Below, one piece after another: positions 1 through 64,000 of a stretch of 64,000 nt of DNA. The notes under the pieces are model-generated. The model worked only from the letters and a program-made list of their open reading frames with translations. It ran no database searches and was not told the DNA's origin. The stretch is from Escherichia phage Bp7: sequence record NC_019500.1. One strand, written 5' to 3'. The translations under genes were made by a program, and so were the position numbers. The number at the start of each line of letters is the position of its first letter. Position 1 is the first letter of the stretch.

Positions 1-586
1 AAAGTATTAATCGACCAAGCAGCTGCTGAGTTCGTAAGTAATGCCGAAGAGATTGCCGCGCTTCAAGCAGAGCTTGATAAAATCGTCTCTACCAAATCCA
101 CATTGGTAATGGAAAAATATCATCGTGGAATTCTGACAGAATGTTGAAGGATACTGGTATTAAAGGTTCCATTATTAAGAAATACATCCTATCTTTAATA
201 AGCAGATAAATTCTTATTTGAAGATTATGGAAGCCGACTACGTCTTTACACTAGACGAAGAGTTCAATGAGACGATTAAATCACGTGGACGTGAAGACTT
301 TAGTTATGCTTCATTTTCACAGGGTGAGAAAGCACGTATTGATATCGCACTACTTTTTACATGGCGTGATATTGCTGAAAAAGTCAGTGGAGCCACATTA
401 GTACATTAGTGTTGGATGAAGTTTTGATGAGCAGTTGACGCTGAGGCTGTTAAGGCGATTGCAAGTATTCTTAATAATCTTGAAGACAGTAATGTTTTTA
501 TAATCAGCCACAGGGACCATGACCATCAAGCATATGGCCAGCATTTACAAATGAAAAAGGTTGGTCGATTTACAATTATGGAATAA
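1..586 (+). pseudogene. 46: gene 46 recombination endonuclease subunit (SbcC/Rad50-like ATPase), 3' end; reading frame interrupted at about 141, 189, 395-410 and 420-430
   Basis: Conserved segments HRGILTE / MLKDTGIKGSIIKKYI / PIFNKQINSYLKIMEADY / SQGEKARIDIALLF (signature motif) / LVLDEV (Walker B) / NVFIISHRDH lie in three different frames, with stops in every frame around 407-430. Confidence 0.6.
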
Positions 587-591
587 GCCTC

Positions 592-1308
592 TTATTGAGG
601 CTTCATTTTACAGTTATCGAAATGCCAACGATTCATATTACCGGAATTCCCTTGTTTACCACAATGAGGGCATTCTACCTTCTTTTCTGATTTTTTGCGC
701 CCGTTAGGATTTTTCTTACAAAAAACTTTATGAGCCGCAATAACACAGGATTTTCCTGAAAGGCCGCAGAATTCACATTCCACAATTTTATAGACCATGT
801 TTTCTAGGCCTTTCTTTATTTTTAATTTTTGCTCCTCAGATATAGAGCGGTCCACTTTATTAGGGCCTTTAGGGCAGTTATCGAAATGCCATCTGTTCAT
901 ATTGCCTACCAATCCAGTTTTACCGCAGTGTGGACAGGTAACTCTAGGCTTTTTTAAAGCGGAAATTGACATTTTCTTTCTGGTTTCTTCCGAGAATTCT
1001 TTATCCTTTTGGACTTCTGAATTCTTACGACGAAGCCATCCAAATAATTTATTTTTAGACCTATCAGCTTTTGGTGAGCTAACTGTCATCATTCTTGCTG
1101 CATAGACTAACGATGCATTATCTGGATGGATTTTAACTAACAACTGATGAGCCAAGTAATGTTCTTCAGGTGTTAAGTCTACCAAGTTTAAAGCGTCGTC
1201 CGTTCCACCCATGCATTGTGGTATAATGTGATGACGTTCTTTATAGGTAGTTAAATTTCTATTAACTGCTCGTTGAATAAGCTTTTCGTATATTGATTTA
1301 TAATTCAT
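592..1308 (-). CDS. HNH homing endonuclease (Mob-like) with repeated C-terminal CPHCGK...NMNRWHFDNC zinc-finger-like motifs
   Basis: ORF track 592..1314 begins on TTG; the first ATG is at 1308 behind an AAGGA RBS; HHIIPQCMGG motif; inserted between 46 and 45.2. Confidence 0.65.
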   Translation of the reverse strand: MNYKSIYEKLIQRAVNRNLTTYKERHHIIPQCMGGTDDALNLVDLTPEEHYLAHQLLVKIHPDNASLVYAARMMTVSSPKADRSKNKLFGWLRRKNSEVQKDKEFSEETRKKMSISALKKPRVTCPHCGKTGLVGNMNRWHFDNCPKGPNKVDRSISEEQKLKIKKGLENMVYKIVECEFCGLSGKSCVIAAHKVFCKKNPNGRKKSEKKVECPHCGKQGNSGNMNRWHFDNCKMKPQ

Positions 1309-1344
1309 TATCAAATCCTTATTTGATACAGCGACCGATAAAGA

Positions 1345-1352
1345 TATTTATA
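1345..1352 (-). promoter_or_regulatory. T4-type late promoter (TATAAATA) upstream of the minus-strand HNH gene
   Basis: Reverse complement of tatttata at 1345-1352, about 35 nt upstream of the ATG at 1308. Confidence 0.35.
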
Positions 1353-1546
1353 TGGCTTCCAATTTTATAACAGGCCAGCATTTGTTGGCCGTTCCTGAAC
1401 TAAAGCGGTATGTTTTAGTTAATAACTTCTCTGGAGACGAACATCTTGTTACTGAAGATTATCTCCGAAATGCTTTTAAGTCAGAGTATGATAGAATCAT
1501 GTCGAACAGGAATCCTGCCTGGTTCGTTTATGAATACTTTGATTAA
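1352..1546 (+). CDS. small hypothetical protein, positional equivalent of T4 45.2
   Basis: 64-aa ORF between gene 46 and rpbA. Confidence 0.4.
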   Translation: MASNFITGQHLLAVPELKRYVLVNNFSGDEHLVTEDYLRNAFKSEYDRIMSNRNPAWFVYEYFD

Positions 1547-1552
1547 ATTAAG

Positions 1553-1576
1553 TGCTTTAAAATATTGATTTATAAT
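1553..1576 (+). promoter_or_regulatory. MotA-dependent middle promoter (MotA box TGCTTTA, 11-bp spacer, TATAAT)
   Basis: tgcttta at 1553-1559 and tataat at 1571-1576, upstream of rpbA/45. Confidence 0.4.
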
Positions 1577-1606
1577 ACATCTACCAACCAAATGAGAGAA
1601 AATATT

Positions 1607-2020
1607 ATGTTTGCTAACGCTATTACTGTTAAAGATATCCAAGTTAAAACCATTCGTACTGATTCCAACCCACATAATCAAAACCGTATCCGTAAATCAT
1701 GGGTACTGAATATTGATACCGACTCTGCACGTCGTCTGCAGTCTCTTCCACAAGAAACTAAGTTCATGCTCTACGGTATCATTGATAACGACGTATCCGA
1801 TAAGTGGGTAGAAATTATGCGTCGCCACTATAATGATTCACTGGCCGCAGGTGCTAAACTGGTTATCGACCGTGATGGTTCTGAACGTCTCGAAGATGAT
1901 TATTGTGTAGATTTTGACGAACAACTGCTTGAAGCTGGTGCTATTGTTGCTTCCCAGATTCCAGAGTATATTGAATCTCTGCCTGAATCCATTCGTAAAC
2001 AAATGATCGTTATTGCTTAA
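1607..2020 (+). CDS. rpbA: RpbA RNA polymerase-binding protein
   Basis: MFANAITVKDIQVKTIRTD N-terminus resembles T4 RpbA; sits immediately upstream of gene 45. Confidence 0.6.
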   Translation: MFANAITVKDIQVKTIRTDSNPHNQNRIRKSWVLNIDTDSARRLQSLPQETKFMLYGIIDNDVSDKWVEIMRRHYNDSLAAGAKLVIDRDGSERLEDDYCVDFDEQLLEAGAIVASQIPEYIESLPESIRKQMIVIA

Positions 2021-2048
2021 TTAATTTTTGACTTGATAAGGAAACATT

Positions 2049-2747
2049 ATGAAATTCTCTAAAGAAACTCTGAACATTCTGAAAAACTTCTCCGGTATTA
2101 ACCCAGGTATCATGCTTAAACCTGGTAACACTATTCTAACTCGTTCAGTAACGGGTGCAAGTTATGGTGAAGCTACTGTAAATGACACCTTTGATATCGA
2201 AGCCGCAATCTACGACCTGAACGGCTTCTTAAGTATTCTGTCATTGGTATCTGATAGTGCTGAAGTTTCGGTAAGTGAAGACCAAACCACCTTAATTATT
2301 AAAGACCAACGTTCAACTATTAAATGGCCTATTGCCGACCCAAGTACAATTGCATTCCCAAGCAAAGCTATTCCATTCCCGGTGGCTGAAGTTATTTTCG
2401 ACCTTAAAGCCGAAGATTACCAACAGTTGATGCGTGTGTCCTCTGGATTGAGTATTGATACATTTGCTATCACTGTAGACAACGGTAAAATTGTAATCAA
2501 TGGCTACAAACAAGTTGATGATAAGGACCTGGCACGTCCATTGTATTCCTTAGTGGTTGCAGACCATGATGGTCCTGAATTCAAATTCATTATCAACAAA
2601 ACTAATATGAAAATGATGCCTGCCGATTACCATGTATTGTTATGGGCTCGTGGTGAAGGTCAGGACGCTCGTTTCGCAGCCAAGTTTGAAGGTTCACAAG
2701 CTTCTTATGTATTGGCTATGGAAGCAGGCTCAAGCCACTCGTTCTAA
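2049..2747 (+). CDS. 45: gp45 sliding clamp
   Basis: 232-aa ORF alignable along its length with T4 gp45 (T4 is 228 aa). Confidence 0.9.
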   Translation: MKFSKETLNILKNFSGINPGIMLKPGNTILTRSVTGASYGEATVNDTFDIEAAIYDLNGFLSILSLVSDSAEVSVSEDQTTLIIKDQRSTIKWPIADPSTIAFPSKAIPFPVAEVIFDLKAEDYQQLMRVSSGLSIDTFAITVDNGKIVINGYKQVDDKDLARPLYSLVVADHDGPEFKFIINKTNMKMMPADYHVLLWARGEGQDARFAAKFEGSQASYVLAMEAGSSHSF

Positions 2748-3325
2748 TGTATATATGTTATCATAATACGATAACCAACACTAAAACCAAGTGTGTCTAT
2801 CATTATTTTGGTAGACACCGTGTTACTGCTGAAGAATACTACGGTACAGGTAAGTTTGTTAAGAAATGCAAACGAGAAAATGCTATTACTCCAGGTCTTT
2901 GGGAGTTTTGTGTTGAAGTTATCCATACAGTGGATACGTTTAAAGAAGCCAAGATTATTGAAGAAGAGCTTGTTAAAGAAGGCATATCAAAATATGGTAT
3001 CCTTTGTGTTAATAAGAATCCTGGTGGTGATGGCGGTGTGGATTACCACACCGAAGAATCTAAACGTAAAATGTCAGAAACTAGAACAGGAAAATCAAGA
3101 ATATTTTCCGAAAGTCATAAAGAAAATTTAAGTAAACGAGCCAGAAAATACTCTGATGTTTGGTCCGAACCTGTATATTCAAATCTTAAAACCATTTGGC
3201 TGGAAACAGGTATGTTAAAACGCGGACGGTTTAGTACGCTTTTACAAAAATATGGGTATAATTATTCTGCGAATGAATTGAATAAAATTGTTAAACATTT
3301 TAATGAGGAAAATAATAATGAGTAA
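2747..3325 (+). CDS. GIY-YIG homing endonuclease (Seg-like) with NUMOD3-type repeats
   Basis: N-terminal YICYHNTITNTKTKCVYHYFG; repeats SKRKMSETRTGK and SHKENLSKRARK; start overlaps the gp45 stop (TAATG); inserted between 45 and 44. Confidence 0.55.
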   Translation: MYICYHNTITNTKTKCVYHYFGRHRVTAEEYYGTGKFVKKCKRENAITPGLWEFCVEVIHTVDTFKEAKIIEEELVKEGISKYGILCVNKNPGGDGGVDYHTEESKRKMSETRTGKSRIFSESHKENLSKRARKYSDVWSEPVYSNLKTIWLETGMLKRGRFSTLLQKYGYNYSANELNKIVKHFNEENNNE

Positions 3326-4295
3326 AGTAGTAAATGGTTTAACTATTAATGAAAACGACTTCATGTGGGAACAGAAATATCGTCCAGGTACTTTATCTGA
3401 GTGTATTCTGCCAGCGCATGATAAAGAAACCCTCCAAGCCATTGTTAATAAGGGTCTAATCCCTAACATTATCCTAGTCTCTGCTTCACCAGGCACAGGT
3501 AAAACTACCGTAGCTAAAGCATTGTGTGCTGATACAAATTCAGATATGCTTTTTGTTAACGGTTCCGACTGCCGTATTGATTTCGTTCGTAATGAACTTA
3601 CTCGTTTTGCATCTTCCAAATCTATCGAAGGTAAACGTAAGGTAATTGTTATCGACGAATTCGACCGCGCCGGTGTTGCTGAAGCTCAACGTCACCTTCG
3701 TTCGTTCTTAGAAGCCTATTCCTCAAACTGTTCTGTAATTATTACAGCAAACAATATTGATGGTATTATCGGTCCACTTCAATCCCGTTGTCGTGTTATT
3801 AAATTTGGTGAAGCCACTCCGGCCGACCAAACAACCATGATGAAAGAAATGATTCATCGTGCTGTAGCAATCTGTAAAAACGAAAATATCGAAGTCGAAG
3901 ACCTTAAAGTTATTGCTGCCTTAGTTAAACAAAACTTTCCTGACTTCCGTAAAACAGTTAACCAACTGGACCGTTACTCATCCAGTGGTAAAATCGATAC
4001 AGGCATTTTGAGTATTGTAATGAATACCAATTCGCCTATCGATGAAGTAGTGGCTGCACTTAAAGATAAAAACTTTAAAGAACTCCGTGCATTAGCTCCA
4101 CGTCATGTCAACGATTATTCCAACTTTATTATGTCGCTGGCTAACGAACTCTATGGTAAATTGCCTGGGCCAAGCATTGTTAGAATGTACGAAATTGTCG
4201 GTGAAAATAACCAATACCACGGTATTGCGGCTAACCCAGAAATTCACATGACTTATCTGTTCATCCAACTTGCTCTGGAGCTCCAATGGCTATAA
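3318..4295 (+). CDS. 44: gp44 clamp-loader large subunit (AAA+)
   Basis: Walker A SPGTGKTT, VIVIDEFDR, SRC motif; matches T4 gp44; ATG at 3318 after a GAGGAAA RBS. Confidence 0.9.
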   Translation: MSKVVNGLTINENDFMWEQKYRPGTLSECILPAHDKETLQAIVNKGLIPNIILVSASPGTGKTTVAKALCADTNSDMLFVNGSDCRIDFVRNELTRFASSKSIEGKRKVIVIDEFDRAGVAEAQRHLRSFLEAYSSNCSVIITANNIDGIIGPLQSRCRVIKFGEATPADQTTMMKEMIHRAVAICKNENIEVEDLKVIAALVKQNFPDFRKTVNQLDRYSSSGKIDTGILSIVMNTNSPIDEVVAALKDKNFKELRALAPRHVNDYSNFIMSLANELYGKLPGPSIVRMYEIVGENNQYHGIAANPEIHMTYLFIQLALELQWL

Positions 4296-4858
4296 GTCTT
4301 TTTGATGATGACGTTGAACTGAACGAACATGAAGTTGCTTGGAAATCACGTAACGACGCTGCAATTCAAGCCTTGGCCGATTCATTTAAAGAAAAGGCTG
4401 AAAACGAACTGTTCGCCATTATGAACGATATCACATATGGTAAAAACCAACGTAACTTGGCTCAATCGGAAAACTACAATCAATTTTGGCTCGATAATAG
4501 TTTGAGCCAACATGTGGATTGCATTATGCAAGCTGCAATGGTTAACTGTCTGAAACTTGATGACCAAAGTCATTTCAACTATCTTTTACATGCTGTTCCT
4601 AAGGGTAAGAGATTTGGTAAATGGGCTAAGGCCCATGATGATGAAGTTAGTGTAGTTTTTATTACTCGTTTATTGATGAAATACCATTCAATTAATAATG
4701 ATGACGCTTATCGTTATCTCGAGACTTATAAAATTAAAGGCCATCTTCCGGCGGTGCTTAAGAAGATGAAAGGGTTGGTTACTGACGAGTTCCTGAAATC
4801 CGTAACCAAAAATGTTAAAGAACAAAAAGACTTGAAAAAGAAAGCATTGGAATGGTAA
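4286..4858 (+). CDS. 62: gp62 clamp-loader small subunit
   Basis: 190 aa; MAISLFDDDVELNEHEVAW ... KNVKEQKDLKKKALEW resembles T4 gp62. Confidence 0.85.
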   Translation: MAISLFDDDVELNEHEVAWKSRNDAAIQALADSFKEKAENELFAIMNDITYGKNQRNLAQSENYNQFWLDNSLSQHVDCIMQAAMVNCLKLDDQSHFNYLLHAVPKGKRFGKWAKAHDDEVSVVFITRLLMKYHSINNDDAYRYLETYKIKGHLPAVLKKMKGLVTDEFLKSVTKNVKEQKDLKKKALEW

Positions 4859-4863
4859 ATTAA

Positions 4864-5226
4864 ATGATTGAAATTACTCTGAAACAACCTGAAGACTTCT
4901 TGAAAGTGAAAGAGACCCTAACTCGTATGGGTATCGCTAATAATAAAGAAAAGAAACTATATCAATCCTGCCACATTCTGCAAAAGCAAGGGCTGTATTA
5001 TATAGTCCACTTTAAAGAGATGTTACGTATGGATGGTCGCCAAGTTGATATCGATGGTGAAGACTATCAACGTCGAGATTCAATTGCCCAGCTTCTTAAG
5101 GAGTGGGGACTGATTGATATTGTAGATGAATCTGAACTGTTCGAAATCACCAATAACTTCCGTGTCATTTCCTTTAAGCAGAAAAATGACTGGGAACTAC
5201 TGTCTAAGTACACCATTGGTAATTAA
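4864..5226 (+). CDS. regA: RegA translational repressor
   Basis: 120 aa; MIEITLKQPEDFLKVKETLTRMGIANNK is near-identical to T4 RegA. Confidence 0.9.
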   Translation: MIEITLKQPEDFLKVKETLTRMGIANNKEKKLYQSCHILQKQGLYYIVHFKEMLRMDGRQVDIDGEDYQRRDSIAQLLKEWGLIDIVDESELFEITNNFRVISFKQKNDWELLSKYTIGN

Positions 5227-5227
5227 T

Positions 5228-5443
5228 ATGATTCTTGAAATTGAAACGTGTGAACGTCTTAAAGAGGTATACGGACTTTCTCCAACTCAAACTGTTTTTG
5301 ACCTTTCCGAAGAGCTCCAAATAGAATTTCAAAAGGACCTCCATAAGTTGCTACATCCAGGTCAGAAAGTCTTCCAGGCTATGATTAAAACTAAAGACGA
5401 AGATGGTAATTCAACCATTAAACGTCAAACAATAGAAATTTAA
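5228..5443 (+). CDS. small hypothetical protein between regA and 43
   Basis: 71-aa ORF with its ATG directly after the regA stop. Confidence 0.3.
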   Translation: MILEIETCERLKEVYGLSPTQTVFDLSEELQIEFQKDLHKLLHPGQKVFQAMIKTKDEDGNSTIKRQTIEI

Positions 5444-5446
5444 GCA

Positions 5447-5468
5447 AAGGGACTTCGGTCCCTTTTGG
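5447..5468 (+). terminator. UUCG-tetraloop hairpin followed by a U-run (intrinsic terminator or gene 43 leader structure)
   Basis: aagggacTTCGgtccctttt. Confidence 0.45.
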
Positions 5469-5524
5469 AGTATAATGATTCATCAACAAACAAAAGACAA
5501 TCACTCGTCTATAAAGGAAATGAA

Positions 5525-8236
5525 ATGCAAGAATTCTATTTGACAGTCGAACAAATCGGTGATAATATTCTCGAACGTTACATCGATAAAAATGGTAACG
5601 AACGTAGTCGTGAAGTTCCATACAAGCCTACAATGTTTATGCATGCTAATCCAGAGCAAGCCGTAAAATACATTGATATCTACGGTAAGGGTTGTGTTAA
5701 GAAAGAATTCGACTCTATGCGTGATGCATCCCAATGGATGAAACGTATGGACGATATGGGTCTCGAAGCCCTGGGTATGGACGACTATAAATTAGCCTAT
5801 TTGTCTGATACCTATCGTAAAGAAATCAGATATGATTCTTCTAAGATTCGTATTGCTAACTTCGACATCGAGGTAACATCTCCTGATGGATTCCCTGAAC
5901 CAGCTCAGGCTAAACATCCTATCGATGCCATTACCCACTACGACTCGATTGACGATAAATTCTATGTATTCGACCTTTTAGTTTCGCCTTATGGTACTGT
6001 TGAAGAGTGGTCGATTAAAATCGCTGAGAAACTCCAAGACGAAGGCGGTGACGAAGTTCCACAAGAAATCATTGACAAAATCGTTTATCTTCCGTTTAAT
6101 TCTGAAGAAGAAATGATGCTTGAGTACTTGAATTTCTGGCAACAGAAAACTCCTGTGATTTTGACTGGATGGAACGTTGAGTCGTTTGACGTACCATACG
6201 TTTATAACCGTCTGAAAAATCTGTTCGGTGAGAACACTGCTAAGCGATTAAGCCCACATCGTAAAACTCGTGTTAAAGTTATCGAGAACATGTACGGTGC
6301 TCGTGAAATCATTACATTGTTCGGTATCTCTGTTCTGGATTATATCGACCTGTATAAAAAATTCAGCTTTACCAACCAGCCTTCTTATTCTCTGGATTAT
6401 GTTTCTGAATATGAATTGAAAGTAGGTAAGTTGAAATATGATGGCCCAATCTCCAAGTTACGTGAGACGAACCACCAACGATATATTTCCTATAACATTA
6501 TCGACGTATATCGTGTAGTGCAGATTGATATGAAGCGTCAGTTCATTCTTCTGAGTTTGGACATGGGTTATTATGCCAAGATGCAGATTCAGTCGGTGTT
6601 CAGCCCAATTAAGACTTGGGACGCTATTATCTTTAATAGCCTTAAAGAACAAGGCAAGGTAATTCCACAAGCTCGCTCACACGTGGTCCAACCTTATCCT
6701 GGTGCTTTCGTTAAGGAACCGATTCCTAACGCTTACAAATATGTAATGAGTTTCGACCTTACATCTCTGTATCCGAGTATCATTCGACAAGTGAATATAA
6801 GCCCAGAGACCATCGCAGGGACATTCGCTAACGCACCGATACATGAATATATTGCCGGAACTGCTCAGCGTCCTAGCGACACCTACAGTTGCTCTCCTAA
6901 CGGCATGATGTACTATAAAGACCGTGAAGGTGTGATTCCGACAGAAATCACCAAGGTATTCTTGCAGCGTAAAGAACATAAAGGTTACATGCTTGCAGCT
7001 CAACGTAATGGTGAGTTAATTAAAGAAGCATTGGAAAATCCTAATCTCTCAGTTGATAGTCCACTGGATATCGATTATCGTTTTGACTTCTCTGACGAAA
7101 TCAAAGCCCAGATTAAAGCACTGTCAGCGCCTTCTTTAAGAGAAATGTTGAAGAAAGCCGAGCTCACTGAAGTTGCAGGTAACACTGCTCAGATTAACCG
7201 TAAGTTGCTTATCAACTCCCTTTACGGTGCACTTGGTAACGTATGGTTCCGTTACTATGACCTCAGGAACGCAACTGCAATCACACTGTTTGGTCAAATG
7301 GCCCTCCAATGGATTGAACGTAAGGTTAACGAATATCTGAATAGCGTGTGTAAGACTGAAAATCAGAAGTTCGTGCTCTATGGTGATACTGACTCCATTT
7401 ATGTTAAGGCAGATGCAATCATCAATAAAGTAGGCGAAGATAAATTCCGTGACACTAACCACTGGGTCGACTTCTTAGATAAATTTGCACGTGAACGTAT
7501 GGAACCAGCTATTGATGCAGGCTTCCGTGAGATGTGTGAGTACATGAACAACAAACAACACTTGATGTTCATGGACCGAGAAGCTATCGCTGGTCCTCCA
7601 CTTGGTTCTAAAGGCCTTGGTGGATTCTGGACAGGCAAGAAACGTTATGCACTTAACGTTTGGGACATGGAAGGTACTCGTTATGCCGAACCACACTTGA
7701 AAATCATGGGTCTCGAAACTCAGAAATCAAGTACACCTAAAGCAGTTCAGAAAGCTCTGAAGGAATGTATCCGTCGTATGCTTCAGGAAGGCGAGGCATC
7801 TTTGCAAGAATATTTCAAACAGTTTAATAAGGAATTTAACGAACTCGATTATGTAAGCATTGCAGCAGTATCCAGTGCTAACAACATCGAGAAATATAAT
7901 GAAGGTGGATTCCCTGGCTCTAAATGTCCGTACCACATCAAAGGTTGCTTAGCTTACATGCGTGCTTCTGCAGGTGATTTGACTATGCCTCGTATCGTTG
8001 ATGGTGAAAAGGTATATGTACTGCCGCTTAAAGAAGGCAACCCGTTCGGTGAAGCTTGTATGGCATGGCCGTCAGGTATTGAACTTCCGGTTCAGATTCG
8101 TGACCAAGTCCTCCGTTGGATGGACTACAACGTACTGTTCCAAAAGACCTTTATCAAGCCTCTGACTGGTTTTACTGAGTCCGCTAAAATCGACTACGAG
8201 AAAAAAGCAACATTATTTGACATGTTTGACTTTTAA
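5525..8236 (+). CDS. 43: gp43 DNA polymerase (family B) with 3'-5' exonuclease
   Basis: 903 aa; Exo motifs FDIE and YNIIDV, polymerase motifs DLTSLYPSI, KILINSLYG, YGDTDS; start chosen at MQEFYLTVEQ (5525), not the upstream ORF-track ATG. Confidence 0.95.
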   Translation: MQEFYLTVEQIGDNILERYIDKNGNERSREVPYKPTMFMHANPEQAVKYIDIYGKGCVKKEFDSMRDASQWMKRMDDMGLEALGMDDYKLAYLSDTYRKEIRYDSSKIRIANFDIEVTSPDGFPEPAQAKHPIDAITHYDSIDDKFYVFDLLVSPYGTVEEWSIKIAEKLQDEGGDEVPQEIIDKIVYLPFNSEEEMMLEYLNFWQQKTPVILTGWNVESFDVPYVYNRLKNLFGENTAKRLSPHRKTRVKVIENMYGAREIITLFGISVLDYIDLYKKFSFTNQPSYSLDYVSEYELKVGKLKYDGPISKLRETNHQRYISYNIIDVYRVVQIDMKRQFILLSLDMGYYAKMQIQSVFSPIKTWDAIIFNSLKEQGKVIPQARSHVVQPYPGAFVKEPIPNAYKYVMSFDLTSLYPSIIRQVNISPETIAGTFANAPIHEYIAGTAQRPSDTYSCSPNGMMYYKDREGVIPTEITKVFLQRKEHKGYMLAAQRNGELIKEALENPNLSVDSPLDIDYRFDFSDEIKAQIKALSAPSLREMLKKAELTEVAGNTAQINRKLLINSLYGALGNVWFRYYDLRNATAITLFGQMALQWIERKVNEYLNSVCKTENQKFVLYGDTDSIYVKADAIINKVGEDKFRDTNHWVDFLDKFARERMEPAIDAGFREMCEYMNNKQHLMFMDREAIAGPPLGSKGLGGFWTGKKRYALNVWDMEGTRYAEPHLKIMGLETQKSSTPKAVQKALKECIRRMLQEGEASLQEYFKQFNKEFNELDYVSIAAVSSANNIEKYNEGGFPGSKCPYHIKGCLAYMRASAGDLTMPRIVDGEKVYVLPLKEGNPFGEACMAWPSGIELPVQIRDQVLRWMDYNVLFQKTFIKPLTGFTESAKIDYEKKATLFDMFDF

Positions 8237-8238
8237 GT

Positions 8239-8268
8239 GTTTACATACCACAAGGAACGTGGTAGTAT
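8239..8268 (+). promoter_or_regulatory. early promoter cassette
   Basis: gtttac, 18 bp, tagtat, then cctatcaact and gaggaa RBS. Confidence 0.4.
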
Positions 8269-8298
8269 CCTTCCTATCAACTACATGAGGAAATTACA

Positions 8299-8535
8299 AT
8301 GGAAGCTTTAATCGTTAGTGCTGGTGTTTTAGGATTCGGTTCTCTGGTTATTATGTTCATCGGTTACTTTTTACCATGGATTCTGGCTCTTCTGCGAGGC
8401 ACTCGTAGTAATGTCGGAATTTTCTTCCTTAATCTCCTGTTAGGCTGGACGATGATTGGTTGGGTAGTGGCTTTAATCTGGGCCATCGTCGCTGAACGTA
8501 AATCAAACGCTCAAATCATTATTGTTAAACAATGA
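8299..8535 (+). CDS. imm: small two-helix membrane protein, Imm-like superinfection immunity candidate
   Basis: 78 aa, hydrophobic, GW...GW pattern; located between 43 and the 42-like gene as T4 imm is. Confidence 0.4.
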   Translation: MEALIVSAGVLGFGSLVIMFIGYFLPWILALLRGTRSNVGIFFLNLLLGWTMIGWVVALIWAIVAERKSNAQIIIVKQ

Positions 8536-8669
8536 AAATAATTATTTTATTTCTTATAATGGCCGCCTTTACCATTTACTGGGCAGTGGCAATTCCACCA
8601 ATGATTCCGACACTAATCATCGGATGGATTATTCTTATAGCACAAATTAAGTATAACTGTTTTAATTGA
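8532..8669 (+). CDS. small hydrophobic membrane peptide (45 aa)
   Basis: ATG overlaps the upstream stop (ATGA); MKIIILFLIMAAFTIYWAVAIPPMIPTLIIGWIILIAQ. Confidence 0.3.
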   Translation: MKIIILFLIMAAFTIYWAVAIPPMIPTLIIGWIILIAQIKYNCFN

Positions 8670-8676
8670 GGATATT

Positions 8677-9177
8677 ATGAAAAAGTTAATTATCGCAATG
8701 AGTATGCTCCTATCAGGTTGCGCAGTCCAGTACGGTGATGCAGTTTCGGCTGATGAAGTTGGTAAAGCTCGTATCGCAGCTGAACAGAAACAATTCGATG
8801 GCGAAATGAAATTCCGTGCAGGTTCAGGACTTGTGTATACCCGAGCTAATAATCAATGTGGTAATAACTGTGCAAAATATGCTCAACGAGAAATTGAATT
8901 CCAACGTGAACAAGAGTCTAAGCGTGAAGCGGTACTAGCCAAACGCCAGGCAGAAATGAAGCGCCAAGATGATTTGTATAAAAAGCAGAAACTGTATGCG
9001 ATGTGCGTAAACCATATCAATCTACAGATTTCTATCCATGAGGCTCGTTATTACGAAATGCTCGAAACCGAAAGCTTTGATAAGGCCCGTGATTATAAGA
9101 AACAAATCAATAAGCTCAAGACCAAAGTGCCGGCAGCAATAGAACAGTGCATCGAAATCGGTAAAGATAAGATTTAA
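8677..9177 (+). CDS. lipoprotein (signal peptide plus lipobox LSGC) with coiled-coil C-terminal part
   Basis: MKKLIIAMSMLLSGCAVQ. Confidence 0.45.
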   Translation: MKKLIIAMSMLLSGCAVQYGDAVSADEVGKARIAAEQKQFDGEMKFRAGSGLVYTRANNQCGNNCAKYAQREIEFQREQESKREAVLAKRQAEMKRQDDLYKKQKLYAMCVNHINLQISIHEARYYEMLETESFDKARDYKKQINKLKTKVPAAIEQCIEIGKDKI

Positions 9178-9180
9178 GCA

Positions 9181-9209
9181 GTATCAATTTATTAAAAATA
9201 GTGTATAAT
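9181..9209 (+). promoter_or_regulatory. sigma70-type promoter with extended -10
   Basis: gtatca, 17 bp, tgTATAAT, upstream of the nucleotidyltransferase-kinase gene. Confidence 0.35.
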
Positions 9210-9237
9210 GTACCTACATTCACTTGAGGAACAGATA

Positions 9238-10911
9238 ATGAAAAAGGTTGTTATTTTAGGCGCAGGTCTTGGCTCACGGTTGTATCCAATTACTAACGAA
9301 ATCCCGAAGGTATTGGTTAACTACAAACAACATACAGTACTAAAACATTTGTATGATTTGTATAGTAACCAATCAGATGAAATCATTTTGGTAATTCATA
9401 GCAAATTTAATGACCTTGTTAAGGGTTACATTAAATCCATTAACATGATTACCAGTGATAAGCCTAAATTCATTATTCGTAACGTAGATGTTGCCAATGG
9501 TTCAGCTCATGCTATCGATTGCATTGCTGAAGATATCATCGGGCACAACGTCCTGTTTAACTGGTGTGACATCATTCCTGAGGGTCATAAAGTTGAGTGG
9601 GATAACGACTACTGTTATACCTACGGGACTGACTGTCGTTTTACATTTGAAGAACCGTATTTGCGTGAAATTGGTACCGGCGGTGGTGTGGTTGGTTTGT
9701 ATCAGGTGGCTAATTGGACAGGTTTCGACCGTTCTAATTATGGTGAAGACCTTGCCGACAACCTGGATTCGATGGTCTATTTGACTGAACGTAAGCTGGA
9801 CTTTGTAGTTGATGTAGGTGACAAACTGAAACTGGCTAAGGCCCATGAAGATTCCGAAATTAACCGTGAATTTAATAAATTAGAGTTCACTGAGAATCTG
9901 GCTATTAAAGTACCAACTAACGAATTAGGTAAAGAAATCCAATCTAAAGAAATCAATTGGTACAATTCTATTGATTCTGAATTCGTTCCGAGCATTGTAG
10001 ACTTTGCTCCAGGTGAATTCATTAAAATGGAACGTATCTTTGGACGCACCATGGCAGATGCCTACCGGTTTATGTCTAAAGAAACTAAAGTCCTCATGGT
10101 TTATAAGGTCATTAGTGCATTACGTTCATTTGGTGGAACCATCGATAATCCATCTGATGAGCAATGGTATTCTGATGTTAAGAAAGAAGTATTGGACAAG
10201 GTCCTTATTCGTAATGCTTCTATTGCTGGATTGATTGAAGGCTTTGCTCCACAGGGCATTACCCATGTCAATGACTTTAAGGTAGGCGACCCGGAAAAAC
10301 TTCTTCGTCACGCCTTAGAAATTCTGTCTGAACATAAAGAACCGTACCAACTTATTCATGGCGACCCGCACTACAGTAATATTATGTTGTCGGACGAAGG
10401 TAATATTAAAATCATCGACCCACGTGGTTATTTTGGTAATAGTTCTAAAGGCCCTGCGATTTATGATGAAGCTAAGGTGCTTTATTCTATCGATGGCTAT
10501 GACAAATTTAACTCTGACCCTCTATGGGGTGGCTTAACTCGTAACGGAACTCGTGTATTCGTTGATATTGAAAAGGTTATGCCTTTAGATGATATTCCAA
10601 TGTGTACATTTAAGCACAAGCTCTGGATTGCTGTTATCTGGATGGCACTGGCAGGTTACTTTAAAAATAACCCTCTGAAAGCTCTGGGTGCTTATTACAA
10701 TGGGCTATATCAACTGAGTGTGCTGCTGAAGCGGCATCCTCGTAAGCGTAAGCTTATCACAGGTGAATTCGTCGATGAAGTTCGCGACCCTATCACGGCT
10801 CAAATTATCACTCGTTGTCCTGATAAGTGGGTTTTGCTTGACCAGGAAACTGGTGTAAAATATAAACCTACAGGTTCTACCGAACTCCACAAACAATGGA
10901 AGAAAATTTAA
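9238..10911 (+). CDS. bifunctional nucleotidyltransferase (N-terminal) / APH-like kinase (C-terminal) fusion
   Basis: N-terminal ILGAGLGSRL (G-x-G-x-R-L sugar-phosphate nucleotidyltransferase motif); C-terminal HGDPHYSNIMLSDEGNIKIIDPRG (Brenner-type kinase catalytic loop). Confidence 0.55.
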   Translation: MKKVVILGAGLGSRLYPITNEIPKVLVNYKQHTVLKHLYDLYSNQSDEIILVIHSKFNDLVKGYIKSINMITSDKPKFIIRNVDVANGSAHAIDCIAEDIIGHNVLFNWCDIIPEGHKVEWDNDYCYTYGTDCRFTFEEPYLREIGTGGGVVGLYQVANWTGFDRSNYGEDLADNLDSMVYLTERKLDFVVDVGDKLKLAKAHEDSEINREFNKLEFTENLAIKVPTNELGKEIQSKEINWYNSIDSEFVPSIVDFAPGEFIKMERIFGRTMADAYRFMSKETKVLMVYKVISALRSFGGTIDNPSDEQWYSDVKKEVLDKVLIRNASIAGLIEGFAPQGITHVNDFKVGDPEKLLRHALEILSEHKEPYQLIHGDPHYSNIMLSDEGNIKIIDPRGYFGNSSKGPAIYDEAKVLYSIDGYDKFNSDPLWGGLTRNGTRVFVDIEKVMPLDDIPMCTFKHKLWIAVIWMALAGYFKNNPLKALGAYYNGLYQLSVLLKRHPRKRKLITGEFVDEVRDPITAQIITRCPDKWVLLDQETGVKYKPTGSTELHKQWKKI

Positions 10912-11270
10912 TGCATCTGTGTTTTGATATCGATAATACCATTACTCACTGGCAAGATGACCGTGATTACGAAAACTTTAAACCGGACACCGAAATGGTG
11001 TCCATGATTAATAAGCTTTATGATGAAGGGTACGAGATTACCTTGTTCACTGCCCGTGGTATGACTTCATGCGGCCCAGGTCGAATCTTGGTTGAAGTAG
11101 TTCCTGCATTAGTTAAGAACCTTGAAAAGATTGGATTGAAATATCACAATCTGCTTACACATAAGCCGAGTTATACTTTTATCATCGATGACCGAGCAAT
11201 CCGTCCTGACCACTTTAAAGAAATGGTTCGTGAAGGAACTCTTGAAACCTATAAGGCATATCATCCGTGA
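10911..11270 (+). CDS. HAD-superfamily phosphatase (small)
   Basis: DxDxT motif in MHLCFDIDNTI, FTARG and IIDDR motifs; alternative start at 10896. Confidence 0.5.
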   Translation: MHLCFDIDNTITHWQDDRDYENFKPDTEMVSMINKLYDEGYEITLFTARGMTSCGPGRILVEVVPALVKNLEKIGLKYHNLLTHKPSYTFIIDDRAIRPDHFKEMVREGTLETYKAYHP

Positions 11271-11803
11271 AACCAAAAATCATTGTTATCGACGGCCCGG
11301 ATAATTCCGGGAAGTCTACTTTAATTGAATCACTTTTATCTGATAAGAAATATCGTCTTATTGATTTCCCTAAAAAGATTAATGGCAAATGCATTTCATT
11401 AGGGACTGATAATGACAAGGCTTTAGTCGAGACGTTGTATAAGTTTTTAGACCCTAATTTTGTCTACATCTTAGACCGTGGGTATCCTAGTAATATTGTT
11501 TACTCTGGATTCCTTCGTGGTGAAATGGACCCTTATGTAGAACTGGAAGATTGGAAAGGGTTTAAATCTGAATTCAATATTATTGAGGTTATTTTAACCC
11601 GTAATCCACTGGATAAAGACTTTGAAGATGACCTTATTAAATTAACCAAAGATGAGTTCAACCTAACTATCCGGCAATATGAAACATGTTTTGAAAACGT
11701 GTTTAAAATCTTAAATCACGACGGCCATAATAACTTGCTTAACGTCGATATGGTAGAATTAAAACGTCTGAATGAATATATTGAAAATAAGGTGAATAAA
11801 TGA
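11267..11803 (+). CDS. P-loop nucleoside/nucleotide kinase, thymidylate-kinase-like
   Basis: Walker A IVIDGPDNSGKST and a DRGY...S motif (TMPK DRY-like). Confidence 0.5.
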   Translation: MKPKIIVIDGPDNSGKSTLIESLLSDKKYRLIDFPKKINGKCISLGTDNDKALVETLYKFLDPNFVYILDRGYPSNIVYSGFLRGEMDPYVELEDWKGFKSEFNIIEVILTRNPLDKDFEDDLIKLTKDEFNLTIRQYETCFENVFKILNHDGHNNLLNVDMVELKRLNEYIENKVNK

Positions 11804-12498
11804 AACACATTACCGCTGTTAGTTTTGAAAACGCGTTTAAGCAAATGAACGAAGAAATCCTGGAAGCTCCACAGTTTGCAGTTGATTCTCGTATCGGCCG
11901 TTGTTATGAAATTGGTTCTGCTTCGGTAGAAGTACTGGATGCAAGCACCTATAAATTCACCGACCCTCGTATTAATCGTATCAACTATGATTATGCCGAA
12001 TCTTTCTGGAAGTTTATGATTTCTGGTGGTACTGACGCCACCGAAGCATTTAAGGAATACCCTAATGTTGCTAAGTTCATTGATAAGCCGAAAAGTGACG
12101 TATTGCCTGCAAACTTCAACACTTTCTATGGACCTAGAATTGTGGCCCAACTCCCAGCCCTACTTAAAGAGCTTAAAGAAAAGCCTAACTCGAGACGAGT
12201 TGTGTTCCAAATTCTCCAAGAACAAGACCAAGCCCTCCTTGATTCTGACGAATCCTTAGAATATCCATGTACCGATTCGGTGACATATTATATTCGTGAT
12301 GGACGTCTGTATGCACACACCCATATGCGTTCACAGAACTGTGCTATCGTTATGCAGCTGGATTTCTATCTGCAGGGTAAACTGATGGCCTTTATTGCTG
12401 AACAGTGTGGTGTTGGTCTGGGTACATATTCCCATACTATGGTTAGTGCACATGTATTTGAACGTGATTTTGACTACGTTCGAGGATTCCTGAAATGA
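11800..12498 (+). CDS. 42: pyrimidine hydroxymethylase, gene-42-like (thymidylate synthase fold)
   Basis: YPCTDSVTYYIRD and HMRSQNCAIVMQLDFYLQ resemble the T4 gp42 catalytic Cys region; lies between 43 and uvsX. Confidence 0.6.
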   Translation: MKHITAVSFENAFKQMNEEILEAPQFAVDSRIGRCYEIGSASVEVLDASTYKFTDPRINRINYDYAESFWKFMISGGTDATEAFKEYPNVAKFIDKPKSDVLPANFNTFYGPRIVAQLPALLKELKEKPNSRRVVFQILQEQDQALLDSDESLEYPCTDSVTYYIRDGRLYAHTHMRSQNCAIVMQLDFYLQGKLMAFIAEQCGVGLGTYSHTMVSAHVFERDFDYVRGFLK

Positions 12499-13388
12499 GT
12501 TTGTTTATCGTTCCTATTTTCAGTATGCGTAGTTACGAAACAGGTGAATATGCCGTCCTTAAGGACGGTAATTTTCAACTCCATTTAAACCGTGCTTGCC
12601 CAGGTGATTATCTGGCTTATCCTAGAAATTCGAGCGATATCAAAGAATGCATTGAATTATTTCCTGAACTGAATTTTGTACCTCTTTGGTATAAAGAAAA
12701 TGCTTATGAAACTCGTAAACATTTTTGGTCTGAAAATGAGTTCGTTGTTGATTCGTTAATCGAATACTATGACTGCTCAGGATTGGTAACCGATATCACA
12801 GGTTATGAGGGTACCCAGACTGTACAATTCAACTTTAACATTACAATGGACCCTGAAGTTCCTCGTTATTATATTGATGAGTTCATTGATATCGACGTGT
12901 CTTCAGTTGAACGTTCGATTTATACTACAGTCTTGAATCAATGTCAGAAAGACGTCCTGGTGACACGAGGTGCGTCCTCTGATAAGATTTTTGTAGACCA
13001 AAAGGTAATTAATCCGGCAGTAATTGAGCGTTACTCTGAAGGTCTAGCGCCTATTAAAATTGATGGTATTTTCCATCCATTCCGTATCTCTGATAAATGC
13101 TATCAATTCGAAAGAGTTGTAGACCAAGCTGCGGCTGAAGGTTCTCGCCTTTATATCACCGATCCGAATGATTCATTTAAACGTGAAGACTATCGTCCTG
13201 ATGTAGAGATTATTAAATTCAAACCGAGTAAGGTTGAATATTATCAGATTCTGAAATCAAGACCTCATATCATTTATCATGAGAATCCTGGTTTAGTATT
13301 CCATCCAGGTCTAGCCGAATTCATTTATTTCGGTGCCCATATCCATTCTGAGCACGAAATGCCAAGTTATGAGGACGTGGTCCTTTAA
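12495..13388 (+). CDS. hypothetical protein at the position of T4 beta-glucosyltransferase; candidate DNA sugar transferase
   Basis: 297 aa, start overlaps the 42-like stop (ATGA); no motif recognised, assignment is positional only. Confidence 0.3.
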   Translation: MSLFIVPIFSMRSYETGEYAVLKDGNFQLHLNRACPGDYLAYPRNSSDIKECIELFPELNFVPLWYKENAYETRKHFWSENEFVVDSLIEYYDCSGLVTDITGYEGTQTVQFNFNITMDPEVPRYYIDEFIDIDVSSVERSIYTTVLNQCQKDVLVTRGASSDKIFVDQKVINPAVIERYSEGLAPIKIDGIFHPFRISDKCYQFERVVDQAAAEGSRLYITDPNDSFKREDYRPDVEIIKFKPSKVEYYQILKSRPHIIYHENPGLVFHPGLAEFIYFGAHIHSEHEMPSYEDVVL

Positions 13389-13413
13389 CGCTGTAAATGT
13401 GAAGTGATATAAT
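13384..13413 (+). promoter_or_regulatory. promoter upstream of uvsX
   Basis: tttaac, 18 bp, tgaTATAAT, then ccctatc. Confidence 0.3.
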
Positions 13414-13465
13414 TACCCTATCTTAAAACGTGAGTAAAATATAATGATGCCTATGGAAAAATATA

Positions 13466-14647
13466 ATGTCTGATTTAAAATCCCGTTTGATTAAAGCTTC
13501 TACTTCTAAAATGACCGCCGACCTGACCAAATCTAAATTGTTTAATGGTCGTGACGAAGTTCCTACTCGTATCCCTATGCTGAATATTGCATTGGGCGGT
13601 GCGTTGAATGCAGGCTTACAATCAGGTTTGACAATCTTTGCTGCTCCATCTAAACACTTTAAAACGTTGTTTGGACTTACCATGGTTGCGGCATATATGA
13701 AGAAATATCCAGACGCAATTTGTTTGTTCTATGACTCTGAGTTTGGTGCTTCAGAATCTTATTTCCGTTCGATGGGTGTTGATTTGGAACGTGTGGTTCA
13801 TACACCAATCCAGTCAGTCGAACAGCTTAAAGTTGATATGACCAACCAGTTAGAAGAAATTACTCGTGGCGAAAAGGTTATTATCTTTATCGACTCCATT
13901 GGTAACACTGCTTCTAAGAAAGAAACCGAAGATGCTTTGAACGAGAAAGTTGTAGGTGATATGACTCGTGCTAAATCACTGAAATCTCTGTTCCGTATCG
14001 TAACACCTTATCTGACCATCAAAGATATCCCTTGTGTAGCAATTAACCACACGGCTATGGAAATTGGTGGAATGTACCCTAAAGAGATTATGGGTGGTGG
14101 TACTGGTATTCTGTACTCTGCTTCTACCGTGTTCTTTATCTCTAAACGTCAGGTTAAAGATGGTACTGAGCTCACTGGTTATGACTTCACACTGAAGGCC
14201 GAGAAATCTCGTACGGTTAAAGAGAAATCAACGTTCCCGATTACAGTGAACTTCGAAGGTGGTATCGACCCATTCAGTGGATTGCTTGAAATGGCTACTG
14301 ATATTGGCTTTGTCGTGAAACCTAAAGCTGGCTGGTATAATCGTGCATTCCTTGACGAAACCACAGGCGAAATGGTTCAAGAAGAAAAAGCATGGCGTGC
14401 TAAAGCTACCGATTGTGTTGAGTTCTGGGGACCGCTGTTTAAACATGCTCCGTTCCGTGAAGCAATCGAGAATAAGTATAAGCTTGGTGCAATTAATTCT
14501 ATTAAAGAAGTTGACGATGCGGTAAATGACCTTATTAACTCTCGTGTCTCTAAGAACGTTGCTGTTAAATTAAGCGGAAATACCCAAAGCGCCGCTGATA
14601 TCGAAAACGATTTAGAAAATATGAATTTTGTGAGCGACCATGACTGA
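13466..14647 (+). CDS. uvsX: UvsX recombinase (RecA-like)
   Basis: MSDLKSRLIKASTSKMTADLTKSKLFNGRDEVPTRIPMLNIALGG is near-identical to T4 UvsX. Confidence 0.95.
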   Translation: MSDLKSRLIKASTSKMTADLTKSKLFNGRDEVPTRIPMLNIALGGALNAGLQSGLTIFAAPSKHFKTLFGLTMVAAYMKKYPDAICLFYDSEFGASESYFRSMGVDLERVVHTPIQSVEQLKVDMTNQLEEITRGEKVIIFIDSIGNTASKKETEDALNEKVVGDMTRAKSLKSLFRIVTPYLTIKDIPCVAINHTAMEIGGMYPKEIMGGGTGILYSASTVFFISKRQVKDGTELTGYDFTLKAEKSRTVKEKSTFPITVNFEGGIDPFSGLLEMATDIGFVVKPKAGWYNRAFLDETTGEMVQEEKAWRAKATDCVEFWGPLFKHAPFREAIENKYKLGAINSIKEVDDAVNDLINSRVSKNVAVKLSGNTQSAADIENDLENMNFVSDHD

Positions 14648-14969
14648 TTTATCTGATTTAGATAATTTTGTTAAAGATACCGAAGAGGGTCCTAGTGACC
14701 CTCGTTATTATGAGAAATCGTTAGATATAATCCGTAAGTCAATGGGTTCTGTTAAGCAGGAAATTATGCTTACTTTACCCGATGGCACTGCTCACATCGT
14801 TTATGTGATGAATATTGTTATTGAGAAAGATGGAAAAGTGTCGGTTGATTTCGGAACACCTTCCGAAGACCGAAAAGAAGAGCTAGCGCTTCATGTAGAA
14901 AAATGTGTTACAATGCAAATACAAGAAGAACTGGATAAAATTAAATCTAAGAGGTGGTGGAAGTGGTAG
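14640..14969 (+). CDS. 40: gp40-like head assembly protein
   Basis: 109-aa ORF between uvsX and 41. Confidence 0.5.
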   Translation: MTDLSDLDNFVKDTEEGPSDPRYYEKSLDIIRKSMGSVKQEIMLTLPDGTAHIVYVMNIVIEKDGKVSVDFGTPSEDRKEELALHVEKCVTMQIQEELDKIKSKRWWKW

Positions 14970-16393
14970 AAACTATTTTGGCTCAACTGCTAGGCAATAG
15001 TGATTATTTCACTAAGGTCTGGCCTTATATGAATGATTCTTATTTTGACCAGGGTCCTGCAAAGACCCTTTTCAAAGAAATTAAAAAACACGTCAATGAA
15101 TATAATGCAGTGCCTTCTAAGAACGCGCTGAGCATTGCATTAGATAACAGTACGCTTTCAGAAGTTGAACATCAAGGCGCTAAAGAGCTTTTAAGTTCAC
15201 TGAATGCCGGACCTGAAGACCAAGAATGGTTGGTTAAAGAGACGGAGAAATACGTTCAGAAAGCAGCGATGTATAATGCAACTTCAAAAATCATTGAAAT
15301 CCAAACTAATGCCGACCTTCCGGTTGAGCAACAAAATAGAAAACTTCCAGGTATTGGTGCTATTCCGGATATCATGCGTGATGCATTATCGATTTGTTTC
15401 GATTCTGAATTAGGTCATGACTGGATGGATGACTATGAAGAACGTTTCAAAAGTTATTCTGATAAAGCACGTAAGGTTCCGTTCCGTCTTAATATTCTGA
15501 ATAAGATTACCAAAGGTGGTGCCGAGTTTGGTACTGAAAACGTATTGTTGGCAGGAACAAACGTAGGTAAGTCTCTTGGTCTTTGTTCATTGGCTGCTGA
15601 TTATCTTCAATCTGGTTACGATGTTCTTTATATCTCCATGGAGATGGCAGAGGAAGTATGTGCTAAGCGTATCGATGCCAACCTTCTGGATGTATCACTG
15701 GATGATATCGATGATGGCCACGTCTCTTGGCCTGAATATAAAGCTAAGATGGATAAATGGCGTTCAACTGCTACTTTAGGTCGTTTAAAGATTAAACAGT
15801 ATCCTACTGGTGGTGCTAATGCCGATACATTCCGTGCATTATTAAACGAATACAAGCTCAAACAAAACTTTGTCCCTCAGGTTGTTATCGTCGACTACTT
15901 GGCTATCTGCGCATCGTCTCGTACGAAAGTTTTCTCTGAAAACAGTTACGGATTGATTAAGATGGTTGCTGAAGAACTACGTGGACTTGCAGTAGAGAAG
16001 AAATTATTGCTGTGGACAGCCGCCCAGACTACTCGTGGTGCAAACGTTGCAGCCGAAATCGATATGGCTGATATTGCTGAATCATTTGGTATTGCACATA
16101 CTGCAGACTTCATGTTGGGTGTGGTCGAGACAGAAGAGTTTGCTCAGATGGGTATGCAGATGGTTAAGCAGCTTAAATCTCGTTATGGTGATAAGAGCTA
16201 CTACAACAAATTTAAGATTGGTGTTAAGAAAGGAAATCAGCGTTGGTACGAAGTTGAAGATGATTCCAACCCGGGCCCAGTGAACACTGTTCGTGAGGCC
16301 ACAGGTGAGATGAATCGTCAAGCCGAGGTCAATCGACAGACGCGTGTTAATAGAAGTGATTTGGACGATTTAGCAGCATCTATCAAATTTTAA
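14954..16393 (+). CDS. 41: gp41 replicative DNA helicase (DnaB-like)
   Basis: 479 aa; LAGTNVGKSLGLCSLAADYL Walker A; co-linear with T4 gp41. Confidence 0.95.
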   Translation: MVEVVETILAQLLGNSDYFTKVWPYMNDSYFDQGPAKTLFKEIKKHVNEYNAVPSKNALSIALDNSTLSEVEHQGAKELLSSLNAGPEDQEWLVKETEKYVQKAAMYNATSKIIEIQTNADLPVEQQNRKLPGIGAIPDIMRDALSICFDSELGHDWMDDYEERFKSYSDKARKVPFRLNILNKITKGGAEFGTENVLLAGTNVGKSLGLCSLAADYLQSGYDVLYISMEMAEEVCAKRIDANLLDVSLDDIDDGHVSWPEYKAKMDKWRSTATLGRLKIKQYPTGGANADTFRALLNEYKLKQNFVPQVVIVDYLAICASSRTKVFSENSYGLIKMVAEELRGLAVEKKLLLWTAAQTTRGANVAAEIDMADIAESFGIAHTADFMLGVVETEEFAQMGMQMVKQLKSRYGDKSYYNKFKIGVKKGNQRWYEVEDDSNPGPVNTVREATGEMNRQAEVNRQTRVNRSDLDDLAASIKF

Positions 16394-16417
16394 GGAGCTT
16401 CGGCTCCTTTTTTGTTT
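16393..16417 (+). terminator. intrinsic terminator with UUCG tetraloop
   Basis: aggagcTTCGgctcc followed by tttttgtttt. Confidence 0.6.
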
Positions 16418-16422
16418 TAAGG

Positions 16423-16451
16423 GTTTACATCTCCTGTAGGCGTGATACTAT
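16423..16451 (+). promoter_or_regulatory. early promoter cassette
   Basis: gtttac, 17 bp, tgaTACTAT, tagacctatcaact. Confidence 0.5.
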
Positions 16452-16475
16452 AGACCTATCAACTTGGAGAACAAA

Positions 16476-16793
16476 ATGAAAACCATCGACTGTAAAGCAG
16501 AATACAAAGTATATTATCACGGAAGTTGTAGTGTCGCTAATATCGGTAATATGCTTTGTCCTCCTGAGGAAACAGGAGTTCTGTCTGAAACCGGTCGTAA
16601 GAAAAACCTAAATCGTGTGTTCTTTACTGAAGATATCGGTTTGGCTAAGATTTATGCTGGACGTGCAGCTCGTTCAGTGGGAGGAGAACCTCGTCTTTAT
16701 CGTGTAATTGCTCCGGTAGATGTGGTTTGTTTAAATGATACTAAAGGCGCTACGGTTTATCATGCTGAATGGGCCTTCTGTGAGGAAATCTAA
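16476..16793 (+). CDS. small protein with Arr-like (rifampin ADP-ribosyltransferase-like) motif pattern
   Basis: YYHGS ... KIYAG ... LYRVIAPVD in a 105-aa protein; carried on its own promoter-terminator cassette between 41 and dmd. Confidence 0.3.
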   Translation: MKTIDCKAEYKVYYHGSCSVANIGNMLCPPEETGVLSETGRKKNLNRVFFTEDIGLAKIYAGRAARSVGGEPRLYRVIAPVDVVCLNDTKGATVYHAEWAFCEEI

Positions 16794-16988
16794 ATGTCTG
16801 AATCAATTAAAGTAAAATTTGTCGGCCATTTCGCCAACGGTGATACCGCTACCAAAGAAGCTTCAGTGCGTGAAAACGATATTGTGTGGGTGGCTACCCA
16901 ATTCGCTGAAGTCAATAGTATTCTAGTCAAGGCCTATGTCGACGACGTAGAAGTTTATGAACACGATGCTCGCATTGAGGAAATCTAA
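16794..16988 (+). CDS. dmd: Dmd-like antitoxin (inhibitor of RnlA/LsoA)
   Basis: 64 aa; VKFVGHFANG...VWVATQFAEVNSILVKAYVDD resembles T4 Dmd; position next to 41. Confidence 0.5.
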   Translation: MSESIKVKFVGHFANGDTATKEASVRENDIVWVATQFAEVNSILVKAYVDDVEVYEHDARIEEI

Positions 16989-17129
16989 ATGGAAGAATTT
17001 GAATGTGTAGTATGTGGTTGTTCGGTCTGTGAAGACCAGGCAGTATTTGATGCTTGGGACAACGCAACCTGTTTAGACTGTGACAGCGAATTCGAAGAAA
17101 TTGCCCATAAACATGAAGGTGAGGAATAA
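16989..17129 (+). CDS. small Cys-rich (CxxC...CxxC) zinc-ribbon-like protein
   Basis: 46 aa, MEEFECVVCGCSVCED...CLDCD; start overlaps the dmd stop. Confidence 0.3.
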   Translation: MEEFECVVCGCSVCEDQAVFDAWDNATCLDCDSEFEEIAHKHEGEE

Positions 17130-17369
17130 ATGAATATTACCTTAATGAAACCAACTCCTAGTTCTTTTTGGAATAAATCTTTCGGTAAGCATAATATGTT
17201 TATCCAACGTACCGTAAACAACTGGGAACTAGTTCTTTCAGTCGGTCACAACGATTATGAACAAGAATACGTAGAGTTCTTCGAATTTCCTGTGAAGCCC
17301 ACTAAGCGTCAGATTCGTCAGACAAAACGTAAATTCCGTAAAATTTCTTTGGAAGATTCATTAAAATAA
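17130..17369 (+). CDS. hypothetical protein
   Basis: 79-aa ORF. Confidence 0.35.
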   Translation: MNITLMKPTPSSFWNKSFGKHNMFIQRTVNNWELVLSVGHNDYEQEYVEFFEFPVKPTKRQIRQTKRKFRKISLEDSLK

Positions 17370-17370
17370 A

Positions 17371-17400
17371 GTTTACAACGGTCTATGGTAGTGATACTAT
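17371..17400 (+). promoter_or_regulatory. early promoter cassette
   Basis: gtttac, 18 bp, tgaTACTAT, ggacctatcaact, gaggag. Confidence 0.45.
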
Positions 17401-17428
17401 GGACCTATCAACTACCGAGGAGAACATT

Positions 17429-17722
17429 ATGAAAAAGTTATTAATCGCAGCAATCCTTACAGTAGCATCATGTGGCACAGCTCCAGTTACGGCTGGATTG
17501 GATAAAGACCTGTGTGAATGGTCTATGACTGCAGACCAAGAATCAGTCGAACATCAGATTTATGCCGATATCATGAACATCACTAAACGCGACCGCCCTG
17601 ATATGGTTAAAGAAGTGTCAGACCAATTGGCTTCAAGCGGTGTTATGCAATATAACTATGTTTTGTATTGCGATGCCAATTTCGATAACAAAAATATCGT
17701 TAAAGAGGTGACAGGTGAATAA
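17429..17722 (+). CDS. sp: Spackle (Sp) periplasmic superinfection-exclusion protein
   Basis: 97 aa; signal/lipobox MKKLLIAAILTVASC; DKDLCEWSMTADQ and QYNYVLYCD resemble T4 Sp. Confidence 0.6.
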   Translation: MKKLLIAAILTVASCGTAPVTAGLDKDLCEWSMTADQESVEHQIYADIMNITKRDRPDMVKEVSDQLASSGVMQYNYVLYCDANFDNKNIVKEVTGE

Positions 17723-18155
17723 GATTAACAGAAATTTAGTTATCAAAAAACTTCGTTGTAAAAATCCAAATGCACAAGCATACAGGATGTTTTGGAGCGA
17801 CGACCACCAGTACCTAGGTTATTTTCTTGTTGATAGTGATAATATAATTACGTTTGCTCATAAACTTCTTAACAAAGAATTAAACCATTGGCAAGAACTT
17901 ATTGCAGTGAGGTCTAAATTGTTTTCACGTAATGCAATGCACCAATTGGTTTATTTTTTCGCTGAAGGTATTCCTGACAAGGTCGAGTTTGATGGATTCG
18001 AATTTAAAGATATCCTCCCGGACAACGAATTGAACGACTGCATTAATATAGATGTCCCTAGCAAGTATATCAAAAATAGCCTGTTGAAAATTCTGGAAGC
18101 CCCAGTTTATTCAATTGACGACCAGATTTTTAATGCCTTTATGAATCGAGGTTAA
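17715..18155 (+). CDS. hypothetical protein (61.2 position)
   Basis: 146-aa ORF; GTG start overlapping the sp stop. Confidence 0.35.
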   Translation: MNKINRNLVIKKLRCKNPNAQAYRMFWSDDHQYLGYFLVDSDNIITFAHKLLNKELNHWQELIAVRSKLFSRNAMHQLVYFFAEGIPDKVEFDGFEFKDILPDNELNDCINIDVPSKYIKNSLLKILEAPVYSIDDQIFNAFMNRG

Positions 18156-18156
18156 T

Positions 18157-18348
18157 ATGAGTGCAATGTGTACGGGCTCTAAGATTTCTGTATTCGAATT
18201 ATTCGAAGAGTATGAAATCGTATCAAAGGACCAAGAAGCTATCCATATTATTGCCGGTGATGGTGTGACTTGGATTATCCCACTGTATCATGAAGATACC
18301 TATGAAGTCACTGATGCGAATGGTGATAAAGCTATTTTCGTAATATAA
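18157..18348 (+). CDS. hypothetical protein
   Basis: 63-aa ORF. Confidence 0.3.
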   Translation: MSAMCTGSKISVFELFEEYEIVSKDQEAIHIIAGDGVTWIIPLYHEDTYEVTDANGDKAIFVI

Positions 18349-18364
18349 ATAAGGCCAGGAGCCT

Positions 18365-18526
18365 ATGAAATCTTTTAAAGAAGTTATGAACGAAGATATG
18401 GTCGCAGGCGATGCAGGTGGTAACCCATCTAATATTGCCTCCGGAACTACCTCAGGCGTGGTCGTCAACAAAGGGCCTGAACAAATCCCATCTAAAAAGC
18501 GTAAAGAAAAATCCGAAAACGAATGA
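18365..18526 (+). CDS. small hypothetical protein
   Basis: 53-aa ORF with ATG after an AGGAG RBS. Confidence 0.25.
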   Translation: MKSFKEVMNEDMVAGDAGGNPSNIASGTTSGVVVNKGPEQIPSKKRKEKSENE

Positions 18527-18564
18527 TATAATGGCTCTATTAATTTAGAGCCCAAGGAAAAATA

Positions 18565-19593
18565 ATGTCATATGTCGATAAAGAATTTGCTGTACGTGCC
18601 TTGAATTACCAACCTAAATTCAGACAAGTAACTGGTAGTGATTTTAAATTAAACTGTCGTTGTCGTGTATGCGGTGACTCTCAAAAAGATGAGAACAAAG
18701 CTCGTTTTTGGGCCTATCCGGCTAATGACGGCTCTGTAATGCTGCACTGTTTTAACTGTGACTATTCAGCAGGAATTAAGAAGTATCTATACGAATACGA
18801 GCCTGATTTATATCGCGAATATATTCTTGAGAAACATAAAGAGCAATCGTTCGGGAGACAAGCTGCACCTAAGGTGGAGATATCTGAAAAAATTAAAGCT
18901 AAGATGCCTGTCATCGAAAAGCTTAATTTCTGTGAACGATTAGATAGGATGCCGAAGGACCATCCTATTATCAAATATGTGACGTTACGTTGCATTCCTG
19001 AAAACAAATGGAACCGGCTGTGGTTTACTAAAGAATGGCCTGCATTAGTTAACTCTGTGAATCCAGGGACCTATTCTAAAGAAATGCCTGAGCCTCGTTT
19101 GGTTATTCCAATTTTCAATAAGAATAAACAAATTGAAAGTTTTCAGGGTCGAGCCTTACGTAAAGATGCTCCACAAAAATATATTACAATAAAAGCTCAC
19201 GACCAAGCTACAAAAATATATGGAATGGATACAGTTGACGAACGTCAGTTGGTGTGGGTAATGGAAGGCCCTATTGACTCTTTGTTTGTTCCGAATGCAA
19301 TAGCAATTACTGGCGGGTCGTTGGACTTGGCTATGGTTCCGTGCAAAGAAACTAGGGTTTGGGCCCTTGATAGCGAAAGCCGCCACCCAGATACTATTTC
19401 AAGAATGAAAAAGCTTATCGAGGCTGGTGAAAAAGTAGTGTTTTGGGATAAGGTCCCTTGGCCTTCTAAAGATATTAACGATATGATTAGAAAAGACGGG
19501 GCGTCGCCGGAAGCAATACTAGAATATATGAAAAGTAATTACAGTCAAGGATTAATGGCTAAATTGAGATTACAACGGTATGCTAAAATATGA
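18565..19593 (+). CDS. 61: gp61 DNA primase
   Basis: 342 aa; zinc ribbon CRCRVCGD...CFNC; FQGRALRKDAPQKYITI resembles T4 gp61. Confidence 0.9.
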   Translation: MSYVDKEFAVRALNYQPKFRQVTGSDFKLNCRCRVCGDSQKDENKARFWAYPANDGSVMLHCFNCDYSAGIKKYLYEYEPDLYREYILEKHKEQSFGRQAAPKVEISEKIKAKMPVIEKLNFCERLDRMPKDHPIIKYVTLRCIPENKWNRLWFTKEWPALVNSVNPGTYSKEMPEPRLVIPIFNKNKQIESFQGRALRKDAPQKYITIKAHDQATKIYGMDTVDERQLVWVMEGPIDSLFVPNAIAITGGSLDLAMVPCKETRVWALDSESRHPDTISRMKKLIEAGEKVVFWDKVPWPSKDINDMIRKDGASPEAILEYMKSNYSQGLMAKLRLQRYAKI

Positions 19594-20345
19594 ATTATAA
19601 TAAAATTTATGACGATTTGGTTAATAGGGCCCTTGAAAGGGGTCTTATTAAAGAAAATTTAAAATACTATACAGAATCTCATCATATTATACCTGAATGT
19701 ATAGGTGGGCCTGATATAGATTCAAACAAAGTATTATTTACGGCAAGAGAGCATTTTATAGCTCACATATTATTGTATAAGATTTATAAGTTGCCTAAAT
19801 TAATATATGCTGTGCATATGATGTGCAATTCTAGTGAAAAGCACCAAAGAAATTCTAAGATGTATGACTGGCTTAGAAAGGACCATAAAGCAGCCTTAAG
19901 TAAGAAAATGACCGATGCTTGGAAAGCCCCTGAATTTAGGACCAAAATGGTGGCGGCCTTATACCAAAGGCACAAAGATAAGCCCGTCACAGAGGAGACT
20001 AGGGAAAAACAGTCTAATTCTCTAAAGAGGTATTATAAAGAAAATCCTATCTCTGAAGAAGCAAAAAAGAAAAATTCAGAAGCCCAAAAACAAAGGTTTA
20101 AAGATAGGCCTCAAACAGAAGAAACAAAAAGATTAAGGAAGGACTCATGCAGAAAAACCCAAGGCACCCCTATATGGTTATGTAATTCGAATGGGGTAGG
20201 AATAGAAAAGTTTTCTTCTGCGGCAGAAGCTAAAGAAATCTTAGGATTGTCCGGGCACACCCAAAATATATACACCGCTTGTAAGCGAAACAAAGAAACC
20301 GGGAGATTGTATAAATCCTCCGGTTTAATTTGGAAATATCAATAA
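19590..20345 (+). CDS. HNH homing endonuclease (Mob-like), paralogous to the 592-1308 gene
   Basis: HHIIPECIGGPD; N-terminus MNYNKIYDDLVNRALERG parallels MNYKSIYEKLIQRAVNR; AT-rich with AGA/AGG/ATA codons; start overlaps the gp61 stop (ATGA). Confidence 0.7.
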   Translation: MNYNKIYDDLVNRALERGLIKENLKYYTESHHIIPECIGGPDIDSNKVLFTAREHFIAHILLYKIYKLPKLIYAVHMMCNSSEKHQRNSKMYDWLRKDHKAALSKKMTDAWKAPEFRTKMVAALYQRHKDKPVTEETREKQSNSLKRYYKENPISEEAKKKNSEAQKQRFKDRPQTEETKRLRKDSCRKTQGTPIWLCNSNGVGIEKFSSAAEAKEILGLSGHTQNIYTACKRNKETGRLYKSSGLIWKYQ

Positions 20346-20351
20346 TGGCAT

Positions 20352-20552
20352 TTAAACCTGCATACCTGTAAAGAATCCAATGATGCTCAACACGTGTTCC
20401 ATAGTAACCGCAGGGAGAGTAATACCCTGACTAGCCGCAACAGGTACAACTAAAAGATTCCATAGGAACACATCTAAAGCAAGGAAGCCCATCATGAGCT
20501 TTTTATCTTTCTTGCTGGTTAATTTCCAAATTTGGTAAAATATACTACCCAT
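20352..20552 (-). CDS. small membrane protein with a late promoter (minus strand)
   Basis: 66 aa with two hydrophobic segments; GGAGGA RBS; reverse-complement TATAAATA upstream. Confidence 0.4.
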   Translation of the reverse strand: MGSIFYQIWKLTSKKDKKLMMGFLALDVFLWNLLVVPVAASQGITLPAVTMEHVLSIIGFFTGMQV

Positions 20553-20573
20553 GTTATCCTCCTGTTAAATTAA

Positions 20574-20581
20574 TATTTATA
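20574..20581 (-). promoter_or_regulatory. T4-type late promoter TATAAATA
   Basis: tatttata on the plus strand, about 22 nt upstream of the minus-strand ATG at 20552. Confidence 0.4.
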
Positions 20582-20584
20582 GCT

Positions 20585-20608
20585 TGCTTTACAAATTAAT
20601 GATATAAT
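20585..20608 (+). promoter_or_regulatory. MotA-dependent middle promoter
   Basis: TGCTTTA at 20585-20591, 11-bp spacer, TATAAT at 20603-20608; upstream of gene 56. Confidence 0.45.
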
Positions 20609-20651
20609 TATCTAACTTATTACCTAATATGAATCGAAAAGGAAAAATATA

Positions 20652-21167
20652 ATGGCTCATTTTAACGAATGTAGTGGTTTGATTGCAGGTGTTGATAAAG
20701 CTGAGGAAGCTTATGTTAGTGCAATTACCAAAGGTATCGACCCACTGCAGGTTATGCTTGATATGCAGAAATCTTTACAGGTTCGTCTGGCTAATGACCG
20801 TGATTATTGTTACCACCCGGATAAACTGGCTACTGCAGGTGATGTTGTTGGATGGATGCGCGAACAGAAAGACTGCATCGATGATGAATTCCGTGAACTT
20901 CTGACTTCACTTGGTGAAATGTCTAAAGGTGAGAAAGATGCTTCTGCCGTCTGGAAAAAATGGAAGGCACGTTACCCAGAAGCTCAGTCTAAACGTATTG
21001 ATGAAATGAGCCCTGAAGACCAGTTGGAAATTAAATTTGAACTTGTGGACATAATCCATTTCGTATTAAACATGGTTACAGGTCTTGGTATGACTTCTGA
21101 AGAATTGTTCAAACTTTATTATCTGAAAAATCTTGAAAATTTCAAACGTCAGGACAATGGGTATTAA
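20652..21167 (+). CDS. 56: gp56 dCTPase (dCTP/dCDP pyrophosphatase)
   Basis: 171 aa; MAHFNECSG...VMLDMQKSLQVRLAND...CIDDEFRELLTSLGEMS resembles T4 gp56. Confidence 0.6.
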   Translation: MAHFNECSGLIAGVDKAEEAYVSAITKGIDPLQVMLDMQKSLQVRLANDRDYCYHPDKLATAGDVVGWMREQKDCIDDEFRELLTSLGEMSKGEKDASAVWKKWKARYPEAQSKRIDEMSPEDQLEIKFELVDIIHFVLNMVTGLGMTSEELFKLYYLKNLENFKRQDNGY

Positions 21168-21170
21168 TCA

Positions 21171-21178
21171 GTATAAAT
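21171..21178 (+). promoter_or_regulatory. T4-type late promoter TATAAATA upstream of soc
   Basis: gTATAAATAc about 33 nt upstream of the soc ATG. Confidence 0.45.
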
Positions 21179-21210
21179 ACACCTGTAATTAAACAACAAA
21201 GGAGTTAATT

Positions 21211-21444
21211 ATGGGTGGTTTCGTTAATATCAAAACCTTTACGCATCCGGCTGGTGAAGGTAAAGAAGTTAAAGGTGTTGAAGTATCTGTTCCGTTTGAA
21301 ATCTATTCAAACGAGCATCGTATTGCGAATGCACACTATCAGACATTTCCTTCTGAAAAGGCGGCATACACTACTGTAGTAACTGATGCAGCCGATTGGC
21401 GAACTAAGAACGCGGCGATGTTTACGCCTACCCCAGTAGTTTAA
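21211..21444 (+). CDS. soc: Soc small outer capsid protein
   Basis: 77 aa; VNIKTF...AHYQTFPSEKAAYTTV resembles T4 Soc. Confidence 0.6.
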   Translation: MGGFVNIKTFTHPAGEGKEVKGVEVSVPFEIYSNEHRIANAHYQTFPSEKAAYTTVVTDAADWRTKNAAMFTPTPVV

Positions 21445-21449
21445 TTATA

Positions 21450-21477
21450 AGGAACCTTCGGGTTCCTTTTTTGGTTT
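21450..21477 (+). terminator. intrinsic terminator with UUCG tetraloop
   Basis: aggaaccTTCGggttcc followed by ttttttggtttt. Confidence 0.6.
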
Positions 21478-21482
21478 TAAGG

Positions 21483-21512
21483 GTTTACTTTCTAGGAAGG
21501 CCGTGTTAAGAT
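21483..21512 (+). promoter_or_regulatory. early promoter cassette
   Basis: gtttac, 18 bp, tgtTAAGAT, then gaggag RBS. Confidence 0.4.
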
Positions 21513-21538
21513 GGTCTTATCTTATAGAGGAGAACACT

Positions 21539-21736
21539 ATGTTAAATCGTTGGATTAAACCTAATAATGCAGTAGGTGCTTTGATTGCTCAAGAAGTTTC
21601 GCTTAAATACGGGTTAGGGTATCATGACGATGTTATTACGCATTCTTTTATGATGTATGAAGATAATTCTGTAGAATTTAATGCAGAAATCCGCTTAGAC
21701 AATGGCGATGTAAAATTTGTGAGAGGTTTCCTATGA
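21539..21736 (+). CDS. hypothetical protein
   Basis: ORF starting MLNRWIKPNN after a GAGGAG RBS. Confidence 0.3.
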   Translation: MLNRWIKPNNAVGALIAQEVSLKYGLGYHDDVITHSFMMYEDNSVEFNAEIRLDNGDVKFVRGFL

Positions 21737-22062
21737 TTCAGTGGCTTAAGAATTTATTCAAAATTACCCCAGGCGAAGGTCCGGTTCCTATTAGTCCATC
21801 AGACGTTAAGTTAAGGGAATATGTTTACGTGGGCGATGGTATGATGGAAGAAGTTATCAGGCAACCTGAAAAAGCTGGTAATGTGGGGCCAGGCGCTCTT
21901 CCTTTGAATTCTAAAAAGTTTAAAGAACATCTAGAAGCTCGTCGCACGAGCCATATTGATACCACTCCTATTATGGTTGCGGCGGCTGTTAGTTCATGGA
22001 CCGGTGATTCGTCTTATTCTGACTCAGGAAGCTGTGGCTCATCGTCCAGCTCGTGTGATTAA
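21733..22062 (+). CDS. hypothetical protein
   Basis: 109-aa ORF, overlapping start. Confidence 0.3.
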   Translation: MIQWLKNLFKITPGEGPVPISPSDVKLREYVYVGDGMMEEVIRQPEKAGNVGPGALPLNSKKFKEHLEARRTSHIDTTPIMVAAAVSSWTGDSSYSDSGSCGSSSSSCD

Positions 22063-22262
22063 TGAAACCTTTATCATGGCTTAAAGATTGGCTAGACCGT
22101 CCTGGCGATTATCTTGATGACGGATGGTTAGACCAAGCCAATGCAGAAATGAAACGTGACTCCGAAGAATGGATTCTTAAAGGTATCCGTGAAGAACGCG
22201 AAAAGAAATTAGAACGCAAAGCTCTTAGAATTATGCGTGACATCTATGGGGATAAATCATGA
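22062..22262 (+). CDS. hypothetical protein
   Basis: 66-aa ORF. Confidence 0.3.
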
Positions 22263-22426
22263 CTACTGAAGAGGCCGAAAAACAAGCTAAAGAGGCATTG
22301 GATTTGCTTCTTAAAATTGGTAGTAAAATGATGGAAGAAAACGAGAAATACATCCAAGAAAATAAAATTCCGGATGGTCCTTTAGCGGGTAAACTAAAAA
22401 GAGGAAAACATAATGAAAGTTTATGA
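22259..22426 (+). CDS. small hypothetical protein
   Basis: 55-aa ORF with ATGA overlap to the upstream gene. Confidence 0.25.
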
Positions 22427-22901
22427 ACTAGAATTCTTTGTTCGTGATTCTGCCGGACAAACGCGACCTTATGATGCTACGGCGTGTCTTATCCTTGTCG
22501 ATAATGGTACGAATTCTATAACCCAGTTAGAAACACGATTAAAAGATATTAAGCTTCCAGAAAATATTATGATGAAGGCTTACCATAACAAAAATGTTGA
22601 TGTTGCTGAAGATTGTCCTTTTAGCCTGGCTGAAGCATTGCATATCAAGGGTTATCGCCATCCGGACCCGGATGGCGAAGGAACAATGGACATTTTCTAT
22701 AAAGATACCGATAGAATGTCCAACGAACGTCTTAAAGGTCGTACTTATCTTATTTCCGCTACCGAAGACCTTATTGAAGTTGAACGTCAGATTTGGAAGC
22801 ACTTTGATATTGGATTGCGCTTTACCATGACTGAAGACGCTATTCGTGATGCTAAGTTACGAGCTCGTATGTACGGTTATGGTCCTATCGGTGGTTACTA
22901 A
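22413..22901 (+). CDS. hypothetical protein
   Basis: 162-aa ORF. Confidence 0.35.
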
Positions 22902-23089
22902 TGGACTTATTTGATATGTTTGTCATTCCGGACCCTGAGCCTGAAACAACTCAGGAGCCGCCTGTTGACCTTGTCAACGAACTTGATATGATTATACAGA
23001 AGCACGGTTTTAAGTTGCCTAAAGAGGTCCTTAGTGACCTTGCTTCTTATTACTTAGACCCTCCACCCTGGGCCCCTTGGGTAAAATAA
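22901..23089 (+). CDS. hypothetical protein
   Basis: 62-aa ORF. Confidence 0.3.
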   Translation: MDLFDMFVIPDPEPETTQEPPVDLVNELDMIIQKHGFKLPKEVLSDLASYYLDPPPWAPWVK

Positions 23090-23090
23090 A

Positions 23091-23120
23091 GTTTTACACC
23101 TCCTCCCTTCATGTTATAAT
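23091..23120 (+). promoter_or_regulatory. early promoter with RBS-pairing inverted repeat
   Basis: ttttac, 17 bp, TATAAT; acctcc (23097-23102) is complementary to the ggaggt RBS (23137-23142). Confidence 0.4.
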
Positions 23121-23144
23121 GACCTCTAAATCACTGGAGGTCAT

Positions 23145-23714
23145 ATGAACATCGAACAAAAATGTCTTTATCAAGACCGAATCAATTCCAAATTCTCAAA
23201 ACACGAACAGAATCTTTTAGAAAAATGTCTGGATGCTAAAAAAGACCCTAACTTCCATTACGACCTTGACAAACTGGTTCGCAAGCATGTTACTTCAGCG
23301 GTTCCAGTAGAGTTGTATCGTGGGATTACCACCAGAGAACTTGAGCAATTAGAGCTCCTTTCAGTAGGGTGTCAATGGTCTCCTGGTCGAGTTACTTCTT
23401 TTAGTACACAATACTCTCAGGCTCGTCAGTTCGCAGGGGCGTGGGAATATGGAACCAAAACCATTTTAAGTCTCAGGAATGCACCGTTCATTTTCGACTA
23501 CTACAACCATGCTATAGACCTTGTTCTTGCAGGGAATGTAGACGCCCTTGAAATTGATGAAACTCGTATTGACCTCTATGATATGGTCGAAACTGAATGT
23601 GAGTTCATGGTCTCTAGCCAATCGCGATTTGAGATTGTTGCAATCGAAACCGTCAAAAGAGACCCGTATGAAATCGAGTACAAAACAATTCATTTAAAAA
23701 TGTTGGATTTTTAG
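23145..23714 (+). CDS. ADP-ribosyltransferase, ModA/ModB family (R-S-E type)
   Basis: LYRG, SFSTQ and ECEF motifs. Confidence 0.55.
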   Translation: MNIEQKCLYQDRINSKFSKHEQNLLEKCLDAKKDPNFHYDLDKLVRKHVTSAVPVELYRGITTRELEQLELLSVGCQWSPGRVTSFSTQYSQARQFAGAWEYGTKTILSLRNAPFIFDYYNHAIDLVLAGNVDALEIDETRIDLYDMVETECEFMVSSQSRFEIVAIETVKRDPYEIEYKTIHLKMLDF

Positions 23715-23743
23715 TTTACAAGCAAGGATGCTTGTGGTACTAT
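23714..23743 (+). promoter_or_regulatory. early promoter cassette
   Basis: gtttac, 18 bp, TACTAT, ctttctatcaact, gaggag. Confidence 0.4.
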
Positions 23744-23768
23744 CTTTCTATCAACTGAGGAGAATAAT

Positions 23769-24383
23769 ATGTTATATCCAAGCCACCGATTATCAGAGTT
23801 CTATGACAATGTTAAGTGTGATGATTTCCGTGAAAACATCCAGTGCGAAATCAACCAGCAGTATTCTGATTTAGAACAGAGTACCCTCTGGCAGTGCATG
23901 GAAAATAAACCAGATTGTATCCAGGAAACTCTGAACAAAATTATTCGTAAGAACCTGACTTCTGTAGTGCCTGATAAGCTCTATCGAGGCATATCTAAAA
24001 AGACTATGAAGTATCTAGAGTCCACAATGTGTGTAGGTGCGGTAATTGAATTCGACCGCGTGATGAGCTTCTCTAAAGACTTCAACGTGGCAAGGAATTT
24101 CGCGTCTTATAACTTCTACGGCACATTTAATATCTTTTGTATTAATGATGCACCATTTGTGTACAATTATCAGGAAGAAATCTTTAAAATGTTATGTGCC
24201 GCGCCCCCTGAAGAGTTCCCAGGTGCATTTCCTGAATCTACCCGTGTAGCAAACTTACAATTAATCAATGATGAAGATGAGATGATGTTCCCTGCGGGAA
24301 CTACGCTGCGCGTAGACTCTATTGAGAGAAATCCTAAATGGAATAATTACACCATTTGGAATCTTTCCGTTCTTTCTTACTGA
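23769..24383 (+). CDS. ADP-ribosyltransferase, ModA/ModB family (R-S-E type), tandem paralogue
   Basis: LYRG, MSFSKDF and EDEMMF motifs. Confidence 0.55.
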   Translation: MLYPSHRLSEFYDNVKCDDFRENIQCEINQQYSDLEQSTLWQCMENKPDCIQETLNKIIRKNLTSVVPDKLYRGISKKTMKYLESTMCVGAVIEFDRVMSFSKDFNVARNFASYNFYGTFNIFCINDAPFVYNYQEEIFKMLCAAPPEEFPGAFPESTRVANLQLINDEDEMMFPAGTTLRVDSIERNPKWNNYTIWNLSVLSY

Positions 24384-24452
24384 ACCACCTGGTTTAATTG
24401 AAAGGCAAAGTCCTTGATTCATTATACCGTCGAAAATTTAAAGCAAAAAAGT

Positions 24453-24481
24453 GTTTACTTTACCGAGCAACATGATACTAT
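24453..24481 (+). promoter_or_regulatory. early promoter cassette
   Basis: gtttac, 17 bp, tgaTACTAT, tagacctatcagct. Confidence 0.45.
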
Positions 24482-24521
24482 AGACCTATCAGCTAATCGT
24501 CCGTAAGATGAGAAAAATATT

Positions 24522-25270
24522 ATGCCTACTATTAAAACTAACGATGAATTTGAGTTAAAGGTTTACAAACGTCGCGAACACACTAAAGCCTCTGCCAAAA
24601 AACGTGGTAAGGACTTTAACCTGTCTAGTAAGTACGTTCGTAGACTTCTTGAACAAAAAGTGTGTGCATATTCAGGCGAGCGCTTTGATGAGAATTCAGA
24701 TAAAGATAAGATTTCGTTTGAACGCTTTAACAACGATATAGGTTATATCGAAGGTAATGTAATCCCGGTTAAAGTTAAGTACAACGGGTTGCGAGCTGAT
24801 TTGTCTTTAGATGAATTGAAACGTGCACAGACTCGTTTAGCGTCCCGTATTTCAGGTGGTTCTAAAATGCCTAATAGTTTTAAAGTTACCCCAGATAATT
24901 ATTATAAAATTCGTAAAATAGTTAAAAATATTAAAGATACCCAAAGAGGTCTTAAAAAGCGTGAAAAACGTCTTAAGGACCTTATTAAATCAGGAGCCAC
25001 TGATAATACCCCTTCTGTCATCGCGGTTAAGGCCCGTATCCATGGTTCTAACGCTTCAATAGGTACTATGGAAAAGGGTCTCAAATCTATATTGGTGGGC
25101 CTGATTGGCGTGTCAAGTTTAAATTGTCTGAAGCAGAAACGCGTTACTATATGTATGATAAAATTATTCAAGGTCTGGAGCGTTTAGAACACCTTTCTTT
25201 TATTGACAAAATGAAGTTGAAAAAAGGTCTTCCGCTGAATGCTTCAATTTTTTCACTGATTAGAGGTTAA
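24522..25270 (+). CDS. hypothetical protein (srd position) with an apparent single-base frameshift near 25074-25079
   Basis: Frame-0 ORF 24522..25187 and an ATG-less frame-2 ORF 25052..25270 overlap; they join if one base is added in gaaaaggg. Confidence 0.3.
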
Positions 25271-25274
25271 CGTG

Positions 25275-25571
25275 ATGTACTATGCATACGTATTAGTTCA
25301 CAAGGACAAAGACGGGTACGAAATTCCATTAGAAGAGGCCGGTGAAGTGACTTTGTATTCGACAAAGATTGGAGCCGATACCGCTCTATCCGTTTATGAA
25401 ATGTCAACAAAAAGATATCTTCGGCTTGGACGCCTTGAAACGGTGTGCACACCTAGAAAATGGTGGTTTGATAAGTGGGAAACTAAAACAGTATATCCTA
25501 CCGAAGAACGAGCCCGAGAACTTAAATTAGTTTTAGACACTTTATATGTTAAGCGAGTAAAATTGGCATGA
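25275..25571 (+). CDS. hypothetical protein (dda.1 position)
   Basis: 98-aa ORF upstream of dda. Confidence 0.35.
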   Translation: MYYAYVLVHKDKDGYEIPLEEAGEVTLYSTKIGADTALSVYEMSTKRYLRLGRLETVCTPRKWWFDKWETKTVYPTEERARELKLVLDTLYVKRVKLA

Positions 25572-26899
25572 TTACATTTGAAGACTTGAACAACGGCCAG
25601 AGGACGGCCTTTAAAGAAATCATTGAAGCTATTAAACGACGTAAGGGCGAATGGATTACATTGAATGGTCCGGCCGGTACAGGTAAAACAACCCTTACCA
25701 AATTTATTCTTGACCATCTAGTCAAGAATGGTGAACTCGGAGTTATTTTGACTGCACCCACTCATGCGGCCAAAAAGGTGTTGTCGAAACTCGCAGGTCA
25801 AGAAGCATCAACAATTCACAGAATTCTAAAGATTAACCCTACTACATACGAAGACCAGGACATCTTTGAACAACGCGAAGCTCCTGACTTGAGCAAATGC
25901 AATGTGTTAGTTGTTGATGAAGGCTCGATGATTGATGGTAAGTTGTTTAAGATTATTGAATCTTCCGTGCCACCATGGTGTACTGTATTAGGGATTGGCG
26001 ACAGAGCTCAGCTACAACCGGTAGAACCTGGCTGTGATGGTAGTCCGCAGTTATCTCCGTTCTTTACTCATCCAAAAATCAAACAATTACATTTGACTGA
26101 AGTGATGCGTAGTAATGCTCCTATCATTGAGGTGGCTACTGAAATCCGTAATGGTGGATGGTTTAGAGATTGTATATTCGAAGACCACGGTGTCCATGGT
26201 TTTAAATCTCAGACTGCTTTAAAAGATTTTATGATGAATTATTTTTCCATTGTAAAAGATGCTGATGCTCTGTTTGAGAATAGGATGTTTGCTTATACAA
26301 ATAAATCGGTTGAAAAGCTGAATAGCATTATTCGTAAAAAGCTTTATGAAACCGATGCACCTTATATCAAGGGTGAAATCCTAGTAATGCAAGAGCCTTT
26401 TATGAAGGAACTTGAATACGATGGTAAGAAATTCTCTGAAACCATTTTTAATAACGGTCAAATGGTTCGTATTCTGGATGTGAACCATACCTCATTGTTT
26501 TTGTCTGCTAAGGATGTAGGCACTCGTCAAATGATTAATTACTGGGACCTGCAAGTAGAATCTGTTGATGAAGACGATGAGTACTATGTAGAGCATTTAA
26601 AGGTTATCGATGAGACTTCGGTCGAGAAGTTCCATTATTTCTTGGCTAAGGTTGCTACTGAGTACAAAGCCATGCGTGGTAGTGGTAAGAAACCTAAGTG
26701 GGCTGATTTCTGGAAAGCCAAGCGAATGTTCAGTAAGGTTCGAGCTCTTCCAGTGAGCACTGTTCATAAATCCCAAGGACTTACAGTCCAAAACAGCTTC
26801 ATCTATACTCCGTGTATGCACATGGCTGATGCGAATTTAGCTTCACAGCTGGCTTATGTTAGTATTACGCGTGCTCGTACCGACGCTTACTACGTTTGA
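25568..26899 (+). CDS. dda: Dda DNA helicase (SF1B)
   Basis: 443 aa; Walker A GPAGTGKTT; co-linear with T4 Dda. Confidence 0.9.
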   Translation: MITFEDLNNGQRTAFKEIIEAIKRRKGEWITLNGPAGTGKTTLTKFILDHLVKNGELGVILTAPTHAAKKVLSKLAGQEASTIHRILKINPTTYEDQDIFEQREAPDLSKCNVLVVDEGSMIDGKLFKIIESSVPPWCTVLGIGDRAQLQPVEPGCDGSPQLSPFFTHPKIKQLHLTEVMRSNAPIIEVATEIRNGGWFRDCIFEDHGVHGFKSQTALKDFMMNYFSIVKDADALFENRMFAYTNKSVEKLNSIIRKKLYETDAPYIKGEILVMQEPFMKELEYDGKKFSETIFNNGQMVRILDVNHTSLFLSAKDVGTRQMINYWDLQVESVDEDDEYYVEHLKVIDETSVEKFHYFLAKVATEYKAMRGSGKKPKWADFWKAKRMFSKVRALPVSTVHKSQGLTVQNSFIYTPCMHMADANLASQLAYVSITRARTDAYYV

Positions 26900-26906
26900 G
26901 GAAAAT

Positions 26907-27146
26907 ATGATTAAAGTAACTAAAGACCAATTTTATAAGTTGAAATTTGAAACCGAATATATTATTAAGGTCGACCAAGACGATACAAATATTCGTGGCA
27001 AGGCCCATAAGGTCTTGCATTCTCTTAAAGAGATTGAATACGATTTTATTGCAATACAGCGTCTAATGGACGACAATATCTCTTCGGTTTATATTGAAGA
27101 CTACATCGTTGGCCAAATCCGAGACCTTATGAGGTATGTTAAATGA
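26907..27146 (+). CDS. hypothetical protein
   Basis: 79-aa ORF with ATG after a GAGGAAA RBS. Confidence 0.35.
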   Translation: MIKVTKDQFYKLKFETEYIIKVDQDDTNIRGKAHKVLHSLKEIEYDFIAIQRLMDDNISSVYIEDYIVGQIRDLMRYVK

Positions 27147-27817
27147 AAGATATAATTATTGACTTCGAAACCTTTGCTACTACCCAAAATGCTGCGGTTA
27201 TCGACCTTGCAGTAATTGCTTACGACCCTAATCCAGAGGTTGTAGAAACGTTTGAAGAGCTTACTCAACGAGGCCTTCGTATTAAATTTGACCTCGCTTC
27301 TCAACGTGATAAACGTCTGTTTTCTAAAAGCACGTTGCAGTGGTGGAAAGAGCAAGGGCCTGAAGCACGTAAAAACCTGGCCCCATCCGAAATTGATGTG
27401 AGCACTTCTATCGGCCTTGGTAATTTCCTGGAATACTGCCGTAAAAACGAAGTGGACCAATGGAAATCACAGATGTGGTGTCGTGGAATGTCATTTGACT
27501 TTCCTATCTTAGTCGACCTTATTCGCGATGCTTATCGTTCTGAAGGTGTTCCTGAGAATGAAATTGATACCAGTAAATTAGAACCGGTTAAATTCTGGAA
27601 CCAACGTGATATCCGTACGGCCATCGAAGCATATTCATTGACTCGCGGATTGAGCATGTGTCCTCTGCCTAACGGAACATTGAGTGGGTTTGTAGCCCAT
27701 GACTCCATCCATGACTGTGCCAAGGATATCTTGATGCTGAAATATGCTCAACGTTATGCCTTGGGCCTGGAAGATGTCCCTGAGAATCCTGACCCGTTAA
27801 GTGTAAAAAATCGATAA
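27143..27817 (+). CDS. dexA: DexA exonuclease A
   Basis: 224 aa; IIDFETFATTQNAAVIDLAVIAYDPNPEVVETF is near-identical to T4 DexA. Confidence 0.85.
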   Translation: MKDIIIDFETFATTQNAAVIDLAVIAYDPNPEVVETFEELTQRGLRIKFDLASQRDKRLFSKSTLQWWKEQGPEARKNLAPSEIDVSTSIGLGNFLEYCRKNEVDQWKSQMWCRGMSFDFPILVDLIRDAYRSEGVPENEIDTSKLEPVKFWNQRDIRTAIEAYSLTRGLSMCPLPNGTLSGFVAHDSIHDCAKDILMLKYAQRYALGLEDVPENPDPLSVKNR

Positions 27818-27821
27818 AAGT

Positions 27822-27850
27822 GTTTACTTCTCCTCATGACATGATATTAT
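27822..27850 (+). promoter_or_regulatory. early promoter embedded in a 9-bp inverted repeat that includes the RBS
   Basis: gtttac, 17 bp, tattat; ctcctcatg (27830-27838) pairs with catgaggag (27863-27871). Confidence 0.45.
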
Positions 27851-27877
27851 CTACCCTATCAACATGAGGAGAACAAA

Positions 27878-28351
27878 ATGAAAATTTATCGAGTGGAGTC
27901 ATCGTTTAGTATCTTAGACAACAGCGATGTTATCACAATCACTCGTCATCAATGTCGCCAATTAACCCCGTATAGAGGCTCATTTGACGAATGGAGTGAA
28001 GGTTGGTTATTGGAAGTAGGTTTCGACAGACCTAATTTTAGACACCATCATACCAATAATAAAAATATTCCATTACCAAGTCAAGACGAATTGTTGGTTA
28101 AAAATTCTAATATGGTAATTAAAACCAAATTCGAACATGAAGATTATAAAGGTGTAGATAACTACATTCCAGGTTGGTTTGTCAATCTCTACCATTTTGC
28201 TTTTGCCAGCGAGTATGATATGATGCGCTGGTTCACTCGTGAAGAGCGTGCTGAATTATCTTCTAAAGGATTTTACCTTGCTGTTACGAAATACCTGAAG
28301 ATGAGTTGTCATTGGTGGCCGCCAAGTAAGGTTCCGCAAATCCCATGCTGA
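27878..28351 (+). CDS. hypothetical protein
   Basis: 157-aa ORF. Confidence 0.35.
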   Translation: MKIYRVESSFSILDNSDVITITRHQCRQLTPYRGSFDEWSEGWLLEVGFDRPNFRHHHTNNKNIPLPSQDELLVKNSNMVIKTKFEHEDYKGVDNYIPGWFVNLYHFAFASEYDMMRWFTREERAELSSKGFYLAVTKYLKMSCHWWPPSKVPQIPC

Positions 28352-28493
28352 ACTCGTAGATTTATGAATGAGAACAATATGAAATTTAATTACAACCCTA
28401 AATACACCCCGAATCCAGCAGCTAAACTGATTGATTTGATGTTTTAAGCACTTATGTATGCCTGTTAAACCACTGGAAATTAAGGAACCTGCT

Positions 28494-28928
28494 ATGAATA
28501 CTCAGACTATCGAAATCGGCAAAACCTACAAACTGGTTGAACGTGAAATTAAAACTAAGGCCTTGATTTCTGGCCATAAAACTCTGACTGAGGTTTTTGG
28601 CGAAGGCGAATTTATTGTTGAAGAATTTACCAAAAGTGACTGGTTTACTAAATCTTACGTCATCCACGGCCGTCGATTAGATAATAACAAAATAGAGAAA
28701 ATCTTGGTTTATGAAGCAGAGTTCATCCTGTTCCAAGAAGTTGAAGTCGAACAAGACCCTACTGACCTGCTGTGTGCTGCTGTGTCTATCCGTCGTCCTT
28801 TTGATAATCCTATCTGTGGATGGGTAACAGACCAATGGGTTGAAGATGGGGTTGAGCTGCTGAACGTTGTACATGCTGGTGATTTTAGTGTAGTACCTCG
28901 TAGTGCAGTGGTTAATGTATTGAATTAA
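28494..28928 (+). CDS. hypothetical protein, paralogue A (shared C-terminal WVEDGVELLNVVHAGDFSVVP module)
   Basis: C-terminus matches that of the 29002 ORF. Confidence 0.35.
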   Translation: MNTQTIEIGKTYKLVEREIKTKALISGHKTLTEVFGEGEFIVEEFTKSDWFTKSYVIHGRRLDNNKIEKILVYEAEFILFQEVEVEQDPTDLLCAAVSIRRPFDNPICGWVTDQWVEDGVELLNVVHAGDFSVVPRSAVVNVLN

Positions 28929-28930
28929 TA

Positions 28931-28959
28931 GTTTACTTTATCGAGGGCCATGTTATAAT
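28931..28959 (+). promoter_or_regulatory. early promoter cassette
   Basis: gtttac, 17 bp, tgtTATAAT flanked by gagggccat / atggctctc. Confidence 0.45.
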
Positions 28960-29001
28960 GGCTCTCATGGAGAATAAACCTTTAACCAAGAGAGAAAAAT
29001 T

Positions 29002-29568
29002 ATGATTACTATTTCCGATATCGGCGGTATTGTTCGTGTATCCAAAAAGTCTCGTTCAAAAGCTGCAGGCTGTTTAGTTGAAGTTGTTAGTATCCAACTT
29101 AAAGAAGGTGTCAGTGTAGAAAATTCTGAAGTAAAAGTGCGTATCATTCCTAAAAATGGTCAAACTGAAACTCAATTCGCTTATGTGCGTGCTAAATTCT
29201 TGGAATCGACTGAATTTACCGGATACATCGCTCCTGTAGTTGAAGAAGTTGAATCCCATGATGGGTATGTATGTGAAAGCAATGATATCCGTGGCGTAGT
29301 AGCTCAAGACGTTGAAACTATTGACCAATCTCATGTTGGTGTTGATTTCAAATGGAAATTAGGTAAAGGTGTCTTTTTCGTTTCACCTAAACCGTTTGAA
29401 TACAATTGCAAGTATGGTCCGACTTATGAAACCACTAGTATGTCCGGTTACATCACAGACCAATGGGTTGAAGAAGGTGTTAAGCTGTATAACATCGTGT
29501 TCCTTGGCACCTTTAAAGTAGTTCCTGAAAGTTTTATTGTTGAGTATGCTGATATTCATTTTGCATAA
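29002..29568 (+). CDS. hypothetical protein, paralogue B (C-terminal WVEEGVKLYNIVFLGTFKVVP)
   Basis: C-terminus matches that of the 28494 ORF. Confidence 0.35.
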   Translation: MITISDIGGIVRVSKKSRSKAAGCLVEVVSIQLKEGVSVENSEVKVRIIPKNGQTETQFAYVRAKFLESTEFTGYIAPVVEEVESHDGYVCESNDIRGVVAQDVETIDQSHVGVDFKWKLGKGVFFVSPKPFEYNCKYGPTYETTSMSGYITDQWVEEGVKLYNIVFLGTFKVVPESFIVEYADIHFA

Positions 29569-29580
29569 AGTTTAAAAACA

Positions 29581-29610
29581 GTATACAACAGGGTAGTAGT
29601 GTGATACTAT
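29581..29610 (+). promoter_or_regulatory. early promoter cassette
   Basis: gtatac, 18 bp, tgaTACTAT flanked by gggtagtag / ctattaccc. Confidence 0.4.
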
Positions 29611-29640
29611 TACCCTATCAACAAATGAGAGGAAAATAAA

Positions 29641-29865
29641 ATGGCTAAAGTTACTGTGAACTCTACTCGTGAAGAATTTGAAGATGTTCTGTTCAACCCT
29701 GATTTAATCGTGGTTCAAAAGGAACATTCTGATACGTTTTCTCATTTATCGTCAGTTTATGTATACGAAAATCAAGGCGATAAAAATCCTATCTATGCAG
29801 TGTTCCGTGAAATCACTGCTGAAGGCACCGACTTCTGGAAGGAAACTTACAATGCCACTTTATGA
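29641..29865 (+). CDS. hypothetical protein
   Basis: 74-aa ORF. Confidence 0.3.
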   Translation: MAKVTVNSTREEFEDVLFNPDLIVVQKEHSDTFSHLSSVYVYENQGDKNPIYAVFREITAEGTDFWKETYNATL

Positions 29866-30028
29866 TTACAAATGCCAATCTGAAGACTGTGCGAAAGAAT
29901 ACGAAAAAATCAAGAAAATCTCTGAAAGAGATAATGATGTTTGCCCTGATTGCCATCGGCTGGCTGTTCGGTTAGTCTCGGCTCCTAAACATGTTAATGG
30001 CGGTTTTTACGACCTGCTGACTAAGTGA
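29852..30028 (+). CDS. FmdB-type zinc-ribbon protein
   Basis: MPLYDYKCQSEDC...CPDCH. Confidence 0.4.
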   Translation: MPLYDYKCQSEDCAKEYEKIKKISERDNDVCPDCHRLAVRLVSAPKHVNGGFYDLLTK

Positions 30029-30034
30029 GAAATT

Positions 30035-30295
30035 ATGAAATATATTAATCGTTCTATTGCAGCTCTCGTATTAGCAGTTTCTTTGGTTGGATGTACTGAT
30101 GCCGATAATGCCACCCGTGTATTGGATGCAAATGGCTACGAACAAATCCAAATCACAGGATACAACCTATTTGGCTGCTCTGAAGATGATTTCCAACGTA
30201 CAGGCTTTATTGCTGTCGGTCCGACGGGTAAAAGGGTTGAAGGAACCGTTTGTTCTGGATTATTCTTTAAAAAGTCGACCATTCGATTTGATTAA
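30035..30295 (+). CDS. lipoprotein (lipobox LVGC)
   Basis: MKYINRSIAALVLAVSLVGCTD. Confidence 0.4.
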   Translation: MKYINRSIAALVLAVSLVGCTDADNATRVLDANGYEQIQITGYNLFGCSEDDFQRTGFIAVGPTGKRVEGTVCSGLFFKKSTIRFD

Positions 30296-30313
30296 GGGCT
30301 TCGGCCCTTTTCT
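30295..30313 (+). terminator. UUCG-tetraloop hairpin with a short U-run
   Basis: aagggcTTCGgccctttt. Confidence 0.45.
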
Positions 30314-30361
30314 TGTTAAGCAAAGTATCCAAATCCTTAAATCTATGTTATAATACATATT

Positions 30362-31042
30362 ATGAAATATATAACATACTTAACAATATATGATGGAACA
30401 AAGCTACCTCCATTTTATATAGGCTCCACTTATTTGGATAAACACCTAGCTGGATATCATGGTTCGGTTACATCCAAAAAGTACGAAGACCTATATAATA
30501 AAGAGCTTGAGGAACACCCTGAATTATTTGATAGCATGATTTTGGGTGAATTTGAAACCAGAGAAGAAGCTACATTTTGTGAGCTTTATTACCAAAAACT
30601 TTATAACGTTGTTAAAAGTAATTTATTTTTCAATATGGCATATGCTACCGTTGACGGATGTTTTGGTATGGATGTTTGTAAAGAAAATAATCCATTTTGG
30701 AACCATAAACATTCTGAAAGTACATTAAAAGCCCAATCTGATGCTAAGATTGGAGAGCTTAATCCTATGTACGGGACTAAACGCCCTGAGCATTCTAAAG
30801 CAATGTCAAAAGAAAATAATCCTTTTTATGATAAGAAACACACCGAAGAAGGATTGGTTAAGTGTGGAATTAAAAATCGTAAAAGTCCGGTATGGGAATA
30901 TGAATCTGCTTTAGAAAAATTATGGTTAGAATTAGATAAACCTAAATTGGCTATGTTTATGCGAGAAAGTATTAAACGCGGTTTTCCTGAAGGTTCATAC
31001 AAAAATATTTTACGACAATTCGAGAGAAGACATAATGATTGA
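30362..31042 (+). CDS. GIY-YIG homing endonuclease (Seg-like) with NUMOD3 repeats
   Basis: FYIGSTYLDKHLAGYHGS; NPFWNHKHSESTLKAQSD, NPMYGTKRPEHSKAMS, NPFYDKKHTEEG. Confidence 0.6.
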   Translation: MKYITYLTIYDGTKLPPFYIGSTYLDKHLAGYHGSVTSKKYEDLYNKELEEHPELFDSMILGEFETREEATFCELYYQKLYNVVKSNLFFNMAYATVDGCFGMDVCKENNPFWNHKHSESTLKAQSDAKIGELNPMYGTKRPEHSKAMSKENNPFYDKKHTEEGLVKCGIKNRKSPVWEYESALEKLWLELDKPKLAMFMRESIKRGFPEGSYKNILRQFERRHND

Positions 31043-32855
31043 TAATAAAATTGAAATGCTTAGTATTAAAGAACACGTTATTAAACGCCCTGGAATGTAC
31101 ATAGGAAGTGTATCATTCGAGGACCATGAACGTTTTCTCTTTGGTGAATTTAAAAAAATTCGTTATGTTGCGGGTGTTCTCAAATTAGTAGATGAAATCA
31201 TTGATAACTCTGTTGATGAAGCCATTCGTACCAATTTTAAATTTGCAAATAAAATCTCAGTTGATATTGATTTAAAAACTAATAAAGTTACTGTAGAAGA
31301 TAATGGTCGTGGCATTCCACAGGCTATGGTTATTACTCCTGAAGGTGAAGAAATCCCAGGACCTGTGGCGGCCTGGACCAAGACTATGGCAGGTGGTAAC
31401 TTTGGCGACGATAAAGAACGAGTCACGGGTGGGCAAAACGGTGTAGGCTCGAGCTTAACAAATATTTTCTCTACATTGTTTACAGGTGTAACTTCAGATG
31501 GCAAAAATGAGCTATCAGTAAATTGTTCTAATAACGCTGATAACGTTTCTTGGAAAACCAAAGCATCTAAAGCCAATGGAACAAAGGTTGAATTTATTCC
31601 AGATTTTACCCACTTCGAAATGTCAGCTTTTGACCAAATCTATTTAGATGTTACTTTAGACCGTTTGCAAACCTTGTCAGTGGTTTATCCCGACATAGAA
31701 TTTAAATTTAACGGTAAAAAGGTTCAAGGCCAGTTTAAAAAATATGCTAAGCAGTTTGATGAAGAAGTTGTAACTCAAGAACAAGAAACATGCTCTATTG
31801 CAATAGGTCGAAGCCCTGACGGATTCCGTCATTTAACTTATGTGAACAATATTCATACTAAAAATGGTGGCCATCACATTGAATGCGTAATGGATGATAT
31901 GTGTGATGAATTGATTCCAGCTATTAAAAAGAAATATAAAATCGAAGTAACTAAGGCTCGCGTTAAAGAATGTCTAACTATGTTGATGTTTGTCCGTGGA
32001 ATGAAAAACCTTCGTTTTGATTCCCAGACTAAAGAGCGTTTGACTAGCCCTTATGGCGAAATCCGTAGTCATATTAAGTTAGATACTAAAAAGTTGGCCA
32101 AAAGCATTCTGAATTCTGAAGCGGTATTGATGCCCATTATCGAAGCTGCTTTAGCACGTAAATTAGCAGCTGAAAAGGCAGCTGAAACTAAAGCCGCTAA
32201 GAAAGCTTCTAAAGCCAAGGTCCATAAGCATATTAAAGCCAACTTATACGGCAAAGATGCTGATACAACCCTGTTCCTAACCGAAGGTGATTCCGCTATG
32301 GGTCCTTTCATTGAAGTCCGTAATAAAGACCTTCAAGGTGGCTATCCATTACGTGGTAAGGTTATGAATACCTGGGGAATGACAGCAACAGATATCATGA
32401 AGAACAAGGAACTATTTGATATCTGTGCAATCACTGGATTGATTATTGGTGAACCTGCAGAGAAAACTAACTATCGTAATATTGCTATTATGACTGATGC
32501 TGATGTGGATGGTACTGGTTCGATTTATCCATCATTGCTAGCCTTCTTTAGCCAATGGCCTGAATTGTTCAAACAAGGCCGAGTACGTTTCTGTAAAACT
32601 CCGGTAATTATTGCCCAGGTCGGTAAAGAACAGGAATGGTTCTATGATGTTCCTAGTTATACCAAAGCTAAGGACTCTCTACCAAAACATTCTATTCGGT
32701 ATATCAAAGGACTAGGTTCTCTTGAGAAAGCTGAATACCGCCGAATGATTCAAGACCCTAAATTTGATGTTGTTCAATTACCTGAAGATTGGAAAGAACA
32801 GTTCGAAATGCTCCTTGGTAATGACCCTCAACTCCGTAAGGCCTGGATGTCGTAA
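31035..32855 (+). CDS. 39: DNA topoisomerase II large subunit, single fused gene equivalent to T4 39 plus 60 (GyrB-like ATPase)
   Basis: 606 aa, continuous; GHKL ATPase and TOPRIM motifs. Confidence 0.9.
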   Translation: MIDNKIEMLSIKEHVIKRPGMYIGSVSFEDHERFLFGEFKKIRYVAGVLKLVDEIIDNSVDEAIRTNFKFANKISVDIDLKTNKVTVEDNGRGIPQAMVITPEGEEIPGPVAAWTKTMAGGNFGDDKERVTGGQNGVGSSLTNIFSTLFTGVTSDGKNELSVNCSNNADNVSWKTKASKANGTKVEFIPDFTHFEMSAFDQIYLDVTLDRLQTLSVVYPDIEFKFNGKKVQGQFKKYAKQFDEEVVTQEQETCSIAIGRSPDGFRHLTYVNNIHTKNGGHHIECVMDDMCDELIPAIKKKYKIEVTKARVKECLTMLMFVRGMKNLRFDSQTKERLTSPYGEIRSHIKLDTKKLAKSILNSEAVLMPIIEAALARKLAAEKAAETKAAKKASKAKVHKHIKANLYGKDADTTLFLTEGDSAMGPFIEVRNKDLQGGYPLRGKVMNTWGMTATDIMKNKELFDICAITGLIIGEPAEKTNYRNIAIMTDADVDGTGSIYPSLLAFFSQWPELFKQGRVRFCKTPVIIAQVGKEQEWFYDVPSYTKAKDSLPKHSIRYIKGLGSLEKAEYRRMIQDPKFDVVQLPEDWKEQFEMLLGNDPQLRKAWMS

Positions 32856-32899
32856 TAAATATGTATGGTACTAATTGGTGCCATACAAAAGGAGACTTT

Positions 32900-33061
32900 A
32901 TGAGAAAGTACTGGGTTACGCTCGTCACAGGTGAATATGGTTATCTCTGGACAGATACACGTCCTCTTTTTGCAGAGTACGTTACTATCACAGTTGAAAC
33001 ATGGGACGGCGAAGTTTACCAAACCCGCGGACAAGTCTATAAGGTCGATTCAAGTAACTAA
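32900..33061 (+). CDS. small hypothetical protein
   Basis: 53-aa ORF after an AGGAG RBS. Confidence 0.3.
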   Translation: MRKYWVTLVTGEYGYLWTDTRPLFAEYVTITVETWDGEVYQTRGQVYKVDSSN

Positions 33062-33063
33062 TA

Positions 33064-33083
33064 AGGGCCTTCGGGCCCTTTTC
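33064..33083 (+). terminator. UUCG-tetraloop hairpin
   Basis: aagggccTTCGggccctttt. Confidence 0.45.
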
Positions 33084-33134
33084 GGGGTTTACAACTGATT
33101 AAAAGTATGATACGATTCTCTAAGAGGTGAGAAT

Positions 33135-33458
33135 ATGATTATGCAAGATAACAGTATAGTGAACACTGACAACCTGGCTCTATCCTTTATGGAAACAGCC
33201 ATTCGTAACTGTAACGACGAAGGAGTAGTGACTACAAGCGGTAAGGGACTTGAATACCTTAAGGCTGTAAAATCTATTGCCTTAAAGATTAAAGATAACC
33301 AGGCGCTCTCTCCTGTTGTCCAGGAAAAGGTTTTAGAGATAATGTATCGCCACAGAGAGCACAAAAGTACAATAGGTTCTATGAGAAGAATTCTGGCTGA
33401 ACTAGGTTCTACCAGAGAATATGTTCAACATGAGGTAGTTAAAAATGACAAACTTTAA
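33135..33458 (+). CDS. hypothetical protein
   Basis: 107-aa ORF. Confidence 0.3.
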   Translation: MIMQDNSIVNTDNLALSFMETAIRNCNDEGVVTTSGKGLEYLKAVKSIALKIKDNQALSPVVQEKVLEIMYRHREHKSTIGSMRRILAELGSTREYVQHEVVKNDKL

Positions 33459-33648
33459 AGTGAATATTGATTTGTTCGATAAAGCCGTCCATAAAGAATT
33501 CCGGTTAATCCAGCGATTTTTTGATATCAATGCGGCTGAGGATTTTAAAGAACGCTTTAAAGAAATCAGATATAAAATACTCAACGACATCGCTACTAAG
33601 GACGAGCTCCTTGAAGTGGCAGACATTTTTAAACGTAACCTGAATTGA
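33445..33648 (+). CDS. hypothetical protein
   Basis: 67-aa ORF. Confidence 0.3.
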   Translation: MTNFKVNIDLFDKAVHKEFRLIQRFFDINAAEDFKERFKEIRYKILNDIATKDELLEVADIFKRNLN

Positions 33649-33655
33649 GAAAAAT

Positions 33656-35866
33656 ATGATTATTGAAACCGAAAAAGAACAAATCATTGGTAATGGTGCT
33701 AAGTCCACAGGCTTTACTATTCAGGCATCGCCTAAGGTCTTTAAAATTTTGTCATCAGACCTTTATAGTAATAAAGTACGTGCCGTAGTTCGTGAACTAA
33801 TTACCAACATGATTGATGCCCATATTCTAAATGGTAATAAAGAACGTTGGAAAGTACAGGTTCCTGGTAAACTGGACCCTCGCTTTGTATGCCGTGACTT
33901 CGGGCCGGGTATGAGTGATTTCCAAATTCGTGGTGATGAAAACGAAACAGGTTTGTATAACTCTTATTTCGCGTCGTCCAAAACCGCTTCTAACGATTTC
34001 ATCGGCGGCTTTGGCCTTGGTTCAAAATCTCCGTTCAGTTATACCGAAACGTTTAATATTACCTCATGGCACAATGGCGAAGTTCGCGGTTATGTAGCAT
34101 ATATGGATGGTGATGGCCCGCAGATTAAACCTACTTTCGTAGAACCTATGCAGCCAGGTGATAAAACAGGTATCGAAATCACGGTTCCTGTTGATGAAGA
34201 AGATTTCCGTAAGTTTGAAACTGAAGTTCGTTATATCATGCGGCCTTTCATTGGTCTTGGTGATGTAGACGGTGTTGAAGTTGATTATTTCCCTGAATTT
34301 GATGATTACTATCCTGTAACCACTACAAATTATGGCAGCTTCGAACGTTCAGGACTTTATGCAGTTTATGGTGGTATTGTTTATCCATTGGATTCCGCCT
34401 ATAATAAAGGCACGTGGATGCGTACTCGCCATGATGTAGTTTATATTAAATTCCCTATGGGTTCACTGGATATTGCTCCTTCTCGTGAAGTGTTGTCTCT
34501 TGATAAACGTACGATGGAAAATATTTCAACCCGTATCGAAGCACTGGATGCAGTGGTCTTTAAAAATGATACGAAGGAATGGGTTGAATCTGATAATCCA
34601 CGCCATGTTTATCGTGACCTTTCTAACCTTGGTTACAGTGCTCGTGACTATCTTACCAAAAAAGGTGGAACTAGCCTGTTTACTACAGAAAAATTGACAT
34701 ATGAGAAATTATACCAGCGTTATACCCTTCAAAACGACCTTATTAATTTAGGTGTGGTTTACGAAATCATTTCAGACCCACGTTTGAAACGAATTAAGTC
34801 AAGTGGTAATACTTCTTCGGTAGCAGGACTTAGTAATTTATTAGGCATTAATAAGAAAGAAATCCATGTTGTTTATGATGATGAAAAGGGTCGTGTGCCA
34901 CTAGTTCGAGGACTTTGGGCTCTAGCAATGGACAACAGTGCTTCGGCTAAGAAAATTGTTAAAGAGAACAATATTCCTAAATACGGAACTGACCTTATTT
35001 TTGTCGACCCAAATTCAATGTTGCAAATGCAACAACTTGAAAAGGTTAAAGAACTTTTTAAAGGTGACACAATTCATTTTTATAAAGTCTCTGAACTGAA
35101 TAAAATTGTTAAGCCATGGATTCCGGTTACTGTCCGTTCATCAGAACCGCGTCCTAAAACACCGAGTGCTTATCGTTGGTTCATTAAAGACGGGCGCTGG
35201 CAACAAGAGACCATGTATTTGACTGCTGCCGAAGCAGAAGAAATTACAGGTTATGTTCTGTTTGGCAGTCGTTCTGATATTATGGGAATGGATGAAGCTT
35301 ATGGTATCTTTGACATCAATACCACTACCATGTGTCGTATGGCTAATTTGATTGGTGCTACCGAATTCCATATCATTCGCCCTCAGATTGCCAAAAAGAT
35401 TAAAAAGTTAGGCCAATGCGAATGCTTGATGGAAGCTACATTAGAAGCTTATGCTGAAGCCTTAGACGCGGTAGATGTTGATGACTACCTTGGTAGCAAT
35501 ACTCGAGCTCGGTATTACCTTGAAATCATTGCTAAGTTCCCTCAGCTTAATTTCATGACCAAGTATTTCAGTGATAAGCCGGTAACTGAAGCATATACTC
35601 GTCTGAGTAATTTCTATGATATATTCCGTTATATGAATTTCCATGGTTATATCACTGATGATAAGCTTTCCGTTATCAAGAAAATTTGTAACAATACTTT
35701 TTTTAAGTTGACTGATAATGCTTCAAGCAACAATGATAAAATGACTGTACAGTTTGAATCTGATTACCATTTAGTTTCGGACTACATGTATCGTCGTGGA
35801 ACATCCATTACCGAGGCTTCTGTAGCTCAAATTGTTAAATTCATGAAAGCCGTGGAAGCGGCTTAA
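33656..35866 (+). CDS. rIIA: rIIA protein
   Basis: 736 aa; MIIETEKEQIIGNGAKSTGFTIQASPKVFKILSSDLYSNKVRAVVRELITNMIDAH resembles T4 rIIA. Confidence 0.9.
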   Translation: MIIETEKEQIIGNGAKSTGFTIQASPKVFKILSSDLYSNKVRAVVRELITNMIDAHILNGNKERWKVQVPGKLDPRFVCRDFGPGMSDFQIRGDENETGLYNSYFASSKTASNDFIGGFGLGSKSPFSYTETFNITSWHNGEVRGYVAYMDGDGPQIKPTFVEPMQPGDKTGIEITVPVDEEDFRKFETEVRYIMRPFIGLGDVDGVEVDYFPEFDDYYPVTTTNYGSFERSGLYAVYGGIVYPLDSAYNKGTWMRTRHDVVYIKFPMGSLDIAPSREVLSLDKRTMENISTRIEALDAVVFKNDTKEWVESDNPRHVYRDLSNLGYSARDYLTKKGGTSLFTTEKLTYEKLYQRYTLQNDLINLGVVYEIISDPRLKRIKSSGNTSSVAGLSNLLGINKKEIHVVYDDEKGRVPLVRGLWALAMDNSASAKKIVKENNIPKYGTDLIFVDPNSMLQMQQLEKVKELFKGDTIHFYKVSELNKIVKPWIPVTVRSSEPRPKTPSAYRWFIKDGRWQQETMYLTAAEAEEITGYVLFGSRSDIMGMDEAYGIFDINTTTMCRMANLIGATEFHIIRPQIAKKIKKLGQCECLMEATLEAYAEALDAVDVDDYLGSNTRARYYLEIIAKFPQLNFMTKYFSDKPVTEAYTRLSNFYDIFRYMNFHGYITDDKLSVIKKICNNTFFKLTDNASSNNDKMTVQFESDYHLVSDYMYRRGTSITEASVAQIVKFMKAVEAA

Positions 35867-35880
35867 TCTAAGGAAATATT

Positions 35881-36849
35881 ATGTACAATATTAAGTGTTT
35901 GACCTCCGCTGAGCAAGTTGAAATCGTTAAGTTATATATTTCTGGTAATTATACTCAGAATGAGTTGGCTGACTGGTACAGTGTATCAGTTGATACAATC
36001 CGTAAAGTCCTGAAAAATGCTAAAGGAGCTGGACAGGCCCAGGTAGTTATTACCGGAAATATCAAAGTAACAGTTCCTAACGAGCCTCGTGAAGTTCCCG
36101 TTGAAGTTACTATTGGCGGCTCTCGCCCTGAAATTATCTGGAACGCGAGTTCTAAATTCGTATCCATCACTGAAGGTCGTACAGTATGGAACACCACTAA
36201 TAAGAACAAACATTTTGATGCCATCGTACAGGCTCTTAAAGAATCTCGTTTCGATGACGCGATTAAACTGATTTCCATTAAAGAAGCCGTTAAGGCCTTT
36301 GTTAAAGGCAACGTTCGTATTGAAGGTGGACGTCTGGTTTACCAAGGCATTGAATTGCGTTCAGGGTTGATTGACCGTATTATCACTTCAATGGAAAACG
36401 GTGAAGACTTCGAATTCTACCTGCCGTTCCTTGAGAACCTGTTAGAAAACCCAAGCGAAAAAGCTGTACAACGTTTGTTCGACTTCTTGGTGGCAAACGA
36501 CATCAAAATTACTGAAGATGGTCACTTTATTACGTGGAAGGTGGTTAACTCCGATTACACCGACTGCCGTACCGGTACGTTTGATAACTCACCAGGCAAA
36601 CCGGTTAAAATGCCTCGTTCTCGTGTAAATGACGATGATGAAGTAACCTGTTCAAGTGGTCTGCACGTTTGCTCTCGTAGTTATATCGGTCATTTTGGTA
36701 ACTCAAGCTGTAAAGTGGTTTCATGTAAAGTTAACCCACGTGATGTTGTTAGTATTCCGGTCGATTACGGTGATGCTAAAATGCGTGTATGTTATTATGA
36801 AGTTCTAGAAGACGTCACCGAACAGTTCGCAAACGAATACAAATACTAA
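35881..36849 (+). CDS. rIIB: rIIB protein
   Basis: 322 aa; MYNIKCLT...EFYLPFLENLLENPSEKAVQRLFDFLVANDI resembles T4 rIIB. Confidence 0.9.
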   Translation: MYNIKCLTSAEQVEIVKLYISGNYTQNELADWYSVSVDTIRKVLKNAKGAGQAQVVITGNIKVTVPNEPREVPVEVTIGGSRPEIIWNASSKFVSITEGRTVWNTTNKNKHFDAIVQALKESRFDDAIKLISIKEAVKAFVKGNVRIEGGRLVYQGIELRSGLIDRIITSMENGEDFEFYLPFLENLLENPSEKAVQRLFDFLVANDIKITEDGHFITWKVVNSDYTDCRTGTFDNSPGKPVKMPRSRVNDDDEVTCSSGLHVCSRSYIGHFGNSSCKVVSCKVNPRDVVSIPVDYGDAKMRVCYYEVLEDVTEQFANEYKY

Positions 36850-36858
36850 ATCAATAAC

Positions 36859-36874
36859 GGAGGCTTCGGCCTCC
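36859..36874 (+). other. UUCG-tetraloop hairpin directly abutting a TAATGAGGAA RBS (no U-run)
   Basis: ggaggcTTCGgcctcc then taatgaggaattATG. Confidence 0.35.
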
Positions 36875-36886
36875 TAATGAGGAATT

Positions 36887-37084
36887 ATGTTAGGTTACCA
36901 AGCACGTGTAGTTGAAGAATACGACCAGTTGGTTCTTAAAATTAACGCACTAGAAACCTTTATTGAAGGTGGTGTTTTTGAAACTCTTGATATCCGTCAA
37001 CAAGGGTTACTGATTGCACAACTGGATGCGATGGGCGCTTATGCTCATTGTTTAGAGGTTCGTATTTCTTATTTCGGTGAGTAA
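36887..37084 (+). CDS. hypothetical protein
   Basis: 65-aa ORF. Confidence 0.3.
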   Translation: MLGYQARVVEEYDQLVLKINALETFIEGGVFETLDIRQQGLLIAQLDAMGAYAHCLEVRISYFGE

Positions 37085-37385
37085 AATGATTAATTACCTG
37101 AATGTCGGTGAACGTGATATCAAGATTTCTAATTTGCGTGGATTCCATAAAGCAGGTACTGTTTATTGTGCTAAGCTCGTTAAACACCCGGGTGATGTTC
37201 ATTACGCTTTTCTAGAATGCGATGAGGTGGTCGAAGGCGAATTTCCTTTAGCAGATTCTGATACTTTAGAACCCGACGACCGAATTTATTACGGTGAACT
37301 TCATATTCGAGGCATTTATGGTGAAGACGAACCCGGGACTACTCCGATTGGCAGCGATGCCGACATTTACCCTGAAGACATCTGA
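37077..37385 (+). CDS. hypothetical protein
   Basis: 102-aa ORF. Confidence 0.3.
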   Translation: MSKMINYLNVGERDIKISNLRGFHKAGTVYCAKLVKHPGDVHYAFLECDEVVEGEFPLADSDTLEPDDRIYYGELHIRGIYGEDEPGTTPIGSDADIYPEDI

Positions 37386-37398
37386 TTTAACAGGTGAA

Positions 37399-37875
37399 AT
37401 GAAGGTTAAGATTAAGGATACCGTATTGTATTCCTTAAGCCAAGACCCGTCCCAAGATAAGAAAGAAGTATTGACTCGGTGTGTCATTGCAACGTATGCC
37501 GAGTACATGGTTGCTGATTGGTTGAAAGGATATGTTAACAGTGGTCTGGAAGACCATGACGACCCTTATACCTATGCATGGGATGTTTTAGCTCATCCTA
37601 TGTATTGTGGACTACGTGTAGAGGTCAAGACCCATCAGTCGGATTCTAAGTGGATTTCCTGCACTACAGGATACTCCGGTGACTTCCCTTATGGAACAGG
37701 GATTAACCTGGGGCCGCTCTTGAATCATAAAGTTGCAGATTGTATAATTATATTCGACACTTCGGTAAATGAGGCAGGCGATGTCCTGTTCACTCCTAAG
37801 TTCTCTGGTGACAGAGAAGCCATCACAAAGCTAGTCCGTAAGAGCAATTACAACGGCTGGTATCTCGCCTTATAA
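37399..37875 (+). CDS. hypothetical protein (denB position; not verified)
   Basis: 158-aa ORF from the ATG at 37399 inside ORF-track 37294..37875. Confidence 0.3.
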   Translation: MKVKIKDTVLYSLSQDPSQDKKEVLTRCVIATYAEYMVADWLKGYVNSGLEDHDDPYTYAWDVLAHPMYCGLRVEVKTHQSDSKWISCTTGYSGDFPYGTGINLGPLLNHKVADCIIIFDTSVNEAGDVLFTPKFSGDREAITKLVRKSNYNGWYLAL

Positions 37876-37890
37876 TTTTTTAAAATAAGT

Positions 37891-37920
37891 GTTTACATAC
37901 GCCATGGATGGTGTTACTAT
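37891..37920 (+). promoter_or_regulatory. early promoter cassette
   Basis: gtttac, 18 bp, TACTAT, cttcctatcaact, aatgaggag. Confidence 0.45.
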
Positions 37921-37948
37921 CTTCCTATCAACTAATGAGGAGAACAAA

Positions 37949-38215
37949 ATGGATATCAAATTATATTACGCTAAACACAAAGTTACAGGTATGGTTGTTG
38001 CCGCTATGTATGACGCGTCGGGTGAAGGTGATGATGTTACTACAGAGTTATCTCTTTCTGATTGTAAATTTCTCCGTCCCTTAATCGCATCAAAGGAAGA
38101 TTTAGAAAAGCTTATTGATGGAAAACTGGATAATGTTGACGGCATAGATATTCTTTATGACCTCCGCACGGCATTGTACAGGGGATTGATTGAGATAAAA
38201 GAGGTGGTGTTTTGA
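37949..38215 (+). CDS. hypothetical protein
   Basis: 88-aa ORF starting MDIKLYYAK after a GAGGAG RBS. Confidence 0.3.
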   Translation: MDIKLYYAKHKVTGMVVAAMYDASGEGDDVTTELSLSDCKFLRPLIASKEDLEKLIDGKLDNVDGIDILYDLRTALYRGLIEIKEVVF

Positions 38216-38305
38216 GTAGCAAAACGTGGTGCCTTATTTGGATGGCCTGTATCCCAGTGATTTGCGTGTGTTTTAGTTTATTGTTGTGGAAATTGGCATA
38301 AATCA

Positions 38306-38334
38306 GTATACATCTCCATTAATCATGATATTAT
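38306..38334 (+). promoter_or_regulatory. early promoter within a 10-bp inverted repeat that contains the RBS
   Basis: gtatac, 17 bp, tattat; atctccatta (38312-38321) pairs with taatggagat (38347-38356). Confidence 0.4.
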
Positions 38335-38360
38335 AGACCTATCAACTAATGGAGATGATT

Positions 38361-38471
38361 ATGAAAAACTTACTTAAAGCAATTTGGAACATGTTTGTGT
38401 TGTTAATGGTATTGAGCATTTTCCCAATCGTTTTTATGATTGACCATGTACGTGTATTCTTTAACTTCTGA
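38361..38471 (+). CDS. small hydrophobic membrane peptide (36 aa)
   Basis: MKNLLKAIWNMFVLLMVLSIFPIVFMIDH. Confidence 0.3.
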   Translation: MKNLLKAIWNMFVLLMVLSIFPIVFMIDHVRVFFNF

Positions 38472-38481
38472 GGAAAATATT

Positions 38482-38661
38482 ATGAAACTTTTTAAAGATG
38501 TGGTAGTCGGCGAGAGCTTTGTATTGCATAATGGCCAACAACTGATTCGCATTTCTCCTTTGCAAGTTGGGACCGAATTACAACCTGTTAATGCTACAGA
38601 CCTTTATGATTCAACTAAGCGGTTTTTGTGTAGGGCCAAGTGTACAGTGCCTTACTGTTGA
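38482..38661 (+). CDS. hypothetical protein
   Basis: 59-aa ORF. Confidence 0.3.
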   Translation: MKLFKDVVVGESFVLHNGQQLIRISPLQVGTELQPVNATDLYDSTKRFLCRAKCTVPYC

Positions 38662-38704
38662 TGAACTGATGGAATTTCTGTTGACGCTGAATAAGGAAAA
38701 TATT

Positions 38705-39049
38705 ATGTCTAAATTATTTTTTGGTAATCGCAACATTATGTTCTTTAAACAGATTAGCATGTCAGAAACATTTGATTTAAGTTATTCGGGTGACACAAAA
38801 GCTGTTAACCTTAAAAATTTGGTGTCTGCAGAATTTGCATTCTATCAGGACCCTGAAACTGGTTTCTATAAATTTATTAAGTTCCGCATGACTATGGACC
38901 GCGATTATCGCGATGTTTATTATACAAGTTATGAGAGTGCTATCAATGCAATTCGCGAAGCTTATGGATTGGATTCGTTGTCTCTTGACCGCCTGTATAA
39001 TGCAAGCCTTTACACCAGCGGATTTATTTTAGAACAACTTCAAAAATAG
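38705..39049 (+). CDS. hypothetical protein
   Basis: 114-aa ORF from the ATG after an AAGGAAA RBS. Confidence 0.3.
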   Translation: MSKLFFGNRNIMFFKQISMSETFDLSYSGDTKAVNLKNLVSAEFAFYQDPETGFYKFIKFRMTMDRDYRDVYYTSYESAINAIREAYGLDSLSLDRLYNASLYTSGFILEQLQK

Positions 39050-39077
39050 TTTACAACCTCGAGAATCATGTTATAAT
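39049..39077 (+). promoter_or_regulatory. early promoter cassette
   Basis: gtttac, 17 bp, tgtTATAAT flanked by cgagaatcat / atggttctcg. Confidence 0.45.
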
Positions 39078-39126
39078 GGTTCTCGTTGACTGGATAACAA
39101 AACATTAATCTACTGAGGAAATTGAT

Positions 39127-39576
39127 ATGAATACTTATATGACTCGCCGTAACGTTCTGTCTGCTGGTGCTACTACTGTTGCTTATGTTAAGAACGGTGA
39201 ATACCAAAATGGTAAACCTTCTAAAGAAATCTCTGCTCAGCCAGGCTTCTACTTCTTTGTTAAAGGTGGAGCTGATTCTCGTGTCGTAGCGGCTCGTTTT
39301 TATGTCGGTAATCAACGTTCGGCCCAAGGGCTCGACGGTATCGTGGCTAACATTCGTAAGAAACGTTCTCAATCAGCTCGCACTATGGCAGTGAACGGTG
39401 TTGTGTATGAAGTTCTTTATGTACCGGCTTCTAAGATGAAACCCCTGACTACAGGTTTTGGTAAGGGTCAAATTGCAATGGCTTTCACACGTAATCATAG
39501 TTCCGACCTCCAGACACTGGAAGAAATGAACCGTATGTTGGCTGATAACTTTAAATTCATCCTTCAGGCTTACTAA
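39127..39576 (+). CDS. ndd: Ndd nucleoid disruption protein
   Basis: 149 aa; C-terminal [43 protein letters not shown] resembles T4 Ndd. Confidence 0.75.
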
Positions 39577-39635
39577 TGAGTAATTTCCATAACGAACATG
39601 TGATGCAGTTCTATCGTAACAATCTTAAAACTAAA

Positions 39636-39650
39636 GGCGTCTTCGGACGC
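39636..39650 (+). other. UUCG-tetraloop hairpin abutting a TAATGAGGAA RBS
   Basis: ggcgtcTTCGgacgc then taatgaggaaaatATG. Confidence 0.3.
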
Positions 39651-39663
39651 TAATGAGGAAAAT

Positions 39664-39825
39664 ATGATTATCGTAGTTTTTATTGAACTTATTACGGCTA
39701 TAGTCTGTTCGGTTTGCTTCTTTTTAGGTGTGTGGACCCCTGGTCCGATATTCTTAAGTTTTCTGCTTATTGGTTGGGTTCTTTCTACTTTTGTCGGTTT
39801 ACTTAAGACGATTAAAAATGATTAA
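39664..39825 (+). CDS. small membrane protein (53 aa)
   Basis: MIIVVFIELITAIVCSVCFFLGVWTPGPIFLSFLLIGWVL. Confidence 0.3.
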   Translation: MIIVVFIELITAIVCSVCFFLGVWTPGPIFLSFLLIGWVLSTFVGLLKTIKND

Positions 39826-39958
39826 TAAAATCCTGGGCTACTCGTTAGCCCTTGCTGCTTTATTAGTAGCGCTGTATTACGGAGTAATGTTCGGACTTAT
39901 CCAAGTTGTGCTTTTTATTTCCGATGTTATTATGGCTATTCATTCACTAGTATGGTAA
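39818..39958 (+). CDS. small membrane protein (46 aa)
   Basis: MINKILGYSLALAALLVALYYGVMFGLIQVVLFISD. Confidence 0.3.
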   Translation: MINKILGYSLALAALLVALYYGVMFGLIQVVLFISDVIMAIHSLVW

Positions 39959-39962
39959 AATT

Positions 39963-41291
39963 ATGGAATTAACATCTCGTGGTTTAAAAAGTATTATCGA
40001 CAACGAAGCATTGGCTTATGCAATGTATACTGTCGAAAACCGAGCCATTCCGAATATGATTGATGGCTTTAAACCTGTACAACGGTTTGTAGTTGCTCGT
40101 TGTCTTGATATGGCTCGTGGTAATAAAGAAAAATTCCACAAACTAGCTTCTATTGCTGGCGGCGTAGCCGACCTTGGATATCACCACGGTGAAGGTTCTG
40201 CTCAGGAAGCAGGGGCTTTGATGGCTAACACATGGAACAACAACTATCCATTGTTAGACGGTCAAGGTAACTTTGGTTCCCGATTGGTTCAAAAAGCTGC
40301 AGCCTCTCGTTATATCTTTGCACGTATTGGAAGTAACTTTGCAAAAGTTTATAAGGACACAGAATATGCTCCGGTTCATGCGGATGTCGAACATAAGCCA
40401 CCGGCTTTTTATCTGCCTATTATTCCTACTGTTCTTCTTAATGGCGTTTCCGGTATTGCAACTGGCTATGCAACTAATATTCTTCCTCATAGTTTTGATT
40501 CTGTTAAGAAAGCTGTATTGCAAGTTCTTCAGGAAAAACGAGTAACCAAACCCAAAGTGGCTTATCCTGAATTCCGTGGTGAAGTTGTTGAGATTGAACC
40601 TGGTAGTTATGAGATTCGTGGAACGTATAAGTTCACATCCCGAACCCAAATGCATATCACGGAAATCCCATACAAATACGACCGTGAAACATATGTGGCT
40701 AAGGTATTAGACCCTCTGGAAGACAAAGGGTATATCACATATGATGATGACTGTGACGAGAACGGTTTTGGCTTCAAGGTTAAGATTCGTAAAGAATACG
40801 AATTGCCTACTGATGAAAACAAGAAGCATGAAAAAATCATGAAGGACTTCGGGTTAATCGAACGTCGTTCACAAAACCTGACTGTCATTAATGAAAAAGG
40901 TAAACTTAAGGTTTACGAAGATGCAGTTGAACTGATTCGTGATTTCGTTGAGGTCCGTAAGACCTTTGTACAGAAACGTATTGATGGTAAAATCATCGAA
41001 ACTGAAGAAGCTTTCAAACTGGCATTGGCTAAAGCCACATTTATCAAAGATGTTATTGATGGTGTAGTGGTTATCCAAGGTAAGACCCGTAAGGTTTTAA
41101 CCGAAGAATTGACCGGTAATAAAGTCTATGGCGAATATGCCGATAAACTAGTGGCCATGAACATTTTCCATATCACTTCTGACGAAGCCAAGAAACTGGC
41201 CCTCGAAGCCAAGGCTAAGAAAGAAGAGCATCAATATTGGAAAACCACTGATGTTGTAACTGAGTATGTTAAAGATTTGGAGGCTCTATGA
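39963..41291 (+). CDS. 52: gp52 DNA topoisomerase II medium subunit (GyrA-like)
   Basis: 442 aa; SIIDNEALAYAMYTVENRAIPNMIDGFKPVQRF is near-identical to T4 gp52. Confidence 0.9.
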   Translation: MELTSRGLKSIIDNEALAYAMYTVENRAIPNMIDGFKPVQRFVVARCLDMARGNKEKFHKLASIAGGVADLGYHHGEGSAQEAGALMANTWNNNYPLLDGQGNFGSRLVQKAAASRYIFARIGSNFAKVYKDTEYAPVHADVEHKPPAFYLPIIPTVLLNGVSGIATGYATNILPHSFDSVKKAVLQVLQEKRVTKPKVAYPEFRGEVVEIEPGSYEIRGTYKFTSRTQMHITEIPYKYDRETYVAKVLDPLEDKGYITYDDDCDENGFGFKVKIRKEYELPTDENKKHEKIMKDFGLIERRSQNLTVINEKGKLKVYEDAVELIRDFVEVRKTFVQKRIDGKIIETEEAFKLALAKATFIKDVIDGVVVIQGKTRKVLTEELTGNKVYGEYADKLVAMNIFHITSDEAKKLALEAKAKKEEHQYWKTTDVVTEYVKDLEAL

Positions 41292-41391
41292 GCCTTGGAG
41301 TCGAGTTCTTGTTACTCTGTATCTTTGCTGTTATCCTAGGCCTGGCGACAGGCTTAGCTATAGGTTTAATAGCAGCCAACTTTAAAAAGTA

Positions 41392-41417
41392 AGGAACCTT
41401 CGGGTTCCTTTTTTGGG
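41392..41417 (+). terminator. intrinsic terminator with UUCG tetraloop
   Basis: aggaaccTTCGggttcc followed by ttttttgggttt. Confidence 0.6.
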
Positions 41418-41432
41418 TTTAGTGCAAAAAGA

Positions 41433-41461
41433 GTTTACATCTGCTTTAAACATGATACTAT
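41433..41461 (+). promoter_or_regulatory. early promoter cassette
   Basis: gtttac, 17 bp, tgaTACTAT, tagacctatca. Confidence 0.45.
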
Positions 41462-41499
41462 AGACCTATCAAAACAACAGAGTGAAATGGAGATACAAA

Positions 41500-41715
41500 A
41501 TGAACAAGATGAAAAATACCCAAAACGCTACCGTCCGTTTCGGTAAAGTTAAACCTGGCATGAATGCTAAACGTAAAGAACTAGTTGAAAAACTAAATTG
41601 GTTGGAAGTAGAGATAAATTCCTTAGTAGTTCGCGGCTCTAATGGTCGTGAACTGGAAAAACTCCGTGAAGGAAAAGCTGCTTTAATCGCCGAGATTAAA
41701 GACCTATCAATCTAA
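41500..41715 (+). CDS. hypothetical basic protein
   Basis: 71-aa ORF. Confidence 0.35.
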   Translation: MNKMKNTQNATVRFGKVKPGMNAKRKELVEKLNWLEVEINSLVVRGSNGRELEKLREGKAALIAEIKDLSI

Positions 41716-41726
41716 GTAATTTTTAC

Positions 41727-41747
41727 CAGAGCTCTTGAAAAAGAGCT
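41727..41747 (+). other. GNRA-loop hairpin (8-bp stem) between two cassettes
   Basis: gagctctt GAAA aagagctc. Confidence 0.3.
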
Positions 41748-41755
41748 CAAAATAA

Positions 41756-41784
41756 AGTTTACTTCTGCTTTAAACATGATACTA
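41756..41784 (+). promoter_or_regulatory. early promoter cassette
   Basis: gtttac, 17 bp, tgaTACTAT, tagacctatca. Confidence 0.45.
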
Positions 41785-41820
41785 TAGACCTATCAAATAA
41801 ATGGTTATCGGAGATACAAA

Positions 41821-42455
41821 ATGTCTAAAATTACTTATATCATCAAAGCTTCTGAAGACGCCCTGAATGAAAAAACGGCTTCGATCTTAGTACATATCAT
41901 CAAGCATAACTTCATCACTTCAGGCGAAGTCCGTGAAGCCCTGAGTGAGCAATTTAGTGCTGCGGTAGTTAACTCTAATATCGGTGTATTAATTAAGAAA
42001 GGATTCATCGAAAATCTGGTGACGGACTAGTGGCTACAGGTGAAGCAATGGACCTAGTTCAAAAAGCTGCTGACTTGTTCGCTTCTGAAAATGCTCCAGA
42101 GATGTTGGAAAAACGTAAAACGCGTAGTTCACGTGGTGTTACTCCTGAAATGGTAACACTGGCTGATGAAGTTAAAGCTTTATTAGAAGACCGTATCGAG
42201 ATTCGTGAAATTGCTGAAAACCGTAGCAACCTTGAAGTTCGATTCGCTAAACGTACCAACGGTATTCGTCAAATCGAAGTCCGTCGTGATGGAATGATGC
42301 GTATCTTCGGTTATAATATGACTGATAAAGAAAAACAAGTGTTTACTTCCTTGAATCTTGATGTTAAGATTAAGACTGGTGGTAAGAATACTTATATCGA
42401 CTTCCAAAACGTATCATCTGAAGTTATCAAAACCGTAACCAACGCAATTATCTGA
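41821..42455 (+). CDS. motA: MotA middle-transcription activator, split by a -1 frameshift in an A4 run at 42011-42014
   Basis: N-terminal part MSKITYIIKASEDALNEKTASILVHI...GVLIKKGFIE, then KSGDGLVATGEAMDLV... in the -1 frame; C-terminal part RIFGYNMTD; T4 MotA is 211 aa. Confidence 0.6.
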
Positions 42456-42469
42456 CTGAGGAAATTATT

Positions 42470-42799
42470 ATGAACAAGCTGAATATTGTTAATGAACTTC
42501 GTCGTTGTGCAGAACCTACTCAAGAAGGTTGGGACATTTGGTACCATGGCGCTTATCTTGGAACTATTGTCAAGGTTAAAGCAGGTAAATACTTAATCAT
42601 CCGTGGTGGTTCTGAAGCTTCTATGGGAATTCGCAAAAACTTTATGGCGGCAATCAGCACCTTTGTCCCAGCGGCTTATGAAGTCTATAAAGCGGACTAC
42701 AAAGAATACCAAGAATCACAACCGGTTATCCGTTCAATTGGTGTTAATAAAGCTCAACAGAAATCTTTATGGCAGCGTATTAAAGGATGGTTCAAATGA
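42470..42799 (+). CDS. hypothetical protein
   Basis: 109-aa ORF. Confidence 0.35.
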   Translation: MNKLNIVNELRRCAEPTQEGWDIWYHGAYLGTIVKVKAGKYLIIRGGSEASMGIRKNFMAAISTFVPAAYEVYKADYKEYQESQPVIRSIGVNKAQQKSLWQRIKGWFK

Positions 42800-43134
42800 T
42801 TCCGATGGAACTTAACTGGGACGGTGAAGGTCATTCCCTTAAATTGATTGAAGAACAACGTAATGATTGGGACGAGCGTGTAGCTTTGGTAAGCGGTATT
42901 AAGAAAATTTACCAACTCGATCTCCAGATTGATAACGTTTATCTTGAATTTGGTATGCAGTTATTACGATTTCTTGAGATTATTTTTATTGAAAAGGTAA
43001 ATATAACTTCGTATGGCGAGGGCCAAACAGTTAATATTAAATTATCATCCTATTATAAAGGTGATTTAATTGAAACTGCCACCAAAATTCAAGAATTTGC
43101 TAAAGATAACGGCCATAAGGTGATTTTCAAATGA
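42796..43134 (+). CDS. hypothetical protein
   Basis: ORF with ATGA overlap to the upstream gene. Confidence 0.3.
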
Positions 43135-43619
43135 ATCTATTAAAAGGTAAAGCATTATCCTTTAAAGACCGTATGGCTTTATTAGATAAAGCTCTTTCTC
43201 GTGAGACGCCTGAAAGTCTAGCAGCTAAATTACGGGCATATGGTGATTACACCGAATATACAGAAGAGGATGTTTTAGAAGAGGTTCCTGAAATATGTTG
43301 GCAGATTGCTTATTGGAACAACAATGAAAAATATCAGCGCAGGATTGTGTGTGCAGCCAACCGCTTTAAGTTAAAAGACGGTGGGACTCTGGTTATTCCT
43401 GGTGCTCGTCATTATTCTAAAGATATGGCTGAAGTTCTCGACCAGGTAAGTGATAAACTTGTATCAGACCATGTTTGTGGTGATGACCAAGGATTTATTG
43501 ACCAATATTCAAACTATTGGACTCGCGAAGAAGCAATGATTATTGCGACTTATGCTAATCAAGTTCGTATTGAACGTGGCGGTAGTGAAAAAGAACTTTA
43601 CTCTGAGGACCTTTACTAA
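43131..43619 (+). CDS. hypothetical protein
   Basis: 162-aa ORF. Confidence 0.35.
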
Positions 43620-43900
43620 TGAATCTTAAACAACTCCAAATTGATGCAATCGAAGCCCATATTAATCATGTTAAACGACTGAATGTTATGGTGGAAGACA
43701 ACTGGGGAACTTATGTCAACCAGCCGGCTTGGGATGCCTTAGACCATGAATATATAAAGAATATTAGTTCTAAGACAATCCATGGTAATATGGAAGGGTT
43801 GAAGCCATTCCTACGTGATATGTATATTGCAACTAATAAAGAAATTATCAGCTCTCTTGAATATCAACTAAGGAAATTACGTGAACAATCTGGTAGCTAA
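43619..43900 (+). CDS. hypothetical protein, possible Arn-like anti-restriction protein (size and position only)
   Basis: 93-aa ORF between motA and asiA. Confidence 0.25.
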   Translation: MNLKQLQIDAIEAHINHVKRLNVMVEDNWGTYVNQPAWDALDHEYIKNISSKTIHGNMEGLKPFLRDMYIATNKEIISSLEYQLRKLREQSGS

Positions 43901-43989
43901 GCACGATTTCAATAAGGCTTCTGTCCATAAGGATAAGAAGAAAAATCTTAAAGAGTCTAAACGTAAACAGAAACATAAGGGTAAAGGCT

Positions 43990-44148
43990 ATGAGTCATAA
44001 CTTAGAGAATACCGTAACAGGCATGCGTACACGTGAGCAGGAGTGCTTTGAGGAATTCCTGGGAGCTGATTTTAAGTTCCAGGAACCAATAGAAGAGATG
44101 TATCAGGAATATGTTAAAAAGAACGAAGAACATGTTTACAATCCCTAA
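43990..44148 (+). CDS. small hypothetical protein
   Basis: 52-aa ORF. Confidence 0.25.
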   Translation: MSHNLENTVTGMRTREQECFEEFLGADFKFQEPIEEMYQEYVKKNEEHVYNP

Positions 44149-44162
44149 GGATATGTTAGTAT
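44134..44162 (+). promoter_or_regulatory. early promoter upstream of asiA
   Basis: gtttac, 17 bp, TAGTAT, agccctatcag. Confidence 0.35.
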
Positions 44163-44203
44163 AGCCCTATCAGATAATGACGTACTGAATTGAAGAGAAT
44201 ATT

Positions 44204-44479
44204 ATGACTAAAATTGAAATTGTTTCCGAAATTGCTACTATTGTTTCCATTTTGATTAAAACGGATTGTGAAGACATCATGCAACGTCGTGATGAGTTTA
44301 TTGCCTTTTTGAATGAGTTAGGTATTCGTAATGAACATGGAAAGGAACTTAATGGTTTGTCTTATAACAAATTATTTAAGTCATTAACTGAAGATGAACG
44401 TGATACTCTTATTGAGCAATTTAATGAAGGGTATGAAGATATACACCGCTATCTAATGATGTATACCTCCAATTTTTAA
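44204..44479 (+). CDS. asiA: AsiA anti-sigma70 factor
   Basis: 91 aa; EFIAFLNELGI...LIEQFNEGYEDIHRYLMMYT resembles T4 AsiA. Confidence 0.7.
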   Translation: MTKIEIVSEIATIVSILIKTDCEDIMQRRDEFIAFLNELGIRNEHGKELNGLSYNKLFKSLTEDERDTLIEQFNEGYEDIHRYLMMYTSNF

Positions 44480-45129
44480 CGAGTTCGACCTAATGTCCTC
44501 CCGGCTTGACCACACATAGACGAAAGTCTAGGAAATCCTAAATCCGGTTTGACATCGTACCAGTACAACGATATCGAGCCGGAGTAGACGTTATCCAAAT
44601 TAAAAAACGGGCACGAAAACATATACGTGAATTGTGTTTTCTTCTTTGTAGGAAGGAACACAGTTTCGGTACTTGATTCAAAATAGTTCCCGTTAACTCC
44701 CGCCATATATTCTATTGACGTTTTGTCAATTGGAAACCCTCCCGTGTTTTTTGCGTCTACCGTTTCCGGTAATTTACCCTCATAAGCCACCATATCCACA
44801 AAATAATTCATGTTGGTCGGCCTAAAAGAATATATTGCTGTGAAGTCTGCACCTGAAGAAGAATGCACTATTCGGAGCTGCTCGATAGCCGCAATTTTAA
44901 ATCTATTGTCCTGGTCTTGTCTAATCATTTCAGTATAAGAGGCATAAGTAGTCTCTTTATAAAAGTTTAGAATATACTCGCCTTTATACCAAACCAATGC
45001 CATAAAGAACAATAATATTACGACTAGGACCCGGGAAAAAACTACTTTCCCGGAAGAAGTATCTTTAAAAATTCTATCAAGAAGTCCAAAAAGTAGGTCT
45101 GATAATGAAAATCCTACTTTTGGTTCCAT
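44476..45129 (-). CDS. t: holin T
   Basis: 217 aa; SDLLFGLLDRIFKD, one N-terminal TM, FAVYSFRP-like and ICAQAARILGR-like motifs resembling T4 gpt. Confidence 0.85.
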   Translation of the reverse strand: MEPKVGFSLSDLLFGLLDRIFKDTSSGKVVFSRVLVVILLFFMALVWYKGEYILNFYKETTYASYTEMIRQDQDNRFKIAAIEQLRIVHSSSGADFTAIYSFRPTNMNYFVDMVAYEGKLPETVDAKNTGGFPIDKTSIEYMAGVNGNYFESSTETVFLPTKKKTQFTYMFSCPFFNLDNVYSGSISLYWYDVKPDLGFPRLSSMCGQAGRTLGRTR

Positions 45130-45157
45130 ACTTTTCTCCTTTAAAGATATTTATAAT

Positions 45158-45949
45158 TTAATACTTTCGTATTATAACCAAGAGCCATAGATAGCGCCTG
45201 TAGCGCCCCACGTTGGAGACTTCCGAATACCGCTCTACCAGGAGCACCACCGCCAGATCTAGATAAGTGATTATCCCATCCTCTCCGCCCCGACCTCCAG
45301 CATCACCGCCATTGCCTCCGCCGAATTGGGAAGTGTAACCGGCACCACCCGGGGCGTCATAACTAGCATTACCACCCGGCCAATTAACGCCGCCTCCACC
45401 GATGCCAAATGGTCTACCACCACCGCCACCTGCTGTAGCATTTGGCGCCCAGCTATTCTGTAATGACACTGCACCACCACCGCCGCCGCCTGATGCAATA
45501 ACGCCATAGTTCCAAATACGAAGTCTTCCGCCGATATCATTTTGGATTACATCGCCGCCATTTGTGCCAGGGTTTCCGTTTACAGTACCGTTACCACCTC
45601 GTCCCCACATATGAACTCCACCATGAATATTCAAAGTAACATATTCGTTAGGGGTATCACCGTACATAAAGAACAATGGAACATCTTTAGTATATGATAC
45701 TAAGTTGCCTGTGATATTAAACACTATAGGAGCACCACCAGCTTCAAAACAACGGTCTCTAAACCACTGCCCGTTAAAGTTATGGTCTGCTCCGAGCGTG
45801 TGAATAATCTCACGAGACCGACCTGCAAATTGAGACATCCAAGATGGGTTACCAAGACGCAATTCTCTAGAAGCGGCCGTCATCCAACGTTGACCTGTTT
45901 CAGCCACTGCTGATGTTCCAATCCAACCAGGAATTCCTACTACTGCCAT
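45158..45949 (-). CDS. 38: gp38 receptor-recognising adhesin, T2-type with glycine-rich repeats
   Basis: 263 aa; multiple GGGGG tracts separated by short variable segments; immediately downstream of gene 37. Confidence 0.7.
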
Positions 45950-45959
45950 AAAAACCTCC

Positions 45960-45975
45960 AGGGCCCGAAGGCCCT
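45960..45975 (-). other. intercistronic UUCG hairpin between 37 and 38, directly before the gp38 RBS
   Basis: minus strand agggccTTCGggccct then ggaggtttttATG. Confidence 0.35.
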
Positions 45976-45978
45976 TTC

Positions 45979-48900
45979 TTATAATAATGATTTAATTAAT
46001 GCTTTCAATTCAGCAATTTCAGATTTCAATTCCTTGATTTCGTCAGTATGCTCATTGATAGTAGCAGTATTTAAACCGATAATACCGTTATAGTTTAAAC
46101 GAAGTAAGCCAGTCTCTTTATCTTCGGTCACAAGTTCAGGCAATACTTCTTGAACTTCCTGAGCAATTAAACCTGCTGACGGTTTAACTTCGTCAGTAAC
46201 AGAGTTTTTAAGCAGATAAGTATAACCACCTAAGAGTTTGGATTTCTCTTGAGCGTTATCAATAAGCTTAATTTCAGACTTACAACGAATATCAGAACGA
46301 ATATAAACGTCGTTAACATCAATGTTATCACGAACATACATACCAGCGTTAACGTTAAGGGCCACGTCGCCAAATGTCTGGGCAAGTCCGGCTCGAATAC
46401 TGAATACACCTTGGCCATTAGCATACATGTTGTATATACCATCGGATTCCCAGACCAATCCAGTGTCAGCGTCACCAATTGCTATGCATGGCCCAGTCCA
46501 GGCGGGTTCAACACCTACGCCAATACCCGCCCAACCCGAAACAATTCTTCCCGGGGAAGTAAACTGCCCGTTGGCCAAAAATTGATAAATCGCCGCAGGA
46601 TGACCACTTTCCGGGGTATTTTCTGATGAACGGACAATTATACAACCAGTACCCCAGTCAGCATTACCACTGCGTAACGAGCCTAGTTCTACGCTTGTGT
46701 GATATCCATGCCCTGCTGAAGAACTTCGTCCTTTAATAATAGGATAGTACACGTTCCCGTTTAATTCGCCGTGTTCTACAAATATAGGGGCTTCAAGGCC
46801 ATACTGTGGATTAATAGCCCCAGCGTTTTGAGAGACCCATCTAGTAGCATTAACGTACATGCGGTTTTGGCTCATATTAACCAAACCAAACCCGCCCGGG
46901 CTAAATCCGATTGTCCTGTTATCTGATAAATCAATACCGGTAGTTGTTTTGTAGTTATAAAAAGATACTGAACCGCTTTCACCACCTTTACCAACAAACC
47001 AACTATTAGCACCACCAACTTCTGAACGAATATGCGAACTATTAGTGGCATTAGGTGCTCTAATTACTAAAGCATCATCGGCCGCAGCAATAGTCAGCTT
47101 ACCGGTCATCGTGTCACCTTCTTTAGAAACACGAGTAGCTATTGCATCACGAATGTTAGTTATATTACCTGCACCATTAAATCCGTTCCAAATGTCAGAG
47201 AAAATATTACCATTTCCAGCAATAATAGCTTTGCCGCCGCCGACCTCCACGTGTTCCGGGAAGTTAACTGTACCGTCAGCATTAAATCTTGAGGTATGAC
47301 CTCCGGTCCCGTCTTCTTTTAAATGATGTAAAACAAAAGTACCAGATTCTATTTCAGTACCTAAAGACCAAACTGCTTTTCCTTGTAAGAATTTCTGCTT
47401 GACAATAGGATAATATTTACTTACTGCGTCATCATCGATTTCCTGGAAAATAGGAGCTGCTTGAACATATTGAATATCATATCCACCGGCACCGGCGCCG
47501 TGACCAGTAAATTTAATATACCCGTTTGCTGCGAACGTATTGTAACTTGATTGTAAATCTGGAATAGTAACTTTACCAGTATCTAAAGCCAAACTAAATG
47601 GACGAAGTGGTCCGATATCACCAGTTTTACCTTCGCCAAAGGCGGTAGGAATAATATGAAGACTTCCTTCCGAACGGCGGAAAATGGCACCGTAGTCGTC
47701 GTTCCAAATTCTAAGGGCATTGACAGCATTACCAGCAATAGTACCGGATACGTTAACTTCTTCACCTACATTTATGCTTTCGTTTACACCTAAGGTGCCG
47801 TTTAAATGGCTTTGAATAGCACCTGAAGTCAGACGTTGATAATATTGAATCCAACTAGTGGCATCAGATATTTCCATTACGTTTTTGCGGTCACCTGCGA
47901 CATTAGTAAACGTATTACCCCATACAGAAATTGTCATATTATCAACTGAACTGCTACCAGTTGTGTTACCTCTAAACATCAGCGTAGAAGCATTATTTCG
48001 ACCATCAATATTAACCGAACCACCAACAACATCAATATTACCAGGAGTAACTAACAAACCGCCGTGAGTATTAACGTTTGTAGTACCTTTACCACGGAAA
48101 TAGTGGTGATAATTACCGCCTTGATAATAACCTAAAAGAGTTTGTCCGTCACCTACCGCGTTATTATCATGATAAGTGACAACTGTCGCCAAAGCATAGT
48201 TTTCCGACGGAGGAGTGGTTAAATCGGTACCGTTTACAGAATAACCCATAACCATTTTTCTAAGACTGGTGGTTTCTGCCGGGCCGCTCAGGAAAGTTCT
48301 TGTGCCGTTGTTTACACTAAAGAAATAACCATCTTGGTGCCATTGTAAGCCGGTATCATTATCACCAAGAGCAATTGAAGCCGTTCCTAATTCAGAATAT
48401 CCTTTAGAGCCACCTGGAAGACCTACAGAAATAGAATGACCTGCTTTCAATCCGCCCGACCATGTAAATGACCAAAGATAGGCGTCTAATCCATCTCCAG
48501 CATACCAGGTTATTCCATCATTATCTTTAACTTCATGGAAAATGCCCGAACCAACTGCATTTCGCATAACACGGAGATGGTTAATAGCTGTTTCACTTTC
48601 TGCCAATGGGGTATTATCGGCCAATGAATAGATATCATAATCTCCTGCAACTTTACCGTTGGTAATAACTTTATTGGTATAAATTACCGGAGTTGATACA
48701 GATTTCCATCCAAAAACTTCAGGAGAAGAAAACACACCATTGCCTGAAAACGCATAAGTGCTTTCGCCACTTGTCGCATAATCTTGTACGCGAATATTAA
48801 CTACCTGAGTGGTCGCTCCAGCATTATTTGGCGAAAAGATAATGCCACGTTCGCGGTTATTGCCATCGAAAAAACGAACATGTGATGTACTTGAACTTTT

Positions 48901-49239
48901 TGTAATAAGTTCTCCACCCTCAGTCATAATCTGCCCGGCGGCAATAATGTCACGAGTTACACGAGCAATACCGGTTAAATTAAAATCACCGGTTTGGGTA
49001 AAGGTACCATTTAGGGTGTAATCGCCTGTCTGGTTATAGTTACCGTTATGAATAACATTGCCGTCAATATTACCACCTTTAGCAAAGCCAAGGTCGATAA
49101 TCGCTCCGGTATCGTCTTTAGTAAAAAGTAATCGGTCCTTTAAGTTAATAGCCAGTTCGCCTTCAGCCAACTGTGCCGGTGTCGGACGTACACCGGCTAC
49201 TTTACTTCTTTTAAATTGGATTTGCTTTAAAGTAGCCAT
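45979..49239 (-). CDS. 37: gp37 long tail fibre distal subunit
   Basis: 1086 aa; N-terminus [36 protein letters not shown] typical of gp37; gene order 34-35-36-37-38. Confidence 0.8.
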
Positions 49240-49247
49240 AATGCCTC

Positions 49248-49895
49248 TTAATAATAACCAAAATCTTGAATAGAATCTTTAATAACAATCTGGTCAAAAC
49301 GAGGAACGTGTCCTGCGTCAGAGGCCGGATTCAGCGAAATAAAGTTAGGAGCAGCAAGTACTCCGGTCATTGTTTGCATGTTAGTATTATTTATTTGGAC
49401 CTGTTTTGCGTTATCTACTAACGATAATCCTACTTGAGCTTTAGTAGGGGTGTTGCCTGGGCTGAATACACGACCTGATTCGTCATAAACTTGACGGAAT
49501 AATGAATCACCCATTACTGTAAGGCGTTTAGCACCTACTACTGTACTTGGGTTGAATATTATGAACGGAGTAGCGTCTTCCGTTTCATATCCAAAAGCGC
49601 CTTTAATACGGAAAGAAGCCGTGAACGGTGCTCCGCCAGTTCTTGCTCCTAATTTAATACCGTATCCATTAGTATCATTAAAGGTCAGCCCTTTTTCAAA
49701 ATACACGTTATTCTTATAATTACCACCATTTGCTTTTGAAACAAAGTCGTTATCAGTGGCTTGTGGTTTATTATATTCTGTGTAAACTTTATATGTTTTG
49801 TAAAGAAGGTCATTTGATACAGGCGTTAAGGGGAAATTACCTTGGTGCCATAATACTGAACCTCCTGCTGTAGAACCTAATTTTAAATCTGCCAT
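49248..49895 (-). CDS. 36: gp36 tail fibre hinge connector
   Basis: 215 aa; MADLKLGSTAGGSV...; position between 35 and 37. Confidence 0.65.
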   Translation of the reverse strand: MADLKLGSTAGGSVLWHQGNFPLTPVSNDLLYKTYKVYTEYNKPQATDNDFVSKANGGNYKNNVYFEKGLTFNDTNGYGIKLGARTGGAPFTASFRIKGAFGYETEDATPFIIFNPSTVVGAKRLTVMGDSLFRQVYDESGRVFSPGNTPTKAQVGLSLVDNAKQVQINNTNMQTMTGVLAAPNFISLNPASDAGHVPRFDQIVIKDSIQDFGYY

Positions 49896-49940
49896 TTGAG
49901 TTTCCTTTGGGAGTTATAGCCTTTTATATATTTATGGCTG

Positions 49941-49970
49941 TAAAAACGAAAAAGGAACCCGAAGGTTCCT
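49941..49970 (-). terminator. intrinsic terminator (UUCG tetraloop) after gene 35
   Basis: minus strand aggaaccTTCGggttcct followed by ttttcgttttt. Confidence 0.5.
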
Positions 49971-51091
49971 TAATATTTTTCTCTAAATTCGGCGACCCAA
50001 ACCTGACCAGGTTTAGTGCCTGTTTTATCATATAGCTGGGCTATGGTAGTACCCATATTTTTAGTTTCTGTACCAAAGTTCATACGAATACCGTTAACAC
50101 CAAATTCAGCAGGTTTTGGCTGAGGTTCTGATTCAGATATCTCACCGAACATAACATTTCGAACTCCGCCTTGGCCAGCCGAAGCTGTTTTTCTGGCATA
50201 AAGGGTAAAGTCTGTAGTACCTTCAGGAACCATTACTACCCGTTCAAATGTCATCCATGCACCAGCAGGAACATTGGAAGGAACTTCCATATTAACTGTC
50301 CCGGTTAAAGCACCTGAGGCATTAAAAAATCTAACAGACATCTGAGAGGTCCCGACGTCTTTTAAAGCTTGGTCACACATTAATTGAAACTTAAGGTAAA
50401 AGAATTCACCTGGCTTCATGTTATAATCTGTTAATGGGGTGGTAGGAGATTCGGTAGGAAATCGCTTAATTTCATCTCCCTCATTGCTTAGATAAGTGCT
50501 TTCGTCTTCAACAATTCTGACAGGATATCCTGTACCGCCAACGTCGCTGATATCATCAAATACCACTTCTAATGGAGTAGAAACATCTTCGACCAATACC
50601 CCATCATTATAAAGCACATGTTCCATTACTATAGCATTCCTTCCTGAAACATAAAATGCAGAATAAGATGGCTCAAACCGGTCTATTAACCATTTAGTCG
50701 GGAATGCGGTACTTCCTGCTGCACGGAACCAATCGATAAGTTTTTGTGAAGCATTTAATCTACCAGAAGATACTAAACAAACTATTCTATTGGCCGGTAT
50801 AGAATTTATATACATTATAAAAGCTTCAGAAATAACATCAAAATCTTTTGTAAAACTATAAGTTTTGTTAGCCACTATTTTAGGTTCAGCACTAACATCA
50901 ATTTCTATAAGGTTTAATCCATTTTGAAAATTCTGGGAACCGAAGTTCCCATCTTGAAATTTAACATATGCTTTTGTGGTAGACTTAGTACAACTACCCG
51001 CTATACTAAGTTTATACCTTACAGCATTGTTTTCAGATAATGTAGGAACCTGGACATATCCTTGTCCAAATTCTGCCATAAATCTTTCCAT
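49970..51091 (-). CDS. 35: gp35 tail fibre hinge
   Basis: 373 aa; position between 34 and 36. Confidence 0.65.
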   Translation of the reverse strand: MERFMAEFGQGYVQVPTLSENNAVRYKLSIAGSCTKSTTKAYVKFQDGNFGSQNFQNGLNLIEIDVSAEPKIVANKTYSFTKDFDVISEAFIMYINSIPANRIVCLVSSGRLNASQKLIDWFRAAGSTAFPTKWLIDRFEPSYSAFYVSGRNAIVMEHVLYNDGVLVEDVSTPLEVVFDDISDVGGTGYPVRIVEDESTYLSNEGDEIKRFPTESPTTPLTDYNMKPGEFFYLKFQLMCDQALKDVGTSQMSVRFFNASGALTGTVNMEVPSNVPAGAWMTFERVVMVPEGTTDFTLYARKTASAGQGGVRNVMFGEISESEPQPKPAEFGVNGIRMNFGTETKNMGTTIAQLYDKTGTKPGQVWVAEFREKY

Positions 51092-51102
51092 AATACCTCC
51101 TC

Positions 51103-54100
51103 TTATTCAATCCACTCAAACTTAACGGATTTAGTGACCGGGTCAGGAATAATACGAACGTTACCAATACGTAACCAATCAAGGATTGTAATGTTACCCA
51201 TTGTAGCGTTATCAGCAGGCAATGCACCAACCTCTTCCGCAGAAGGAGGGTTATCTGCCGTATAGACCATAGAGAACGTAGTCCATGCGTTTTTATTTTT
51301 CTGCCAGGTACGTGTATAACGAATAGTACCACCATTCAGTCCTGTAGGATAGCACACCCAATCTTGATAACATGAATCCAATGTATTACCAAACTGAGTT
51401 AACGTACCAGGATATTTAACTTCCTTATCACGAACAGAATAATCAAACCAAGTACCACGTAATTTCTGACCCGTCGTACTGAGAACTTCGTCACCAAAAC
51501 TACCGTCTTCGTTACGATAACGAATAGCCGGAGAACTAAATGCACCCGTTTCTGTCAACCAACCAGAAGCATTCCATATCTCATCAGAAACACCGGCAGG
51601 TTTAGTTTGGACCGTATCGATATTAACCTGACGTTTAGTTTTCATCGTCCAATAACCAGGGAACAGGTTAAATGTAGCCGAATCATTGATATCGACAGAC
51701 CAGAAGCCAACGGTTTCTGCAGTAGGGGCCTGGGATGCTAATGTAGGTTTAACACCAACAGAACGGACGTATTTTTGAGCAACCAAACCATTATTTGCCG
51801 ATACCTGCCCGGTAGAAACGATAGTACCTGAAGTAGTTACGTTTTGTAATGAAGACAGAGCAGAAGCATTTAATGTAGTTGTAGAAACACCGTTAGAAGT
51901 AGTTGTACCGGTGATATTAGCGTTCTTGGAAATACTAATAGAACCACTATTAACAGCAAAATCACCGGTCGTATTAAAGGTCCAGTAGAAAGATTCTAAA
52001 GAACCCGGCGATGGAAGATAATGTATTTTAAAATCACGAGTTCCGTCGTTTACAGTGCCTAAAGAGAATGTACCTTGCCCTAAACGTTGTTTAACAATAG
52101 GATGGAACTTGGCATCCGGGGTCGAATTTATCTCGGCAAAAATCGGAGCTAAAGTATCACCTTGAGAGTTCCAAGTACCTGCACCAGATTGGGGTCCTAC
52201 AAATTTAATAGATTTACCTGAGCTAACAGATACATCATTTTTAAAAGTAGAATTTCCAGTTACTTCTAGAGAACCTAAAATAGTGTTGCCGGTAATATTA
52301 GCCGTACTAGAAGACACCAGAGGAGCGGCCAGGTTCAATTGTTTTGTCAACGTTAAAGAACCATTAACCGTTTGGTCAACGTCTCTACGAATGAACTGGA
52401 GTGAATCTAGGCCATCCAATTTCTCGGAGTTCACAGCCGTAGCATTTATAGGTAAAAAGTTCTGTAAAGTTTTATTCATCTCGTAAGATGAAACAGCATA
52501 ACCTGTTTTAGGGTAGTTAGCTGCGTTCAGAACAGTATCGTCGTTCTCATAAAGGCCTGTACCTGAGTTAAATTTAACACCAGAACCGGTAACTTTATTT
52601 CCTGAATAGGTTAAAGCACCTTCGGTTAATTTAACAAATCCACGACGAAGTGCAGTAGCTTCCCAAGTGGTTTCGGTCTGTACTACATATTTTAAACCAG
52701 AAGGGCTTACAGCCAGAACTTTAGAAGTTCCTGCGGTTGTTTCGGTATTCGTTGCAACACGAATAATACCTTCAGAACTTTCAGTAGATTTTTTAGAATG
52801 TAATTTCAAAGGAGTGACGATAGTTTTATCATCAGTACCAACGTTGACTTCGGTCTGGGTCGCCAGGCGAGCAGTACCACGTTGAGTCTCATTTGCTTCT
52901 CTAATATCTAGTGTATAATGGTTCCATAAGGTTCCTGATTCAACCAAACCACTGGCTGCTGAGACAGAAGTTCTAGCGGTATCATTAAATCTTGTTTTAA
53001 TTTTCAACGGAGTTGAAATAACATTATCTAATACACCTGCATCAAATTCTACCTGTGTTGCAATTCTAGCAATACCAGTCAATCTTTCCGTAGCTTTCCT
53101 ATCATTTAACGTCTTAGGCGTTACCGCACGAGTATAATCTGTTCCAGTATCAGTCTCTGTTTGCGTAGCAATTTCAATTAACCCTGTACGAGTATCAAGA
53201 GCCACACGAGCATGTAATGTTTCAGGAGAAACAGCACTGTTGGCAAATCCACTTGCAGTTTGACCTGCGTTAACTTCAGATTGGTTAGAAAGATATACTG
53301 TACCCTGTTGAACTTGGGTAGCTTTATACTGGTCGAGAGCTTTAGGAGAAATAACCAAATTGCCTACGTTCTTATTATAAACGTTAGTACCTACAGTGTC
53401 TCTAGCAGTCGCAGGAGTGGTTCCTACAGTAGAGGTATATGTTACAATACCTGAAAGACTTTCCGAACCCTGGCGTGCTTGTAGCTTCTTAGGAGTGATG
53501 ATTGTAGTATCATCTGTACCCGTGTTAGTTTCAACTTGCGTAGCAATTTCAGCAACACCACGGCGAGTTTCGGTTGCAGTACGTTCGTTTAATTTCTTAG
53601 GAGAAATAATCAAATCGTCCTGGAATGCGAAGGTTGTGTCCTGGTTCACCTGAGCAGTAGTAGCAATACGAGCAATACCACGACGAGATTCAGTCGCTAC
53701 ACGATTAGCTAAAGTCTGTGGAGTAATTGCAAGTTCTTTCTCAGGGTTATTTTCATGGTCAACGTTTGCCTGAGTCTGCGACGCAAGGGCAATAACACCT
53801 AAACGAGCACGAGTTAAATCATCTTTAGAATCTACACGTTCTATAGTAGGAACGTTCTGAGCAACAACCCAATATTTGCCACCTGTAGTGGTGTCTTCGA
53901 TATAACTCAGTTCAATAACCGGAGTATAACTTATATCGCCATTAAAGGTCAGTACATCATTCAACACCCATTCAGTATCCGGCGGATATTCAGAACGTTT
54001 AGGGAACTGGAGCAATTGAACTGAAGAAGCAATTTTATATCCTACAGCAGCCTTAATATTTACCGTCTGAGCTTTACGGAGATAGTTCAGAGCAATCTTA

Positions 54101-55152
54101 ACGACATCACCCTGGGCTACGCCTGTAGGTAATGTGATATTAATCGTCTGCGGCGTTGTATTATTAGGACCAAAAACAATAATACTTTCGTTAGCCAAGA
54201 GTTCAACATCATCGCGAATTACACGTAAACGGGTTTTAAGGTCACCGTCCCAAACATACCATAATTTTTCGGTAGAGTTATAAACAAAGAATCCATCACC
54301 GGAGGTACGGAATTCCATGCTATGCTGTCCGGGTTTACCTAATGCAGACGAAGCATCAAACGTTTCAACGATTAAATGGAATTTACTTCCTAAACCATCG
54401 ATATCAGCGGTTTTAATAATATCGCCTTGGTTCGCATACTTAGGAAGAGTAAACTTAATTACTGCACCTGAAGTATAACGACGGAGGATGTTATCACCAG
54501 CTTGAGCTTGGAACTGGGCGGTGTTAGGTTCTACACGGATACCACGTTCTTCGTTACCTGATTCCCAGAAATGCCATAAACGGTTGGCAAAGATAATCAT
54601 ATTATAGGAAAAAGGCTTCGTAATTAAGGTCTCAGTGAACTGGTTACCGAAACGGACAATTTTCTGGTTACCACCGCCCGGAGCAGAACTAGACTGAACC
54701 TTGATTTCATTATAACCAACACGTCCACCGATATCTTTAATTACAACGGTATCGCCATCTGTAGGGTTAGGAGGCAGGGTAAATGTAGTAAAGCTAGCAG
54801 CAGAATCCACTGCAATATATTCACCAGAAGCCAGTTGGCGTGTAGGAGATGCTACGGTAATCCATTTAGGGTCAGTACGGGTAGCAGTCCAATAACCAGG
54901 TACAAAGGTTCCTGCTGGAGCATTGATATCACGTTGAGCAACCCAGATACGTTGGTCATGGATTACGGCAAACCCTTTCTTATATCCGCGCGTCTCGTCG
55001 TACGCCTGGATGGTGTTCTCATCTATAAAGAATTCAACGTTGACGCCGTCGTCTAATACATTGTAATCGGCTTTGGCAACATTGATAACTTTCTCGCCTG
55101 CAGCATCGAGTCCGGATGTAGCACGGAAGGCAGGTTTTAAAATATCGGCCAT
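51103..55152 (-). CDS. 34: gp34 long tail fibre proximal subunit
   Basis: 1349 aa; MADILKPAFRATSGLDAAGEKVINVAKADY; adjacent to rnh as in T4. Confidence 0.85.
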   Translation of the reverse strand: MADILKPAFRATSGLDAAGEKVINVAKADYNVLDDGVNVEFFIDENTIQAYDETRGYKKGFAVIHDQRIWVAQRDINAPAGTFVPGYWTATRTDPKWITVASPTRQLASGEYIAVDSAASFTTFTLPPNPTDGDTVVIKDIGGRVGYNEIKVQSSSAPGGGNQKIVRFGNQFTETLITKPFSYNMIIFANRLWHFWESGNEERGIRVEPNTAQFQAQAGDNILRRYTSGAVIKFTLPKYANQGDIIKTADIDGLGSKFHLIVETFDASSALGKPGQHSMEFRTSGDGFFVYNSTEKLWYVWDGDLKTRLRVIRDDVELLANESIIVFGPNNTTPQTINITLPTGVAQGDVVKIALNYLRKAQTVNIKAAVGYKIASSVQLLQFPKRSEYPPDTEWVLNDVLTFNGDISYTPVIELSYIEDTTTGGKYWVVAQNVPTIERVDSKDDLTRARLGVIALASQTQANVDHENNPEKELAITPQTLANRVATESRRGIARIATTAQVNQDTTFAFQDDLIISPKKLNERTATETRRGVAEIATQVETNTGTDDTTIITPKKLQARQGSESLSGIVTYTSTVGTTPATARDTVGTNVYNKNVGNLVISPKALDQYKATQVQQGTVYLSNQSEVNAGQTASGFANSAVSPETLHARVALDTRTGLIEIATQTETDTGTDYTRAVTPKTLNDRKATERLTGIARIATQVEFDAGVLDNVISTPLKIKTRFNDTARTSVSAASGLVESGTLWNHYTLDIREANETQRGTARLATQTEVNVGTDDKTIVTPLKLHSKKSTESSEGIIRVATNTETTAGTSKVLAVSPSGLKYVVQTETTWEATALRRGFVKLTEGALTYSGNKVTGSGVKFNSGTGLYENDDTVLNAANYPKTGYAVSSYEMNKTLQNFLPINATAVNSEKLDGLDSLQFIRRDVDQTVNGSLTLTKQLNLAAPLVSSSTANITGNTILGSLEVTGNSTFKNDVSVSSGKSIKFVGPQSGAGTWNSQGDTLAPIFAEINSTPDAKFHPIVKQRLGQGTFSLGTVNDGTRDFKIHYLPSPGSLESFYWTFNTTGDFAVNSGSISISKNANITGTTTSNGVSTTTLNASALSSLQNVTTSGTIVSTGQVSANNGLVAQKYVRSVGVKPTLASQAPTAETVGFWSVDINDSATFNLFPGYWTMKTKRQVNIDTVQTKPAGVSDEIWNASGWLTETGAFSSPAIRYRNEDGSFGDEVLSTTGQKLRGTWFDYSVRDKEVKYPGTLTQFGNTLDSCYQDWVCYPTGLNGGTIRYTRTWQKNKNAWTTFSMVYTADNPPSAEEVGALPADNATMGNITILDWLRIGNVRIIPDPVTKSVKFEWIE

Positions 55153-55186
55153 TTTATTTCCTTTTCGTTTTCAGGGTATAGAACTA

Positions 55187-55194
55187 TTTATAGC
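55187..55194 (-). promoter_or_regulatory. T4-type late promoter TATAAATA for gene 34
   Basis: reverse complement of tatttata, about 35 nt upstream of the gene 34 ATG. Confidence 0.45.
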
Positions 55195-55199
55195 AAGAT

Positions 55200-55228
55200 G
55201 TTTACTTCCTTAAAACCCATGATATAAT
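55200..55228 (+). promoter_or_regulatory. early promoter upstream of rnh
   Basis: gtttac, 17 bp, tgaTATAAT, ggacctctcaact. Confidence 0.45.
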
Positions 55229-55259
55229 GGACCTCTCAACTACTTGAACAGAGGTTCAT

Positions 55260-56207
55260 ATGAACGATTTAGATTTTTTACTTCCTGAAGAAGACCAACA
55301 AAAAGATGGATTTTTACTCCTAGATTTCAGCCAAATCATTATGGCGGCGGCTTTCCAAGAGTTTGGTGAGAATGCTGGATTTCCTAAAGTAACTACCGCA
55401 ATGCTTCGACACCTCGTGTTGAATTCAATTAAGAAAAACATTAAAGACTTCCGTAAACAAGGTTACAACCAATTAATTATTTGTGTTGATAACTCCAAAT
55501 CAGGTTATTGGCGTCGTCGTTATTCTTCTTATTATAAGAAAAACCGTGCTAAGGCTCGTGACGAATCACCATTTGATTGGGAAGGTTTATTCACAGCAAT
55601 GCATATTATTGTTGATGAACTGGAACAAAACATGCCTTATATTGTTATGAATATCGATACAATCGAAGCTGACGACCATATTGCTGTTTTAACCCGAATC
55701 CTTACGGCTTTAGGCCACCCTGTTATGATTGGTTCTTCTGATGGTGACTTTACCCAACTTCATAAATTCCCTGGTGTAAAACAATGGTCCCCAATGCAGA
55801 AAAAATTCGTCAAAACAAAATCTGGTGATGCATTGCTTGATTGCGTGACTAAGGTTGTTAAAGGTGACCGTAAAGATAACGTCGCGAGTATTAAAGTTCG
55901 TGGTGATTATTGGTTGACCATGGTTGAAGGCGAGCGTACTCCTAGCACTCGTGCCAAGGAACTTGAAGCAATTGCTCTTAATTATTATGACCATGATATA
56001 ATTAAAACACTTCTTACTGAAGAACAATATGAACGTTTCTGTGAAAACCAAATCTTAATTGATATGGACTTTATTCCGGATGATATTGTTGCTTTAATTA
56101 CTGAAAGATATAATACGTATAACAAACCTTCGAAATCTAAAGTTTATCCTTATTTCGTTAAATCGGGTTTGTCTAAACTAACCGCTACAGTAGCTGATTT
56201 TTATTAA
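55260..56207 (+). CDS. rnh: RNase H (FEN-1-like 5'-3' exonuclease)
   Basis: 315 aa; LLDFSQI..., CVDNSKSGYWRR, IGSSDGDFTQLHK resemble T4 RNase H. Confidence 0.85.
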   Translation: MNDLDFLLPEEDQQKDGFLLLDFSQIIMAAAFQEFGENAGFPKVTTAMLRHLVLNSIKKNIKDFRKQGYNQLIICVDNSKSGYWRRRYSSYYKKNRAKARDESPFDWEGLFTAMHIIVDELEQNMPYIVMNIDTIEADDHIAVLTRILTALGHPVMIGSSDGDFTQLHKFPGVKQWSPMQKKFVKTKSGDALLDCVTKVVKGDRKDNVASIKVRGDYWLTMVEGERTPSTRAKELEAIALNYYDHDIIKTLLTEEQYERFCENQILIDMDFIPDDIVALITERYNTYNKPSKSKVYPYFVKSGLSKLTATVADFY

Positions 56208-56217
56208 GGTGAATATA

Positions 56218-56487
56218 ATGGCTAAAGAAAAAGTGAAAGTTGAATTCAATCAAGAAGAACATGGTAACACATTGGCACAACTGATTAAGTCTGCTTCCGA
56301 TACTAAATTAAAAATGGAAGCTTACGGCGACGAAATTAAAGATATCAAAGACCGTGCTAAGACTGAACTTGGCGTAGACGGTAAAATGTTTAACCAACTG
56401 TTCTCTCTGTACCATAAAGGCACTCGTGAACGTTTCGAAGACGAAAAAACTGAAGTGGTAGAACTGTATGACACAATCTTTGAATGA
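56218..56487 (+). CDS. dsbA: DsbA double-stranded DNA-binding protein
   Basis: 89 aa from ATG 56218; position between rnh and 33. Confidence 0.55.
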   Translation: MAKEKVKVEFNQEEHGNTLAQLIKSASDTKLKMEAYGDEIKDIKDRAKTELGVDGKMFNQLFSLYHKGTRERFEDEKTEVVELYDTIFE

Positions 56488-56770
56488 TTTTGATGGAGCG
56501 GTTAATACCGCTTCCGAACCTGTCCATGTGCTCGTAAACAAACAACAGAACGGTCTTGATATTGAGGCCTTTGTTGAAGCTGAAGGTTGTAGCTATCTCG
56601 AAGCGGCTACCGCATGGTTGGAAGAGAACAGCATCCCTGAAGGTAACTTTGCTCGTTATTTGCCTGCAGGAATTATTGATAAAATTATGAACGAAGCCAT
56701 TGATGATAACTTGCTTCGACCTTCAATGGCTCGAACGCAAAAAACTAATACTCTGGATTTCTTGTTATGA
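56468..56770 (+). CDS. 33: gp33 late-transcription co-activator
   Basis: 100 aa; LDIEAFVEAEGCSYLEAATAWLEENSIPE and C-terminal LLRPSMARTQKTNTLDFLL. Confidence 0.6.
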   Translation: MTQSLNDFDGAVNTASEPVHVLVNKQQNGLDIEAFVEAEGCSYLEAATAWLEENSIPEGNFARYLPAGIIDKIMNEAIDDNLLRPSMARTQKTNTLDFLL

Positions 56771-57420
56771 TTAAGATTCGCATGCCACCAAACAATAACC
56801 GTATGGTGAACGGCAAAAGTGTATATTCCCTATATTTGATGTTAAAGCATCATTTCAACGCCAAATACGACGTTATCAAATACAACTGGGTCATGCGAAT
56901 CTCTGATACGGCTTATCAAAAACGTCGTGACAAATATTTCTTTGAGAAATTGAGTGATAAATACACTTTGAAAGAGCTTGCTCTTATATTCATGAGTAAC
57001 TTGGTAGCTAACCAAGACGCATGGATTGGCGACATCAGTGATGCTGACGCCTTAGTCTTTTACCGAGAATATATCGGTAGACTTAAAAGAATAAAACAAG
57101 TTTTTGAGGATGATATCAAAAACATTTATTATTTTAGTAAGAAAGTGGAAGTTCAAGCGCTTTCTGAAATTTTTGATTATAATAAAAAAGTTAACTCGAG
57201 CTATATTTTTAAGCTCCTTCAATCGAATGTTATTTCATTCGAAACGTTTATTTTGCTTGATTCATTTATGGATATAATTGATAAGCACGATGAAAAGACT
57301 AACGATTTAGTGTGGTCTAAGTATTCGACTAAATTAAATGCTTACAAAAAAATTCTTATAGTAGATTCTATTGAGGCTCGTAAATTGTTCATTGAAACAA
57401 TTAAGGGTTGTAAATTTTGA
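56767..57420 (+). CDS. 59: gp59 helicase loader
   Basis: 217 aa; MIKIRMP...KYDVIKYNWVMRISDTAYQKRRDKYFF is near-identical to T4 gp59. Confidence 0.85.
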   Translation: MIKIRMPPNNNRMVNGKSVYSLYLMLKHHFNAKYDVIKYNWVMRISDTAYQKRRDKYFFEKLSDKYTLKELALIFMSNLVANQDAWIGDISDADALVFYREYIGRLKRIKQVFEDDIKNIYYFSKKVEVQALSEIFDYNKKVNSSYIFKLLQSNVISFETFILLDSFMDIIDKHDEKTNDLVWSKYSTKLNAYKKILIVDSIEARKLFIETIKGCKF

Positions 57421-58052
57421 ATATAGTTTATAAAATGACTTGGCTTAATCGTCAGGCTAATAATATTAAGCCGTTTTCGTACATAGGTTCTAAAACTAAT
57501 TGTACTTTTGAAAATGGCGTGATTATTGACTGTAAAGGTAAAGAGTATTGGACCTCTTGCGAGCAATCAAGATTTAAAGAGGCCATCGAAGAAGAAAAAC
57601 CTATTGTTGAAATTTTGGCTATAACGCCATTTGATATTGTTATTAATATTGAACGTTCAGAACAATTGGAAGTTCAAGCTAGAGATAATGATGATTATTT
57701 TAATTTGGTTTATGCCGGTGGCGGATTTGGAGTCTTTGGATGCACTCACCCAGCCAAACGTCCTGAAGTTAGAGCCCATATGAAAGCTGCTAACTATATG
57801 AATCAACCCGATTACCGTCCTTGGAAAACTTCTAGAGCAAACCCTTTAGATTGGATGCTTAGTGATATTGCTTATACTAATTATTGTATAATTAATTCTA
57901 GTGGAAGAGCTTGTGGATGGAGGCGTCTCATTAACTCTGGTATAAATGTTAGTGAAACTACATCAAAGAGTATGATTAAACAATTTAATGAGGGTTGGGT
58001 TCCTAATGATGACCCTGAATTCATTAAGTTAAAAATGCTTTATTCGAAGTGA
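57417..58052 (+). CDS. possible GIY-YIG homing endonuclease, SegG-like by position (between 59 and 32)
   Basis: N-terminal IVYKMTWLNRQANNIKPFSYIGSKTN; TTG start overlapping the gp59 stop. Confidence 0.35.
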   Translation: MNIVYKMTWLNRQANNIKPFSYIGSKTNCTFENGVIIDCKGKEYWTSCEQSRFKEAIEEEKPIVEILAITPFDIVINIERSEQLEVQARDNDDYFNLVYAGGGFGVFGCTHPAKRPEVRAHMKAANYMNQPDYRPWKTSRANPLDWMLSDIAYTNYCIINSSGRACGWRRLINSGINVSETTSKSMIKQFNEGWVPNDDPEFIKLKMLYSK

Positions 58053-58060
58053 TATATAAT
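58036..58060 (+). promoter_or_regulatory. MotA-dependent middle promoter for gene 32
   Basis: TGCTTTA at 58036-58042, 12-bp spacer, TATAAT at 58055-58060. Confidence 0.4.
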
Positions 58061-58080
58061 TACTTCATCTTCAAAACCTA

Positions 58081-58150
58081 GTTATCAAGGTAAACGTGAT
58101 AACAACAACTGTTAATAAATTTATTAAATATATCAAATAAGGTAAATAAT
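58081..58150 (+). promoter_or_regulatory. gene 32 5' leader: hairpin plus AU-rich unstructured tract, candidate autoregulatory translational operator
   Basis: gttatca-aggtaaacg-tgataac hairpin, then ttaataaatttattaaatatatcaaataaggtaaataatATG. Confidence 0.3.
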
Positions 58151-59062
58151 ATGTCTATGTTTAAACGCCGTAATCCTGCTGAACTTGCTGCTCAACTGTC
58201 TGCAATGAAAGGTGGCTCTTCTTTCTCGTCTGATGACAAATCCGAATGGAAATTGAAAGATGACAATGGCGTAGGAACCGCAGTTATTCGATTCCTTCCT
58301 TCGAAAAACGAAGCTAATCCATCCCCATTCGTTAAGCTTGTTAACCATGGTTTTAAGAAAAATGGTCAGTGGTATATCGAATCATGTACGTCTACTCATG
58401 GTGATTTCGATTCATGTCCTGTATGTAAATACATGAACCAGAATGATACCTTTAATACTAATAATGCCGAATACAAACTGATGAAACGTAAAACTTCCTT
58501 CTGGGCTAACATCCTTGTTATTAAGGATAGTGCAGTGCCTGCTAACGAAGGTAAAGTGTTTAAATTCCGTTTCGGTCAGAAAATTATGGATAAAATCAAC
58601 CAGATGGTTGAAGTTGATACTGATATTGGTGAAGTGCCGGTTGACGTAACATGTCCGTTTGATGGTGCGAACTTCGTACTGAAATCTAAGAAAGTTGGCG
58701 ACTTCAAAAACTACGACGATTCCAAATTCATGGGTCAGTCTGAAATTCCTAACATCAATGATGAAGCTTACCAAGCTAAATTGATGGAAGAAATGCACGA
58801 CCTTTCTAAACTGCTCGATTTCAAATCATTCGAAACTAACGAAGCCAAGTTTAAGAAAGTTGTTGGTACAGCTGCTCTTGGTGGTGCTGCCGCTAAAGCT
58901 TCTGCTGCCGCTGATAAGATTGGTGATGACCTGGACGCATTCAGTGCAGACCTTGATGCATATGATTCCAAACCGTCTACACCTGCTCGTTCCACCACTC
59001 CTGAGCCGTCAGTAAGTCCTTCTGATGACGATGGTCTGGACGACCTGTTAGCTGGTCTATAA
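58151..59062 (+). CDS. 32: gp32 single-stranded DNA-binding protein
   Basis: 303 aa; [37 protein letters not shown], acidic C-terminal tail. Confidence 0.9.
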
Positions 59063-59077
59063 GTTATTGATTTATAA

Positions 59078-59104
59078 TGGGAAGACTTCGGTCTTCCCTT
59101 TTTG
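59078..59104 (+). terminator. intrinsic terminator with UUCG tetraloop after gene 32
   Basis: gggaagacTTCGgtcttccc followed by tttttgg. Confidence 0.6.
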
Positions 59105-59113
59105 GCATTTAAT

Positions 59114-59142
59114 GGTTTACAATGCCTTTAAACATGATACTA
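59114..59142 (+). promoter_or_regulatory. early promoter cassette
   Basis: gtttac, 17 bp, tgaTACTAT, tagaccttatcaact. Confidence 0.45.
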
Positions 59143-59173
59143 TAGACCTTATCAACTACATGAGGAAATAAAA

Positions 59174-59536
59174 ATGGAAACTGGTAAAACTTACGCATTA
59201 GACCCTTCTTCTAAAAGAAAATTCATTGAGGGTAGTCCTGACGATAACTCACGTATGGTCAAACTGATGGAACAACACGGTGGTTCCTTTAAAGTCCTGG
59301 ATATGTGTTATATCGACGGTGATTATTTTGTTGAAAAAGTTGAAATGAAAGACGGTACTATCTTAGATAGCCTAGATAATGCTGATGAATATTTTGAACT
59401 CGCTGAATGGGAATTCAAACACTTCATAGAAGTAGATGATACCCCTGTAATAGATATCCAAACCATTCATGTACAAGTCAATCATAAAAATGCGGCAGAA
59501 GTTGTTGCCTTGATTAAAGCTACCTTTGGAATTTAA
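59174..59536 (+). CDS. hypothetical protein
   Basis: 120-aa ORF. Confidence 0.35.
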   Translation: METGKTYALDPSSKRKFIEGSPDDNSRMVKLMEQHGGSFKVLDMCYIDGDYFVEKVEMKDGTILDSLDNADEYFELAEWEFKHFIEVDDTPVIDIQTIHVQVNHKNAAEVVALIKATFGI

Positions 59537-59537
59537 C

Positions 59538-59798
59538 ATGACTAAAGATGATTTCCTGGATGCAGTAGAAAAAGCCAGCGAACAATTCGAAGTTATGGGT
59601 GTACGAGTCCATAAAGACAGAAATTACGGGCTCGATATCCAAACGTATTCATTATGGCTTGTAGGTGAACATAGTCTTGTAACCACCTTAGTTATGGGTG
59701 TTGATGCACAACCTTTACTGGTTAAATTCAGAAGTATGGAAAAAGCTACCAAAGAAATGATTAAACTTGGTAAATGGCTCGATAAAATTCAAAAATAA
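59538..59798 (+). CDS. hypothetical protein
   Basis: ORF starting MTKDDFLDAV. Confidence 0.35.
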   Translation: MTKDDFLDAVEKASEQFEVMGVRVHKDRNYGLDIQTYSLWLVGEHSLVTTLVMGVDAQPLLVKFRSMEKATKEMIKLGKWLDKIQK

Positions 59799-59800
59799 GC

Positions 59801-59829
59801 GTTTACATCTGCTTTAAACATGATACTAT
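59801..59829 (+). promoter_or_regulatory. early promoter cassette
   Basis: gtttac, 17 bp, tgaTACTAT, tagacctatcaact. Confidence 0.45.
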
Positions 59830-59861
59830 AGACCTATCAACTAATGAGTGAGGAAAATAAA

Positions 59862-60089
59862 ATGGCTAAGGTTAATATTGATATCGTTGATTTTGAATAC
59901 ACTTACGAAGTTATCCGTAATCGTTATCCTTCTTTAGTTATGACCCATATTAAAGATACTCAATTCTGTAGTATGCAAATTGAAGTCCAAGGTCCTCTTG
60001 AAGACCTTACCCGCTTTATGGCTGACGAGTATTGTGACGGTATGCACCCGGAAGACGCTAAATTTTATACGGGCTTAATTCAAAAATAA
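59862..60089 (+). CDS. hypothetical protein
   Basis: ORF starting [13 protein letters not shown]. Confidence 0.35.
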
Positions 60090-60119
60090 GTTTACACCAG
60101 GCTATGGTAGTGATACTAT
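60090..60119 (+). promoter_or_regulatory. early promoter cassette
   Basis: gtttac, 18 bp, tgaTACTAT flanked by aggctat / atagcct. Confidence 0.45.
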
Positions 60120-60144
60120 AGCCTTATCAACTAAGGAGAATAAA

Positions 60145-61830
<1,686 letters not shown>

Positions 61831-61891
61831 AAATTCAAATAATCTGTACTCTGTTTTTGGTTATTATGGTTGGGCTGAATTTGGTGCTATA

Positions 61892-62185
61892 ATGAGAGTT
61901 TGCAGAGTTGTTAACAAGTATAAAGAAGACTTTGATGTCAATATCCAACGTGGAACTATGTGGGGTAATCCATTTAAAGTTGGAACCCGCGAGGAAAACA
62001 TCAAGAACTTTAAAGAATACTTTATTGCTAAAATAAAATCGGGCGAAATTAAAAGAGAACATCTTGAAACCCTTAGAGGTATGCGTATAGCGTGTACCTG
62101 TAAACCTAAGGACTGTCATGGGGATGTGATAGCCCTGGTTGTTAACAAACTTTTCAAAGACACGTTCTCATTAGAAGACCTATAA
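61892..62185 (+). CDS. DUF4326-like protein
   Basis: WGNPF ... LRGMRIACTCKPKDCHGDV pattern. Confidence 0.4.
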   Translation: MRVCRVVNKYKEDFDVNIQRGTMWGNPFKVGTREENIKNFKEYFIAKIKSGEIKREHLETLRGMRIACTCKPKDCHGDVIALVVNKLFKDTFSLEDL

Positions 62186-62251
62186 ATATCAGTCCATGCT
62201 TAACAGGTTCTATGATAGAATAATTATAGAACCTAACATATTGAGGAAATT

Positions 62252-64000
62252 ATGCAAGTACAAAAAAGTAGTGGTGTATCCCAAGATTTTGACGCACAAA
62301 AAATTATTAAAGTTCTGACTTGGGGCTGTGAAGGAACCCAAATCGACCCCTATGAATTATACGAAGAAATCAAATCCCATCTTCGTGACGGTATGACTAC
62401 CAAAGATATCCAAAATCTGACTGTTAAGGTAGCAGCCAACCTTATCTCGGTTGAAGAGCCTGATTACCAATATGTTGCTGCAAAAGAATTGATGTTTGCA
62501 CTGCGTAAAGAAGTTTATGGGCAGTTCGAACCACGTAGCTTTATCGACCATATTTCCTATTGTGTTAACGAAGGTAAATATGACCCTGAATTGTTGTCTC
62601 GATATTCTGCAGAAGAAATTACTTTCTTAGAATCTCATATAAAGCATGAACGCGATTTCGAATTGACTTATGCTGGTGCGATGCAGCTTAAAGAGAAATA
62701 TCTGGTTAAAGATAAAACAACCGGTAAAATCTACGAAACCCCTCAGTTCGCTATCATGTGTATTGGTATGGCCTTACACCAAGACGAGCCAGGTAATCGT
62801 TTAGCACATATTATTCGTTTTTATGATGCTGTAAGTACCCGTCAGGTTTCATTACCAACTCCTATTATGGCTGGAGCACGTACACCAACCCGTCAATTTA
62901 GTTCTTGTGTGGTTATTGAAGCAGGCGACTCACTGAAATCTATTAACAAAACTGCTAACTCAATAATTGAATACATTTCTAAACGTGCCGGTATTGGTAT
63001 CAACGTTGGTATGATTCGTGCTGAAGGTTCTCGTATTGGCATGGGCGAAGTCAAGCATACCGGTGTTATTCCATTCTGGAAACATTTCCAGACTGCTGTT
63101 AAATCATGTTCACAAGGTGGAATCCGTGGCGGCGCTGCTACTGCTTATTATCCTATTTGGCATTTGGAAGTTGAAAATCTGCTCGTTCTGAAAAACAACA
63201 AAGGTGTCGATGAGAACCGTATTCGCCATATGGACTACGGAATCCAGATGAACGACCTTATGATGGAACGTTTCGGTAAAAATGATTACATCACGTTGTT
63301 TAGTCCTCATGAAATGGGTGGTGAGCTTTACTATTCTTATTTCGAAGACCAAGACCGTTTCCGTGAATTGTATGAAGCCGCAGAAAAAGACCCTAGTATT
63401 CGTAAGAAACGTATTAAGGCACGCGACCTTTTCGAATTGTTCATGACTGAACGTTCAGGCACTGCACGAATTTATCCTCAGTTCGTTGATAACACTAACA
63501 ACTTCACACCATTTATTCGTGAAAAAGCTCCTATTCGTCAGAGCAACTTGTGTTGTGAAATTGCTATCCCGACTACTGACGTGAATAGTCCTGACGCTGA
63601 AATTGGTTTGTGTACGTTGTCTGCATTCGTATTGGATAACTTCGATTGGCAGGACCAAGACAAAATCAACGAGCTGGCTGAAGTACAAGTACGTGCACTT
63701 GATAACCTGTTGGACTATCAAGATTATCCTGTTCCTGAAGCTCTGAAGGCTAAGAAACGTCGTAACCTGGGTGTTGGTGTTACGAACTACGCCGCTTGGT
63801 TAGCAAGCAACTTTGCTTCTTATGAAGACGCTAACGATTTAACTCATGAATTGTTTGAGAGATTACAATATGGACTTATCCGAGCATCCATCAAGCTGGC
63901 CGAAGAAAAAGGACATTGCGAGTATTATTCAGACACTAAATGGTCTCGAGGCGAATTACCTATCGACTGGTACAATAAAAAGATTGACCAAATCGCAGCC
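62252..64000 (+). CDS. nrdA: NrdA aerobic ribonucleotide reductase large subunit (5' part; continues beyond the window)
   Basis: ATP-cone N-terminus VQKSSGVSQDFDAQKI; open frame to the window end. Confidence 0.9.
   Translation, partial: MQVQKSSGVSQDFDAQKIIKVLTWGCEGTQIDPYELYEEIKSHLRDGMTTKDIQNLTVKVAANLISVEEPDYQYVAAKELMFALRKEVYGQFEPRSFIDHISYCVNEGKYDPELLSRYSAEEITFLESHIKHERDFELTYAGAMQLKEKYLVKDKTTGKIYETPQFAIMCIGMALHQDEPGNRLAHIIRFYDAVSTRQVSLPTPIMAGARTPTRQFSSCVVIEAGDSLKSINKTANSIIEYISKRAGIGINVGMIRAEGSRIGMGEVKHTGVIPFWKHFQTAVKSCSQGGIRGGAATAYYPIWHLEVENLLVLKNNKGVDENRIRHMDYGIQMNDLMMERFGKNDYITLFSPHEMGGELYYSYFEDQDRFRELYEAAEKDPSIRKKRIKARDLFELFMTERSGTARIYPQFVDNTNNFTPFIREKAPIRQSNLCCEIAIPTTDVNSPDAEIGLCTLSAFVLDNFDWQDQDKINELAEVQVRALDNLLDYQDYPVPEALKAKKRRNLGVGVTNYAAWLASNFASYEDANDLTHELFERLQYGLIRASIKLAEEKGHCEYYSDTKWSRGELPIDWYNKKIDQIAA

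Follow-up and report, generated by a model that had tools for sequence, protein, structure and literature searches.

Organization of the interval between gene 43 and uvsX

The interval between gene 43 and uvsX was analyzed in a 64,000-nucleotide stretch of the genome of Escherichia phage Bp7, a T4-like Dhakavirus (NC_019500.1), referred to here as the window. All open reading frames of the interval lie on the plus strand, each where a preliminary description of the locus had placed it (Table 1). Five of them, encoding a nucleotidyltransferase-kinase (NTK), a HAD phosphatase, a TMPK-fold P-loop kinase, a ThyA homolog (ThyAh) and a 297-aa glycosyltransferase (GT), form a cassette. The preliminary description had counted six added or replaced genes against a T4 interval holding only imm, 42 and beta-gt. 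Five of the six are the cassette genes, whereas the sixth, the lipoprotein gene, lies outside the pathway; a 45-aa ORF had been missed, and T4 also has imm.1 and segA in this interval.

Table 1. Features of the gene 43-uvsX interval and an associated distal gene.
Feature	Position	Strand	Evidence
imm	8299-8535	+	Pfam Imm_superinfect, E 5e-18
45-aa membrane ORF	8532-8669	+	phrog_3610, E 7e-22, family of no assigned function; between imm and lipoprotein
166-aa lipoprotein	8677-9177	+	Lipobox LLSGC; phrog_1754, family of no assigned function
Cassette leader, intergenic	9178-9237	+	TATAAT hexamer 9203-9208 and GAGG ribosome-binding site
NTK, 557 aa	9238-10911	+	Pfam NTP_transferase and APH
HAD phosphatase	10896-11270	+	PDB 9iqw, 1xpj; TIGR01689; DxDxT motif
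TMPK-fold P-loop kinase	11267-11803	+	phrog_761; P-loop; DRGY motif
ThyAh	11800-12498	+	Pfam Thymidylat_synt, E 4.8e-14; PDB 9iqu/9iqc
297-aa GT-B glycosyltransferase	12495-13388	+	HY126 orthology; AF2 model
uvsX	start 13466	+	ORF listing
gp56-type dCTPase homolog	20652-21167	+	tblastn with QL01 gp56; outside interval 8299-13388

Genes overlap at four junctions in succession, with GTGA joining HAD to the kinase and ATGA joining both the kinase to ThyAh and ThyAh to the GT; at the NTK/HAD junction, translation of HAD could start at ATG 10896 within the NTK gene or at a TAATG (10909-10913). The chained stop and start codons had previously been taken as a sign of one operon, and the uninterrupted series of overlaps supports a single translationally coupled block of five genes at about 9178-13390. 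The mechanical open reading frame of NTK begins at 9208; the ATG at 9238, which a GAGG ribosome-binding site precedes by 9 nt, gives the same 557 aa as the preliminary description and agrees with the annotation of phage QL01. The leader, with its TATAAT hexamer, is a possible promoter and no more than a lead; a consensus promoter scan of the region returned 21 sites against 17.3 expected, which is not above chance.

The interval is present in 50 phage records at 93-97% nucleotide identity, and homologs number in the hundreds for each protein, a conservation far exceeding chance. The imm gene, the 45-aa ORF and the lipoprotein gene stand outside the modification pathway, because Gaprivervirus VR20 has them without any of the five cassette genes (order 43-imm-lipoprotein-uvsX). 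The VR20 lipoprotein, with uvsX directly next to it, is 50% identical to the one described here, and the earlier inclusion of this gene in a pathway island is therefore withdrawn.

ThyAh as a putative 5-hydroxy-dCMP synthase

ThyAh occupies the position of T4 gene 42, and neither the window nor the complete QL01 genome contains another gp42-like match. With the HY126 enzyme (PDB 9iqu/9iqc/9ir2, E 1.5e-125) it shares 79% identity, whereas its identity to the T4 dCMP hydroxymethylase gp42 is 25% (E 5e-6). In the alignment, C146 is kept and the substitutions L143E, N177D and the diagnostic D169N are found: at E. coli ThyA position 169, ThyAh has Asn ('RSQN') where T4 gp42 has Asp ('RSND'). D169N is the reported signature of flavin-dependent 5-hydroxy-dCMP synthases and was used to predict nine further enzymes, 9/9 of which made 5hodC (PMC13326640); the same source describes the HY126 ThyA homolog as a flavin-bound hydroxylase. 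RB69 DNA, first reported to contain ara-hmC (PMC6024577), was later shown by NMR/MS and 18O2 labelling to carry arabinosyl-5-hydroxycytosine instead (PMC13326640). On this evidence ThyAh is most likely a 5-hydroxy-dCMP synthase, orthologous to RB69 gp48, DLP3 gp80 and the HY126 enzyme in PDB 9iqu. The two identities together with D169N point to 5-hydroxycytosine (5hoC) as the base and not to hmC, and the former view of ThyAh as a divergent gene-42-like hydroxymethylase supplying an hmC acceptor is not upheld. Canonical alpha-gt or beta-gt genes elsewhere in the genome had been named as counter-evidence to a non-glucose decoration; homology searches of the window and of the complete QL01 genome, which is 97% identical, found neither of these genes and no T4 gp42 ortholog.

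Predicted functions of the remaining cassette proteins

Domain and profile searches bore out the NTase, APH-like kinase, HAD, TMPK-fold and ThyA-fold assignments made previously. In NTK, the NTase domain takes up the N-terminal ~200 aa (NTP_transferase, 32.6 bits) and the APH-like kinase domain the C-terminal part (APH, 26.1 bits), each scoring over its Pfam gathering cut-off. Invariant in 36 homologs are the G-x-G-x-R loop, K24, the kinase (Brenner-type) catalytic motif H374-G-D376...N381, and IDPRG (D394). The protein aligns with HY126 NTK over its full length (43% identity, E 3e-143) and in an NJ tree is nested, on a long branch without bootstrap support, among NTKs from phages with measured arabinosyl-5hoC (92A1, HY126, DLP-type). 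Furthermore, metagenomic proteins in which NTase is fused with HAD and SIS (A5P isomerase) tie the family to D-arabinose-5-phosphate (A5P). NTK is predicted to be a bifunctional sugar-phosphate kinase and sugar-1-phosphate nucleotidyltransferase, orthologous to HY126 AfhE and RB69 gp52:53; IME08 gp43 was already given as a full-length NTK homolog by Thomas 2018.

The HAD phosphatase, whose DxDxT motif reads 'DIDNT', is 62% identical to its HY126 counterpart (PDB 9iqw, E 2.8e-53) and matches PDB 1xpj (E 2.8e-12) and the capsule-biosynthesis phosphatase profile TIGR01689 (E 1.6e-14). It is the predicted ortholog of HY126 AfhF and RB69 gp51 and would convert arabinose-1,5-bisphosphate to arabinose-1-phosphate. 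The RefSeq label 'phosphoheptose isomerase' for the QL01 protein is a misnomer. According to PMC13326640, HY126 AfhE and AfhF act in the order A5P to Ara-1,5-bisphosphate (kinase), Ara-1-P (HAD) and UDP-Araf (NTase). The preliminary description had correctly recognized nucleotide-sugar activation genes accompanied by a glycosyltransferase, but had the phosphatase act first; in HY126 it follows the kinase, without a free-sugar intermediate.

Encoded at the beta-gt position, the 297-aa protein was rightly suspected of being the transferase; it has no sequence match in Pfam, NCBIfam or PDB. It has a GT-B fold, its AF2 model scores pLDDT 95.2 and pTM 0.90, the HY126 ortholog is 67% identical over the full length, and homologs occur in 349 phage records. 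It is predicted to be the first (base-proximal) arabinosyltransferase, orthologous to RB69 gp46:47 and DLP3 gp79. The P-loop kinase carries the motifs GPDNSGKS and DRGY, matches phrog_761 (E 2.4e-39) and is 36% identical to the HY126 protein and 84% to that of Klebsiella phage Marfa. Judged from these features it is a TMPK-fold nucleotide kinase, orthologous to DLP3 gp78 and to RB69 gp45, for which the same fold is reported (PMC13326640).

Comparison with known modification systems

Comparing the interval across T4-like genomes, a check proposed in the preliminary description, revealed gene-for-gene orthology with the HY126, RB69 and DLP3 clusters. In the Mosigvirus phages HY126, RB69, Bas46 and Bas47 the cluster (RB69 gp45-gp55; HY126 AfhE/AfhF and Aat transferases) has the same 43-uvsX location, all five HY126 orthologs match over their full length, and the D169N signature and a nearby gp56 dCTPase are shared, the homolog here being 74% identical to QL01 gp56, an annotated dCTPase (E 1e-82). 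Three genes of the characterized systems are absent from the window: the A5P isomerase, which is also absent from the whole QL01 genome, the U32-like gene (RB69 gp50) and the second GT, located between rIIA.1 and gene 39 (RB69 gp3; HY126 9iqz). In Dhakavirus, moreover, imm and the lipoprotein gene fill the isomerase slot, the kinase gene follows HAD and not the GT, and NTK and kinase belong to a divergent module.

The Acinetobacter phages DLP3 and DLP2 (Lazarusvirus; tri-arabinosyl-5hoC), of which DLP2 has the same gene set as the characterized DLP3, encode all five orthologs (NTK 44%, HAD 58%, kinase 39%, ThyAh 71%, GT 50%), but also an isomerase and, for the second and third arabinose, two additional GTs (gp76/gp77); the window contains neither the isomerase nor these GTs. 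Marfa (Marfavirus), whose cluster is known here from its genes alone, has the NTK-HAD-kinase module in the same order (80%, 84% and 84% identity), with ThyAh at 85% and the GT at 69%. Like Dhakavirus it lacks an A5P isomerase gene between 43 and uvsX, and the genus counts of isomerase-holding records do not include Klebsiella. It differs in a U32-like gene (89% to that of HY126) between kinase and ThyAh, in a lipoprotein-like ORF after the GT and in a more distant core genome (polymerase 68.5%). T4 (gp42, alpha-gt, beta-gt) likewise encodes a ThyA-family enzyme and, after it, a GT between 43 and uvsX, and its ThyA homolog makes a modified dCMP that later receives sugar from a UDP-sugar. However, T4 uses folate hydroxymethylation in place of flavin/O2 hydroxylation (PMC13326640) and draws on host UDP-glucose, so that sugar-activation genes are not needed.

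A predicted arabinosyl-5-hydroxycytosine pathway

RB69, DLP3, HY126, Bas46/47 and Serratia phages are reported to hypermodify their DNA through an arabinosyl-5-hydroxycytosine (ara-5hoC) pathway, and the five-gene cassette is very probably the form that this pathway takes in Dhakavirus. Arabinose, proposed earlier from RB69-type phages, has the strongest support as the sugar, since each of the five proteins is orthologous over its full length to an arabinosylation protein of HY126, RB69 and DLP3. The sequences themselves establish the orthology, the folds, the motifs, D169N and the lack of an A5P isomerase, extra GTs, alpha-gt, beta-gt and gp42. We infer all chemical steps, which sugar is used, UDP as its carrier and a host source of A5P from the literature on these orthologs, and the product in the same way because no Dhakavirus nucleoside analysis was found in the searchable literature.

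In the base branch, the dCTPase would deplete dCTP and supply dCMP, which ThyAh would hydroxylate at C5 with O2 and flavin. The resulting 5-hydroxy-dCMP would be raised to the triphosphate by gp1, encoded elsewhere in the genome, possibly with the TMPK-fold kinase, and the phage polymerase would insert 5-hydroxy-dCTP where dC would go. In the sugar branch, A5P would come from host KdsD/GutQ, since no phage isomerase is present; the C-terminal kinase domain of NTK would add a phosphate at C1, HAD would remove the 5-phosphate, and the N-terminal nucleotidyltransferase domain would yield UDP-arabinofuranose. The GT-B enzyme would then form an ether-type glycosidic bond between arabinose and the 5-OH of 5hoC. 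Because genes for a second or third transferase are absent, the predicted product is mono-arabinosyl-5hoC, not a di-arabinosylated base.

Alternative readings and the divergent sugar module

In the T-even model, DNA is glycosylated after it has been replicated, which speaks against an unlikely reading in which 5-hydroxy-dCMP receives its first arabinose ahead of replication, the TMPK-fold kinase serving the bulky arabinosyl-5hodCMP that a general dNMP kinase cannot handle. The polymerase would also have to accept a glycosylated dNTP, and the kinase gene here adjoins the sugar genes and not the GT, although type-A clusters are ordered ThyAh-GT-kinase. The experiments of PMC13326640 do not distinguish a mononucleotide from DNA as first acceptor, and the same source mentions, without showing the data, that single GTs were inactive on DNA with 5hoC; later arabinoses, however, go onto DNA in vitro. 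The TMPK-fold kinase is kept in every cluster variant, though a gp1-type kinase already phosphorylates 5hodCMP (PMC13326640).

By sequence identity, the NTK/HAD/TMPK block is a divergent (type-B) module common to Marfa-type Klebsiella phages and, for NTK at least, to Proteus phages. NTK identities are bimodal: 50 records reach at least 95%, 23 from Klebsiella phages lie at 80-90%, 6 from Proteus phages lie at 60-80%, and the rest, close core-genome relatives included, do not exceed 46%. Dhakavirus NTK and TMPK-like kinase share 36-46% identity with every type-A homolog; HY126 and DLP2, though their host orders differ, share 56% in NTK and 46% in the kinase. NTK, HAD and kinase are 80-84% identical to those of Marfa despite a DNA polymerase nearer HY126 (83%) than Marfa, and type-B NTKs form only three 90%-identity clusters among 5.8 billion proteins. 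Judged from genus counts and 60 sampled rows, neither Dhakavirus nor Marfa-type Klebsiella and Proteus phages showed up among the isomerase-holding records.

This divergence makes a substrate change conceivable: on a 5hoC base, the type-B module might activate another host pentose phosphate or use another nucleotide carrier, giving an undescribed glycosyl-5hoC. We consider this distinctly unlikely. A5P is made by all Gram-negative hosts for Kdo synthesis, which renders a phage isomerase dispensable. The GT, where a change of sugar or carrier would be expected first, shows no split (67-69% to both Marfa and HY126), HAD fits the split only partly, the catalytic motifs are intact, and the clade is nested among confirmed arabinosylators in the tree described above.

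Scarcely credible is the reading of ThyAh as a gene-42-type hydroxymethylase, with HAD acting first to release a free sugar and a non-glucose sugar placed on hmC (ara-hmC): the exact gene 42 position, the ThyA superfamily shared with gp42, the first RB69 report and Table 1 of PMC13326640, which still gives HAD as 'dephosphorylates Araf5P to Ara', would fit, but the far greater identity to the HY126 hydroxylase, D169N, the revised RB69 base and the kinase-before-phosphatase order in the HY126 biochemistry all contradict it.

The ara-5hoC pathway was solved in related phages in 2025-2026, and Dhakaviruses are already named among the genera with the cluster (PMC13326640). The finding is thus real, but no longer new.

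Gene content and limits of the cassette

Every gene that the preliminary description had placed between 43 and uvsX was recovered in the ORF list, all on the + strand, with 44, 62, regA and 43 upstream of the interval and uvsX, 40 and 41 downstream. The last five genes are chained by four stop/start overlaps (TAATG or a 16-nt overlap, GTGA, ATGA and ATGA), as had been noticed. The mechanical ORF of the nucleotidyltransferase-kinase (NTK) begins at 9208; an ATG further in, with GAGG at the right spacing, is preferred, which returns the 557-aa length originally given and agrees with the annotation of the complete Dhakavirus genome QL01. A scan of 8100-13600 for sigma-70 promoters and terminators did not rise above shuffled expectation, so that the case for a transcription unit is limited to the overlapping codons, and an Rfam scan of 8000-13700 gave no match. 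Fifty phage records match the whole of the interval 8299-13388 at 93-97% nucleotide identity; those inspected were all Dhakaviruses (QL01, WG01, MX01, IME08, JS98, JS10, IME540 and others).

Genes of the 43-uvsX interval and the dCTPase gene, with the basis of each assignment
Feature	Coordinates	Strand	Basis
imm	8299-8535	+	ORF list
45-aa hydrophobic ORF	8532-8669	+	phrog_3610, E 7e-22
166-aa protein, lipobox LLSGC	8677-9177	+	ORF list
NTase-kinase (NTK), 557 aa	9238 (ATG)-10911	+	GAGG upstream; QL01 annotation
HAD	10896-11270	+	DxDxT; 1xpj and TIGR01689 matches
P-loop kinase	11267-11803	+	ORF list
ThyA homolog	11800-12498	+	ORF list
297-aa protein (GT)	12495-13388	+	ORF list
dCTPase	20652-21167	+	gp56 homolog

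The limits of the cassette were set by comparison with Gaprivervirus VR20 (L010, 6110-7232), which has the order 43-imm-lipoprotein-(small ORF)-uvsX and none of the five cassette genes, and whose uvsX leader is like that of the window up to ~13395; this empty site and the shared leader place the cassette at ~9178-13390. VR20 is a natural "empty site" devoid of both the ThyA homolog and the sugar genes, and its layout agrees with a published table in which Gaprivervirus is scored negative for the hmC gene (PMC12115623). The leader itself (13395-13465) contains GTGATATAAT and a second TATAAT and is conserved in the window and in VR20 despite differing upstream genes. Membership of the lipoprotein in the pathway, as first suggested, was rejected, since VR20 carries a lipoprotein 50% identical to that of the window in a genome with no cassette, and only 112 records have the lipoprotein versus 349 with the glycosyltransferase (GT). 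By gene content, the cassette adjoins imm, the 45-aa ORF and the lipoprotein gene but is independent of them.

The 45-aa ORF, absent from the preliminary description, and the stop codon of imm overlap (ATGA). QL01 RefSeq does not annotate this ORF and so shows a gap from imm to the lipoprotein. The lipoproteins of the window, of Klebsiella phage Marfa (L013, 8982-9422) and of T4 (imm.1; L005, 5637-6014) have similar N-termini (MK..., lipobox, GC(A/V)xQ, ...(D/E)VGK) with no significant BLAST match, and these three small proteins near imm are possibly a fast-evolving periplasmic or outer-membrane family. Homology of the window lipoprotein to imm.1 was dropped as unproven (BLAST E 8.4 despite the similar lipobox N-termini).

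A predicted 5-hydroxy-dCMP synthase at the gene-42 position

The ThyA homolog matched the enzyme of Mosigvirus HY126 (PDB 9iqu, 9iqc, 9ir2) with an E-value of 1.5e-125 and 79% identity, versus only 5e-6 and 25% for T4 dCMP hydroxymethylase (gp42). With positions numbered as in E. coli ThyA, the marks of a 5-hydroxy-dCMP synthase were taken to be the catalytic Cys146, an acidic side chain at 143, N177D and D169N, Asn at position 169 being the diagnostic residue of these enzymes (PMC13326640). In our alignment (A1) the window protein has all of them: C146 is invariant, and the motifs "LEYPC" (L143E), "QLDF" (N177D) and "RSQN" (D169N) are present; T4 gp42 retains Asp at the last site ("RSND"). 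Given the identity to the HY126 enzyme and Asn169, we read the gene as a predicted 5-hydroxy-dCMP synthase and not as the gene-42-like hydroxymethylase proposed at first.

The predicted modified base changes with it. The RB69 modification has been revised (PMC13326640, 2026 NAR) to arabinose joined to C5 via the oxygen of 5-hydroxycytosine, not of hydroxymethylcytosine, and an independent 2026 paper on Mosigvirus NP agrees on 5-hydroxycytosine (5hoC). 5-Hydroxy-dCMP (5hodCMP) is made by a flavin-binding, O2-using ThyA homolog (RB69 gp48, DLP3 gp80; PMC13326640). Together with Asn169 in the window enzyme, this revision replaces the hmC of the preliminary description.

Predicted sugar-activation enzymes and glycosyltransferase

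The remaining cassette genes correspond to the RB69 set of an NTase-kinase (gp52:53; AfhE in HY126), a HAD protein (gp51; AfhF), a nucleotide kinase (gp45) and a first GT (gp46:47), a set that also includes an arabinose-5-phosphate (A5P) isomerase (gp55) and a second GT (gp3) (PMC13326640). The NTK contains Pfam NTP_transferase and APH domains, both above gathering cut-offs, as the first reading had called them, and aligns with its HY126 counterpart over the full length (43% identity, E 3e-143). Both catalytic domains of this AfhE-type bifunctional enzyme are intact, columns G10/R14/K24 and H374-G-D376/N381/D394 being invariant among 36 homologs. The HAD call likewise held: directly 3' of the NTK gene, and overlapping it, lies a small AfhF-type phosphatase gene whose product is 62% identical to the HY126 protein (PDB 9iqw, E 2.8e-53). 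Two HY126 proteins with solved structures, the ThyA homolog and the HAD protein, are matched directly by window proteins. A TMPK-fold nucleotide kinase (RB69 gp45 / DLP3 gp78 type) is present within the cluster, and a gene for a putative first GT-B arabinosyltransferase (RB69 gp46:47 / DLP3 gp79 type) lies directly 3' of the ThyA homolog. Searches of the 297-aa GT against Pfam, NCBIfam and PDB returned nothing useful, and it was identified by fold search only.

Two metagenomic fusions (P0192 and P0214, 922-946 aa) join NTase (PF00483), HAD (PF13419/PF00702) and SIS/A5P-isomerase (PF01380) domains, and one source names its copy GutQ/phosphatase; this domain architecture links the NTK enzyme family to arabinose-5-phosphate.

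Gene by gene, the 43-uvsX interval of HY126 lines up with the window cassette. The interpretation in the preliminary description is partly supported: its pathway logic, the 297-aa protein as transferase and the arabinose guess were right, its base, gene-42 enzyme, step order and lipoprotein were not. Its description of the genes themselves was confirmed. T4, credited there with only imm, 42 and beta-gt in this interval, also has imm.1 and segA.

Genes missing from the Dhakavirus genome

[quoted passage not shown] A canonical hmC pathway encoded elsewhere in the genome was considered and rejected on tblastn searches of all of QL01 with gp42, alpha-gt and beta-gt. Neither T4 glucosyltransferase had a significant match in window or QL01, whose 47-55 interval contains an a-gt.2 homolog only, and the sole gp42-like sequence in either is the cassette gene, 25% identical and with Asn169. 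Unlike the T4 glucosyl-hmC system, the window therefore has neither a gp42-type hydroxymethylase (Asp169) nor alpha-gt/beta-gt.

Compared with the RB69/HY126/DLP3 clusters, the window is without an isomerase and without a second or third arabinosyltransferase. The HY126 isomerase (RB69 gp55 / DLP3 gp83 type), present in characterised cluster members and perhaps accessory, had no match at E < 0.1 in window or QL01. RB69 gp3 and the DLP2 GTs, of the kind (RB69 gp3; DLP3 gp76/77) that defines di- and tri-arabinosyl subtypes only, gave no match in either, nor did either contain a paralog of the window GT; in QL01 only two small ORFs lie from rIIA.1 to gene 39. Across the whole phage collection 276 records have the isomerase, and among 60 evenly spaced rows from these there were no Dhakaviruses, Marfa-type Klebsiella phages or Proteus phages. 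Isomerase genus counts fall below GT genus counts by about the number of phages in these groups.

The U32-like protein, unmatched in window and QL01, is a gene wholly missing in Dhakavirus. It is 89% identical between Marfa (L013, 6084-7244) and HY126 (L002, 6845-8005), whose DNA polymerases are only 70% identical, which points to a probable recent lateral exchange.

A divergent, putatively laterally exchanged sugar-activation module

Protein identities between the window, HY126 and Marfa are discordant.

Amino acid identity (%) of cassette proteins and DNA polymerase between phages
Protein	Window vs HY126	Window vs Marfa	HY126 vs DLP2
DNA polymerase	83	68.5	
NTK	42.5	80	56
HAD	62	84	62.5
Kinase	36	84	46
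ThyA homolog	79	85	68
GT	67	69	46

NTK identities in the phage collection are sharply bimodal (>=71% or <=46%), and in a rough NJ tree the NTK of the window belongs to a separate long-branch clade nested among NTKs of confirmed arabinosylators. This type-B NTK falls into only three 90%-identity clusters among 5.8 billion proteins. Marfa-type phages of Klebsiella also have the type-B module of NTase-kinase, HAD and TMPK-like kinase, while in Proteus phages at least the NTase-kinase is of this type; an A5P isomerase is missing from type-B genomes, judging by QL01, the genus counts and the sampled rows. Taken together, the discordant identities, the bimodality and the tree identify the contiguous NTK-HAD-kinase block as a putative separate, laterally exchanged module, found where the isomerase is absent. 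Since the split does not extend to the GT and all catalytic columns are preserved, a change of sugar is unlikely. That the accelerated divergence of this distinct, exchanged module reflects a changed sugar or nucleotide specificity, or alternatively that the module makes DNA modification strictly dependent on host KdsD/GutQ, also seems improbable; a change of specificity would mean that some 80 phages already sequenced bear a glycosyl-5-hydroxycytosine still to be described.

Proposed pathway

The chemistry proposed here follows from orthology. The dCTPase would convert dCTP to dCMP, the ThyA-family enzyme dCMP to 5hodCMP, and kinases 5hodCMP to 5hodCTP, which would then be incorporated. In parallel, the kinase domain of the 557-aa protein would convert A5P to arabinose-1,5-bisphosphate, the HAD protein would remove the 5-phosphate, the NTase domain would form UDP-arabinofuranose, and the GT-B enzyme would transfer arabinose onto the 5-OH. 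KdsD and GutQ are the established sources of A5P in E. coli metabolism, and with no phage isomerase A5P would be drawn from these host enzymes; a single GT predicts mono-arabinosyl 5hoC as the product.

The order kinase, phosphatase, NTase is that reported for HY126 AfhE/AfhF in PMC13326640; it disagrees with the older proposal, adopted in the preliminary description, of a phosphatase acting first to give free sugar for the kinase. Whether the first sugar is added to DNA or to a mononucleotide is explicitly left open in PMC13326640, so that the conserved TMPK-fold kinase may have a part here. The searchable literature yielded no nucleoside data for any Dhakavirus; by orthology, their cytosines are most likely 5-hydroxycytosine carrying arabinose.

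The gp56 dCTPase homolog of the window is only 74% identical to QL01 gp56, the cassette being ~97% identical to QL01 in nucleotides, which suggests that this gene, which would support the pathway, is mosaic or has had its allele replaced.

Implications for Dhakavirus biology

This kind of system has been published (Thomas 2018; Mahler 2025, Cell Host Microbe; Lee et al. 2026; He et al.), the results of Mahler 2025 and of He et al. being taken from PMC13326640 and other papers that cite them. Dhakaviruses and Marfaviruses have been counted as cluster carriers (PMC13326640, Lee et al. 2026), IME08 gp43 was cited as an NTK homolog by Thomas et al. 2018, and some recent comparative papers continue to list Dhakavirus as "hmC+". 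Public annotations of the cassette genes are wrong or empty: in QL01 RefSeq (L001/L006) the HAD protein is named "phosphoheptose isomerase" and the GT and NTase-kinase "hypothetical protein"; the predicted 5hodCMP synthase appears there as "thymidylate synthase" and elsewhere as "dCMP hydroxymethylase", and "thymidylate kinase" is a further wrong label.

An isomerase-less type-B module, a single GT and a likely dependence on host A5P form a modest twist on this system. The new practical points are correspondingly modest: a predicted mono-arabinosyl product with one arabinose per base, a probable reliance on host A5P, and a divergent sugar-activation module that probably moved between phage genera. 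The cassette explains why Dhakaviruses of the JS98/IME08/QL01 group have retained dCTPase, denA, denB and alc in the absence of gp42, alpha-gt and beta-gt. Arabinosyl-5-hydroxycytosine is reported to block type II restriction, Brig1 and type I CRISPR-Cas and to expose phages to GmrSD/BrxU-type enzymes, and the JS98/IME08/QL01 group includes candidate therapeutic phages.

Follow-up and report, generated by a model that had tools for sequence, protein, structure and literature searches.

The gene at positions 9238–10911 (plus strand) of the 64,000-nucleotide stretch of Escherichia phage Bp7 that we analysed (NC_019500.1; "the window") very probably encodes the Dhakavirus ortholog of AfhE, the bifunctional enzyme producing the activated sugar with which phages arabinosylate the 5-hydroxycytosine of their DNA; the Bp7 protein has 557 amino acids. 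By analogy with the characterised ortholog from HY126, we infer that the protein is a D-arabinose-5-phosphate 1-kinase joined to a UDP-D-arabinofuranose pyrophosphorylase. This assignment draws on what the present analysis showed directly: the folds of the two domains, the conserved catalytic residues, the orthologous relationships and the shared gene order.

A nucleotidyltransferase and a kinase in a single reading frame

The locus contains a single open reading frame, listed as 9208–10911 (plus strand, 567 amino acids), with its stop codon at 10909–10911. ATG 9238 is a better start than ATG 9208, because all aligned homologs begin at the residue matching ATG 9238 (MKKVVILGAG...), because a Shine-Dalgarno sequence read from the DNA (GAGG, 9226–9229, plus strand) lies 8 nt 5′ of it, and because the upstream ATG shares bases with a TATAAT hexamer at 9204–9209. 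A scan for promoters and terminators returned 20 sites, against 18.3 expected. The gene lies between those for DNA polymerase (gp43) and uvsX, in a region with ~97% nucleotide identity to the Dhakavirus genomes IME08 and MX01.

Residues 1 to ~205 (9238–9852, plus strand) form a sugar-1-phosphate nucleotidyltransferase domain, as judged from Pfam, PDB and Foldseek matches and from invariant residues. The ILGAGLGSRL motif quoted in the earlier note is found at residues 6–15 (nt 9253–9282), and the full G-x-G-x-R-L...P-K signature at residues 8–24. Pfam NTP_transferase (PF00483) covers residues 3–99 at 32.7 bits, above the cut-off of 21.2. In an alignment of 35 sequences, including homologs down to 30% identity, G10, R14, L15, P23, K24, D111, D192, G194 and D195 are invariant; these include the acidic residues D111, D192 and D195, the predicted metal ligands. 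A PDB sequence search with this domain returned no solved AfhE structure; its top matches, at E ~1e-4 to 1e-3, were HddC (6jq8/5xhw; the best, E 2e-4) and LicC (1jyk). Foldseek neighbours were GalU, RmlA, MurU (4y7t), HddC (5xhw) and LicC (1jyl). The resemblance to MurU is at the level of the fold only: scores against the NCBIfam MurU-family equivalog models were far below the cut-offs (NF045697, 24.6 bits vs 370; NF045761, 20.1 bits vs 250).

Residues ~210–498 (9865–10731, plus strand) form a domain of the APH/choline-kinase fold (eukaryotic-like kinase). Pfam APH (PF01636) covers residues 346–417 with 26.1 bits, above the gathering threshold of 23.2, and the HGD...N...IDP pattern, HGDPHYSNIMLSDEGNIKIIDPRG, is located at residues 374–397 (nt 10357–10428). 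Seven kinase residues are invariant in the same 35 homologs: K224 (the beta-3 Lys), E238 (the alpha-C Glu), H374, G375 and D376 (the catalytic loop), N381, and D394, which belongs to the I-D-P motif, is the equivalent of the DFG aspartate and is followed by an invariant PRGYFG. Five further basic residues of the domain, K321, R325, R396, K413 and K481, are also invariant. Foldseek matched the C-terminal domain to APH(2'')-IIIa, and its structural matches were kinases of sugars, choline and aminoglycosides, among them the anomeric enzymes maltokinase, methylthioribose kinase and NahK. The closest solved folds are those of glucosamine kinase, maltokinase, NahK and methylthioribose kinase, all of which act on unphosphorylated substrates. 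The protein ends in a tail of ~59 residues (residues 499–557; 10732–10908, plus strand) with short beta-strands, delimited by alignment occupancy and by a model pLDDT of 71–86. This tail is found in the T4-like (Straboviridae) proteins and is missing from ~30%-identical homologs on jumbo-phage-like contigs.

The earlier note had proposed, from the letters alone, that a nucleotidyltransferase and an APH-like kinase are fused in one polypeptide. Our data bear this out: both Pfam domains score above cut-off within one 557-amino-acid frame, and the catalytic residues are invariant. An AlphaFold2 model of the protein (mean pLDDT 92.2, pTM 0.88) places both domains in the expected folds, the C-terminal one with kinases. 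The assignment of the C-terminal domain as a kinase is likewise upheld by the APH match, the invariance of the HGD, N and IDP residues, and the Foldseek match to APH(2'')-IIIa.

The protein is a full-length ortholog of HY126 AfhE

The Bp7 protein aligns colinearly with HY126 XAN60479 over 557 of 562 amino acids at 43% identity (E 3e-143), and with the two halves of RB69 ORF53_52c at 41–44% identity. XAN60479 is taken to be AfhE from its position and from the text of Lee et al. (PMC13326640). Length, domain order and the invariant catalytic residues are common to the Bp7 protein and HY126 AfhE (= RB69 ORF53_52c/gp52:53, DLP3 gp82). The family phrog_4098 is matched end to end (1–557 of 559 positions, E 3e-268), and the fused architecture was found in 366 phage records; in 365 the match extends over at least 80% of the query. 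In the record for IME08, orf43 is annotated as "similar to RB69 orf052c"; Thomas et al. (2018) had identified IME08 gp43 as homologous over the full length, and Dhakaviruses are among the genera with a syntenic cluster, by comparative genomics only, in Lee et al. (NAR 2026, PMC13326640). In Thanatos, phage growth depends on the homolog TH1_060 (44% identical), according to Brandt et al. In the same study, purified TH1_060 did not form UDP-xylose from xylose 1-phosphate; this counts against the AfhE assignment, but xylose 1-phosphate is not the expected substrate.

More distant relatives, ~30% identical, are encoded on contigs of 310–340 kb. A bacterial source for these was considered and dropped, since their neighbourhoods are jumbo-phage-like, with numerous small genes lacking annotation, topoisomerase II subunits, a UvrD helicase and NinX. 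In two metagenomic proteins, P0075 and P0097, a HAD phosphatase, a SIS isomerase, the nucleotidyltransferase and the APH domain are present in one chain, tying all four pathway steps together.

The gene sits in an apparently reduced, predicted arabinosyl-5-hydroxycytosine module

Orthologs of an AfhF-type HAD phosphatase, a 5-hydroxy-dCMP synthase and an arabinosyltransferase lie beside the gene, between gp43 and uvsX. The HAD-family phosphatase (10896–11270, plus strand, 124 amino acids) overlaps the end of the AfhE-type gene by 16 nt, is 62% identical to the product of the HY126 gene adjoining AfhE, and matches NCBIfam TIGR01689 (capsule-biosynthesis phosphatase, 1.6e-14). As the ortholog of AfhF (PMC13326640), it would convert arabinofuranose 1,5-bisphosphate to arabinofuranose 1-phosphate. 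Next is a P-loop nucleotide-kinase-like protein (11267–11803, plus strand, 178 amino acids), an ortholog of RB69 gp45 that is 36% identical to HY126 XAN60473; it matches phrog_761 ("thymidylate kinase"), its Pfam P-loop matches are weak, and it may have a part in the arabinosylation pathway. The thymidylate-synthase-fold protein at 11800–12498 (plus strand, 232 amino acids; Pfam Thymidylat_synt, 4.8e-14) is 79% identical to HY126 XAN60475 and is the predicted supplier of the acceptor base, 5-hydroxy-dCMP synthase activity having been demonstrated for RB69 gp48 and DLP3 gp80 (PMC13326640). In a BLAST comparison with an approximate E. coli ThyA sequence, a 2-residue gap fell at the diagnostic R-S-Q-N motif, so that the N169/D177 signature was read by eye only. 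The last gene of the group (12495–13388, plus strand, 297 amino acids) encodes a putative first DNA arabinosyltransferase, 67% identical to HY126 XAN60474, matching phrog_3891 and orthologous to RB69 gp46:47. The role of RB69 gp46:47 is a proposal of PMC13326640, and by analogy the Bp7 protein would consume UDP-arabinofuranose.

The HY126 locus has the same gp43-uvsX position and the same HAD, 5-hydroxy-dCMP synthase and glycosyltransferase neighbours. It differs in gene order, the P-loop kinase gene lying after the glycosyltransferase gene in HY126 and between the HAD and ThyA-like genes in Bp7, and in content: the HY126 cluster also has an arabinose-5-phosphate isomerase, as do those of RB69 and DLP3, together with gp50 (U32-like) and a second arabinosyltransferase, none of which was found for the Dhakavirus cluster in the window or the sampled match lists. 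A tblastn search with RB69 gp55 gave no isomerase match within the window, nor did the window contain a homolog of RB69 gp50 or a second glycosyltransferase. None of the ~50 Dhakavirus records was among an evenly spaced sample of the 276 isomerase-carrying phage records, and no Dhakavirus records appeared in the sampled match lists for gp50 or the second glycosyltransferase. These absences cover the window and the sampled match lists. The same stripped-down cluster (no isomerase, no gp50-like gene and one glycosyltransferase) was also found in relatives infecting Klebsiella and Proteus. The clustered isomerase of HY126, RB69 and DLP3 is an accessory feature, and not a property of AfhE itself.

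Since the isomerase, gp50 and the second glycosyltransferase were not found, the Dhakavirus pathway probably differs from the characterised HY126 pathway. E. coli produces arabinose 5-phosphate for Kdo synthesis, and a phage isomerase may thus be dispensable. The cluster in Dhakaviruses seems to be pared down to a minimum, and would have to obtain its arabinose 5-phosphate from the host.

A proposed route to UDP-D-arabinofuranose

For HY126, AfhE converts Araf5P and ATP to Araf1,5P2, and Araf1P and UTP to UDP-Araf, and AfhF dephosphorylates the Araf1,5P product of AfhE, in the account of He et al. (2026) given in the text of PMC13326640. The substrates, the order of steps, the use of UTP and the supply of arabinose 5-phosphate in the following scheme are carried over from this biochemistry; because identity to the characterised enzyme is 43%, the sugar and nucleotide specificities in particular are assigned by analogy. 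Ribulose 5-phosphate would be isomerised to D-arabinose 5-phosphate, probably by the host isomerases KdsD and GutQ. The APH-fold domain would then phosphorylate the anomeric C1, giving arabinofuranose 1,5-bisphosphate, with K224, E238, N381 and D394 predicted to hold ATP and D376 predicted to act as the catalytic base. The HAD phosphatase would take off the 5-phosphate to leave arabinofuranose 1-phosphate, which the nucleotidyltransferase domain (G-x-G-x-R14, K24, D111, D192/D195) would combine with UTP to form UDP-D-arabinofuranose. Finally, the 297-amino-acid glycosyltransferase would place arabinose from the UDP-sugar on 5-hydroxycytosine, with the thymidylate-synthase-like enzyme as the likely source of the 5-hydroxy-dCMP.

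To our knowledge, UDP-D-arabinofuranose is not made by the E. coli host. The expectation in the earlier note that the phage supplies itself with the activated compound, and does not draw on a host NDP-sugar pool, agrees with orthology to AfhE, and arabinose, one of the substrates it guessed, is the sugar of the HY126 ortholog as described in the text of PMC13326640. A small alcohol or free sugar as the kinase substrate, as the earlier note had it, conflicts with the D-arabinofuranose 5-phosphate that the same text gives for HY126 AfhE.

Alternative readings of the enzyme

A different order of steps, in which the HAD enzyme strips arabinose 5-phosphate to arabinose, the kinase acts on C1 of the free sugar and the NDP-sugar is made from the product, is stated for the RB69 and DLP3 proteins in Table 1 of PMC13326640 ("dephosphorylates Araf5p to Ara", "phosphorylates Ara to Araf1p"), and would suit the unphosphorylated substrates of the nearest solved kinase folds. 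We nevertheless consider this order unlikely. The body of that paper, with reference to He et al., has AfhE converting Araf5P to Araf1,5P and AfhF dephosphorylating afterwards; a structure search with the DLP3 counterpart of the HAD protein led to heptose-1,7-bisphosphate 7-phosphatase (PMC13326640); and the invariant K321, R325, R396, K413 and K481 could bind a 5-phosphate. Altered specificity, such that the enzyme takes another pentose or hexose phosphate or another NTP and the sugar on Dhakavirus DNA is not D-arabinofuranose, is very unlikely. The identity to AfhE of 43%, the smaller gene content of the Dhakavirus cluster in the window and sampled match lists, and our finding no chemical analysis of Dhakavirus DNA in the literature searched leave some space for it, but every family-invariant residue is retained, identity to the HY126 counterparts is 67% for the glycosyltransferase and 79% for the 5-hydroxy-dCMP synthase, and the arabinose 5-phosphate of E. 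coli makes a phage isomerase dispensable. There is a small chance that the enzyme differs in sugar-phosphate or nucleotide specificity, in which case Dhakavirus DNA would carry an undescribed sugar modification of cytosine; in a milder form of this reading, the enzyme would use the host Kdo-precursor pool directly.

The N-terminal domain could instead be a GT-A glycosyltransferase acting on DNA or a nucleotide, which was the first idea for RB69 ORF053c and was also proposed for TH1_060. A CDD annotation as "glycosyltransferase family A" (Thomas et al. 2018) favours this, and Brandt et al. kept TH1_060 as a glycosyltransferase candidate. We rejected this reading as extremely improbable on the grounds of the nucleotidyltransferase signature (G-x-G-x-R...K), the Pfam NTP_transferase match and the sugar-1-phosphate nucleotidyltransferases that are its structural neighbours; moreover, ORF53_52c scores poorly against phage glucosyltransferase models, and the cluster has a separate glycosyltransferase gene. 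A role like that of LicA/LicC, in which choline, ethanolamine or some other small alcohol is activated for decoration of a phage or host structure, was also rejected, and we give it almost no credence: the likeness is at the fold level only (8–17% identity), the gene lies inside, and is co-conserved with, a DNA arabinosylation module, and the activity demonstrated for the ortholog, as the text of PMC13326640 describes it, is another.

Comparison with bacterial sugar-activation pathways

The earlier note had likened the fusion to LicC + LicA or AmgK + MurU, in which a substrate is phosphorylated and then nucleotidylated. The outline holds: in these pairs too, a kinase of the APH fold precedes a minimal nucleotidyltransferase of the RmlA type. 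The comparison fails on the sequence of events: in both pairs the enzymes are separate proteins that work in direct succession on a sugar or alcohol bearing no phosphate, whereas in the Bp7 protein they are fused, the predicted substrate is already phosphorylated, and the HAD phosphatase would act between the two steps, as AfhF does in the published account of HY126. The 5-methylthioribose kinase MtnK (PDB 2olc, 2pyw), at only 12–17% identity, works unfused in methionine salvage, and the 5-substituent of its substrate is a thioether and not a phosphate.

We suggest that the heptose-nucleotide pathways are a closer analogy, because there too the kinase starts from a sugar phosphate, and a phosphatase acts before the nucleotidyltransferase step. 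HldE and GmhB lead to ADP-heptose, and HddA, GmhB and HddC to GDP-heptose. The shared logic is that a SIS isomerase provides a sugar phosphate, C1 is phosphorylated, a HAD enzyme removes the distal phosphate and the NDP-sugar is formed; HldE likewise joins a kinase and a nucleotidyltransferase whose steps are not consecutive, and in the PDB sequence search HddC came out on top for the Bp7 N-terminal domain. The kinases belong to different folds, APH/protein-kinase-like in the Bp7 protein, ribokinase-like in HldE and GHMP-type in HddA; the sugar is a pentofuranose here and a heptose there, and the product is used on DNA here and on LPS or capsule there. No HldE model or structure was among the Pfam, NCBIfam, PDB or Foldseek matches, and the likeness to HldE is one of pathway logic only.

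Implications

Kinase-nucleotidyltransferase fusions of this family were already known from RB69, IME08, Thanatos, DLP3 and HY126. With the gene recognised in IME08 (Thomas et al. 2018) and in Dhakaviruses (Lee et al. 2026), and the biochemistry of the family done (He et al. 2026), our analysis adds annotation only: a correct description of the gene, and not new biology. In database records the AfhE-type gene is still a "hypothetical protein", and its HAD phosphatase partner is labelled "phosphoheptose isomerase". We found no report on the chemistry of Dhakavirus DNA in the literature searched. The arabinosylated DNA of related phages is reported to resist most restriction enzymes tested and to respond differently to other host defences, and the pathway is relevant to phage therapy and to the enzymatic synthesis of glycosylated DNA. 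If the Dhakavirus enzyme taps the host Kdo-precursor pool directly, modification of the phage DNA would be tied to the supply of a precursor of host LPS.

Results

The gene at 9238–10911 (+) encodes a 557-aa protein in which a nucleotidyltransferase and a kinase are fused in one polypeptide, as the earlier note had proposed; Pfam, alignment, AlphaFold2, and Foldseek all support this architecture. Pfam placed NTP_transferase at aa 3–99 (32.7 bits; cut-off 21.2) and APH at aa 346–417 (26.1 bits; cut-off 23.2). We aligned the protein with 34 homologs, with identity as low as 30%. Among the 35 sequences, G10, R14, L15, P23, K24, D111, D192, G194, and D195 were invariant in the nucleotidyltransferase domain, as were K224, E238, H374-G375-D376, N381, and D394 in the kinase domain and a PRGYFG motif after D394. 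The AlphaFold2 model built from this alignment was confident (pLDDT 92.2, pTM 0.88). Foldseek comparison with the PDB matched the first ~205 residues to GalU, RmlA, MurU (4y7t), HddC (5xhw), and LicC (1jyl), with HddC also being the top PDB sequence match for the N-terminal domain, and matched the remainder to APH(2'')-IIIa. Since the C-terminal fold is like that of APH(2'')-IIIa, and not a non-kinase fold, the kinase assignment stands. The C-terminal tail (10732–10908 (+); aa 499–557, ~59 aa) consists of short beta-strands (pLDDT 71–86); it is conserved in homologs from T4-like phages and missing from the ~30%-identical jumbo-phage-like homologs on contigs of 310–340 kb. Two loci with such homologs, L004 (8001–9665) and L005 (8001–9659), lie on 310–316 kb contigs, and their gene content looks jumbo-phage-like (topoisomerase II subunits, UvrD helicase, NinX, and many small ORFs). 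A SIS-domain gene is directly 5' of the L004 homolog, and both loci have a Fapy-DNA-glycosylase-like gene 1–3 kb downstream.

The gene lies within a single ORF, 9208–10911 (+), and its real start is at 9238, as the earlier note had it; both motifs quoted there match the translation exactly. Every homolog in the alignment begins MKK(V/A)VILG, and a GAGG ribosome-binding site is located 8 nt 5' of position 9238. By contrast, within the 9204–9240 (+) region, the ATG at 9208, which gives the longest ORF, overlaps a TATAAT hexamer and is probably not the start. The start annotated in phage IME08, 3 nt upstream of the position equivalent to 9208, is probably also wrong.

In the IME08 record, the annotation reads "similar to RB69 orf052c". 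Thomas et al. (2018, PMC6024577) found that a sequencing error had divided a single 561-aa RB69 gene into ORF053c and ORF052c; they identified IME08 gp43 as a homolog over the full length and proposed that the protein functions in UDP-arabinose synthesis. Lee et al. (NAR 2026, PMC13326640) showed that the modification is arabinosylated 5-hydroxycytosine rather than hydroxymethylcytosine, modelled RB69 gp52:53 and DLP3 gp82 as N-terminal nucleotidyltransferase and C-terminal kinase domains, and included Dhakaviruses among the genera with the syntenic cluster. PMC13326640 credits He et al. (Nat Chem Biol 2026) with demonstrating that AfhE, the enzyme of Escherichia phage HY126, phosphorylates Araf5P to Araf1,5P, which is then converted to Araf1P by the HAD protein AfhF through loss of a phosphate. 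The Bp7 protein is full-length colinear with XAN60479, the HY126 protein at the AfhE position (43% identity, E 3e-143). We found the fused protein in 366 phage records (Escherichia, Acinetobacter, Klebsiella, Vibrio, Serratia, Yersinia, Shewanella, and other phages), one of which, from the BASEL collection, already bears the label "putative enzyme involved in UDP-arabinose biosynthesis". Genetic evidence shows that the 44%-identical homolog in phage Thanatos is essential to growth of the phage (PMC12838424).

The window comes from a T4-like phage genome, with DNA polymerase gp43 at 5465–8236, UvsX at 13466–14647, and gp41 helicase at 14954–16393. Dhakavirus genomes including IME08, MX01, JS98, and JS10 are 95–97% identical to the target region at the nucleotide level, and 50 records have at least 90% identity. 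The gene at 10896–11270 (+) overlaps the AfhE-ortholog stop codon by 16 nt and encodes a 124-aa HAD-family phosphatase: the protein matches the capsule-biosynthesis phosphatase family TIGR01689 and is 62% identical to its HY126 counterpart at the AfhF position, indicating that the "phosphoheptose isomerase" label in RefSeq records and PHROG 1238 is a propagated misannotation. The ThyA-like gene at 11800–12498 (+) is 79% identical to its HY126 homolog and is predicted to be of the 5-hydroxy-dCMP synthase type rather than the T4 gp42 dCMP hydroxymethylase type. Its product has E-Y-P-C and R-S-Q-N...L-D at the diagnostic positions of Lee et al., with the numbering read by eye because BLAST against E. 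coli ThyA gives a 2-aa gap there. The 297-aa glycosyltransferase (12495–13388) is 67% identical to its HY126 counterpart. The P-loop "thymidylate kinase-like" gene (11267–11803 (+); ortholog of RB69 gp45; 36% identity to HY126) lies between the HAD and ThyA-like genes, whereas in RB69 and HY126 it follows the glycosyltransferase; hence, the module has undergone rearrangement. A 166-aa ORF (8677–9177 (+); phrog_1754) with a lipoprotein-type signal at its N-terminus (MKKLIIAMSMLLSGC) lies between imm and the AfhE ortholog, at the site of the arabinose-5-phosphate isomerase gene in RB69.

The arabinose-5-phosphate isomerase is phage-encoded in RB69, HY126, and DLP3; by contrast, tblastn detected no homolog of the RB69 isomerase, gp55, in the 64-kb window. 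There were no Dhakaviruses in an evenly spaced sample of 60 from the 276 phage records carrying gp55. Of the 366 records with an AfhE homolog, 79 (50 + 23 + 6, in identity bands above 60%) belong to the Dhakavirus clade and its close relatives, leaving 287, close to 276; these counts agree with absence of the isomerase from Dhakaviruses. Homologs of RB69 gp50 (U32-like) and of the second arabinosyltransferase, gp3, are likewise absent from the 64-kb window. Homologs of gp3 occur almost entirely in Mosigvirus and Acinetobacter phages, with no Dhakavirus in the sampled lists of records with gp3.

Discussion

By analogy with the ortholog, the most likely route has four stages. The C-terminal domain would phosphorylate arabinose 5-phosphate at C1, the adjacent HAD phosphatase would remove the 5-phosphate, the N-terminal domain would couple arabinofuranose 1-phosphate to UTP, and the glycosyltransferase would place the sugar on 5-hydroxycytosine. 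The present analysis establishes the folds, the catalytic residues, the orthology, and the synteny; the substrates, the step order, and UTP as the nucleotide are carried over from the ortholog. The earlier note had likened the fusion to LicC+LicA or AmgK+MurU, with phosphorylation followed by nucleotidylation. That outline holds; however, neither the substrate class nor the consecutive order does, since the ortholog is an Araf5P kinase with AfhF acting in between, according to PMC13326640.

Counted from the isomerase step, the fused activities would be steps two and four of the pathway to the nucleotide sugar, and so not consecutive. Bifunctional HldE, with GmhB, has the same non-consecutive kinase/nucleotidyltransferase arrangement in ADP-heptose synthesis, and in the analogous route to GDP-heptose the final enzyme is HddC. 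The similarity to HldE lies in pathway logic only, because the kinase fold of the AfhE ortholog is APH-like. Two metagenomic proteins, P0075 (922 aa) and P0097 (946 aa), have HAD phosphatase, SIS isomerase, nucleotidyltransferase, and APH kinase domains in one chain by Pfam, placing all steps from ribulose 5-phosphate to an NDP-sugar on one polypeptide. Judged by domain content, this is the signature expected if isomerase, kinase, phosphatase, and nucleotidyltransferase share one pathway, and it provides independent support for a pathway of these four steps.

The feature has already been described and its family biochemically characterised. Our literature search turned up no report on the chemistry of Dhakavirus DNA. 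The absence of gp55, gp50, and gp3 homologs from the window (1–64000), and especially from 8236–13466, together with the lack of Dhakaviruses in the sampled gp55 and gp3 lists, suggests that the Dhakavirus DNA-arabinosylation cluster is a minimal version. Lack of isomerase and second arabinosyltransferase homologs implies that Dhakaviruses presumably use host arabinose 5-phosphate, supplied by KdsD and GutQ, and that they probably add a single arabinose, as in Thanatos.

Follow-up and report, generated by a model that had tools for sequence, protein, structure and literature searches.

A putative Arr-like mini ADP-ribosyltransferase encoded between gene 41 and dmd of Escherichia phage Bp7 and widespread in Straboviridae

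What is encoded by the short gene that separates gene 41 from the antitoxin gene dmd in Escherichia phage Bp7? In a preliminary description of the window (the whole stretch of 64,000 nucleotides from record NC_019500.1), a terminator, an early promoter and a 105-aa ORF were regarded as a cassette inserted at this site, and the ORF was tentatively compared with small ADP-ribosyltransferases of the Arr type. All of these elements, as well as an upstream GGAG, are indeed present. The locus comprises the following features.

16392..16419, + strand: terminator-like hairpin AAGGAGC-TTCG-GCTCCTT followed by a T-run; it overlaps the stop codon of gene 41
16424..16451, + strand: sigma70/T4-early-like promoter, TTTACA-16 nt-(TG)TACTAT (9/12 matches, extended -10 TG)
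16466..16469, + strand: putative ribosome-binding site GGAG, 6 nt 5' of the ATG of the ORF
16476..16793, + strand: the 105-aa ORF, coding sequence of a putative Arr-like mini ADP-ribosyltransferase (phrog_2110; RB69 ORF040c family)
16794..16988, + strand: dmd, antitoxin against RnlA/LsoA (Pfam Dmd, E 1.3e-15; phrog_2102)

The ORF extends from an ATG at 16476 to a TAA at 16791-16793 and specifies a product of 11.6 kDa; a TTG-started variant of 109 aa (start at 16464) appears in the mechanical ORF list, but the GGAG is correctly spaced for the ATG. The stop codon of gene 41 is located at 16391-16393, and the hairpin proper (16392-16409) has a 7-bp stem with 4 GC pairs, a loop of 4 and the tail TTTTTGTTTT. 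The TAA of the ORF abuts the ATG of dmd (16794) with zero gap, and, judging from the sequence, dmd is the next gene of the same putative early transcription unit. Both genes would be transcribed together, immediately after infection, from the promoter of T4-early type.

The statement that T4 has no gene at this position was borne out, since its spacer between 41 and dmd is only 58 bp long. This spacer itself carries an early promoter (TTTACA...TATAGT), and the promoter found here thus corresponds in position to that of T4 dmd. The concept of an inserted cassette thus applies to the ORF and the terminator, which are extra in comparison with T4, but not to the promoter. Moreover, the GC content of the ORF (0.415) matches that of the neighbouring genes and the gene is widespread, on which grounds a recent foreign insertion was rejected; the gene is described more fairly as absent from the T4 lineage than as inserted here.

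A presence/absence survey performed with tblastn identified the gene in 608 phage records across Straboviridae, so it is by no means peculiar to Bp7; a few of these records are already labelled “putative ADP-ribosyl transferase”. In approximately 500 T4-type genomes, 41 is joined directly to dmd without the ORF; the gene is naturally missing from T2 and T6 as well as from T4. The 105-aa protein has 122 homologues with 50-99% identity and matches phrog_2110 at E 1.5e-60. The carrier phages infect Escherichia, Klebsiella, Acinetobacter, Aeromonas and other hosts. The possibility of a chance ORF was rejected, as this level of protein identity is kept across hundreds of genomes. The neighbouring genes vary between the Tevenvirinae, Biquartavirus, Lazarusvirus, Pseudotevenvirus, one Vibrio phage and two metagenomic phage contigs. 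Since the neighbourhood is not conserved between genera, the context points to no target, and since other genera carry the gene at other locations, its adjacency to dmd is weak evidence for an effector. Prediction of function from the gene neighbourhood was consequently rejected, the proximity of dmd being clade-specific and without a functional link. A comparison of the protein with the PADLOC defence-system models gave no match at E<=1.

The homology of the protein was examined at the level of both sequence and structure. The three motifs originally pointed out, YYHGS (residues 13-17), KIYAG (58-62) and LYRVIAPVD (74-82), are all present, and hhalign pairs them with YLHGT, AVWGA and RIFIVEPEG of Arr-ms. 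The alignment of the family with Arr obtained using this program has a probability of 96.7% (P 3.6e-10; 68 columns, residues 11-84, the NAD+-binding two-thirds), and the family HMM scores 19-26 bits on Arr proteins (21 for Arr-ms, 20 for Arr-2). The sequence-profile link to Arr emerges only when a broadened family profile is used: PDB sequences yielded no match when searched with the single sequence or a narrow profile, and P0120 gave only chance matches in PDB. The AlphaFold model of the 105-aa protein (pLDDT 85, pTM 0.77) displays the split beta-sheet core of ADP-ribosyltransferases. Its top match in PDB, as determined with Foldseek, is Arr (9iaf; probability 1.0, TM 0.61), followed by the pertussis, typhoid and ParT toxins, and a match in BFVD with 35% identity bears the name “Ms Rifampin ADP-ribosyl transferase”. 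The profile, hhalign and Foldseek analyses therefore agree with the original guess of a small Arr-type fold; they revealed similarity to NAD+-utilising folds and no unrelated family assignment.

Taken as a whole, our favoured interpretation, which we consider somewhat better than an even bet, is that the protein belongs to a distinct family branching next to Arr within the ADP-ribosyltransferases of the H-Y-[EDQ] type, and that it acts on its own as a minimal mono-ADP-ribosyltransferase, which uses NAD+ and modifies an acceptor that is probably anionic and is not a rifamycin. As an early-expressed enzyme, it would act as an effector of host takeover or counter-defence. In the literature, neither experiments on this family nor a computational study devoted to it were found, and the name “ORF040c” matched only the ORFs of that number in Aeh1 and RB49, which are unrelated.

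The 105-aa protein is not an Arr orthologue. Only two named families match it, both below their cut-offs: Arr-ms of Pfam (PF12120; E 0.026, 15.1 bits, cut-off 25) and the NCBIfam equivalog rifampin_ARR (NF033144; E 0.07, 12.9 bits, cut-off 130). The Pfam gathering score for Arr-ms is passed by 34 of the 56 multidomain relatives reached with the family profile (best E 1.8e-9). That these are the sole matching families would be expected of a genuine rifamycin-inactivating Arr, i.e. a phage-borne antibiotic-resistance gene, but we regard such an identity as barely conceivable, given the equivalog score and the lack of counterparts of the Arr-specific motifs and contact residues. The catalytic triad H19, Y49 and D84 (the D of DPN[VL]) is 100% conserved in Arr (PMC6092378); the phage protein keeps the H, has F instead of the Y, and contains neither the DPN motif nor D84. 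The SN[YF] position of Arr reads T-G-V, the lid loop lacks its K91 portion, being shorter by about 8 residues, and no alpha2 helix (M[RK][DE]xL) is present at the C-terminus, as the protein ends at residue 105. In addition, no counterparts of the residues by which Arr contacts rifampicin (K91, L92, P96, M126, L130, L133, A139 and I141; PMC6092378) were found in the alignment. With these three acceptor-binding elements of Arr missing (the K91 lid loop, the D84-containing DPN motif and the alpha2 helix), rifamycin is presumably not a substrate. The accessible part of a survey of viral NAD+ systems (PMC9503650) reports viral members of the Arr family only from actinophages and Sinorhizobium phage PBC5.

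The conservation of individual residues was analysed in 34 phage homologues and in 106 divergent representatives of the domain. The codons of the putative active site are as follows.

16518..16526, + strand: H15-G16-S17, the H-G-[ST] motif terminating strand 1, paired by hhalign with H19-G20-T21 of Arr-ms
16587..16607, + strand: E38-T-G-R41-K-K43-N44, basic loop, aligned with E40-x-G-R43 of Arr
16620..16628, + strand: F49-F50-T51, strand 2, with F49 in place of Tyr49 of Arr and the His of KptA (hhalign)
16653..16655, + strand: Y60, aromatic residue in the helix that follows F49 (Y in 105/106)

H15 and G16 are invariant in all 34 phage homologues and all 106 domain representatives; the H-G-[ST] motif has been described as NAD+-binding in Arr (PMC6092378). 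The strand-2 Tyr of the H-Y-[EDQ] type is absent, its place being occupied by Phe49 (F in 104 and Y in 2 of the 106 representatives; T51 is kept in 103). As F49 is still aromatic, stacking of nicotinamide may remain possible. Y60 is located 11 positions past F49, within a helix of the model (residues 54-68); in diphtheria toxin and PARP, the second Tyr that stacks on nicotinamide has this spacing, and we assume Y60 to be its functional equivalent. By homology, NAD+ would be held by H15-G16-S17 in strand 1, F49 and T51 in strand 2, and Y60 in the next helix. No conserved catalytic acid was found in residues 82-105 across the 106 relatives: positions 84 and 93, near strands 4 and 5, are acidic in 54/106 and 23/106, respectively (V and T in the protein studied here), conservation of E103 is confined to the T4-like clade, and the near-invariant E38 lies in the loop between strands 1 and 2.

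The lack of an identifiable catalytic Glu or Asp, together with the Tyr to Phe replacement, might indicate that the fold has been retained without transferase chemistry. In such a case the protein would be a binder of NAD+ or ADP-ribose, acting as a regulator or as a sponge for immune signals derived from ADP-ribose. Known phage signal sponges are small and expressed early, as is this 11.6-kDa protein. We consider this explanation improbable. The invariant H-G-[ST] and the second aromatic residue of the protein are what is usually seen in catalytically active ADP-ribosyltransferases, and the acid is dispensable in KptA and in the H-Y-hydrophobic PARPs, which are active without it.

Further evidence against a non-catalytic binder is provided by the domain architecture of the relatives. 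The family domain is also a module of giant or multidomain phage proteins, in which it occurs beside ART-PolyVal (6) and NUDIX (3), as well as GNAT, Toprim, ddrB-ParB, LPD23, CHAP, portal and 2H phosphoesterase domains; architectures of this kind have been described for injected polyvalent proteins (PMC5512222). It is thus placed among enzymatic warheads and adjoins NUDIX and 2H domains, which, according to the survey mentioned above (PMC9503650), process the soluble ADP-ribose derivatives made by KptA. The presence of such ADP-ribose-processing neighbours implies that a product is made. It should be borne in mind that warheads joined in one polyvalent protein may function independently of each other, which is a caveat on the effector interpretation. 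The 105-aa protein may be viewed as a free-standing equivalent of the domain contained in these virion-delivered proteins of other phages.

Which molecule might accept the ADP-ribose? In Arr, the E40-x-G-R43 loop lies between the donor (NAD+) and acceptor (rifamycin) sites. The corresponding loop of the phage protein is 4 residues longer and forms its most conserved and most basic part (E38 in 104/106, R41 in 103/106, K43 in 89/106 and N44 in 84/106), with additional basic positions at K/R47 and R63; confidence in the model is lowest for this loop (pLDDT 64-73). We propose that the loop E38-x-G-R41-K-K43-N44 would select an anionic, non-rifamycin acceptor, the likeliest being a phosphate or hydroxyl of a nucleotide or nucleic acid, and the second likeliest a host or defence protein.

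One form of nucleic acid modification deserves separate consideration. A phosphate-directed enzyme similar to KptA/Tpt1 would transfer ADP-ribose onto the terminal or 2'-phosphate of RNA or DNA, and thereby remove a 2'-phosphate or cap a 5'-phosphate, in RNA repair or protection beside Dmd and the phage RNA ligases. KptA carries the tetrad R-H-R-R, with the fourth catalytic Arg just before strand 2, which is the location of the basic loop in the phage protein. The apparent lack of a conserved acid would be another shared trait, and in Citrobacter phage Xman the gene is found five genes away from RnlB. Fusion of the relatives to NUDIX and 2H points in the same direction, these being classical partners of KptA (PMC9503650). 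Nevertheless, we consider this proposal improbable. The profile similarity to KptA is insignificant (hhalign probability 7.8%; 4-7 bits with the family HMM), and the match covers only the C-lobe, the N-terminal RNA-binding lobe with 3/4 of the tetrad residues being absent. Furthermore, RNA repair of the T4 type (Pnkp + Rnl1) generates no 2'-phosphates.

A protein acceptor has to be treated more seriously, although we still judge it unlikely. A mono-ADP-ribosyltransferase directed, like AcrIF11 or Alt/ModA/ModB, against one host or defence protein would be in line with the fact that most characterised phage ADP-ribosyltransferases modify proteins (PMC5512222), and with an early unit shared with other anti-host genes. 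On the other hand, Arr and KptA, the closest relatives in sequence and fold, use non-protein acceptors, and the phage already possesses ModA and ModB (positions 23130-24380 of the window). This alternative is in fact a sub-case of the favoured mono-ADP-ribosyltransferase, from which it differs in the acceptor. A bolder extension of the favoured interpretation, which we put forward as speculative and on balance doubtful, is that the family constitutes a new class of phage counter-defence, in which a non-protein anionic acceptor is inactivated by ADP-ribosylation. This acceptor could be a nucleotide messenger of CBASS, Pycsar, Thoeris or type III CRISPR, or a phosphate or hydroxyl end of RNA or DNA belonging to the host or to a defence system. 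If this were true, small-molecule ADP-ribosylation of the Arr type would extend from antibiotics to immune signalling, and the NUDIX and 2H neighbours in the polyvalent relatives would dispose of the adduct.

Among models of ADP-ribosylation during infection, the T4-like phages have been studied best, yet only Alt, ModA and ModB have been considered in them. Our analysis indicates that most non-T4 genera of Straboviridae (>600 genomes) carry a fourth, unrelated and early-expressed putative ADP-ribosyltransferase, of the Arr/KptA type, whose nearest relatives modify non-protein acceptors. Its domain also occurs in injected polyvalent proteins, which suggests that effectors of this kind are widely employed in the first minutes of infection. 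The gene is small and easily expressed or deleted, and it occurs in the tractable RB69 and JS98-like phages, so the question of its target is directly testable. There are also two lessons for annotation: weak Arr matches in phage genomes should not be taken for antibiotic-resistance genes, and this family should not stay “hypothetical”.

To conclude, the protein can be compared with several known systems. With Arr (PDB 2HW2/9IAF; Arr-2, 9IBA; PF12120) it has in common H-G-[ST], the E-x-G-R loop, the h-aromatic-h-[ST] strand 2, an A-x-x-aromatic helix and an “hYhVxP” strand; it is about 40 residues shorter, with the alignment ending at about Arr residue 111, and it is phage-encoded and early-expressed, whereas Arr is a bacterial resistance enzyme. 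KptA/Tpt1 (PDB 9LD3, 6E3A and 7KW8) has no conserved catalytic acid, as also seems to be the case for the phage protein, but carries a strand-2 His where the phage protein has Phe, and an N-terminal winged-helix RNA lobe that the latter lacks. The likeness to AcrIF11 (PDB 6KYF), which modifies Cas8f and shows no detectable sequence similarity to the phage protein, is an analogy of lifestyle and not a family relationship. Alt, ModA and ModB of T4 are likewise ADP-ribosyltransferases that a phage deploys when infection begins, but they are far larger members of the R-S-E clade with no sequence relationship to the present protein, and their protein and RNA targets are known. Finally, ART-PolyVal/Tox-ART-HYD2 (PF18760) is, like the family described here, an ADP-ribosyltransferase module of virion-delivered polyvalent proteins. 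It gave no match to the 105-aa protein at E<=1 and is a separate family with an H-Y-D active site and about 140 residues, yet the two domains adjoin each other in at least 6 of the representative proteins.

We confirmed, from the sequence and by a consensus scan for the signals, that the segment between gene 41 and dmd of this T4-like phage of the Dhakavirus type contains the three elements named in the preliminary description, i.e. a terminator, an early promoter and a 105-aa open reading frame (ORF105). They are arranged as follows:

16393: end of gene 41
16392-16409: terminator after gene 41, a hairpin followed by TTTTTGTTTT (consensus scan)
16424-16451: promoter TTTACA-16-tgTACTAT (consensus scan)
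16466-16469: GGAG upstream of the ORF105 ATG
16476-16793: ORF105 (ATG at 16476, TAA at 16791-16793)

The dmd ATG begins on the base directly after the ORF105 TAA. The reading frame has a GC content of 0.415, equal to that of the neighbouring genes, and encodes a product of 11.6 kDa (pI 6.7). The surrounding 3.4 kb (gene order uvsX, 40, 41, ORF105, dmd, 46-aa ORF, 61.4, sp, 146-aa ORF, 63-aa ORF, 61.1, 61) shares 96-97% identity with Salmonella phage ABTNLS3, Shigella phage PSD9, QL01 and WG01, and 92-96% with IME08 and JS10. ORF105 is a real, conserved gene driven by an early promoter. A second early-type promoter (TTTACA-17-tgTACTAT, 17372-17400, + strand) is located directly upstream of sp (spackle, 17399-17722), and the 41-to-61 region therefore has at least two early transcription starts. 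The longest reading frame of gene 41 starts with a GTG at 14954 and overlaps the 3' end of gene 40, in agreement with the IME08 annotation; the JS10 annotation places the start 75 nt downstream of the counterpart of this codon.

The segment had been regarded as an inserted cassette, with nothing between 41 and dmd in T4. T4 indeed carries no ORF there, but the 58 bp separating the gene 41 stop from the dmd start hold an early promoter (TTTACA...TATAGT). By position, then, the ORF105 promoter corresponds to that of dmd in T4, and what is added relative to T4 is ORF105, between this promoter and dmd, together with the terminator after gene 41. The survey of related phages revealed an ORF105 homologue in 608 records (Escherichia 214, Klebsiella 116, Acinetobacter 68, Aeromonas 62; further hosts are Enterobacter, Shigella, Cronobacter, Vibrio and Citrobacter) and, in about 500 phage records that are without exception T4-type, an uninterrupted 41-dmd junction. 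Considering this distribution, the neighbour-like GC content and prior annotations elsewhere, a private insertion is ruled out: ORF105 is a widespread accessory gene of the Straboviridae, missing from the T4 lineage. The IME08 counterpart is annotated as 'hypothetical, similar to RB69 orf040c' and the PHROGs entry (phrog_2110) as of unknown function; a generic ADP-ribosyltransferase annotation of the family already exists in some database records, with the label 'putative ADP-ribosyl transferase' in a few (Konradin, AM101, Xman, SemperBestia, Phynn, KLB31 and Vibrio phage 501E54-1). The position of the gene varies within T4-like phages: in the Tevenvirinae it is 41-dmd (as in the window); in Acinetobacter phage AM101 the gene lies between 41 and 61; in Aeromonas phage 44RR2.8t it lies between hoc and 24, with 30.6 and an HD hydrolase beside it; and in Citrobacter phage Xman it is five genes away from RnlB. 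Adjacency to dmd therefore carries little functional weight.

The 146-aa ORF (phrog_8539; 17715-18155, + strand) occupies the place of T4 gene 61.2 (adfA, anti-DarT factor). Its last 14 residues, SIDDQIFNAFMNRG, are identical to those of gp61.2 (14/14) and the remainder is unrelated, as if a cassette had been exchanged and the 3' junction conserved; the Pfam AdfA match covers only residues 133-146 (E 0.0068). Between dmd and 61.4, a 46-aa Cys-rich ORF (16989-17129, + strand; CVVCGCSVC...CLDC, zinc-ribbon-like; phrog_13952, E 4.6e-31) corresponds to a 141-bp gap for which the IME08 and JS10 reference records have no annotation. About 200 bp present in IME08 (orf30, 234 bp, 3693-3926 of reference locus L001) and the closest relatives are missing from the window at about 18155-18157, between the 146-aa and 63-aa ORFs; JS10 has the same shorter arrangement.

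The AlphaFold2 model of the ORF105 product, built without templates (pLDDT 85, pTM 0.77; lowest confidence in loop 30-47), contains strands at 13-18, 48-51, 72-81, 84-87, 94-97 and 99-104 and a helix at 54-68. In the Foldseek comparison with the PDB, suggested in the preliminary description, Arr (NAD+-rifampin ADP-ribosyltransferase; 9iaf) ranked first (probability 1.0, TM 0.61, 22% identity), and pertussis toxin S1, typhoid toxin, PltA, ParT and tankyrase came next. Among viral models, the best non-self match (35% identity, TM 0.72-0.79) was to a 94-aa uncultured-siphovirus protein named 'Ms Rifampin ADP-ribosyl transferase', ahead of a PcfJ-like protein, Bacillus phage G ADP-ribosyltransferases and an ART-PolyVal-like protein. 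The predicted ADP-ribosyltransferase fold is thus secure.

Placement within this fold relied on profiles. Alone, the protein scored below the cut-offs of Pfam Arr-ms (E 0.026, 15.1 bits against 25) and NCBIfam rifampin_ARR (E 0.07, 12.9 bits against 130). Searching 1.84 billion representative proteins with a profile yielded 244 relatives (146 at E<=1e-10), many of which exceed the gathering score; Arr-ms matched 34 of 56 multidomain relatives (best E 1.8e-9). A broad family alignment (n=140 sequences) was compared by hhalign with an alignment of Arr-ms and Arr-2 sequences, verified against PDB 2hw2, 9iaf and 9iba, plus homologues. The probability was 96.7% (P 3.6e-10; phage residues 11-84 against Arr-ms 15-82), as opposed to 7.8% (P 0.0044) for four diverse KptA/Tpt1 (RNA 2'-phosphotransferase) sequences. 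Scored with the family HMM, Arr proteins reached 19-26 bits (E 5e-5 to 1e-2 for a database of PDB size), whereas KptA stayed at 4-7 bits. By sequence, the product is homologous to Arr and its family a neighbour of Arr; by modelled structure, the NAD+ lobe of KptA is just as close to the family. The defining features of Arr (PMC6092378; 2026 structural preprint 10.64898/2026.05.04.722716) map onto ORF105 as follows:

Features of Arr and their counterparts in ORF105
H19-G20-T21, NAD+ binding: present as H15-G16-S17
Y49, NAD+ binding: F49 (F in 104/106, Y in 2/106 representatives)
E40-x-G42-R43, loop motif: present as E38-x-G40-R41
SN[YF] loop (F39 'gate') between NAD+ and rifamycin sites: T-G-V
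D84 in DPN[VL], catalytic, 100% conserved in Arr: no counterpart
beta5-beta6 lid loop (V87, K91, L92, P96), rifamycin contact: about 8 residues shorter
C-terminal alpha2 helix (M126, L130, L133, A139, I141), hydrophobic rifamycin pocket: absent, ORF105 ends at residue 105

Despite the homology, ORF105 cannot be classed as Arr, a rifamycin-modifying enzyme, because these features mostly lack counterparts in the alignment; all rifamycin-binding elements have been lost. Nor is it KptA, since it has neither the RNA lobe at the N-terminus nor the R-H-R-R tetrad. The proposal of an Arr-like mini ADP-ribosyltransferase, for which the segments YYHGS, KIYAG and LYRVIAPVD (residues 13-17, 58-62 and 74-82) had been cited, is therefore supported by fold and profile, but for a distinct variant and not an Arr orthologue.

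Conservation was counted over 106 divergent domain representatives, numbered by the window protein (alignment columns are one lower). Invariant or nearly so were H15, G16, [TS]17, F49, T51, A57, Y60 and A61 in the NAD+ site, P29, P30, T33, E38, R41, K43, N44, L45 and V48 in the strand 1-2 loop, and R/K63, G69, G70, P72, V77, P79, G91 and V94 elsewhere. In a narrower alignment of 34 homologues (mean column identity 65%), H15, G16, P30, E38, R41, K43, N44, L45, F49, T51, A57, Y60, A61, R63, G69, G70, V77 and G91 were invariant. The NAD+-site residues are retained in ORF105. Y60 follows F49 by 11 residues, the distance that also separates the pair of nicotinamide-stacking tyrosines of diphtheria toxin and PARP1; this serves as a lead only. 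The strand 1-2 loop is homologous to the inter-site loop of Arr but four residues longer; it carries invariant E38 and R41 and largely conserved K43 and N44, flanked by K42 and K/R47. No conserved acidic residue was found near strands 4 and 5 among the 106 representatives, hence the active-site formula H-F-(none found), which is closer to the H-H-hydrophobic configuration of KptA than to the H-Y-D of Arr. Position 84 is Glu in 54/106 relatives and Val in the T4-like clade, position 93 is Glu or Asp in 23/106 and Thr in that clade, and E103 is conserved only within it.

The domain of ORF105 is also deployed in injected multi-effector proteins. The 149 listed representatives gave 153 domain matches: 50 stand-alone (<=150 aa), 29 C-terminal in a longer protein, 21 internal, 6 N-terminal and 47 partial. 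Among the 56 longer relatives, Pfam detected ART-PolyVal in 6, often directly adjacent to the Arr-like domain, NUDIX in 3 (directly downstream of it in P0148 and P0192), DUF7178 (3), GNAT (2), Toprim (2), ddrB-ParB, LPD23, CHAP and PcfJ. P0184 combines a lambda-type portal domain with the Arr-like domain (683-787) and a 2H/Acb1-like phosphoesterase (833-930); this architecture, ART-PolyVal + Arr-like + NUDIX, and ddrB-ParB ... Arr-like + NUDIX recur (P0184, P0148, P0192, P0140, P0180). Such mixtures are hallmarks of polyvalent proteins, delivered together with the DNA by phages and conjugative elements (PMC5512222); of the two modules, ART-PolyVal alone is among the ADP-ribosyltransferase domains described in that paper. 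NUDIX and 2H domains act on the soluble ADP-ribose derivatives that KptA makes (PMC9503650). The metagenomic contexts of two relatives (P0120, P0124) are phage replication modules.

We found no experimental work on the ORF105 family in the literature. Its product is predicted to be catalytically active, the basic loop may select an anionic, non-rifamycin acceptor, and the enzyme would act in the first minutes of infection, in host takeover or counter-defence. We slightly prefer a non-protein acceptor (a phosphate or hydroxyl on a nucleotide or nucleic acid), because both nearest relatives use such acceptors, a catalytic acid is lacking, and NUDIX and 2H domains turn up repeatedly as partners. 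The probability of a protein target, as for AcrIF11 or ModA/ModB, is only slightly lower. The window encodes two R-S-E-type enzymes:

23130-23711, + strand: modB (98% identity to IME08)
23742-24380, + strand: modA (94% identity to IME08)

With ORF105 this makes three ADP-ribosyltransferases of two unrelated clades, and since modB and modA are already present, ORF105 would be an additional enzyme from a different clade. For T4-like phages, the family would add a fourth ADP-ribosyltransferase of predicted activity, which is uncharacterised, widespread and tractable.
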